NCBI GenBank assembly: GCA_022844165.1
Contig: JALHMH010000042.1
Coordinates: 1-37,554, forward strand
Reading direction: 5' to 3'
Origin: Lysobacterales bacterium
Lineage (GTDB): Bacteria; Pseudomonadota; Gammaproteobacteria; Xanthomonadales; SZUA-5
DNA: 37,554 nucleotides
In this document: in pieces, positions 1 through 37,554 of the stretch
How positions within the stretch are numbered: position 1 is the stretch's first letter
Layout: the number at the start of each line of letters is the position of its first letter
The notes under the pieces: generated by a model
What the model saw: only the letters and a program-made list of their open reading frames with translations
Database searches by the model: none
Told to the model about the DNA's origin: nothing
Translations under genes and position numbers: made by a program

Positions 1-41
1 CATGCAGCGTTGCTTCTCGTCGCCATAGAAGAGCTATGTCG

Positions 42-115
42 TCCGGCCCGGCGGCGCAGCCGCCGATCGTTCAAGTCGGCTCGCGGCATGCCGCGAAAGC
101 CACCGACTTTCACCC
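42..115 (+). repeat. Degenerate internal fragment of the CTAG-bounded ~250-bp repeat family
   Basis: tccggcccggcggcgcagccgccgatcgttc...tcaccc matches the middle of the copy at 183-438, with the hairpins preserved. Confidence 0.7.
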
Positions 116-182
116 TCGTCGCGCCTTGCCTGACGCCGAAATCCATCGGAAATATTGTTCAACTTAATGACGGAACACCACA

Positions 183-438
183 CTAGCGAGGCTTCGCCTC
201 AGACCGCCGAGCATTGTTGGCTTCGCCAGACACCGTACTTGCCAAAACCCCCATTGAGCGCTGCGCGCTCATTTCCGGCCCGGCGGCACAGCCGCCGGTC
301 GTTCGGCTCGGCACACGCCTCGCGGCGTGTAAGCGCCGATCCTCACCCCCCTTGTACTCAAGAGGGCTTCAACTGCCAAAGCCGCTGCGCAGAAAGTTTG
401 ACTCAAATGTACAGATCTGGCCTCGTCGAGGACTCCAG
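183..438 (+). repeat. Hairpin-rich interspersed repeat (MITE/REPIN-like), copy A
   Basis: Starts CTAGCGAGGCTTCGCCTCAGACCGCCGAGCATTGTTGGCTTCG and ends GGACTCCAG; homologous copies at 24416, 24596, 26047(-) and 29189. Confidence 0.9.
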
Positions 439-545
439 GCCTGGTTGGCTGGCATCGTGGTTTGGCACACAAGAGCGGTTGACTTTTGCGCTGCGACCTT
501 TGAGGCTGTCGCCATGATTCTTCTGCAGACCGTCGACGGCCTCCG

Positions 546-1400
546 ATGCTGAGCGAATTCCACGCCACCTTTCCGTTATTCGGTTATGTATGCGCTTTAT
601 TGCTCGGGCTGATTTTCGGCAGTTTTTTGAATGTCGTGATTTTGCGCCTGCCGTCGGTACTCATGCATCGCTGGCGCAGCGATGCACATGAAATGTTGGA
701 ATTGCCCTTCGATGAGCCGGCGCCACCGGGCATCGCCTGGACGCGCTCGCAATGTCCTAAGTGCGGGCACCAGCTGGCGGCATGGGAAAACGTTCCGCTG
801 CTGAGCTATTTGATCCTGCGTGGGCGATGCTCGGCGTGCCGCACGCGAATCTCACCACAGTATCCCATCGTCGAAGCGATTGCTGGCGCGTCGGCCGTGG
901 GCTGTCTGTTCTTATACGGCCCAACAACAGCGTTCGTTCTGGCCGGCACGCTTTGTTTGTTTCTGATCGCACTGACCGTGATCGATTTCCGAACCATGTT
1001 GTTGCCGGATGATCTGGTTTTGCCGCTGTTATGGCTGGGTCTTGCGAGCAATGCATTCGGCAGCTACTTCACGAGCCCGGCGTCTGCGGTGTTCGGCGCC
1101 GCCTTTGGGTATCTGAGCCTTTGGTCGGTGTACCACGGGTTTCGTTTGCTCACCGGTAAGGAAGGCATGGGTTACGGCGATTTCAAGCTGTTTGCCGCAC
1201 TCGGCGCATGGCTCGGGGCGATGGCCCTGGTACCGATCCTGTTGGTCGCGTCGTTGACCGGTATTTTGTACGCGATCGGAACCACACTGGTGCGTGGTCG
1301 AGAGACCTCGGCGCCATTTCCCTTCGGCCCGTTTCTGGCGTTGGGTGGCATCGGCTACTTGTTCCTGTCGCCGCTATTCGGGCGCTGGCTCGGGTACTGA
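546..1400 (+). CDS. pilD: Prepilin peptidase / N-methyltransferase (A24 family)
   Basis: GSFLNVVILRLP, two CxxC Zn pairs (CPKC, CSAC), IDFRTMLLPD and GMGYGDFKL catalytic Asp motifs, PFGPFL tail. Confidence 0.95.
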   Translation: MLSEFHATFPLFGYVCALLLGLIFGSFLNVVILRLPSVLMHRWRSDAHEMLELPFDEPAPPGIAWTRSQCPKCGHQLAAWENVPLLSYLILRGRCSACRTRISPQYPIVEAIAGASAVGCLFLYGPTTAFVLAGTLCLFLIALTVIDFRTMLLPDDLVLPLLWLGLASNAFGSYFTSPASAVFGAAFGYLSLWSVYHGFRLLTGKEGMGYGDFKLFAALGAWLGAMALVPILLVASLTGILYAIGTTLVRGRETSAPFPFGPFLALGGIGYLFLSPLFGRWLGY

Positions 1401-1402
1401 TC

Positions 1403-2116
1403 TTATCGAGTCAGCGCCGCGCGGATCACCGCTTCCGCCCAAATCGCGCAAGAGCGCGAGTTAGGGTGAAAACCATCGCTCGCAAACAGACTCGGATCGT
1501 CGGGCACCGGCGTTGGCAGGTGGATGACATTGGCGAAATCGCGGACCACCTCGGCCGCGATCGCGTTCAACTCACGCGATCGGTGCCCCAACAGTTGTCG
1601 CAACGGCGTCGGTAGCGCCGGAAATACGTCCAGCGGCGGAATTTCTGCGAGCACGATGCGCGACTGCGGCGCATGTTGCGTCAACGCGATCAGAAGCGCA
1701 CATACATCGCGATGCCATGCGCGTTGCGTGCGCAAGCCCGTCACATCGTTCACGCCGACGGACACAAATACGATGTCCGCCGCTTCACCCGGATCGGCGC
1801 TGAAGGCCTGCTGCACTTGCGCGCAGCGGGCGCCGTTGAGGTCCATCGCCCGCCAGTGTATCGGCCGGCCCGTTTGTTTGAAGAGCGCGGAAACCAGCCG
1901 TCCTGGCATCGCGTCGAACAGCTCTTCGATGCCCACCCCGGCAACAATCGAATCACCCAGCGCCAACAGTTTCAACGGTCTCCCGCCGACATTGACGATG
2001 CCGTGGCGCGGACCCAGCGCGGGCGGTAGACGCAGCGCAGTCCGTTTCACCCAAAGCGCTTGCGGCAGCAACAGCGGGAATGCCGCCCAGAATTGCAGAG
2101 AGTGCAGTCGATTCAT
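1403..2116 (-). CDS. SGNH/GDSL hydrolase family protein
   Basis: LGDSI block I, GVND block III, DGFHPN block V. Confidence 0.9.
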   Translation of the reverse strand: MNRLHSLQFWAAFPLLLPQALWVKRTALRLPPALGPRHGIVNVGGRPLKLLALGDSIVAGVGIEELFDAMPGRLVSALFKQTGRPIHWRAMDLNGARCAQVQQAFSADPGEAADIVFVSVGVNDVTGLRTQRAWHRDVCALLIALTQHAPQSRIVLAEIPPLDVFPALPTPLRQLLGHRSRELNAIAAEVVRDFANVIHLPTPVPDDPSLFASDGFHPNSRSCAIWAEAVIRAALTR

Positions 2117-2967
2117 GCGAACAGGCGGCGCTTGAGGCGAATGAGCGCGGAAATCTCCTCATCGAAACGGCCCTCGTCGAGCAAGGTCTGGTAGTCCGCA
2201 TATGCCGCATTCACGACCGGCAAGTGCGCGCCCAAACGCTCAGCCATCGCACGCACAATTCCCAGATCCTTGTGCAACAGCCCAAGCTTGAAGCCGCTGT
2301 CGAAGCGTTCGTCGAGCATCGACGCGCCGCGTTTTTCCAGGAACCAGGAATTTGCCGCCCCTGCGCCGAGCACGCCGAGCAAGCGCTCGGTCGGCAGCCC
2401 AAGCCTCTCGCCGAAGGCCAGCGCCTCGCACACGGCTTCGGCAATGCCTGCGACCATGACCTGATTGACCGCCTTGGTGGCCTGTCCTGCACCCACCTCG
2501 CCCATGTGGGTGATGCGCGCCGCGAAACATTCGAGCACTGGCCTGGACTGTACCAATGTTGTCGCATTGCCGCCCACCATCACGCTCAGACGGCCGTTGC
2601 GTGCGCCCTCGACGCCACCCGAGAGCGGCGCATCGAGAAAATGCGCCGGTGCAACGCGCTGCGCCGCCTCGCGAGCCGTATCCGCGCTCACCGTGGAGGT
2701 ATCGATAACGATGGCGCCCGGTTTCAACCCGGGCGCAATCTGATCGATCACTGCGAGCACATCGCGATCGGCTGAAACGCACAGCAGCACAACATCGGCG
2801 CCGCACGCCGCATCGCCTGCCGAAGCCGCCACCGCAATACCGCGCTGTGCAAGTGCCGCGGCGCGAGCCGCGGTGCGATTCCAGACCGTGAGCGCAAAAC
2901 CCTTGTCCGCAATATGACGAGCCATCGGCTCGCCCATTGCACCGAGACCAAGAAAAGCAATTCGCAT
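2113..2967 (-). CDS. NAD(P)-dependent oxidoreductase, 3-hydroxyisobutyrate dehydrogenase family
   Basis: MRIAFLGLGAMGEPMA Rossmann motif, FLDAPLSGG, catalytic KAVNQ; start placed at MRIAF. Confidence 0.9.
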   Translation of the reverse strand: MRIAFLGLGAMGEPMARHIADKGFALTVWNRTAARAAALAQRGIAVAASAGDAACGADVVLLCVSADRDVLAVIDQIAPGLKPGAIVIDTSTVSADTAREAAQRVAPAHFLDAPLSGGVEGARNGRLSVMVGGNATTLVQSRPVLECFAARITHMGEVGAGQATKAVNQVMVAGIAEAVCEALAFGERLGLPTERLLGVLGAGAANSWFLEKRGASMLDERFDSGFKLGLLHKDLGIVRAMAERLGAHLPVVNAAYADYQTLLDEGRFDEEISALIRLKRRLFA

Positions 2968-3062
2968 GGCATAGCCTGCTTGGAAAGCCGGCAAGGCTAC
3001 GAGACCCGGGTGGCTTACGCCATAGCAGGATGACATCCAGGAAGGCACCAGAACAAAGCGGT

Positions 3063-3090
3063 CTTGAACTCATGGCCTTGCGCCCGCAAT
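3063..3090 (+). promoter_or_regulatory. Putative sigma-32 (RpoH) promoter of clpB
   Basis: CTTGAA-N14-CCCGCAAT about 30 bp upstream of the clpB ATG; resembles the CTTGAA/CCCCAT consensus, -10 imperfect. Confidence 0.5.
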
Positions 3091-3118
3091 TGACAGGTAT
3101 CACCTTTGGAGCACTCGC

Positions 3119-5695
3119 ATGCGTGCCGACAAATTGACTTCGCGTTTTCAAGCGGCGCTGGCCGACGCCCAATCGTTGGCCGTGGGCCGCGACCACAACC
3201 TGATTGAACCCATGCACGTCATGGTCGCGCTGCTCGACCAGCAGGGTGGATCGACCAAACCCCTGTTGGCACAGGCCGGCGTCAATGTCACGGCGCTGCG
3301 CGCGCGCCTGGGTGAGGCGCTCGACAAGCTGCCAAAGGTGCGCGGCGACGAGGGCAATCTCTCGGTCGGCAACGACTTGAATCGGCTGTTGCTGCTGTCC
3401 GACAAACTGGCGCAACAGCGCGCAGATCAGTTCATCGCCAGCGAGCTTTTTGTACTGGCGGCGCTGGAAGACAAGGGCGAATTGGGCAAAGCGCTGAAAG
3501 CCGCCGGGGCCGACAAGGCGCGCATCGAGCAGGCCATCACCGGCTTACGCGGTGGCGAGAAAGTCAACGAGGCGAATGCTGAAGAGTCGCGCCAGGCGCT
3601 GGAGAAGTACACCATCGATCTGACCGAACGGGCCGAAAAGGGCAAGATCGATCCGGTCATCGGCCGCGACGAAGAGATCCGCCGTACCATCCAGGTGTTG
3701 CAGCGTCGCACCAAGAACAATCCCGTGCTGATCGGCGAGCCGGGCGTGGGCAAAACGGCCATCGTTGAAGGCCTTGCGCAACGCATCGTCAATGGCGAAG
3801 TGCCCGAAGGCATCAAGGGCAAACGTGTGCTGGCGCTCGATATGGGTGCGCTCATCGCAGGCGCCAAATTCCGCGGCGAGTTCGAAGAGCGTCTAAAGGG
3901 CGTGCTCAATGATTTGAGCAAACAAGAGGGCCAGGTGATCCTGTTCATCGACGAGCTGCACACGATGGTCGGTGCCGGCAAAGCCGATGGCGCGATGGAC
4001 GCCGGCAATATGCTCAAGCCCGCACTGGCGCGGGGCGAGCTGCACTGCATCGGCGCGACCACGCTCGACGAGTACCGCAAGTACGTCGAAAAAGATGCGG
4101 CGCTGGAGCGGCGTTTCCAGAAGGTGCTGGTGGGTGAGCCGAACGTGGAGGACACCATCGCCATTCTGCGCGGACTCAAAGAGCGCTATGCGCTGCACCA
4201 CAAAGTCGAGATCACCGATCCGGCGATTGTGGCTGCGGCCACGTTGTCGCACCGCTATATCGCCGACCGGCAACTGCCGGACAAAGCCATCGATTTGATG
4301 GACGAAGCGGCCAGTCGTATCCGCATGGAGATGGACTCCAAGCCGGAAGAAATGGATCGGTTGGAGCGCCGCTTGATCCAGCTCAAGATGCAGCGCGAAG
4401 CGTTGAAGAAAGAGAGCGACGACGCCAGCAAGCAGCGTTTGAAAGAGCTGGAGGACAACATCGGGAAACTCGAGCGCGAGCTGTCCGATCTGGAAGAAGT
4501 CCTCAAGAGTGAGAAGGCGTTGCTCTCGGGCGAGACCAAGATCAAGGAACAACTCGAAGCGACGCGGCTCGAATTCGACGCCGCACGCCGAGCGCAAGAT
4601 CTGGCGCGCATGAGCGAGCTGCAGTACGGCAAGATTCCCGAGTTGGAAAAACAACTCGACGTCGCGCGTGCGGCAGAACATAAGGGCTTCACGCTGCTGT
4701 CGAATAAAGTCACCGATGAGGAGATCGCCGAAGTTGTCAGCCGTTGGACGGGCATCCCGGTCTCAAAAATGCTCGAAGGCGAGCGCGACAAATTGCTGCG
4801 CATGGAGCAATCGCTGCACCAGCGCGTGGTGGGCCAGGACGAGGCCGTGCGCGCGGTGAGCGATGCGATCCGCCGCTCGCGCGCGGGCCTCTCCGATCCA
4901 AAACGCCCGAACGGCTCGTTCTTGTTTTTAGGTCCCACCGGCGTTGGCAAAACCGAACTCTGCAAAGCACTGGCCGAGTTCTTGTTCGATACCGACGAGG
5001 CGATGGTGCGTATCGACATGAGTGAGTTCATGGAGAAACACTCCGTGAGCCGACTGATCGGTGCGCCTCCGGGTTACGTGGGCTACGAGGAAGGCGGCTA
5101 CCTGACCGAAGCCGTGCGCCGTCGCCCGTACAGCGTGATCCTGCTCGACGAAGTCGAGAAGGCGCATACCGACGTGTTCAACGTGCTGCTGCAGGTGCTC
5201 GATGATGGCCGTCTGACGGACGGCCAGGGCCGCACCGTGGATTTCCGCAACACCGTCATTGTGATGACCAGTAACTTAGGCTCGCAAGTGATCCAGGAAC
5301 TGGCTGGCGAGGACAACTACGCGCGCATGAAAAACGCCGTGATGGACATCGTGCAGCAACACTTCCGCCCCGAGTTCATCAACCGACTCGACGAGTTGGT
5401 GGTGTTCCACCCGCTGGACAAAGCTGCCATCGGCCGCATCGCGCGCATCCAGACCGCGCACCTGGCCAAACGCCTGGCGGAGCGCGAGATCCGCTTCGAA
5501 CTCGACGAGTCCGCGCTGGTGCTGCTCGGCAACTATGGCTACGACCCGGTCTACGGCGCCCGGCCGCTCAAGCGTGCGGTGCAAACGCTGATCGAGAACC
5601 CGTTGGCAAAAGCCGTGCTGTCCGGCGAGTTCAAGAGCAAAGACCTGGTGCGGGCGCGAGCTGAGGGTGGAAGGATTGTGTTTGCGCGGGGGTAG
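3119..5695 (+). CDS. clpB: ATP-dependent chaperone ClpB
   Basis: 858 aa, two AAA+ modules ([16 protein letters not shown]), coiled-coil M domain, GARPLKR. Confidence 0.98.
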
Positions 5696-5710
5696 CGCTG
5701 TGCACGATTT

Positions 5711-7777
5711 CTAAGAGCGATATCTGGCGATGACCGGGACGCAGATTTTTTGGTGGCGGATCACCGGATAGACGGAATCGAACATCGCCTGCGCTTTGTC
5801 GTGGGCGCCGATTGCCTTCAACGAGCATGCGAGGTGAGCGGTTGCTTCCGCTACCAAGGCCTGCATCAGCGGCGTTCCTTTGAACGCTGCAAGTCCTTGG
5901 ATCGCCTGCTGCAATTGCGCGATCGCCGCCTGGTGCTGGCGGTTGCTCGCGAGCACCATTCCGCGAACAAAAAAGTAGGCTGCTTTGCCGAGTTCCGACA
6001 ACGAATCGAAATCGCTCCGCGCGACCAGATCGCTGGCTTCGGCAGCATTCTTTGCGACGCCCGAGCGCATCAGCGTCAGCGCCAGATCGAGCTCGGCCAA
6101 GGGCCGGCTCTGCGCGATGGTGACCATGCGTCGTTGTTGCTCGATCAAATTGGGGAAATGTCCAACGGCATCGTAAATTCCAGACAAACCCTGGGCATAT
6201 TCCTCGGGTCCAACGGAATTCTCGTACGCGCGCCAGTGCTCGAGCGCCGCCGCCAGCTGGCCCTCGTCGGCAATGACTTTTGCCCATTCGACCGCCAATT
6301 GAGAGCGCTTGGCCGCACTGGGGAAGAAACGCAGCAAGTGGATCATGGACTTTGCCTGGCGGTGTCGTCCGAAGACGCGCGCCGACTGCAGTTGTCCGTA
6401 CAGCGCCATTGGCAGGATCAGAATGGCAATCGAAATCGCCACCACAGCAGCGATGGTAAAGCCCAGATAGTCGCCCCATCCGAATGGCCGTGAACCGAGC
6501 AGCGAAGTGCAAAGCCAGATCGCCGGAATCAGCCATAACCACCAGTTGTAGCCCACCGCACGCAGCAAGTTCTTCCACAGTGGATCGGTCAAGAGCTTCA
6601 CGGCAAATTCCGCCTGTGCCGGGTCCATATCGACCAAATCGACCGGGTTGGGATCGGTCATCACCTGGATATCGGCATACCCCTGCGCCACCAATTTCGT
6701 TCGCGCATCCCCGGCGTCATGCGCCGCGATCACGCCGGAGATGCTCTTGCCCTCTGCATCGGCGGCGCGGTAGACGATATTGGACACCGTTTCGCCGAGC
6801 GCGCCTTCGCGCAAAGCAAAAAATCTGGCGTGAACCGGCCTTGCGACTTCGCCGACCAGTTCGCGGCGCTGGGCAGCGGGCAACGACGCGTTCCAGCGCT
6901 CATAAATCAGAATCGGCGACAGCTTCGGCTTGGGCCCCTCGCCCACGAGTGCCGATAGCGGCGAGTCGTCTTCTACATCGATCAATTCGAGCAACTCATC
7001 GACCAGTAGATGGGAATGTACGACATGAATATCCTCGCGAATGCGCTCCCAATCTGCCACCGTTCCTTGATAGCTCCGACGAAAATGGTCCAGCAGCGCG
7101 GCCTCCAATTGCATCGTGTACCCGAGGCGTTCCTGGCTGATCGCAAGATCAACCTGGGCCTGGGTCAGTTTCATGGCTTCGGTGCGTTGCCGTAGCTCGT
7201 CGGCGACCGGCGGTTCGCGCAGCAGGGCATCCATGCGCGCCGCGTAGGCGCTGGTGAGTGCCTTGACCGTCCAGTCAGCTGGCGGACGCGGATGCGCTAC
7301 GCCGATCAATTCGCGAAATCGCTCGATCGCCAACTCTGGCGTCGTATTGCCGATGCTGTGCCATGTCAGTTTTCCCGCTTGCGTGACGCCCTCGTCTGAG
7401 TTCTCTACCGCGTAGAACTCGTTGACAGTGGTCAACGCAAACAGAACGAAGCGGACCGGCCGATCGCCATAGCGGGTCAACAGGGCCAGCACCAGGTGGT
7501 CGGCGCGCGCAGCCAGCCGCAAATTGACTTCTCCGCTGTAGTCGGCGAGCTTGCGGAAACCGAGGTCGTTCCAGGGCTGCCATTGTTCGTCGATATCATC
7601 CAAGGAAGTCGGATGCAGCGTGAGCCGCGCTGGCAACTGAAAGCGCAATGGAAGCGCGGAAATCGCCTGAAAATCGTGGCCCGTTCGCTTGAAGGTACGC
7701 CAGAACCACCATGCGACGATGGCAACGATGATCGCAAATGCAGCGAGCACGCCCAGCATGATCTGTACAAACAACAT
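5711..7777 (-). CDS. Hypothetical membrane protein with a GspF/PilC-N-like motif and a TPR-like C-terminus
   Basis: 688-aa ORF with GGAGGA RBS; N-terminal TM helix, internal TM pair, Ala/Leu-rich helical repeats at the C-terminus. Confidence 0.75.
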   Translation of the reverse strand: MLFVQIMLGVLAAFAIIVAIVAWWFWRTFKRTGHDFQAISALPLRFQLPARLTLHPTSLDDIDEQWQPWNDLGFRKLADYSGEVNLRLAARADHLVLALLTRYGDRPVRFVLFALTTVNEFYAVENSDEGVTQAGKLTWHSIGNTTPELAIERFRELIGVAHPRPPADWTVKALTSAYAARMDALLREPPVADELRQRTEAMKLTQAQVDLAISQERLGYTMQLEAALLDHFRRSYQGTVADWERIREDIHVVHSHLLVDELLELIDVEDDSPLSALVGEGPKPKLSPILIYERWNASLPAAQRRELVGEVARPVHARFFALREGALGETVSNIVYRAADAEGKSISGVIAAHDAGDARTKLVAQGYADIQVMTDPNPVDLVDMDPAQAEFAVKLLTDPLWKNLLRAVGYNWWLWLIPAIWLCTSLLGSRPFGWGDYLGFTIAAVVAISIAILILPMALYGQLQSARVFGRHRQAKSMIHLLRFFPSAAKRSQLAVEWAKVIADEGQLAAALEHWRAYENSVGPEEYAQGLSGIYDAVGHFPNLIEQQRRMVTIAQSRPLAELDLALTLMRSGVAKNAAEASDLVARSDFDSLSELGKAAYFFVRGMVLASNRQHQAAIAQLQQAIQGLAAFKGTPLMQALVAEATAHLACSLKAIGAHDKAQAMFDSVYPVIRHQKICVPVIARYRS

Positions 7778-8143
7778 TGTCTTCCTCCAGGCCCGATCGC
7801 CGTGCGTTCTACCAGCCTGACCAGGTGCATGCCAACGCTTGAGTGGCTCACCGCAACAGGCTCGCTACATGTTTGCCAGTGATCGGGTGAATCGCAAAAT
7901 GATCGTCAAAGCGATCATTGTCTTTGCGCCTTAGTGCGCGGCGATTTGCTGGCGAGCGCTGAACGTGGGACAAAGATCGAGGCGCTGCCGTGCGATCAGG
8001 TTCCGGCAGGTGGCCTCCTGGCAGGCTGTCGCAAAACAGCCTGCCAGGGAGTTTCTGATCGAAGCCTTCCAGACTTCAGCCAGTGACGGAGGACAATCAA
8101 TGCGTTCGATCGTCGACTTTGGACACCTTGAGTCAACGGCACG

Positions 8144-8446
8144 CTACCGCGACATGACGAAGGCCCGATTCTTGGTCTTTGGCAGATCCGCGCCGATGAC
8201 ACATGTGCCCGCGTTTCCCAGGCGAACAGCGCGAAGAGCCAGGCGGGCAGATCGAACGATGTGCGACTTGCCATCGGGATCGATGTAGCCGCCTTCGCAC
8301 ACCTCGACTGTGGGTCTTCCTTCTGCGACCGGCCCCGGAAGCGTCGGTCTGCCATCGGGATGGTAGGTCGGTCCGGCTGCCCGACCCGGCATCGCCATCG
8401 ATGCGAGCAGGACGCCGAGAGCCAATCCGCAAAGCAAGTTGTTCAT
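8144..8446 (-). CDS. Small secreted hypothetical protein
   Basis: AGGTGA RBS then MNNLLCGLALGVLLASMAMPGRAA, a signal-peptide-like N-terminus; 100 aa. Confidence 0.55.
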   Translation of the reverse strand: MNNLLCGLALGVLLASMAMPGRAAGPTYHPDGRPTLPGPVAEGRPTVEVCEGGYIDPDGKSHIVRSARLALRAVRLGNAGTCVIGADLPKTKNRAFVMSR

Positions 8447-8600
8447 GAGATCACCTATCGATTGAGTTTGGGTCGATCCGCCGAGCGAGCAGCAGTGGCG
8501 CAACGACGCGATCGCGGCACGCACGACAGACTCCTTTCGGTATTGCGACAGCACAACTGATTCAGTCGTGCGAGGACAAAATCGTTGTTCTCGGCGATAC

Positions 8601-8679
8601 AGTCCTGATGGTTGTACGAATTTTTGCGAAATCCGAGTCCTGCGCCGATCGAAGCACAGGCAAGGCGCCTGGATCAGGC
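8601..8679 (-). promoter_or_regulatory. Upstream motif block shared with 11835-11937
   Basis: agtcctgatggttgtacgaatttttgcgaaatc and gcgccgatcgaagcacaggcaaggcgcctggatcaggc align with the region upstream of the S8 gene. Confidence 0.55.
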
Positions 8680-8748
8680 ATGGGAGCGGCCCGATCCAAG
8701 CGCACGCCAGCCCAGCAGCTAGCCATTTCTGGCAGGTCTGCGTCAAGC

Positions 8749-11748
8749 TCAGGGTCCGATGTAGGTGAGCCGGCGCGAGACAAAGCCGTCGACCAGGAGC
8801 GTGCCGCTGGTTCCCGGGTCGACGCCGCCGACGATGCCAAAGAGCGCCGAGGCAATCGCTTGCCCCGAGTTGTTGACGGCGGCCACGTGGCCGGCGAGGA
8901 CGCCGTCGACGTAGAGCAGCAGGTACCCGTTCGCCGCCGGAGCCTGCGCCGCACGCCACTCGATCTCGATGGAGGAGGCCAGGGAGACAGGTACCTGAGG
9001 AGTGGCTCGGAGGACACCACCGTTGTCAACAACCCGAGCGACGATCCGGTAGCCAGACGCTACGCGGCGCAGGGCCACTCGCACCTTGGCATCCGTCGAA
9101 GAGCGAACAACCAACACGTTGAACTCGTCGCCCGTGGCCATTGTGAGATTGGCGCCAGTCGGGGCCGGATTGAGCTGGAACCGCGCACGGTAGCGCTGCT
9201 GTGATTCGACAAGGTCGTGACGAACGTAGGCGACGTCAGCGGCACCACCCTGGACGCTCACGGCAAGCGACCATGGCCCGTAGCTCCCGCCGCCGGGGTT
9301 GCTCAGGGTGGTCAACGAACCTGCGCCGCCGAGGACGCTGGTCGTCCAGGCTGAAACGTCGCCGGAGTCGAACCAGTCGGCGAAGAGCTTGTCGCGGCTG
9401 CAAAGCGGATTGGCGACGGGGTCCTGCCGCGGGAATCCGAGCATCTCGGCGCCATCGGTGTTCCCGTCGCAGTCGGAGTCCGCTACGGCCGGGTCCGGAC
9501 CGACCAGTCGCTCGAAGCCATCGATGACACCGTCGCTATCCGCGTCCGCGTTGGGGTAGGCCCAGCCCAGGCACGAACGACCGTGGAGCACCTGGGTATA
9601 GCCGCTGGCGCTCATCGTCCCCAGCTCGTTGGCCGGGAAGATCGCCGTGTCATCGAGCGGAGCGTTGTAACGGCGCAGCACGGCCACGGTGCCCGCCGGC
9701 TGGCACGAGACGTCGTCGCAGGTGGTATCGGTGCCGCAGCTGGGATAAAGGTAGCCCTCAATGCCGTCGAGGTAGTAACCGGCCCCGTGGTCCGCGACCA
9801 CCTCGGTGGTGAGCACGTCATAGCGGTGATCCCGATTGTTGCCACCGCTGGCGAAGCGGCTCAGTCGATAGAGCGGCACCAGAGGCTGGCCCCCGGGAAT
9901 CGGGTTGTTTTCGGTGGACAGAACGTGGAGTGACGCCTTCGGACTGCCGTTCGGGCAGGGCGTCAGCTCGCAACCGGGCAGTGTGCCCGGAACCGCAGGG
10001 CCGATCGTCGAGTACGTGGCGCCGTTGCTACCCCGGACCGCCGCCACCGCCATCTGCGGCACCGAGGTGTAGAAGTGATCGGTGGCGGTGCTACCGTAGA
10101 GGCTGTACAGCGGCGTTGCGCGATTGCGGATCACCCGGCCGGCGATTCGGCCGAGCGTGTCCTCCACGTTGCCCAGCGCGTTCGGGTAGCCGTAGCCGAG
10201 TTGTGGGGTCCATTGAGTTGCCTGGCTTGCGCGGCTGATCATCCCGGCCCGGATGCTGTCGTGACTCAGAACGGGATCGACCGACCGCAGCAACCCGGCA
10301 AGACCACTGATGTGCGGTGCCGCCATCGAGGTACCGGTGCACAGCCCGTAACCCGTGCCAGCGCCCGGGAGGCCGCTGTCGGCGCAGCCGGTACCGGGGT
10401 TATGGACCTGGCCAGTGTAGAACGTGGAAACCACGTCCCGTGCCGGTGCAACCAGCTCTTGCTGCGCGCCTGTGTTGGAACCGAAGCCAGAGTTGGAGAA
10501 CCAGAGGTTAGCCGGGAACTGGAGACCGCCGACCGCGATCACCCGTGGATCGCGCGCGGGAAACGCGATCTGCTGGGCCGTTGAGTTTCCCGAAGCCGCC
10601 ACCATGGTGACCCCCCTTCTATGCGCGTGGCGCAGCGCCGAACAGTAGGCGATCTCGTTGGTGGGCGGCGGCTCGGTCACAGTGCACGCCGGATGGATAC
10701 TTTTGCCGAAGCTCATGTTGATGACCTGCGCGCCCATGTCTACCAGGCGTGTGATGGCCGCAACGATGTTCTGGTCTTGCTGGATTTGTGTCACGTCGGC
10801 GTTATGAATCTGGCAAGCGACGTTGACGCAGGGTATCAGGTTGCTGGTGCGAGCGAACATCAGGCCGTTGCTCCAGCCAGAACCGGCGACTCCGGTGGAG
10901 TTCCCGGTGGTGGCTGCGATGATTCCGGAGACGTGTGTGCCATGGCCGGCGAAGTCCGTCACTCCGATCTGGCCGGGAGTACCGCCGACGACCGTCTCGG
11001 GCTGCAGCTCGTCGACACAGCGGTCTGGCTGAACCGGGTTGCCGACGTCGACGGCGAAGCGGCGACGGAAGTTGCCTTGCTGGAAAAGCGTGGTACCACC
11101 CACGCGGTGAAAGGCCCGCAGATCCTCGTGGCCGGTCTCGAAGCTGACGCCGGGGCAGTCGGGGGTCTGGATCTCCAGTCCGGTGTCGGCCACGCCGACG
11201 TAGCCGCGGCCGCGCGCATAGTCCCACGCCGCAGGAAAGTTGAGGAGGTGGAGGCCCCACTGCGGACCCTGTGTGCCGGGCGTTTGGGGGAAAAGGGGAT
11301 CGTTCGGTTGCAAGAACAGCTCGACGGTACCATTTTCCTCCACCGTCCGCACACTCGGGTCGCCTAACAGAATCTGTGCGGTGGCTTCGAGATCGGTCGA
11401 GGCGGGGTAAGCGATTACGACAGCCCTCTCGAGTCGAGCCCGTGGATCTTCCGGGTTGGCTTGCAGCCACGCCAGGAAATCGCCGGATGCGCGCTCAGCC
11501 AGCAGCGGGCGAGCGGCGATAGGGCTGCCGCTGGAAAACGCCCCGGGTAGAGCTTCGTGCTTGCTGATCGCATCAGCCAGGTCGTCGGGCGACGGGGCTT
11601 GCGGCGCGGGAGCCAGCATCACGATCAATTCGGTAATTGGGGATTCGGCGAAGGTCGGCTGGGCGTAACCGGCCAGGATGCCGAGCATAGGTAGGCTACA
11701 GAGCAACGCGGCTCTGTCAGCTCGAGACCTGTGAGTACTTCGGAACAT
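8749..11748 (-). CDS. Secreted S8 family serine peptidase, multidomain
   Basis: Triad VADTG / HGTHVSG / GTSMAAPH, oxyanion ASGN; AAGGAG RBS before MFRSTH; PLY..DHFYT-type repeats, DxDxDG Ca-binding repeats and a C-terminal beta-rich domain. Confidence 0.92.
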   Translation of the reverse strand: MFRSTHRSRADRAALLCSLPMLGILAGYAQPTFAESPITELIVMLAPAPQAPSPDDLADAISKHEALPGAFSSGSPIAARPLLAERASGDFLAWLQANPEDPRARLERAVVIAYPASTDLEATAQILLGDPSVRTVEENGTVELFLQPNDPLFPQTPGTQGPQWGLHLLNFPAAWDYARGRGYVGVADTGLEIQTPDCPGVSFETGHEDLRAFHRVGGTTLFQQGNFRRRFAVDVGNPVQPDRCVDELQPETVVGGTPGQIGVTDFAGHGTHVSGIIAATTGNSTGVAGSGWSNGLMFARTSNLIPCVNVACQIHNADVTQIQQDQNIVAAITRLVDMGAQVINMSFGKSIHPACTVTEPPPTNEIAYCSALRHAHRRGVTMVAASGNSTAQQIAFPARDPRVIAVGGLQFPANLWFSNSGFGSNTGAQQELVAPARDVVSTFYTGQVHNPGTGCADSGLPGAGTGYGLCTGTSMAAPHISGLAGLLRSVDPVLSHDSIRAGMISRASQATQWTPQLGYGYPNALGNVEDTLGRIAGRVIRNRATPLYSLYGSTATDHFYTSVPQMAVAAVRGSNGATYSTIGPAVPGTLPGCELTPCPNGSPKASLHVLSTENNPIPGGQPLVPLYRLSRFASGGNNRDHRYDVLTTEVVADHGAGYYLDGIEGYLYPSCGTDTTCDDVSCQPAGTVAVLRRYNAPLDDTAIFPANELGTMSASGYTQVLHGRSCLGWAYPNADADSDGVIDGFERLVGPDPAVADSDCDGNTDGAEMLGFPRQDPVANPLCSRDKLFADWFDSGDVSAWTTSVLGGAGSLTTLSNPGGGSYGPWSLAVSVQGGAADVAYVRHDLVESQQRYRARFQLNPAPTGANLTMATGDEFNVLVVRSSTDAKVRVALRRVASGYRIVARVVDNGGVLRATPQVPVSLASSIEIEWRAAQAPAANGYLLLYVDGVLAGHVAAVNNSGQAIASALFGIVGGVDPGTSGTLLVDGFVSRRLTYIGP

Positions 11749-11834
11749 AGATGCTCCTTTCGGATTTGTGTGGGTTTGCCAGCGCACGACCGGTAAGGCC
11801 GTGCGCAAACAGCATCAATTCGCGCGACGCAAAG

Positions 11835-11937
11835 AGTCCCGATGTTTATGCGATTTTTTTGCGATATCGAGCGCTGAGCATTCGATTTGCGAGGCCGGGG
11901 CGCCGTTCGTCGCCAAGGCCAGATGCCTGGATCAAGC
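11835..11937 (-). promoter_or_regulatory. Putative wHTH binding site/promoter block upstream of the S8 peptidase
   Basis: TGCGAT direct repeat at 11-bp spacing (11849, 11860) inside a block that is conserved with 8601-8679. Confidence 0.55.
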
Positions 11938-12133
11938 GCCTGAATGCCTCCTCCAGTAGCGCACCGGTCAGCGAGCAAGCTGATTCTGGTAAGTCCAATG
12001 GTGGCAAGGCGGCGATTCTGCCGGCTGGCTTGTAGGTACCTGCGGATCGTTCGGCGTTACATCCCGCTTAGCAATCGTCTGCAACAAAACCGGCACTATG
12101 CGTGTGCCCCAGACTGATTGCGTTTGATTACAA

Positions 12134-14329
12134 GTGACACATCCTGCTCACGAACCGCCGGGACATGCGTTCGAATTCCGCCGGCTCTTGCTGGGCAATC
12201 GATTGGTCGATTTCGATGCGCACCGAATTGCCTATGGTGGCGCGGAGCTGCGGATTCGCCCCAAATCGATGGCGGTCTTGTGCGCTTTGGTCGCTGCGAA
12301 AGGTGAGCCGGTCTCCCGCGAGCAATTGCTGGATCGCGTTTGGCCGGAGACATGCCCCACGGACGAAGTTATCACGCAGGCCATCGTCGAACTACGACGG
12401 GCGCTGGATAGGTCGTCCAATCCTTTGTGTTGGATCGATACCATCCCCCGTGTCGGCTATCGATTGGTTGGTGAGGTTCGAGCGAGCAACGACGAGGACA
12501 GCGACCATCCAAGCATCTTAGCGGATGCAGCGAGCGCGGCGGCGGAGGTCCGCGTATCAGTTCAGCCTGGCGCTCAGGAAGAAGCTCAAAAGAGTGCCCA
12601 GTGGCCACTCAGAACGCTGTGGCTCACAGGTGCTGTGGGCATCTCCCTGCTTGCCGTCGTCGCCGTGCATTCGCGCGTGGGACCCGGTCCGGGCTCCCTC
12701 GCCACGTCGCCGATATCGTCGCCTGTCGTGACCTGGCTGACATCCAAACCAGAACGTGAAATGTATCCGTCGCTATCTCCGGATGGTTCGCAATTCGCAT
12801 ACACGGAGAGCTCCGCCAGCGGCGGTCGATCGCGAATCGTCGTCCGCGATGTGGACGACGCAGCCAGCCTCAGGATCTTTAGTCATCCGCCGCCAGGTCA
12901 CTACGATACGTACCCCGCGTGGTCGCCTCGCGGCGATGCCATCGCCTTCATGCGCGGCGCTCGCAACTCGTGCGCAATTCTGCTGAAGTCGCTCAGCGGG
13001 AATGAGCGAAAGTTGATTGACTGCGGAGCCAATGTTCTCACCTATTTGGAGTGGCATCCCGATGGCCGTCGTTTGTTGACGTTGCGCAAACCAGCAGATC
13101 CCGGGGTTTGCACTATGATCCATCTGGTCGACGTTGAGACCGGCGAATCGAGCGCGCTTCCTTACACGCCGCTGCCCATCGGCCGATGCGACGTTGAGGC
13201 GCGCATTTCGCCCGATGCACGTTGGATTGTTTTTCGCCGCGGTCGAGCACCCAATTCCGACCTCTGGCTCGTGCCGGCTGTCGGCGGTACGGCTCGTTTG
13301 CTGGCACCCCTGGACGCGGAAATCCGCGGTTTCGATTGGCGCGACGATAGCGCCTCGCTGCTCGCCTCTTCCGACCACGAGGGCGCTCGCGCTCTGTACC
13401 TCGTGTCGTTGAACGGCGATGTCGAGCAGGTGAGCAAAGAGGCATTGCTCTTTCCGCGCACCGCTACGTCGGTGAAACTTGCTGCGGCGCACGTCGAGCA
13501 GCGACTCGTTCGGATTCGGGCCGCGCCCGCCGATGGCAATGTCGTGCCAACCGCCGCAAGCCGATCCGATTTCATGCCTCGGCCAGCACCGCACGGGTCG
13601 CGCCTGGCCTTCGTCTCGCAGCGAAGCGGCTCGGACGAGATCTGGCTGCACGAGGCCGGATTGCCTGCGCCGAGGCAGTTGACCTCAATGGGCAGTGGTC
13701 GCTTCGACAGTCTGGAATGGTCAAGCGACGCGCAACATCTGGTCGCCGTGAATCGAGGATTGACGGGTCGGATGCACATCATCGATGCGACCACCGGCGA
13801 GTCGCGCGCCTTAACCGGCGAAGACCAAAAGGTGCGATTCGCCAGCTTTGGCCGTGATGGTCGATTCATCTATTACTCCAGCAATCGCGGCAGTCGCTGG
13901 CGCATTTGGCGTATGCGTATCGATGGCAGTGGGGCCGAGAGCCTCTACGATGTCGATGCGATCGATCCCCGTGAGGCGATCGATGGTGCTTTGTTCTACG
14001 TAAAGGAATCGGCCGTGGGATTGCACCGACTCGACCTGCAGAGTTTTGAGGAACGGCAACTGACCACGGAGGTCTGGTTGCACAACATCGGCGAGTACAC
14101 GGTGCACGAAGATGCAGTCCGGTTCGTGGCATTGAGCAGCCGTGGCAAGCAGCAGTTGATGTTTCAGTCCTGGCGTGGTCGCAATGAGCTCGACGAGCCG
14201 CAGCCCGTAGCGGTCGAATTCAAGGACCCACTTACGGCCGGCGAACTGGTCCTCGCCGCCGATCAACAGCGCTGGTACTACACCGTGATCGAACACGAAA
14301 GCACGGACATCGCTTTGGTCCGATGGTAA
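12134..14329 (+). CDS. CadC/ToxR-like membrane regulator: winged helix + TM + PD40/TolB-like beta-propeller
   Basis: [34 protein letters not shown] (Trans_reg_C), one TM helix, repeated [27 protein letters not shown] blades. Confidence 0.9.
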
Positions 14330-14462
14330 GACGCCGATCAAGTCGCGCGGCGGCAATACGATCCCTTCCGTGTCGAAGCGGGTATGGATACCCGACGACA
14401 ACAATCCGGCGAATTGCGAAACACCGCGCTATGCTCCGGCGCTGAATTCGATTGTGCCGCCG

Positions 14463-15422
14463 ATGAATCCCTCTTTTCTTGATTTCGAACAACCGATCGC
14501 CGAGCTGGAAGCGAAGATTGCCGAACTGCGTTACGCAGGCCAGGGCAACGCGCTGAACATCGAAGAGGAGATCGGCAGGCTGAAAGATAAGCTGCGCGCG
14601 AAGACCGAGGCGATTTTTGCCAATCTTTCGCCGTGGCAAATCGCCCAATTGGCGCGCCACCCGCAGCGGCCGCATTTTGTCGACTATACGCCGCTGCTAT
14701 TCGATGAATTCCATGAGATCAAGGGCGATCGGCACTTCGCCGATGACCCGGCGATTATCACGGGTTTGGCGCGGATCGGCGGGCGCAGCGTGATCGCCAT
14801 CGGCCATGAAAAGGGTCGTGACACTAAAGACAAGGTGCGCCGCAACTTCGGCATGCCGCGCCCGGAAGGTTATCGAAAAGCGCAACGTGTGATGCAGATG
14901 GCCGAACGCTTCGCTTTGCCGGTGCTGACGTTTATCGATACGCCCGGGGCCTATCCCGGTGTCGGCGCGGAAGAACGCGGCCAGTCCGAGGCGATCGCGA
15001 AGAATCTGGAGGTCATGAGTGAGTTGCGCGTGCCGATTCTGTGCACCGTGATTGGCGAGGGTGGTTCGGGCGGTGCCCTGGCGATCGGCGTTGGCGATCG
15101 CACGCTGATGCTGGAGTACGCGATCTATTCAGTGATCTCGCCCGAAGGATGTGCCTCCATCCTGTGGAAAAGCGCGGAGCGCGCGCGCGATGCGGCCGAT
15201 GCGATGGGCATTACCTCCGCACGTTTGTTGCAGCTGGGCCTGATCGATCAAGTGGTCGATGAGCCGCTCGGTGGTGCGCACCGTGACACGGCGGGAATGG
15301 CCAGAACGCTCAAAGACACGCTGCTAAGACAACTGGACGGACTGGAGCGCATCGAAGCCAAGAGCCTGGTCGAAGCGCGCTATCAACGTCTGCGCGGTTA
15401 TGGATCGCAACGCGTCGAGTAG
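14463..15422 (+). CDS. accA: Acetyl-CoA carboxylase carboxyltransferase alpha subunit
   Basis: [46 protein letters not shown]. Confidence 0.98.
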
Positions 15423-16734
15423 CCCACTCCCGCTCCTGCGAGCCTGCATCGAAAGCACACGCGGGCCGCTGACCGTGGCCTTCAGCGGCGGGGCGGACAG
15501 CACCGCGCTGCTGGTCGCATGCGCGCATAGCGAATCCGCCCGCAGCATGGGACTGCGCGCACTGCATGTGCATCACGGGCTGCACCAGGACGCTGATGCC
15601 TGGGCAGAGCACTGCACAGCAGTCGCTGCCGCACTCGGTATCGCGCTGATCGTCGAACGCGTGCAGGTCGATCCCCGCGGACAGGGCATCGAGGCGGCGG
15701 CGCGCGCCGCCCGGTTCGCCGCGTTCGAATGCCACATCGATGGCGGTACACTGCTGCTGGCGCAGCACCAGGACGATCAGGCCGAAACGGTGCTGCTGCG
15801 CTTACTGCGCGGCGCGGCAATCGACGGTGTCGCGGCGATGCGCGCCAGGCGCTCGCTCGGTAGCGGCGAGTTGCGGCGCCCTTGGTTGACCTTACCTCGC
15901 GCCACGATCTTGTCGTGGCTGCGCGAAACAGCGCCGATGCTGCGTTGGCTGGACGATCCCGCCAACATCGATCCCAAGTTTGATCGCAGTTTTGTTCGCC
16001 ACGGGCTGTTGCCACAGATCGTCGCCCGTTTTCCCGCAGCGCGCGAGCGCCTCGCGCGTTTTGCCCACCTGGCGCGCGAGCAACAAGATGAGATCGATCG
16101 TGCAGCCGCCCAGGCGCTGGCGAGTTGCCGTCATCTCGACAGGGCCTGCCTGGACCTGGATGGTCTTGCGGTCTTGTCGCCGGCGATCCGTCGCGGCGCG
16201 TTGCGACAATTCGCGCTCGAGCGATATGGCTCGATGCCTGGATTTCATGAACTGGAACGCATCGAGCGTGAAGTGATCGGCGCGCGCGAGGACGCCGATC
16301 CACAACTGATCGTCGGCAATTACGTGTTCCGCCGTTATCGGCGCACCTTGTACCTGCTGCCGATCATCCAAACCGAGCCGATCGTTGTCGAAACGGTCTG
16401 GCCGGCGGGCGCGGAACGTGTTCCGTACGGTCCGCTGACACTGCGCGCCATGGATCGCGTTGGTGGCCAAGTCGCAGTTCCCAGCACACTTCGCCTCTGC
16501 AGCCGCCAGGGTGGAGAGCGTATGCAGGTGCGCGCAGGCGGTCCGCGTCGCGAGCTTCGCGACCTGTTTCAGGAGCTTTCGGTGCCGCCCTGGCAGCGCG
16601 CGAGAACGCCTTTGCTCTATGCAGGATCCACCCTGGTGGCCGCCATCGGCGTGATTGCAAGCGATGCGTTGGCGAACATCTGGCCTGGGTTGCGCATCGC
16701 TGCCGAGCGTAGCCAACAATGCTCGATGGTCTGA
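15400..16734 (+). CDS. tilS: tRNA(Ile)-lysidine synthetase
   Basis: [10 protein letters not shown]-loop, [31 protein letters not shown]-domain; follows accA. Confidence 0.95.
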
Positions 16735-16750
16735 GGCGAAGCTTCGTCAG
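16698..16750 (-). repeat. Left-end fragment of the CTAG repeat family overlapping the tilS 3' end
   Basis: 47/53 identity by eye to 26233-26285; contains the tilS TGA. Confidence 0.85.
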
Positions 16751-16814
16751 CCGTTGAGTCTGGCAAGGCCCGGGCTTGCCAGACTCTTCCGCATCCACTG
16801 AGGTTCCGCCGGGG

Positions 16815-18551
16815 TTAGACCACGCCACGGGCAATCAACAACTCCAGCACCTGGCGCGCCAGATCGGCCGGCTCGCCGCTGGCGCCATCGACGCGCAACG
16901 CCGGACTTTCCGGCACCTCGTATGGATCGCTGATGCCGGTAAACTGCTGGATCTCACCGCTGCGCGCTTTGGCGTACAGCCCTTTGCGATCGCGCGCTTC
17001 GCAGGCTTCCAGCGACGTGCTGACATGCACCTCGACAAACTCCCCGCCGGCGTCTAACGTAAGCTTCCTGACCTCGGCGCGCGCAGCGGCGAAGGGTGCG
17101 ATCGGGGCGCAAACCGCGATGCCGTTATGCCTGGCAACTTCACTGGCAACAAAGCCGATGCGCGTGACATTGGCGTCGCGATCTTCGCGTGAGAATCCCA
17201 GACCCTTGGACAGATGTTTGCGCACCACATCGCCATCGAGCAGCGTCACCGGCCGCGCACTGCGCTCCAGGATCAGGCTGATCAGCGCATTGGCGAGTGT
17301 CGATTTGCCGGAGCCGGACAATCCGGTAAACAGCACCACCGCGCCCTTTGCCGCCACACCCGGATGGCGCTCGCGCAGAACCTGCACAACATCGGGGAAA
17401 CTAAACCACGCCGGAATTTCGGCGCCGCTCGACAAACGCTGCCGCAGTTCGGTGCCGGAGATATCGGTGATCTGATCGTCCGCCTGAGCTTCCGGCGCGG
17501 GCAGATAGGCTTGCCGTTTGGCCGAATAAACGTAGGCCGGAAACGCAACGATCTGGATGCCGAGCTCGGTCGCGTGCTGCTGCACCAATTCTTGCGCGGC
17601 CAGCGGCGCGTAGAAGGGCTTGCCGGATTTGTCGTTACCTGGCCCGGCGTGATCGCGGCCGATGATGAAATGCGTGGCGCCATAGTTCTTGCGAATGATC
17701 GCGTGCCACAGCGCTTCGCGCGGACCGGCCATCCGCATCGCCAACGGTAACAGCGACAGTTTGGCGTTGCCCGGCGTGTAGTGCGGTAACACGGCTTGAT
17801 AACACCGTACGCGTGTGAAGTGATCGATATCGCCAGGTTTGGTTTGGCCGACGACTGGATGCAGCAACAATTTTGCATCGACACTTTGCGCGGCGCGCTG
17901 GGTGAGTTCGAAGTGCGCACGGTGCAGCGGATTGCGCGTCTGGAACGCAACAATTCGCGTCCACCCGTTCGCCGCAAACCAACTGCGCAATGTCGCCGGC
18001 GTGTGGCGGTCGCCGCGAAAGTCGAAGTGCCGCGGCAATTCAATACCGCGAACCCGGCCGCCCAGATAAACGGGCTGCGTGTGGCCGACCAGCGCGGCTA
18101 CGCCGGGATGGGTCACGTCGCTGGTGCCGAACACCGCCTGCGCTTCGGCGTGGCGATCCGGCGTGTAGATCGACTCGATATCGAGTATCGCCAGCGGCGC
18201 ACCCTCGACGTCCTTCAACGCGATCGATTGGCCGACGGCCACGCGCCCCGCGAACGCGGTCGACACATCGAGCACGATCGGCATCGGCCACAACGTACCG
18301 TCCGCCAGTCGCAATTCACGGACGACGCGCTGGTAGTCGCCCTCATTGAGAAATCCGGTCAGGGGCGAAAACCCACCGGTCAGCAGCAGCTCCAGATCAT
18401 TGAGCTGTCGGGCTGTGAGGTCGTGGCCGACCAGTGCCGCGGCCTCGCGCCTGGCCTGCGCTATCTCATGCTCGGCGAGCAGCAGGTTCTTCAGGTCGCC
18501 GCCATGGGCGGGAAAGCTTGTAGGTGTGGTCAATGTGGCAGTCTTGGTCAT
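16815..18551 (-). CDS. sat: Bifunctional sulfate adenylyltransferase / adenylylsulfate kinase (Sat-CysC fusion)
   Basis: GGFSPL, AFQTRNPLHRAH, GRDHAG, then APS kinase FTGLSGSGKST, LDGDVVR, FTGISDPYE; start placed at MTKTAT after GGAAG. Confidence 0.93.
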   Translation of the reverse strand: MTKTATLTTPTSFPAHGGDLKNLLLAEHEIAQARREAAALVGHDLTARQLNDLELLLTGGFSPLTGFLNEGDYQRVVRELRLADGTLWPMPIVLDVSTAFAGRVAVGQSIALKDVEGAPLAILDIESIYTPDRHAEAQAVFGTSDVTHPGVAALVGHTQPVYLGGRVRGIELPRHFDFRGDRHTPATLRSWFAANGWTRIVAFQTRNPLHRAHFELTQRAAQSVDAKLLLHPVVGQTKPGDIDHFTRVRCYQAVLPHYTPGNAKLSLLPLAMRMAGPREALWHAIIRKNYGATHFIIGRDHAGPGNDKSGKPFYAPLAAQELVQQHATELGIQIVAFPAYVYSAKRQAYLPAPEAQADDQITDISGTELRQRLSSGAEIPAWFSFPDVVQVLRERHPGVAAKGAVVLFTGLSGSGKSTLANALISLILERSARPVTLLDGDVVRKHLSKGLGFSREDRDANVTRIGFVASEVARHNGIAVCAPIAPFAAARAEVRKLTLDAGGEFVEVHVSTSLEACEARDRKGLYAKARSGEIQQFTGISDPYEVPESPALRVDGASGEPADLARQVLELLIARGVV

Positions 18552-18621
18552 GTGCGGCTTCCGGAGGTTATCGTTTTTTCTGTGGCGTTTGCTAAGTTTC
18601 GGGCGACAACCCGTCACCGTT

Positions 18622-19344
18622 TCAAACGTGCAACCCACACTCGCGCTTCAATCCGAAGAAGCGCGTTGCTTCTTCGTTCAAGTCGGCGCCGAGTGGGCGG
18701 GTGGTGTGGGTATCGCCGATCGACACATAACCCTCGTCCCATAACGGGTGATAAGGCAGGTCGAAGCGCTTGAGATATCGGTGCAAGTCTCGGTTGCTCT
18801 GGTCGAACAGCGGATGAATTTTGTAGCGGCCGCGTTTGTACTCCACCGGTTCGATGCTCGCGCGCGAGGCCGATTGGCTTCGGCGCAGCCCGGAAAACCA
18901 GGTGCACACGCCCAGCTCGTCGAGCGCACGCTGGAAGGGTTCGACCTTGTGGTACTGGTTGTAGCGCTCGATGCCGTCCAGCCCCTGTTCCCACAACTTG
19001 CCATGCCGTGCTTCGAAATGCGCGGCGCTGATCGTCGGCCGATAAATGCGCACATCGGCATCGAAGCGCGACTGCAATGCATCGATGAACCGGTAGGTCT
19101 CGGGAAACAAATACCCGGTGTCGACCAATACCACCGGTGTGCGCGGCGCATGGCTCAGCACCAGATGCAACATCACCGCCGACTGCGCACCGAAGCTCGA
19201 TGACAGCACATGCACACCGGGCAACTCCGCGAAGGCTCGCGCCACACGTTGGGCCGGCGTGAGTGCATACCAGTCGGCGAGGGGGTTGCCCGGCGCCGTG
19301 GTGGCGGCCGTTTCGCCGCTCCAGGGTTCGACATCCAGTGTCAT
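18622..19344 (-). CDS. cysH: Phosphoadenylyl-sulfate reductase
   Basis: [29 protein letters not shown]; no CC..CxxC Fe-S motif. Confidence 0.95.
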
Positions 19345-20996
19345 GACAGCTCCTTATGGACGCGGCGTACGAAGTCGCCGAAGGGTTCGTTGGCGATGCG
19401 CTCAGCAACAAATTGCGCAAACAACACGTCGAGCACATTCAGGATTTGCGTCTCGTCGATGTTCTCGTGCGCCAGCGCATTCAGGCGCTCGCCGATCAGA
19501 TCGCCGCCCAAGTGCAGGTTGTAGCGCCCAGGCGCTTTGCCGATCAGGCCGATCTCCGCCAGGTAGGGCCGCGCGCAACCATTGGGGCAACCGGTGATCC
19601 GCAAGCTGAGCGGTTCGGCGCTGAGCGCATGATTGCCGAGCAGAATCTCGATCTTGGTCAGCAGCTCGGACAAATAGCGTTCTGCTTCGGCCATCGCCAG
19701 CGGGCAAGTCGGCAACGCCACGCAGGCCAACGCGCGCTGTCTCAGTGGCGTGGCGTCGGCGCCGGCGGCTACACCATGCGCGGCGAGCAGCGCGTCGATC
19801 TGCGCGCGATCGCCGTGTGCGACGTTGGCGACGATCAGATTTTGGTTCGGTGTGATTCGAAAATCGCCCTTGTGCACAGCAGCGATCGCCCGCAGGGCAC
19901 TGGCCCAGCGCTGCTCGCCGACATCGGCAATGCGCCCGGCCTCAATGCGCAGGTTCAGATGCCAGCGACCATCGTGGCCAACAATCCAACCAAAACGATC
20001 ACCGCTTTGCGTGAAACTGACCGCCCGCGCCGGGGCGAGCGTCACGCCACTCCGGCTCTCGACTTCGCGCTTGAATACATCCAGACCCACTCGGTCGATC
20101 GTGTACTTCAAGCGCGATTGCTTGCGATTGCTGCGGTTGCCCCAGTCGCGTTGCGTCGTGACCACCGCTTCGGCGATTTGCAGCAACTGTGCGGGGGCGA
20201 TCGATCCGATCACGCTGCCGCGGCGCGGGTAGGTGCTGGCGTCGCCATGCGTTGCGCCAAGGCCACCGCCAACGCTGACATTGAATCCGACCAGCCCGCC
20301 GTCTTCGATCAGTGCGATAAAACCCAGGTCATGTGCATACACGTCGACATCATTGATCGGCGGCACCGCAATCGCTGCCTTGAATTTGCGCGGCAAATAG
20401 GTGGCGCCGTAGATCGGTTCGTGTTCTTCGCCGCCGGCGACCAACTCACCATCCAGCCAGATTTCGGCGTACGCCCGAGTCTTCGGCAACAGGTGCTCGG
20501 ACAGCTTGACGGCCCACTCGTAGGCCAGCCGATGCGCCCGACTCTCGATCGGGTTGGCGCTTGCCATCACGTTGCGATTGACGTCGCCGCACGCGGCAAT
20601 GGTATCCATCAACGTGCGGTTGATCGCGGCAATGGTCGTTTTGAGTTCGCGCTTGATCACGCCGTGAAACTGGAAGGCCTGCCGCGTCGTCAGGCGCAGC
20701 GAGCCGTTGCCGTAGGTCTGGGCGATCTGATCGAGCGCCAACCACTGCGCTGGCGTGCACACGCCACCCGGCGTGCGCGTGCGGATCATGAAGCTGTAGG
20801 CCGGTTCCAGTTTTGCGAGGCGCCGCTCCTCACGCTGATCGCGATCGTCTTGCTGGTAGCTGCCGTGGAACTTGATGAGCTGCGTATCGTCGTCGGCCAA
20901 CGCACCCGTGACCGGATTGTGCAAGCTGTCGACGATGCTGCCGCGCAAGTGCCGGCTGGCGGTTTTGATGAGTTCGACGGGAGAAAGTGCGCTCAT
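19341..20996 (-). CDS. cysI: Assimilatory sulfite reductase hemoprotein subunit
   Basis: [26 protein letters not shown] and TGCPNGC siroheme/Fe-S ligands. Confidence 0.97.
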
Positions 20997-22726
20997 TAGT
21001 ACACATCCCTTCGGTAGCGCCCAGCTTCAACCAGCCCGGCCAGATAGTCATCGGCATCGCCCTGTCCACGAGCGAGTTCGATGGCGGATCGCAACGCGCG
21101 ATCGACATCAGGCGCCATCCGTGTCGCGTCGCCGCAGACATACACGGCTGCGCCGCTTTCAAGCCACGCGTAGATGTCTTGCGCACGTTCCCAGATGCGC
21201 TGCTGCACATAAACGCGTTGTGCCTGGTCGCGCGAAAAAGCCACATCGAGGCGGCTCAGGTGGCCACGTTTGAGCGCATCGAGCCACTCGGCCTGATACA
21301 AAAACTGGCTGGCGAAATGTTGTTCGCCGAAGAACAGCCAGTTGCGGCCGCGCGCGCCACGCTCGGCGCGTTCCTGCACAAACGCACGAAACGGTGCCAC
21401 GCCGGTACCCGGGCCGATCATGATCAGATCGGTGGCGTCGTCCGGCAAATGGAAGCGCGGATTGGAATCGACATAAACGCGCACCAACGCGCCATCCGTG
21501 CTCTCGGCCAGGTAGCGCGACGCCGCGCCGCGTGAGTCGACGGCGACCGTCAGATGCACCTCATTGCCGACCGCCAGTGCGCTCGATGAAATCGAGTACA
21601 GGCGTGGCGTCAGCGGCAACAAGTGCGCAACTAACCAATCGGCGGTGACGCGCTCGTCGAGTTCCGCGAGCAACTCGGCCAGCTGCGTGGTGCGCAGCCG
21701 CGCCGGCAGATCCGCTGCCGCCAACCAGGACTCGGCGCCCGCCGAGCGCTGCGCGAGCGCGGCGACCACGGGTTTGGCCAGCCGAGTGATCTCGCGTTCG
21801 TGCGAGAGCCATTCGCGCAGTGTTTGCGATCTGCCCTGATATTCGACAAGCGCATCGCCATTCGCGCCGCTGGCTGCAAGCAGCGCTTGCACGTGCGTCG
21901 CCGGGTTGACCGGCCAAACGCCGAGGCTGTCGCCGGGTTGATAGACGATGCCGGTGCCGTCGAGATCGAGCACCAGATGGTGCACATCCTTGCGCGCCGA
22001 CCGCAGCGTGATGCGCTGGTTCTCGACCAGGGCGATGGCCCGCGGTGCGTCGCGCGTTGCAGCCGGGACGCGCGGCCGCAGTGGCGTGACATTGTTCGCT
22101 GGCGACGGCGGCACGTCGGCTTTGGCGCGCGCCAGCGCGGCATCGCGCCAGGGCGCGGCGACGCGCTCGATATCGACATCCGCTTCGGCGAGCGGCAACA
22201 CGCGCTCGGCGCCGAGTTCGCTCAGTCGCGTATCCAACACGCGACCGATCGCACAGAACTTTGGATAAGACGAATCGCCCAGCGCCAACACGGCAAACCG
22301 CAGACCATCGAGCTTCGGCGCTCTTGCGCTGAGCAAACCATCGATCAGACCACGCGCCTCTTCGGGTGGATCGCCATCGCCTTGCGTGCTGATCACGAAA
22401 TACACGAGGCGCTCATTCGCCAGTTGTTTGAGTTTGAGATCGCCGGCATGCAGATGGCGCACCGCATAACCCTGGCGTTGCGTGTCGTTCGCAAGTTTCT
22501 CCGCCACACGCCGCGCGTTGCCGGTTTGCGAGCCGCTGACGACCAGCAGCGTCGAGGTTTCGGCGGTGGGCGAGGAAGCCGGATCAGGAAGCTCCGCTCG
22601 CGCCGCGAAGTACCCGGCGAGCCAGGCGAACCCACGCGCATCGAGTCCGTCGGTCAGCCGCGCCAGCGCTTCGCTGCGCGCGGCGCCGAGGGCAAACTCG
22701 GTTTGGGCGGGAATCACGACGGGCAT
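20996..22726 (-). CDS. cysJ: Sulfite reductase flavoprotein subunit
   Basis: Flavodoxin [45 protein letters not shown]. Confidence 0.95.
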
Positions 22727-22902
22727 GGCGCAACGTGCCTGAATGGGGAAGCGCAGTGTCGCGAAAGCCCGGTGGCCAGCGGAAAGGATGCTGCGGTATG
22801 GCGATATGCCAGATGCGAATGTCCATCGAAGCGCTGCCGCGCCCGCGTGTGCATGCTCCGCGAGACTGGTAGCGTTGCGGTTTGTGATCGAGAGCCCAAA
22901 CC

Positions 22903-23145
22903 ATGACCACTCACGAAATCATCGGCACCATCGGCGTCAGCCTGCTGCTGGTGGCATATCTGCTGGATCTGACCGGCAAATTGCCCAATGGCAAACCGCT
23001 GTCGTTGGCGATCAATGCGCTTGGTGCGGGACTGGCCTGCGTATCGGCGTGGATGATTCAGTTCTGGCCGTTTGTGGTGCTGGAAGGCGTTTGGGCCGGC
23101 GTTTCAGTCGCCGGCTTTTTCCGCATGGATCGGCCAGTCACATGA
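22903..23145 (+). CDS. Small three-TM membrane protein (CBU_0592-like)
   Basis: IGTIGVSLLLVAYLL..NALGA..WPFVVLEGVW hydrophobic pattern; coupled to the next gene by ATGA. Confidence 0.7.
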   Translation: MTTHEIIGTIGVSLLLVAYLLDLTGKLPNGKPLSLAINALGAGLACVSAWMIQFWPFVVLEGVWAGVSVAGFFRMDRPVT

Positions 23146-24407
23146 GCGCGCGCGTCGCGCTGGCCATCATCGGCGGCGGCGCCAGTGCGCTCGCCGCTGC
23201 GCTAGCAGCGCGTGCGCGAGGCGTGGCGGCGACGGTCATCGCGCCGGCCGGCGCAGACGGCTGCGGTCTTGCTTATTCGACGGTCGATCCACTGCATCGG
23301 CTGAATGTCTGCGCCGCACGCATGAGCATCGTCGAGAACGAGCCGCACGACTTTGTCGCGTGGTTACAAAGCCGCGATGGCAAAGTTCAGCCGCAGGACT
23401 ACTATCCGCGGGCCGTGTATGGCGAGTATCTGCGCCAGCATTGGCGCACGTTGAGCAACGTCGTCGCAGCCGAGGCGCTGGCGCTCGCGGCAATACAGAA
23501 CGGCTGGCGCATCCAGACGACCCAAGGCGCGCTCGATGCGACGCGCGTCATTCTCGCGATTGGTGTGCCACCGGCTCAACCACTGATTCCCGTGTCCGAT
23601 GCGCGCTATCGGCTCGATGGATACGCACCGCGCGATGCGTGGCCACGCCGTGGTCTGCTGATCGGCAGCAGCCTGACGGCCGTCGACATCGCGCTGTCGT
23701 GGTGTGCGGCGCGCGCGGACGCAGAGCTGACAGTGATTTCGCGCCATGGTTTGTGGCCGCTGGCGCACAACGATCTGCCGCGGCATGGGCAGATCGCACT
23801 CGACATCCGCAGTCCGCGCCACATTCTGCGTTCGATGCGGCGCGCGATCGCGACGGGCGTCGACCCCTGCGCTGCCGTCGACAGCCTGCGCGATGCCACC
23901 GTCGAGTTGTGGACCGGATTTTCGCGCGCTGATCGTGCCCAGTTCTTGCGTCATGCGCGCAGCCGCTGGGACAGCGCCCGGCATCGCATGGCGCCGCACG
24001 TTGCTCAGGCACTGGCGGCGCTGCAGGCCGACGGCCGTGTGCGGCTGGTCGCCGGCAGAATCCGCGGAATCGCAGCGGACGGGGATCTGGCGGTCGATTG
24101 GCAACCCCGCGGTCGTGCACGCATCGAAACGCTGCGTGTCGATGAAGTTGTGCAATGCACGGGCTTCGACGGCGGCCTGACCAGCGCCGGCTCGCCGCTG
24201 CTGCGCTCGTTGCTGGACGCAGGTCTTGCGCAAGCTGACGCCCATCGCCTCGGCCTGGCATTGGATCGCAAACAGCGTGTGATCGGCGCCGGCGGGCGAG
24301 CACATGCCACGCTGTTTGCGCTTGGTGCGCTCGGACGCGGTAGTCTTTGGGAATGTATCGCGATCCCCGAAATCCGCAGCAGCGCGGCGGCCATGGTTGT
24401 GGCTTAG
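23142..24407 (+). CDS. FAD/NAD(P)-binding protein
   Basis: AIIGGGASA, GLAYST..HRLNV, IGSSLTAVD, VVQCTG, GSLWECIAIPEIR. Confidence 0.85.
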   Translation: MSARVALAIIGGGASALAAALAARARGVAATVIAPAGADGCGLAYSTVDPLHRLNVCAARMSIVENEPHDFVAWLQSRDGKVQPQDYYPRAVYGEYLRQHWRTLSNVVAAEALALAAIQNGWRIQTTQGALDATRVILAIGVPPAQPLIPVSDARYRLDGYAPRDAWPRRGLLIGSSLTAVDIALSWCAARADAELTVISRHGLWPLAHNDLPRHGQIALDIRSPRHILRSMRRAIATGVDPCAAVDSLRDATVELWTGFSRADRAQFLRHARSRWDSARHRMAPHVAQALAALQADGRVRLVAGRIRGIAADGDLAVDWQPRGRARIETLRVDEVVQCTGFDGGLTSAGSPLLRSLLDAGLAQADAHRLGLALDRKQRVIGAGGRAHATLFALGALGRGSLWECIAIPEIRSSAAAMVVA

Positions 24408-24415
24408 GTTATTTT

Positions 24416-24599
24416 CTAGCGAGGCTTCGCCTCAGACCGCCGAGCATTGTTGGCTTCGCCAGACACCGTACTTGCCACAACCCCCATCGAGCGCTGCGCG
24501 CTCGATCGCCCCCTTAATTTAAGGGGGCTGCCAAAGCCAAGGCCGCTCCTAAGAAAATTTGACTCAAATGACAAGATCCAGCTTCATCAAGGACTCTAG
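24416..24599 (+). repeat. CTAG repeat copy B (internally deleted)
   Basis: Same left end as copy A; lacks the middle hairpins; ends AAGGACTCTAG. Confidence 0.9.
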
Positions 24600-24841
24600 C
24601 GAGGCTTCGCCTCAGACCGCCGAGCATTGTTGGCTTCGCCCGACGGCGTACTTGCCAGATCCCCGCGCGCGGCGCGCATTTCCGGTCCGGCGGCACAGCC
24701 GCCGGTCGTTCGGATCGGCACACGCCTTGCGGCGTGTTAGCGCCAATCCTCACCCCCTTGGCTCAAGGGGGCTTCAAAGGCCAAAGCCGCTCCAATGAAA
24801 CAGACTCAAATGAAAAGATCCCGCTCCGTCAAGGACTCCAG
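24596..24841 (+). repeat. CTAG repeat copy C, head-to-tail with B
   Basis: Shares CTAG 24596-24599 with copy B; ends AAGGACTCCAG. Confidence 0.9.
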
Positions 24842-24904
24842 CGCCTTCAGACGCAGGATTTGCAGAGATCTCGCCAATGTCGATTCGAATCAGGACCTGA
24901 GAAC

Positions 24905-25474
24905 ATGCGCGTGAACTTTCGAACCCGCATCTGCCTGGCGCTTTGCGTCATCGCCCTTTGGCTCGGCGGTTGCGCATCGCGCCTGGTGAACACCGGGCCG
25001 CAAACCGTTGATGGCATCGCGCTGAATACGCCGCTGACTTGGACCAGCTTCGGCAGCAAGGGCCAACGCGTCTGGACCCGCGATGGTTCGACGCTCAACG
25101 CGCTGACGATCGTCAGCGATCTCAAACCCGGCCAGCCGCTGTTCGGCACCGAACGCCGCCGCGGCGTCGAAGGTGTGCGCTTCGCCGCCGGTTTGTCGCG
25201 TGTGGCAACGCTGGAGCTGATCGTCGAAGGCCTCAAAGCCGCCGGTTGGGCCAATGTCGAAACCATCGCCACGCAAGCGAGTACCTTCGGCGGCAAACCC
25301 GCGCTGCGCGCCGAACTGAGTCTTGCGCGCCCCAGCGGTCTGCACTATCGCGCCCTGCTGCTGGCCGAGAGCGCCGACGACACACTATCGATGCTGCTCT
25401 TTGTGGCCCCGCAAGAACATTATTTCGAACGCGATCGGGCGGCGATAGAGCAGCTGTTGGCCTCAGCCCGATAG
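24905..25474 (+). CDS. Hypothetical lipoprotein
   Basis: MRVNFRTRICLALCVIALWLGGC lipobox; 189 aa. Confidence 0.75.
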   Translation: MRVNFRTRICLALCVIALWLGGCASRLVNTGPQTVDGIALNTPLTWTSFGSKGQRVWTRDGSTLNALTIVSDLKPGQPLFGTERRRGVEGVRFAAGLSRVATLELIVEGLKAAGWANVETIATQASTFGGKPALRAELSLARPSGLHYRALLLAESADDTLSMLLFVAPQEHYFERDRAAIEQLLASAR

Positions 25475-25499
25475 CACCCCAATGCGCCGCGACCCGTTG

Positions 25500-26036
25500 T
25501 TAGCTGCGCTCGGCTTCGAGCACGCGCTTGAGCTTGGCTAAGCCGCGCTCGTAATCCGCGCCGACGAAGTTTTCGATCATCAGCCCAAAGCAGCGCATGT
25601 AGGGGTTGCCGCCGAGGTCAGTTTCGAAGCGCCACACGACGCGAGTGCCGGTGTTCTCTTCGGAAAGGAGAAACTCGGCCTTCGCCAGACCATCGGGCCC
25701 GAAGTCGAGCGACGTGGCCACTCGGGAGTAGGGTTCGCTGGCGGTGATCGATTGCGTACCCTGCCCGACGTCGGCGTTTCCTGCCCACTGCATTGATGCA
25801 CCGACGCCATCGACCGGCCCGCTGAAAGTGTAGCTGGCGTTGGGGTCCAGGCCTGCCCACGGCGACCATTCGTTGAATCGCGCGTACGAGTTGAGCATCG
25901 CAAACACCGCAGGAGCAGGCCGATCGATCAGTACGCTGCGTTCCGCGCCGACCACACGCGGCAAAAACAGACCGCCGATGCCAGGCAATAACATCAGAAC
26001 GACCAGCACAATCGCCAGCATCTTGAGAATACGCAT
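25500..26036 (-). CDS. SRPBCC family protein (polyketide cyclase-like)
   Basis: N-terminal TM, ERSVLID, WSPW..DP, GVGA..W, DYERGLAKLK; AGGAG RBS. Confidence 0.88.
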   Translation of the reverse strand: MRILKMLAIVLVVLMLLPGIGGLFLPRVVGAERSVLIDRPAPAVFAMLNSYARFNEWSPWAGLDPNASYTFSGPVDGVGASMQWAGNADVGQGTQSITASEPYSRVATSLDFGPDGLAKAEFLLSEENTGTRVVWRFETDLGGNPYMRCFGLMIENFVGADYERGLAKLKRVLEAERS

Positions 26037-26046
26037 TGATGTGCTC

Positions 26047-26285
26047 CTAGAGTCCTTGACGGAGGCGGATCTTCTCATTTGAGTCTGTTTCTTAGAAGCG
26101 GTTTTGGCTCTTGCAGTCCCTTAAGTTATGGGGGTGAGACTCGGCGCTGACAGGCCGCAGGCTTGAGCCGAGTCGAACGCCCGGCGGCTGCGCCGCTGGG
26201 CCGGAAATACGAGGCGCGGGTTGTGGCTGGTACGCTGCCGAACGAAGCCAACAATGCTCGGCGGTCTGAGGCGAAGCCTCGCCAG
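26047..26285 (-). repeat. CTAG repeat copy D (inverted)
   Basis: Reverse complement reads CTGGCGAGGCTTCGCCTCAGACC...GTCAAGGACTCTAG. Confidence 0.9.
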
Positions 26286-26496
26286 TTGTCAGGCTGTCTG
26301 TGTAATGCACCTCCTGTGCGGGCGCCTGCGACGGCGCGATCGATGAGGCGATACGTTGATTGTCCGTGAACGAAGCCGATTGAGGAGACTCGGATTCTCA
26401 ACCTGAGCGCCAGCGCACTTGGTGTGGGCAAGCCCCTTACTTTGCTGTTAACTTCCTCTTAAGATCCGAGCTTTACCGAGAACCACGCAACCTGCC

Positions 26497-28335
26497 ATGG
26501 ATGGTGCGCTGACGCTCTCGTTCGATATCGCGCTGGTTCTGGGCATTTTGTGCCTGACCGTGGCCCTGTTCGTGCGCGACTGGGTGCCGGGTGATGTGGC
26601 AGCACTATTGGTGCTGGTGGTTCTCGGATTGACGCAATTGGTACCCGTCGACCGGCTCTTCGACGGTTTCGCCTCCGGTGCTGTGATCACGATTCTGGCC
26701 GTGATGGTGCTGGGCGCCGGACTCGACCGCACCGGGGTGATGAATCGCGCAGCGAACGTCGTGTTGCGGCTCTCCGGTGGCGAAGAGCAGCGACTGATTG
26801 TCGCGTTGTCGCTGGTTGCCGGCGCGAGCAGCGCCTTTATGCAGAACCCGGCTGTCGTCGCACTATTCCTCCCAGTGGCCAGCCGCATTGCGGCACGCAC
26901 CGGCTACCCGCTCTCGCATTTGCTGATGCCAATGGCGTTTTGCGTGGTGTTGGGCGGCTGCATGAGCATGGTGGGGTCCTCACCCATGATGCTGTTCAAC
27001 GACTTATTGCTCGCCGCGAACCGCAACTTGCCGCCCGGCGCCGAGAGCATGCGCGCGCTGTCGGTGTTTGCCATTCTGCCGATTGGCGCTGCCATGCTGT
27101 TGATGGGGCTGGCCTACTTTCGGCTTTACGCGAGCGCCGTGCTTGGCCGCCTGGATACGGGCCAGCCGGTGACGCCCGGTACCACCGAGAGTTACTTCGA
27201 ACGAGCCTACGGTATCGCGGGGGATGTGTTCGAACTCACAGTAGAACCCGGCAGCGGCTTGATCGGCATTAGTGTCCAGGAAGCCGAAACGCTACCTGGC
27301 GCACCGTTGATGCTGGCCATCAAGGACCAACAAGGCGTTCGCGTGGCGCCACCCGGCGACACGATGATCGGCCCCGGCATCATTCTCGGCGTGCTCGGTC
27401 ATGGCGATCTGGTCGAACATTTTGCCAACGCCCATGGCCTGAAACTCGCCACGCAGCTGCGCATGCTGGAGGACGCCTTTAATCCGGCGCGCTCGGGCAT
27501 CTCCGAGGCAGTGATCCCGCCGGGCTCCCGGTTCATCGGCAATACCATCGGCGCCTTGCGGCTACGTAAGCGCTATGGCATCAGTCCTTTGGCGCTGAAT
27601 CGCGGCGACGAGGTGTTTCGCGAAGATGTTCGCAGCATCGAAATCCGCGCAGGCGACTGTCTGGTCTTGCACAGTGGTTGGCAGGAGCTCGCCGAACACG
27701 CCCACGATCGCGATTTTCTGGTGGTCACCGACTATCCGAAAGACGAGGCGCGCCCGCAAAAACAATGGATGGCCTTGAGCTTTTTTGCGCTGGGATTTTT
27801 GTTGACGTTGCTCGGTCATTTCCCGCTGCCGCTGGCTTTGCTGGCAGCTGCCCTGGGCATGCTGCTCACCGGCGTCATCAGTATGGACGAGGCCTACAAA
27901 GCGATCAGCTGGAAGACAATCTTCCTGTTGGCTTGCCTGATTCCATTAGGTATCGCCGTCGACAGTACCGGCACCGCCGCGTACATCGCCCAGGGCGTAT
28001 CGCAGCATCTGGTCGGCTGGCCGGATTGGTCGATGCAACTGGCGTTGGCGTTGGTCAGCGCAGCGGCAGCCATCGCGATTTCGCAGGTCGGCGCCGCCGT
28101 GCTGATGGTGCCGCTGGCGATCAACCTGGCGTTGGCCAACAACGCCAACCCGGTCGAATATGCCTTGATCGCAGCCCTTGGCGCCTCCAACAACTTCTTG
28201 ACCGCAAGCAACGCCGTCAACTCGCTGATCAGTGGCCCAGGCGGTTATCGATCGCGCGAATTCCTGCGCGTCGGCGTGCCACTGACGTTGTTGTTTGCCG
28301 TACTTTCGGTGGCGATGGTGAACCTGATTTTCTGA
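26497..28335 (+). CDS. SLC13 family permease with TrkA-C domains
   Basis: N- and C-terminal TM bundles (SSAFMQN, ISWKTIFLLAC, GPGGY) around two TrkA_C-like domains (SRFIGNTIGALRLRKRYG). Confidence 0.9.
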   Translation: MDGALTLSFDIALVLGILCLTVALFVRDWVPGDVAALLVLVVLGLTQLVPVDRLFDGFASGAVITILAVMVLGAGLDRTGVMNRAANVVLRLSGGEEQRLIVALSLVAGASSAFMQNPAVVALFLPVASRIAARTGYPLSHLLMPMAFCVVLGGCMSMVGSSPMMLFNDLLLAANRNLPPGAESMRALSVFAILPIGAAMLLMGLAYFRLYASAVLGRLDTGQPVTPGTTESYFERAYGIAGDVFELTVEPGSGLIGISVQEAETLPGAPLMLAIKDQQGVRVAPPGDTMIGPGIILGVLGHGDLVEHFANAHGLKLATQLRMLEDAFNPARSGISEAVIPPGSRFIGNTIGALRLRKRYGISPLALNRGDEVFREDVRSIEIRAGDCLVLHSGWQELAEHAHDRDFLVVTDYPKDEARPQKQWMALSFFALGFLLTLLGHFPLPLALLAAALGMLLTGVISMDEAYKAISWKTIFLLACLIPLGIAVDSTGTAAYIAQGVSQHLVGWPDWSMQLALALVSAAAAIAISQVGAAVLMVPLAINLALANNANPVEYALIAALGASNNFLTASNAVNSLISGPGGYRSREFLRVGVPLTLLFAVLSVAMVNLIF

Positions 28336-28358
28336 TGGCCGGCGAGCGCAACACACAT

Positions 28359-28884
28359 TTACAGCACCCACAACTCATCCAACGAAAACGGCAGCGTATC
28401 AAAGGGCGGTGGGTACACGACCTCGCTGCCGGCGAAAGTTCCGAGCAGAACCGAGCGACCGCGCTCGTCGCGTTCGTAGGCTTCCAGAGTCTGCGCCTGT
28501 ATGTCGATCAACCAGGCATGGGCGACGCGTTCGGCTGCGTAGATCGGCATCTTGACGGTACGATCGTGGCGGGTAGTTCGGAACCACATCAATGTGCGCT
28601 TCGCTGGGAATGCCTGGCAAGCGTTCGCGGCGCCATGCGGCGAGATCGGGAACGAGTACGTTGCCAGCAAGATGCAGTTCGGGTTCGATCAGGACCAGCC
28701 AATCGCCAGGACCGCCGTGACGATAACCCCGATCCACGAATGAACCGACGCGCACCGCCGACAACGAATGGCGCGGCGCCGGCCGCGGCATCTGATAGAG
28801 CGTGCCGCGAATCAGCTCGGCAACCACCGTTTCCGGCGCCGCAAGTACATCGTCGTAAGTTGCTAGTTTTCCTGCCGTGTTCAT
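28359..28884 (-). pseudogene. Uma2 family endonuclease, internal deletion plus frameshift
   Basis: ATYDDV..AELIRG..PRPAPRH..LVPDLAAW..VVPN in one frame; RHDRTVKMPIYA..VAHAWLID..PPF in another; the EVLSP segment is missing near 28575. Confidence 0.85.
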
Positions 28885-28944
28885 GTGCCCACTGTAACGG
28901 CATGCGGGATGCACGGCAACTTGCGCCAGAGACCGCTGAGCGTT

Positions 28945-29192
28945 CCCGCCCGGTTCTGCCTCGGCGCGCAGAGCGATGTTGGATTTGTTCTACAGCGTGC
29001 CTGCCACAGCGCCGATTGAGCGCTGCGCGCTATTCCCAGCCCAGCGGCCGCGCTGGGTGCGTTCGGCCGGCACACGCCCGGCCAGGAGTCAGTGCCGATC
29101 CTCCCTTCCTGAGCTTCAGAGCTTCAACGGCCAACGCTGCTCCGAAAAAAGCAGACTCAGACGTACAGAATCGGCGCACTCAAGAACGCCAG
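28945..29192 (+). repeat. CTAG repeat copy E (strongly diverged; left boundary approximate)
   Basis: Retains attgagcgctgcgcgct, gttcggccggcacacgcc, gcttcaacggccaa and cagactca in the same order as the other copies. Confidence 0.7.
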
Positions 29193-29333
29193 CGAGGCTT
29201 CGCCTCAGATCGACGAGCATTGCTGGCTTCGTCCGACAGCGTACTCGCCACGACTCAAGGCTTCAAAAGCCAAAGCCGCTTTGGTAGAAAATTTGACTCA
29301 ACTGTACAGATCCCGCTCCGTCAAGGACTCTAG
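29189..29333 (+). repeat. CTAG repeat copy F (short), head-to-tail with E
   Basis: CCAGCGAGGCTTCGCCTCAGA...TTTGACTCAA...GTCAAGGACTCTAG. Confidence 0.88.
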
Positions 29334-29451
29334 ACGCCACCGGCAGTTCGGACTGCTCGGACCCGAAGTTGGTCCGGACTCAACATCCGCCGCATCGCCC
29401 GACGATAGCCGCCGATCGGTGCTGAGAATGGTGTGGGAATTTTCCGACAAG

Positions 29452-29526
29452 TTCTTGCCCGTTCGCTGACAACTGACGTTTCCGTTTGCCGTGCTTTCGG
29501 TGGCAATGGCGAACCTGATCTTCTGA
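29452..29526 (+). repeat. Degenerate duplicate of the SLC13 gene 3' end (28261-28335)
   Basis: Ungapped alignment at offset 1191; the last 55 bp are 48/55 identical, including the stop codon. Confidence 0.85.
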
Positions 29527-29590
29527 AAGCCGCGTTGTCGCCCACTTCTGCGCGTCGCGGCGCCGGCGGGTGCCGGCGCCGCGCGCTATA

Positions 29591-31816
29591 TCACTCGAAA
29601 CCGTTGGCGAACAGTGCATCCGAAGTACCACGAATGGCCACACTCAAACGCGCATCGGGTTGCCCGGCAGCGCGGAAGATCAAGTGACCGAACGCCGTGG
29701 TGGTGATTCCGGCCGGCGCAGTGACCGCCACTTGAATGGTCACGGTTGCTGTTTCGGAACTGCTGGCGCCGAAGGTGAAGCTCGACGGTGTCACCGTGAT
29801 CTGCGTGCCCGCTGGCGCGTCAGAGACAATCGCGTTCCAGGTGCCGGCCAGACCCTGCGCATTGCGGAAGGTACGGGTGAATGTGCAGCTGCCGTTGCAA
29901 GTGGTGTGTCGCAAGCTGGGCAAGTTCAAGTTTCGCGGTTGGCCACCTGAGCCAGGATTGGCCGCCAGGAAGTTTGAAAACGTCTCGTTCATCACCAATC
30001 CACTGCGGACGGCAGCGGCCACATCGACTCGCCCGTTACCCACTTCATCCGCGTGCCAGGTTGCGGATGCTGCAGCGTTCAGGCCGTCGCGTTTGGCTGT
30101 CATTTGCAGCGCACTCTTGACTTCTTGCGGTGTCCAGCCCGGATGCGCAGAACGAACCAGCGCGCCGGCACCGGCTACGTGCGGCGAAGACATCGACGTG
30201 CCGGTCAAAAAGCCGAACTGGCCCGCATTTGGCGACACTGCGGCATAGATGTTGGTGCCGGGACCGGTGATGTCGGGTTTGGTCACATCGAAAGAGTTGT
30301 TTGGCCCGGTCAAACTGCCGCCATTCAACACATCAGCGAATGCCGGGTCCGTGACGCGAACGGCCGGCGCGGTGATCGTCATTTGCGACGCAGGATTGGC
30401 GATCAAAAAATCGCGAATCGCATTGCCGCTGGTGTTGGAGATCATCGCGCCAGGAATGGCCAGGGCGGGCATGGATACGGGAGGACCGCCTACGTTGTTG
30501 TACACCAGAATGTGCGTTGCGCCAGCCGATTGTGCGTTGAGCGCCTTTTCAGTGAAGTTGCAACTGCCACGTTGGATCAGGGCGATTCGTCCGGCCATAC
30601 TGCCAGCGGCGTATGGCGATGTTGCGCCGCAACCCTGCTCGCTACCCAGCGCCGCACCCACGGCGACGGAAGCCGTGACGGTCGCCGGGATTGGCGTAGC
30701 ACTGGCCTGGCTGGCCACGTTTTGCGGACCTCCCTGCACAGAAAGCGGGAAGCCTTCGATGCGATCATGCGTTGAATTCGCAACGGTCATCACCCACGGG
30801 CCGCGATGGTTTACATTGCCCAGTGGAGTCGGAATCGTCGCGCTGGTATTGCCAGCGGAGGCCGCAACGAAAATATCGGCATTGACCATGTCGAGAAATC
30901 CGCGGTCATTGTCGGACCAAGGGCTATTGCCGCCGGAGATCGAGAAATTCATCACGTCGATGCCATCGGCGATGGTGGCTTGGATCGCGGCAAGAATCGC
31001 GGCGCCCTGGCAGCTCGCCGAGGTACACACTTTGTAGTGGCGCAGACGCGAACATGGTGCGACACCGGAGATCTCCCAGCGCAACGGCACACCGAGGTAG
31101 GTCAAGGGCGGCACGAGACGCACACCAACGGCGGTGCTTGAGGTATGAACGCCGTGGCCGATATTCGTCGTGTCTTCTGGTGTCGCACCAGTACACGTCG
31201 AGCCACTGCTCGCGCCACAGTCCACGGCGCTGATCTGCTTGGGCAGAGCCACGCTGAATCCACAGCTCGGGTCATTACCGAAAGACGGGTGGGCGCTATT
31301 GGCGCCACCATCAAGAATGCCGACCACAATGTTCTCGCCGCGGTTTGGCGCATTGTTTGGCATGGCGCTGCCGTTCCAAACCAAAGGCGCGTTGATCAGC
31401 GTCGGACCAGAGTCCGTTGACAGCTCATAGGTCGGTGCAACTTCGACACTGCTGACGCCCGGCAATTGCCGTAACTTGTCGGCTTCACCATCGGTCAGTT
31501 CGGCGGAGAACCCGCTCATCGTGATGTCGTAGCGATGCGGCGTCGCGATTTCGCGGCCCAGCACCTTCTTCGCCTCGACGATCGTACCGTCGATCGCCGC
31601 AGCCAGGTGCGCCCGATACGCGATAGCGGCGTCCGATCGTACATTAAGCTTGCGTTCGCCGGTTGCACGCAACGCGGTGGGTGCGATGCCTTCCACTTTG
31701 CCTTCGTAATACAACACGCCAGGCTCGGCCATGCGCACAATATAAGACTGCGTTTCCGCCGCCTGACCCAACGACACCCAGCCCAAGAAACCCAACAGCA
31801 ATGCTGTGCGACGCAT
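29591..31816 (-). CDS. Secreted S8 serine peptidase with I9 propeptide, PA domain and C-terminal DALFANGFE motif
   Basis: Signal peptide, YIV..GFSA propeptide, ILDGG / HGVHTSST / GTSMSSPH triad, IALIQRGSCNFTEKA PA domain, Fn3-like tail. Confidence 0.93.
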   Translation of the reverse strand: MRRTALLLGFLGWVSLGQAAETQSYIVRMAEPGVLYYEGKVEGIAPTALRATGERKLNVRSDAAIAYRAHLAAAIDGTIVEAKKVLGREIATPHRYDITMSGFSAELTDGEADKLRQLPGVSSVEVAPTYELSTDSGPTLINAPLVWNGSAMPNNAPNRGENIVVGILDGGANSAHPSFGNDPSCGFSVALPKQISAVDCGASSGSTCTGATPEDTTNIGHGVHTSSTAVGVRLVPPLTYLGVPLRWEISGVAPCSRLRHYKVCTSASCQGAAILAAIQATIADGIDVMNFSISGGNSPWSDNDRGFLDMVNADIFVAASAGNTSATIPTPLGNVNHRGPWVMTVANSTHDRIEGFPLSVQGGPQNVASQASATPIPATVTASVAVGAALGSEQGCGATSPYAAGSMAGRIALIQRGSCNFTEKALNAQSAGATHILVYNNVGGPPVSMPALAIPGAMISNTSGNAIRDFLIANPASQMTITAPAVRVTDPAFADVLNGGSLTGPNNSFDVTKPDITGPGTNIYAAVSPNAGQFGFLTGTSMSSPHVAGAGALVRSAHPGWTPQEVKSALQMTAKRDGLNAAASATWHADEVGNGRVDVAAAVRSGLVMNETFSNFLAANPGSGGQPRNLNLPSLRHTTCNGSCTFTRTFRNAQGLAGTWNAIVSDAPAGTQITVTPSSFTFGASSSETATVTIQVAVTAPAGITTTAFGHLIFRAAGQPDARLSVAIRGTSDALFANGFE

Positions 31817-32029
31817 ACGACCATCCTCCCAGATTCGAGCGCAGCGATATAACATGAAGCTTCATGAACCGTGTCAACCTTTCGTAACGCAAGGCTAACT
31901 ACCTGGGGCATGACCACCCTCGTCGCCACCGACCGATGCGAGATGTTTGGCGAGTACGGGACGGTGTAACGCAGGACCGCCACCCGCCGCGCGAACTTCC
32001 TACAAGCGGCCAATCCACACGCATCGTCA

Positions 32030-32660
32030 GCACCGCAACATCTGTGACCAGCGTGCATGCAATTCACAGCGACCATCTGAACACACCAAGAGCCCTGTCG
32101 AATCCGCAACTACAAGTTGGGCAGCCGTCCGGCACCGTGGTTTGGCGATGGTGCTTGAATCAGGCCTCCGAAACCGGCAGCAACGCATTCGGTGCCCAGC
32201 GCGACGACAAAGACCCAGACGGCAACAGCGTCACCGTCAATTTCCGCTTGCGCTTCCCAGGGCAGTTGTATGACGATGCCACCGGGCTGCACCACAACTA
32301 CTTCCGGGACTATGAGCCGGGCACGGGTAGGTGTGTTGAGAGTGATCCGATTGGGTTAGAAGGTGGGCTAAGTTCCTTTGGTTATGGATCCCAATCACCG
32401 CTTCGCTTCATTGATCATCTTGGACTAAGTGCAACGTGCGGAGAAAAATGCGATCACAAGTCGCCTGGCCCTTGCGCAAAAGCCTGTCCAGATTTTTATG
32501 ATTGTCTTGACTGCTGGAAACGCCATATAGATCACTGTAAAAAATCAAGGCTGGCTTGCTTGGCTGGCTTCGCAGCTGCGCCCCAAGCAAAACACAGAAA
32601 GACATTTGTGTTGGTATATGCCTTGGCGCTTCGCCAAAGAAGGGAGAGGAAGACTTATGA
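32030..32660 (+). pseudogene. Orphan Rhs repeat-associated core plus Cys-rich C-terminal domain (5'-truncated, frameshifted; start approximate)
   Basis: HSDHLNTPR, LRFPGQLYD..GLHHNYFRDY..GR..SDPIGL.GG, DHLGL (DPxGL variant); frameshift near 32581. Confidence 0.85.
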
Positions 32661-33058
32661 CGCGGTTATTCGCCCGATCGTTAATAGGTGTACTTGTGGT
32701 CTTCGTGTCATTAATCGGATGTCGCACAGACCACACTGTACCGAGAGACGAGCAGCTGTTCATGCTGGTGAATATTCTCAACGGACTTTCAAAAACCGCG
32801 AATAGTATGGGGCCGGAAAGGTGCACGCTACTGCCAGCCTGGAGCTTGGTTGCAACCGAGCTGGAAGGGTATTTGAGCGGATATTATAGTCCGAAATATC
32901 TCGAAACGAAATTCGAGTGCGGTGGCTCTCTGACGTGCACGGTGACCGAAAAGAGAGCATTCGACGGGATGGCTCGCGCAGGGCAGGTAGACTTTTCCTC
33001 TTGTGGTAAGGAGATCAAATTTCCCTTTCTGGGCTTTGAGGGAAATGCGCTCCAATAG
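32657..33058 (+). CDS. Putative immunity lipoprotein
   Basis: MTRLFARSLIGVLVVFVSLIGC lipobox, GAGAGG RBS, directly after the Rhs C-terminus, lower GC. Confidence 0.65.
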   Translation: MTRLFARSLIGVLVVFVSLIGCRTDHTVPRDEQLFMLVNILNGLSKTANSMGPERCTLLPAWSLVATELEGYLSGYYSPKYLETKFECGGSLTCTVTEKRAFDGMARAGQVDFSSCGKEIKFPFLGFEGNALQ

Positions 33059-33104
33059 AAACCAAGAGAAGACAGTAAATAAAGGGAACGAATAGAGAGA
33101 TCCG

Positions 33105-33811
33105 ACACGTATGGACGCCTCCTGTCAACACCTGATCTGCTGTTAGCTCTTGCTTGAAAGTTGGTTGTTTGAGTCAAAGTCGTCCCGTCTCGAAGATCGA
33201 GTTCGGTATGCCGCGATATGTTGGATTTCTGTTGCGAGTTCTGCTTCGTTCCAGCGTTTCGATCGACTTTCGCGCACATCGGCGGTACGGTTCTCGGACA
33301 CGTATACGGCGTCTTGGTGGTGCCTTGTGTTGCGCACCGCGCCGGGATGACATTCGACTCTGGCTGGCCCTAACAGCCACGCTGGCTGGCCCTAACAGCC
33401 ACGCGCGTTCGAGACGCGTGTCCCAGACGGGCTCTTGCCAAAGACGGTGACCGTTTCGCTTCATCGCGGAGAGAGGCTTTCGATGGCTGGGTTCCGCTCC
33501 TCTGTTGCCCGTGCTCTTTTGCTCTTCAGCTTTTACCTGCCAAACGCTTAGCTTTTGATCTTGGCTTTGATCGCTTCATGCTCACGCCGCAGCCTTCTCG
33601 CGCTTGGGCCGGAACGCTCGCTCTGCGGTGTATTCGGTCTCGCCGCGAGCCACGGCCCAGCCGATCCGCGCCAGCTTGTTCGCTAACGCCACAATGGTCC
33701 GCGCGCGGCCGCGACGCGCGGCGAGATCGCAAATCCATTGGCTCTTCGCATCCTTGCCGCGGTGCGCCCAGCGCACCACCGCTCGCGCACCGTGGATGAG
33801 CGCGGTGCGCA
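33105..33811 (-). mobile_element. IS110 family (IS1111 group) remnant: transposase C-terminus, downstream non-coding region and right end
   Basis: RTALIHGARAVV..VALANKLARIGWAV (33582-33812), ~470-bp non-coding region, then TTGACA-GGAGGCGTCCAT sub-terminal end typical of IS1111 elements. Confidence 0.8.
33360..33403. repeat. 22-bp perfect tandem duplication
   Basis: ctggctggccctaacagccacg x2. Confidence 0.95.
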
Positions 33812-34321
33812 CGATTTAAAAGCTAACTGCTCGACGACGAAGCAGCTCTTGCTGCGGCGATGGCATACGTTGATCTCAATCCAGTTCGCGCCGGCATCGC
33901 CAATAGCGTCGACAGCAGCGATCACACCAGCGTCCAGAAGCGCGCCGAGGACTTACGCAACGACCCAAGCAAGGCCGATGCGCCGCTGATGCCATTTACT
34001 GGCGTTCGCTTGGGAATTGCCGTTTTCAAGAGCGACACCTTTTCGCGACTGGCGATCAGCAATCGCCAGTACTTCGAGTTGGTGGACTTCACCGGCCGTC
34101 AGATCAAGCCCGGCAAACGCAGCAAGATCGACGAGCGCGAACCATCGGCGCTGAGCAAGCTTGGGCTCGGTGCCGATCAATGGACCGGCGACGTCAAAGG
34201 CATCGGCTCCGGGTATTGGCGATGGGTCGCGAGCGTAGAAGCGCTGGAAGCCAAAGCCGCAGAGTGGAAGCGGCAGTGGCTCAAGGGCATCGGCTATGCC
34301 CGGAGTCTTGCGACCCGGTGA
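33812..34321 (+). pseudogene. Y1 HUH (RAYT-like) transposase, C-terminal remnant
   Basis: RFKS*LLDDEAALAAAMAYVDLNPVRAG..SDHTS..YFELVDFTGR; in-frame TAA at 33824; N-terminal HUH part absent. Confidence 0.8.
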
Positions 34322-34443
34322 GAGCCATCACACGGGATTCTTGGCGCCGCGGGCGTCTGGGCGTGTTGGTTGCGCTAAAAGCACTTTCCAGAAACGTCGC
34401 ATTGAGGCCGCAGGTACCGCTAGTCGGCTCTTGACCCATGATT

Positions 34444-34493
34444 CGATGGATGTCCAGTTCTCCCGGCGCGATGGATGTCCAGTTCTCCCGGCG
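34444..34493. repeat. 25-bp perfect tandem duplication
   Basis: cgatggatgtccagttctcccggcg x2. Confidence 0.95.
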
Positions 34494-34778
34494 CTCGACC
34501 ACGGCCGATGTCCTGGCAACACAATCCACGGCGAACTCGGCTATGTAACCCCACTCGCCACCACCGCTGCCATTGGAGATCGGCGCCAGAGAGCCAAGAA
34601 ATGCACGTGGCAGCAGCCCACGAAACGAGAGGCCAAATCAGCGCAAATCGCCCCACGTCGATCCCGCAACATCCAACCGCGACAATACCGCCACTCATGA
34701 CATCGAATTCGACCGATGTCGCGACGACACCCTCCAAAAGCTATTTCCTTGGGCGCGACACACGCCACGCAGGGGCTC

Positions 34779-34833
34779 GTCCAACAAACGCTTCAGATCG
34801 CGGCTGCGCGCGATCTAAGCTTATTCGTTGGGC
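34779..34833 (+). other. attC-like site (asymmetry suggests + orientation)
   Basis: GTCCAAC-aaac-GCTT(C)AGATCGCG..CGCGATCTAAGC-ttattc-GTTGGGC. Confidence 0.7.
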
Positions 34834-34839
34834 GCGAGG

Positions 34840-35052
34840 CTACGCGGCAACGTCAACAAAACGGCTGGACGAATGCGGTGCCGGAAAAGGCTGTCCCATG
34901 TCTCGGAGGCCTTCAAGATGGAACTCAATGGCTTCCTGAATAAGCGCAAGAACCTCTTGCTCGGACTCACCTGCTGCGACGCACCCCGGAAGGTCAGGCA
35001 CATAAGCGCCATAGCTGCTTGGTCCCTTTTCAACGACAACCATGTAACGCAT
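34840..35052 (-). CDS. hicB: HicB family antitoxin
   Basis: MRYMVVVEKG..YGAYVPDLPGCVAAGES..IQEAIEFHLEG. Confidence 0.93.
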   Translation of the reverse strand: MRYMVVVEKGPSSYGAYVPDLPGCVAAGESEQEVLALIQEAIEFHLEGLRDMGQPFPAPHSSSRFVDVAA

Positions 35053-35056
35053 AAGC

Positions 35057-35248
35057 TCACTCCTTCTCAAGCCCAGCTTGCTTCAACGCGCTGTTGAGTG
35101 TGCCGGGCGGAACTTCGACACTGGGTCTGCCGGCAACAGTGACCGTACCCGGCTTCGAAGGATGATGAAACTGCCGGTGACTTCCCTTTTGTCGCACCTG
35201 GCGCCAACCATCTGCTTCAATAAGCGCTATGAGGTCTTTGACTTTCAT
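35057..35248 (-). CDS. hicA: HicA family toxin
   Basis: IEADGW..RQKGSHRQF.HP.KPG.VTV..GTL.S.LKQAG. Confidence 0.95.
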   Translation of the reverse strand: MKVKDLIALIEADGWRQVRQKGSHRQFHHPSKPGTVTVAGRPSVEVPPGTLNSALKQAGLEKE

Positions 35249-35279
35249 GCGGCAAGAATGGCACAGCTTACTTTCCTAT

Positions 35280-35348
35280 GCCCAACGTTTGAATTCAGCC
35301 GACCGGACGGCGCAGCCGGCCAGGGTCGGCTGCAATGAGAGGTTGAAC
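35280..35348 (-). other. attC site
   Basis: Minus strand: GTTCAAC-ctctc-ATTGCAGC..GCTGAAT-tcaaac-GTTGGGC. Confidence 0.88.
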
Positions 35349-35578
35349 GAAGCCGCTACGCGGAGAAGTGGTCTTCGGGATGAGGATTGCGGCGTAATCT
35401 TCACGGGCATTCCTTCGCGGACCGGGGGAGTGATTGTGCCTTCAACCGTGAGGAATGACTACCATGACAGGCTTGTCCGACGAACAAGATCGTGCGCGCT
35501 TTGATGCGCTGTATCAGTGCCACCTGAAGCACCTCAAACTCAAGGGTTTGCAGCCCAAGACCATCGATGCCTGTGCGA
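35342..35578 (+). mobile_element. Truncated left end of an element encoding a tyrosine-recombinase N-terminus
   Basis: First 117 bp identical to 37438-37554; ORF from 35464 MTGLSDEQDRARFDALYQCHLKHLKLKGLQPKTIDA resembles the SAM-like N-domain of integrases paired with IS91-family transposases. Confidence 0.7.
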
Positions 35579-35789
35579 CACCATCAATGTTGTTAAAGAT
35601 CAGGAAGTTGCCTAGGTCCGATGCGCCACGCATATTCGCGGCGGTGAGTACGGAGTTGGGCTCAATTCGCTCCTCTACCCAGCGCGGGACCTCTTCTGGC
35701 TCCTGAAAGATCGCGTTCTTCGCGGAGTCCGGATCACCGCGATAGACGATCTCAAGTTCGTATTGCGATGAACCGGGCGGCAGGTGCAT
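35579..35789 (-). pseudogene. 3'-truncated gene cassette ORF
   Basis: ATG 7 bp after the GTTAGGC core (MHLPPGSSQYELEIV..); runs into the integrase remnant and has no attC of its own. Confidence 0.55.
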
Positions 35790-35796
35790 TTGTGAG

Positions 35797-35863
35797 GCCT
35801 AACGTTCGAATTCACCGGCCTGGGCGGCTTTTCGCGCAGGTCCCGTGGAATGATGGGTTGGGC
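35797..35863 (-). other. attC site
   Basis: Minus strand: GCCCAAC-ccatc-ATTCCAC..GGTGAAT-tcgaac-GTTAGGC, directly after a stop codon. Confidence 0.9.
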
Positions 35864-36391
35864 CTATTCGGGGCCGAGCGTGACATGCCAAGCAAAACAA
35901 TTTGCTAACCGTTCCGGAATGCCTGATGCGTTCTGTTTCACCCACTCGGCCACCTCACTGGTTTCGAAGATCGTTGCGGCGCCACTCCACGCGGCCAGCG
36001 GTTTGGCGCCCCTGATCGGGTTCTCTGAATAGAAGAAGTAGGGGCTATCCCCAACACTCGCATCGGAGAACACGATATACCAACCATCGCTCTTAAACGA
36101 CGCGAACACGGACACCTTCTTCAGCCTCTGCTGTTTGGCGATTGCGACCTCAAGCCGAGCCTGTTGCTCAGCCGTTAGCCCGCGGCTAACGCCAGCGCAT
36201 GGAGTTGCATTGACCCACGCAATCGACTGCTCATATTGCCGCTGGGTGATGTCCTTGTTTCGAAGCGCCTCGGCAAGAGTTTTCTCCAAGCGAGCCTTGT
36301 CTTCGGCGGAAAGCGGAGGTTCGGTCGGACCATGGTCGGCCCAAGCAGCAAGGGTAGTTCCAAGCAGCAGGGTAGCCAGCAAGCGCTTCAT
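35864..36391 (-). CDS. Cassette-encoded secreted hypothetical protein
   Basis: MKRLLATLLLGTTLAAWAD signal peptide; ORF fills the space between GTTGGGC and GCCCAAC. Confidence 0.8.
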   Translation of the reverse strand: MKRLLATLLLGTTLAAWADHGPTEPPLSAEDKARLEKTLAEALRNKDITQRQYEQSIAWVNATPCAGVSRGLTAEQQARLEVAIAKQQRLKKVSVFASFKSDGWYIVFSDASVGDSPYFFYSENPIRGAKPLAAWSGAATIFETSEVAEWVKQNASGIPERLANCFAWHVTLGPE

Positions 36392-36397
36392 GAATAG

Positions 36398-36486
36398 GCC
36401 CAACGTTGGAGGTGAGGCGGCGCATTTTGAATTAGGAACATCGCCCTTCTGACGAGGTAGCCGCTTGACGACGAGCACAGTTGTCT
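36398..36486 (-). other. Degenerate attC site
   Basis: Right half intact (ccgcctcacc-tccaac-GTTGGGC); left half poor (AGACAAC..cgtcaagcgg). Confidence 0.55.
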
Positions 36487-36507
36487 CACGGTCGCTCCCT
36501 TCTCCGG

Positions 36508-36828
36508 CTACAAGTACGCAACATTCTTGATTAGTACAAGCTTGTCTTCCGCCAGGCCAGCAAGCTGTTCTTCCTGGATCCGGCCTTCCCGCAGTAGATG
36601 GCCAAAAACGAAAACCAACTGGGAGTATCGGTAGTCGTACTTCGCATCTATGTCTCGTTGTCGGGCCTCAAGGTGGGTGCGAACTTCCCACATCTCTTCA
36701 GGCTTCGCTGCTGCAGCAGCCATCGCCTTGAATTCAGCGAGCGTTTCGGCGAGTTCCGCCTCGAGCGCAAACTCGAACAATTTGCGCGACAGACTCTTCT
36801 CGGCATTTGACCACTTGAGGTGGTGCAT
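36508..36828 (-). CDS. Fluorescence recovery protein (FRP)-like protein, gene cassette
   Basis: WS.AE..LF..A...EL..W....L...R.ID.KYD.R.S...FVF..LL.EG......L..LA.DK pattern, 106 aa; GGAGG RBS. Confidence 0.8.
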   Translation of the reverse strand: MHHLKWSNAEKSLSRKLFEFALEAELAETLAEFKAMAAAAAKPEEMWEVRTHLEARQRDIDAKYDYRYSQLVFVFGHLLREGRIQEEQLAGLAEDKLVLIKNVAYL

Positions 36829-36847
36829 CGAGGCCTCCCTTTGCGCC

Positions 36848-36937
36848 GCCTAACGCGCAGCCAAGCGGCCGCCGCTTAGCGGTGTTTGGTCGAAGCAACC
36901 CACTAGAGCGGCGGTCCGCTTGAGCATGATGATGGGC
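36848..36937 (-). other. attC site with mutated R'' box
   Basis: Minus strand: GCCCATC-atcat-GCTCAAGCGGACCGCCGCT..AGCGGCGGCCGCTTGGC-tgcgc-GTTAGGC. Confidence 0.8.
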
Positions 36938-37010
36938 AGCGGTGCTTTGCTTTTCAGATGCATTTATCCGCCTGACGCTGACGAATTGGCAAGTCTTGAG
37001 GTTCGAGCGC

Positions 37011-37373
37011 TCACGCCGGTGCTCTGCGCTGGGCGCATTGAGTCACATGAATTAAGAATGGTCTGAACAAGCGCTCGTAAGGTGGGATGAGAAGATTGTG
37101 AGGTACTGATTCGTCGAGCGATCTGGCGCTGGCTCTCGCGAGGGTCCAGTTGTCACGTCGGCCTACGAATGTGAATTTCCACCAAGCCCACTCGCCGGAT
37201 CGCATCAGTACAACATGCTCACCAAACACTTCTGTCTCGAAAGTGACGCCTGACAGAATCTCGTTAAGGCTCTCTTCGACAGGCTCGTTCGGGGGCATCG
37301 AGTACCGCTGCGACTTGACCGTCTCCCAATAGCATTGAACAAACCGTTCGGCGAATGACTCAAACGTCGCCAT
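37011..37373 (-). CDS. Cassette-encoded hypothetical protein
   Basis: 120-aa ORF MATFESFAERF.. starting 11 bp after a GTTGGGC core. Confidence 0.65.
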   Translation of the reverse strand: MATFESFAERFVQCYWETVKSQRYSMPPNEPVEESLNEILSGVTFETEVFGEHVVLMRSGEWAWWKFTFVGRRDNWTLARASARSLDESVPHNLLIPPYERLFRPFLIHVTQCAQRRAPA

Positions 37374-37384
37374 GGTCGGATCCC

Positions 37385-37444
37385 GCCCAACGCCCAGCAT
37401 CAGCGGCGGCGCGCAGCGCCGTCCGCTGCATGCTGCTGTTGAAC
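37385..37444 (-). other. attC site
   Basis: Minus strand: GTTCAAC-agcag-CATGCAGCGGACGGCGC..GCGCCGCCGCTGATG-ctgggc-GTTGGGC. Confidence 0.9.
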
Positions 37445-37554
37445 GAAGCCGCTACGCGGAGAAGTGGTCTTCGGGATGAGGATTGCGGCGTAATCTTCAC
37501 GGGCATTCCTTCGCGGACCGGGGGAGTGATTGTGCCTTCAACCGTGAGGAATGA
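37438..37554 (+). mobile_element. Second copy of the element left end, running off the window
   Basis: Identical to 35342-35458. Confidence 0.85.

Follow-up and report, generated by a model that had tools for sequence, protein, structure and literature searches.

Integrons are chiefly responsible for the gene capture that underlies multi-resistance. Some members of the IS91 family, listed in ISfinder, carry an integrase gene. To our knowledge, two kinds of element parasitise attC hairpins, namely IS1111-attC elements and group IIC-attC introns. Both of them (ISPa21 and ISPst6 among the former) are described in PMC3001079 as inserting near the 5' end of attC, antisense to the cassettes. IS91, according to PMC13181058, features terminal palindromes, GTTC/GTCC cleavage tetranucleotides and a functional single-stranded circle of the bottom strand. 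In Shewanella integrons, the IS91-like element ISShvi3 adjoins an attC site in the variable region, and that report (PMC9229058) states that no IS interrupted an attC. A literature search, from which subscription journals, ISfinder and TnPedia were left out, returned no description of attC targeting, of an attC-like end or of integrase recoding in IS91-type elements.

We are fairly confident that the window, i.e. the whole stretch of 37,554 nucleotides that was analysed, contains an attC-homing IS91-family element in three partial copies, and that these lie in the array of a chromosomal integron, in an uncultured bacterium of the Lysobacterales. The features of the window are collected in Table 1. 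The two left ends, copies 2 and 3, are identical over 117/117 positions (35342-35458 and 37438-37554), begin with GTTGAAC and are preceded by two distinct attC-like hairpins, just as an earlier note on this DNA had stated. In a repeat search of the window the match stretches to 134 nt at 95%, owing to similarity between the two host attC sites immediately before it.

Table 1. Coordinates of the element copies, host attC sites and neighboring cassettes in the window.
Feature	Position	Strand	Details
Copy 1, right-end remnant	34492..34829	+	338 nt; 97.3% to contig C8 copy positions 1218-1555
Element's own attC-like site	34779..34829	top strand +	GTCCAAC, 4-nt spacer, stem, loop, 6-nt spacer, GTT
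Copy 1/host junction, R'' core of hicAB cassette attC	34827..34833	-	GTT shared; GGGC host
hicA/hicB toxin-antitoxin cassette	34840..35248	-	HicA_toxin 3.6e-22, HicB_lk_antitox 6.3e-13
Host attC struck by copy 2	35280..35344	top strand -	R'' replaced by element left end; hairpin -17.5 kcal/mol, spacers 6 and 5, extra bases on element-side arm
Copy 2, left-end fragment	35342..35570	+	element positions 1-229; 99% to contig C8 copy positions 1-229
Cassette ORF, C-terminal part and own R'' junction lost	35571..35789	-	ORF 35514..35789 runs into element DNA
Host attC struck by copy 3	37385..37440	-	score 22, far spacer 6, near arm 2 nt longer
Copy 3, left-end start	37438..37554	+	first 117 nt, cut by contig end

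Copy 2 comprises the shared GTT, the GAAC of the element, a CCGC-loop-GCGG terminal hairpin, a 5' leader and codons 1 to about 38 of the recombinase, whose ATG is at 35455 and whose ORF opens MTTMTGLSDEQDRARFDALYQCHLKHLKLKGLQPKTID; its left end is identical to that of an intact relative (L116). The match breaks off at 35570, element position 229, and the element is then fused to cassette DNA by a deletion spanning from element position 230 into the truncated cassette ORF, for which a Pfam search gave no match. The earlier view of an element repeated in one array, with one copy adjoining such a deletion, is thus upheld. Copy 1 includes the last 17 tnpA codons (34493-34546, in the frame read against the ORF of the contig C8 copy), a non-coding tail and the attC-like hairpin of the element, with a 12 bp stem carrying one bulged C. 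Its junction reads GCCC|AAC on the cassette strand, with the hicB stop at 34840, and the hicA/hicB cassette is located between this right end and the left end of copy 2. Both host attC sites form imperfect palindromes of the pattern RYYYAAC...GTTRRRY in which one arm of the L stem is lengthened by extra bases, and cassette ORFs begin 12-20 nt from their cores. A first scan of the window by a regular expression for attC, which found 1 site only, was abandoned.

Element boundaries are sharp throughout the genome, where six left ends and four right ends were found; left ends outside the window lie at C8:127945+, C8:121167-, C13:376- and C55:23507+ (genome contigs). Four contig ends fall within element copies: contig C55 stops at the same element position as the window, the first bases of C13 already belong to a copy, and C27 opens with a right end. 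No intact copy was found in this assembly by tblastn, which returned a degenerate copy on contig C8, fragments and more distant decayed IS91 only. The C8 copy carries Phage_int_SAM_4 and Y2_Tnp domains (Y2_Tnp 2.9e-12), and L116 has an intact member of this lineage next to an attC, in agreement with the suggestion in the earlier note that the ORF encodes a tyrosine recombinase. A DNA search of the genomes of 39 relatives produced matches mostly to a repeat of about 160 bp inserted in the C8 copy, along with one related element, in G009.

The family is widespread, with 265 relatives in one-per-species genomes. Loci were fetched for the best 80 of these 265, 14 of the 80 being contributed by one genome; the left-end motif was seen in 65 of the 80, and the right end as well in 42 of those 65. 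The distance between the two ends is 2.2-2.45 kb in these 42 loci, with the exception of L090, where insertion of another IS has lengthened the copy to 3,996 bp. The complete element is about 2.4 kb long and is made of a left end, a tyrosine recombinase gene, a Y2-HUH transposase gene and a right end. The left end consists of GTT, G(G/A)AC, GAAG and a CCGC-loop-GCGG hairpin, which looks like the IS91 terIS, while the right end is an attC look-alike closing with GTT. The hairpin and the left end remain linked to both genes down to 32-40% TnpA identity, as in Salinivibrio, in Thiothrix and on an E. coli plasmid. End motifs were not recognised in a Herpetosiphon relative with a truncated integrase.

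The hairpin at the right end is conserved in 4/4 right ends of the genome, where the bases after its GTT differ, and in 21 more distinct right ends from other taxa. Double changes occur at 5 of its 12 inner pairs, 99.4% of the cells of the alignment are paired, and none of 500 shuffles equalled this. In a circle, the right-end GTCCAAC would pair with the left-end GTTG(G/A)AC, so that the junction would form a complete attC-like hairpin; the folding energies of virtual right-left junctions, the E. coli plasmid copy being left out, range from -24.5 to -29.7 kcal/mol, and shuffled sequences give about -15 +/- 2.5.

Insertion takes place at GTT-RRRY, mostly the R'' core of host attC sites, and the sense strand of the element is always continuous with the attC bottom strand, i.e. 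antisense to the cassettes. On contig C27 the order is attI G|TTAGGC, the ORF of cassette 1, and the R'' core of that cassette, GCCTAAC, fused to the element right end, with intI beyond. In a class 1 integron of an E. coli IncC plasmid the element is inserted at GTCT^AAC of attC-aadA1, again antisense; this class 1 integron copy was found complete in 1 of 72,556 records. Left flanks are attC-like at 27 of 48 sites (5/6 in this genome, 22/42 in other genomes), an Accumulibacter genome with 14 copies being left out of the count, against 72 of 3000 control GTT sites, and the longer arm is the element-side arm at 25 of the 27. These cases bear out the placement at R'' cores, antisense to cassettes, proposed in the earlier note. 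The test is a home-made arm-alignment heuristic, run along with control sites, with the near spacer fixed at 5 nt; it was adopted in place of fold-based detectors (paired terminal AAC/GTT, or a single enclosing hairpin), which missed obvious sites. Among the 20 of 42 sites in other genomes that failed it, several look attC-like by eye; all 14 Accumulibacter sites failed it too.

At the right junctions the four bases derived from the host vary, within the limits of RYYY (GCCC, GTCT, GCTT, GCCT), and GTT/AAC is present at 67/67 left and 54/55 true right junctions, the single deviant being a GGT in L087. Such a combination of variable host bases with GTT at both junctions leaves two options, a region of identity 3 bases long and a target of 7 bases. 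The GAAC/GGAC at the left junction belongs to the element itself, and GTTC as target tetramer, which the earlier note had brought up, would not account for the site. The GC skew of the flanks, used as a proxy for the replication strand, had no consistent sign at the 14 Accumulibacter loci (9 negative, 5 positive).

The ORF starting at 35455 encodes the N-terminus of a tyrosine recombinase. The recombinase (Int) matches the Pfam families Phage_int_SAM_4 and Phage_integrase; it scores 162 bits against the IntI profile TIGR02249, below the cut-off of 265, vs 465.7 for the IntI of the host, and 148-158 bits against XerA/C/D profiles. Matches in PDB are to XerA (4a8e and 5hxy) and IntI4 (2a3v), with E about 1e-25. 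By these scores, Int is roughly equidistant from IntI and Xer. Identity to the host IntI is 28% only, and in a pairwise alignment a gap lies opposite host IntI residues ~197-222, where IntI has its specific additional domain between the catalytic patches. The catalytic third of Int is encoded in the -1 frame behind a conserved run of eight A (A8). Of 61 distinct sequences, 55 preserve this run, and at 73 of 76 loci the two parts of the gene remain in separate reading frames. This pattern indicates that the A8 run is a putative recoding signal and that Int is presumably under selection.

The association of the recombinase with an IS91-family transposase, which the earlier note had proposed, is real: besides the Y2_Tnp match on contig C8, the TnpA of relative L053 scores 356 bits against NF033538 (cut-off 125) and contains both Zn_Tnp_IS91 and Y2_Tnp Pfam domains. 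The transposase is thus of the Y2-HUH type that defines the IS91 family. The ends are of the IS91 type as well: read antisense, the left end consists of the CCGC-loop-GCGG hairpin, CTTC and GTCC (GTTC in the window lineage), and the covarying right-end hairpin is the second palindrome; cleavage at these ends is predicted.

The element resembles the IS91 family (IS91, IS801, IS1294) in its Y2-HUH transposase with the two domains, in having subterminal palindromes at both ends without long terminal inverted repeats, and in the GTCC/GTTC tetranucleotide at the ter-like end. It differs in that its right-end palindrome is a full attC mimic, in its target, a seven-base RYYYAAC attC core or GTT-R-N-R-Y instead of a strict tetranucleotide, in the GTT at both junctions and in a recombinase gene apparently recoded at the A8 run. 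With IS1111-attC elements and group IIC-attC introns it shares specialisation on attC and the same insertion geometry; their enzymes, a DEDD transposase and a reverse transcriptase/ribozyme, are unrelated to its own, and no attC-like site or tyrosine recombinase has been reported for either group. Integron cassettes are similar in that they, too, have a hairpin of the attC type, in which the R''/R' cores are complementary and the L stem is bulged, with GTT as the place of exchange. In contrast to them, the element is inverted, lies at R'' and is autonomous, and its Int, unlike IntI, is devoid of the IntI-specific insertion.

The two enzymes may share the work. The transposase would generate a single-stranded copy of the element as a circle, the route demonstrated for IS91; this circle would take the shape of an attC mimic, to be joined by the recombinase of the element to an RYYYAA^C core in the way that IntI handles cassettes. 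This mechanism as a whole, from the TnpA circle through the attC-mimic fold to the paste-in at RYYYAA^C, falls in our judgement just short of being probable, and the division of labour between transposase and recombinase is what we infer from the genes and ends. The recombinase might moreover be turned on by slippage at the A8 run, and the favoured core would be the R'' side of integron attC sites, i.e. the strand that IntI does not use. A two-enzyme transposon of this more specific kind, with the HUH circle as attC mimic and a slippage-switched Xer/IntI-like recombinase that pastes it in at the R'' side of RYYYAA^C, is a possibility that we put forward tentatively.

The ends are also compatible with a plain IS91 element: a hairpin with GTCC/GTTC would be the terIS, a palindrome would be the oriIS, and the flanks are G-Y-Y-Y, so that the transposase alone might do everything. 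Transposition would then be of the classical IS91 rolling-circle type, with the right-end hairpin as oriIS palindrome of the subgroup, the RYYY of R'' as target tetranucleotide, perhaps read by pairing with the GGAC of the element, and the recombinase as an accessory: a regulator, a dimer resolver or a targeting factor, cf. Orf121, which modulates IS91. PMC13181058 attributes to IS91-family elements subterminal palindromes, terIS cleavage at GTTC or CTCG, CTTG, GTTC or GTCC targets beside oriIS, and single-stranded circles inserted by TnpA on its own. Both the antisense end of our element, where CTTC-GTCC/GTTC lies beside the hairpin, and the four host flanks, all G-Y-Y-Y like GTTC/GTCC, are in line with this. 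However, IS91 is strict for its tetranucleotide according to the same source, whereas here the four host bases are loose and it is the adjacent GTT/AAC that is nearly invariant. The exchange point lies within a conserved, covarying stem, the usual substrate of tyrosine recombinases; the GGT junction varies where a cut after GTT would forbid it, a single case that could be a mutation; and Int is conserved, together with its recoding signal. Action of the transposase alone is, on this evidence, rather unlikely.

The start in TTGAAC or TTGGAC after a G, and the finish in GTCCAAC...G|TT with an attC-like site, its last G before TT, are exactly those of a cassette, the Lysobacterales array contains an intact intI, and PMC9229058 calls the IS91-like ISShvi3 beside an attC 'a new gene cassette structure'. 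An ordinary integron cassette that carries an IS91 element and is moved by the host integrase is nevertheless highly improbable. The placement expected of a cassette, at the R' boundary and in array sense, was not found on contig C27, at attC-aadA1 or at 25 of 27 attC sites, where the element is inverted and lies at R''. Moreover, the Accumulibacter genome (G039) harbors 14 near-identical copies at non-attC GTT-R-N-R-Y sites, and a profile search of that assembly, of unstated completeness, detected no IntI match reaching the family cut-off; host IntI thus seems not to be needed, as the earlier note had supposed. The conserved linkage of hairpin and left end to both genes also speaks against a chance cassette. 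The same note would have taken an element always carrying the same attC for an ordinary cassette: the same attC is indeed carried, but by an element that is inverted, at R'', and multiplies outside integrons. Its own proposal, that the element has no fixed attC and that both ends are borrowed host core boxes, a third host attC lying at 34785, is scarcely credible. Both ends do abut heptamers of the attC-core type, and a matching inverted end near 34785 does exist as an imperfect inverted repeat (35342-35375 vs the reverse complement of 34752-34785, 21 of 35 columns identical, mostly in the first 24), although no inverted repeat pair was found in the window at seed 12, length 20. The whole hairpin to the right of GTCCAAC, however, travels with the element in all the right ends mentioned above, with compensatory changes in its stem, so that the supposed third attC is the right end of the element itself.

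With an IS91-type element that carries an attC mimic and a recombinase of its own, the kinds of attC parasite would number three. If the two-enzyme reading is true, it would represent a third, mechanistically new class of attC-homing element, and a plausible relative of the source of attC sites and of IntI-type single-strand recombination; it would also provide a natural example of one hairpin serving as substrate for both a HUH enzyme and a tyrosine recombinase, and the unexplained integrase gene of some IS91 members would gain a testable role. For the arrays themselves, insertion at R'' parts a cassette from its attC, repeated copies in the same orientation promote deletions, and element copies break assemblies.

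A search of plasmids gave no close relative of the element, the best match being at 41% identity, and in several of them a gene annotated as 'site-specific integrase' lies upstream of an IS91 transposase gene. A stretch of a Shewanella plasmid shares 94.9% identity with the right end of the E. coli plasmid copy. ISShvi3, another IS91-like element next to an attC, may be related to ours, to judge by its description.

The recombinase-encoding element of the array is an IS91-family insertion sequence that homes to attC sites and itself mimics attC, and only remnants of it lie in the window. The earlier note, which had proposed a cassette mimic recombining at attC with its own recombinase, was right in spirit, but wrong in denying the element an attC of its own. 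The window is itself one contig, C42, of a genome in 59 contigs. The 117-nt repeat on which the note was based (35342-35458 and 37438-37554) is indeed identical in its two occurrences, each preceded by a distinct attC-like hairpin. The start of the repeat was found at four further places in the genome, six in total, and in 6/6 genomic alignments similarity is lost exactly upstream of GTTGAAC, the boundary originally proposed; the recombinase-like N-terminus quoted there is the start of an ORF at 35455. One copy, described as fused to a truncated cassette, matches the others only up to 35570, beyond which a minus-strand cassette ORF without its C-terminal end is found, and the other, at 37438-37554, is interrupted where the contig stops. 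At the truncation point of the remaining right-end remnant stands an exact tandem duplication of 25 bp.

When genomes were scanned for the transposase, one per species, 265 relatives came up, and the best 80 (57-100% identical) were fetched. Among these, the left end reads GTT followed by GGAC in 63 of 65 loci, GGAC being replaced by GAAC in the source genome, in a metagenome contig (L116) and in plasmid copies. Next come GAAG and a hairpin, CCGC-loop-GCGG, whose loop varies.

Features of the window, of sister contigs and of related loci
Feature	Location	Strand	Remark
22-bp tandem repeat	window 33357-33400		contains GGCCCTAAC; near distal array end
ORF fragment	window 33582-33812	-	left of right-end remnant
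ORF fragment	window 33860-34321	+	left of right-end remnant
25-bp tandem duplication	window 34444-34493		
hicAB toxin-antitoxin cassette, attC upstream	window 34830-35344		between right and left end of element copies
FRP-family cassette ORF	window 36508-36828	-	Pfam PF18032, 3.5e-18
Degenerate element copy, 1,555 bp	C8:127945-129499		inserted repeat of ~160 bp; internal deletions
~160-bp repeat	C8:128377-128536		
Second IS91-type tnpA	C8:123130-124199		frameshift and stop
Integron integrase	C27:827-1771		465 bits
A8 run	L094:3834-3841		CTAAAAAAAAGAT
Right-end duplication	L095:5430-5473		one Accumulibacter copy

Four right ends in the genome, one in the window (to 34829) and three in sister contigs (C8, C3 and C27), match up to ...CTTATTCGTT, after which the bases differ among the copies (GGGC, AGAC, AAGC, AGGC). 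To this common part belong GTCCAAC, a stem with its loop, and the return stem: the hairpin at 34779-34829, previously taken as a third attC of the host, is the element's own right end, and in other taxa, too, the element ends in this hairpin. Aligning 22 distinct right ends reveals double-sided changes in 5 of 12 inner pairs, with 99.4% of cells paired, versus 20-39% with partner columns slid; the observed covariation values were reached by none of 500 shuffles. Joining of the ends would bring GTCCAAC into pairing with GTTGGAC, and the folding energy of the resulting junction is -24.5 to -29.7 kcal/mol, versus about -15 ± 2.5 for shuffles. The matching inverted end noticed at first sight corresponds to the outer stem of these joined ends, as an imperfect repeat with 21 of 35 columns identical. 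One Accumulibacter copy shows a tandem duplication of the final 22 nt of its right end; in two other Accumulibacter copies (L093 and L106:5452-6192) a stretch from inside another copy's tnpA comes after the right end, a sign of nested insertion.

The only integron integrase gene of the genome over the family cut-off lies on contig C27. The opposite strand to the left of this gene carries attI with G|TTAGGC, followed by a 186-aa cassette ORF and by the cassette's R'' box, whose core GCCTAAC contains the ORF stop codon. Past AAC, the sequence is the element's right end in reverse complement, so the element is here inserted in the R'' core, antisense to the cassettes. A relative with 38% TnpA identity is likewise antisense in attC-aadA1, between aadA1 and qacEdelta1 of a class 1 integron (E. 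coli plasmid NZ_LT985243.1, 10940-13288). It is flanked by the aadA1 stop and GTCT on one side and, on the other, by the remainder of attC-aadA1 from AAC on, leading into the 3' conserved segment. This element is complete in only 1 of 72,556 plasmid records, and a stretch 94.9% identical to its right end occurs on a Shewanella sp. ANA-3 plasmid.

In attC-aadA1 the arm beside the element bears the two extra bases of the attC bottom strand, and this insertion was used as calibrator of an arm-alignment test for attC-like flanks. On whether flanks are systematically attC halves, a check proposed in the earlier note, the test gave these counts: left flanks are attC-like at 5/6 sites of the source genome, at 22/42 distinct sites of other genomes (among the best 80 of 265 relatives) and at 0/14 in one Accumulibacter genome, compared with 72/3000 GTT sites taken from the same loci as controls. 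The figure of 22 is a floor, because several of the 20 negatives resemble attC by eye. The longer arm is the one beside the element in 25/27 attC-like sites, and the L-box columns hold a fixed register relative to GTT.

The pairing of an integrase with an IS91 transposase, suggested earlier, is present in fuller copies. Both genes are complete in a relative from another genome (G009). On L116, a contig retrieved by searching with the left end from the window, an intact copy of the same lineage adjoins an attC-like hairpin and has the order recombinase N-part, catalytic part in the -1 frame, IS91 transposase. Even the degenerate C8 copy still scores for Phage_int_SAM_4 (2e-13) and Y2_Tnp (2.9e-12). 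A second, more distant tnpA (41-44% identity) sits 4 kb from it. The ~160-bp repeat inside the C8 copy is scattered over the genome's contigs in dozens of copies; G001, a genome of the same genus, has it at 92-94%, and more distant relatives have it at about 70-75%.

The recombinase, Int, has as best NCBIfam match the integron-integrase model, where it scores 162 bits (cut-off 265), on a par with XerA, XerC and XerD; it shares 28% identity with the host IntI, lacks the IntI-specific insertion, and its nearest solved structures are XerA and IntI4. Among the best 80 of 265 relatives, the HxxR...Y catalytic part is out of frame with the N-part in 73/76 loci containing both. The split point, behind which the catalytic part is in the -1 frame, is an A8 run in 55/61 distinct sequences; three have A9, two A7 and one no run. 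The A8 run occurs at most loci from L035 to L114, and L116 has it as well. Programmed frameshifting (-1) or slippage during transcription is the reading that this frame break suggests. One A9 sequence, L053, reads through in a single frame: its 303-aa Int matches Phage_int_SAM_4 and Phage_integrase, its TnpA Zn_Tnp_IS91 and Y2_Tnp (NF033538 at 356 bits).

The element appears to be independent of IntI. At least 14 copies, with mutual identities of about 98% or more, occupy unrelated sites (consensus GTT-R-N-R-Y) in the Accumulibacter genome, where nothing scores over the IntI cut-off; the top score there, 88.6 bits, comes from the genes of the element itself. An intI gene is present in two other host genomes, in one about 10 kb from an element copy.

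With anatomy, target and orientation established, we infer the steps of transposition. PMC13181058 describes IS91-family ends as having palindromes, with terIS cut after GTTC or CTCG, targets CTTG, GTTC or GTCC beside oriIS, and an antisense single-stranded circle as active intermediate. The antisense strand of the element reads RYYY|AAC-hairpin...hairpin-CTTC-GTCC|AAC, and because of this IS91-like end layout TnpA could produce such a circle, which would expose the bottom strand of the attC mimic. The attC bottom strand is the one recombined by IntI-type enzymes. Int may be the integrating enzyme, a tentative assignment of slightly less than even probability, favoured because the exchange point lies in the conserved stem, GTT is found at nearly all junctions (67/67 left and 54/55 true right ones) and the single exception, GGT in L087, is at a right junction. 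That the transposase alone moves the element comes second and seems rather unlikely; the remaining probability goes to other divisions of labour, including help from IntI.

Insertion near the attC 5' end, antisense to the array, is likewise described for group IIC-attC introns and IS1111-attC elements in PMC3001079, and a Shewanella study reports an IS91-like element, ISShvi3, beside attC, interpreted as a new cassette (PMC9229058). No published account of the element's target rule was found in the open-access literature searched.

The two element copies flanking the hicAB cassette have the same orientation, and the cassette could be moved or deleted by IS91-type read-through or homologous recombination. 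Fluorescence recovery protein (FRP) is known from cyanobacterial photoprotection; the FRP-family ORF is here part of a Lysobacterales integron. The two ORF fragments gave no significant match in Pfam; by eye we take them to resemble C-termini of IS110-type and REP-associated/IS200-like transposases. The 22-bp tandem repeat may be attC debris.
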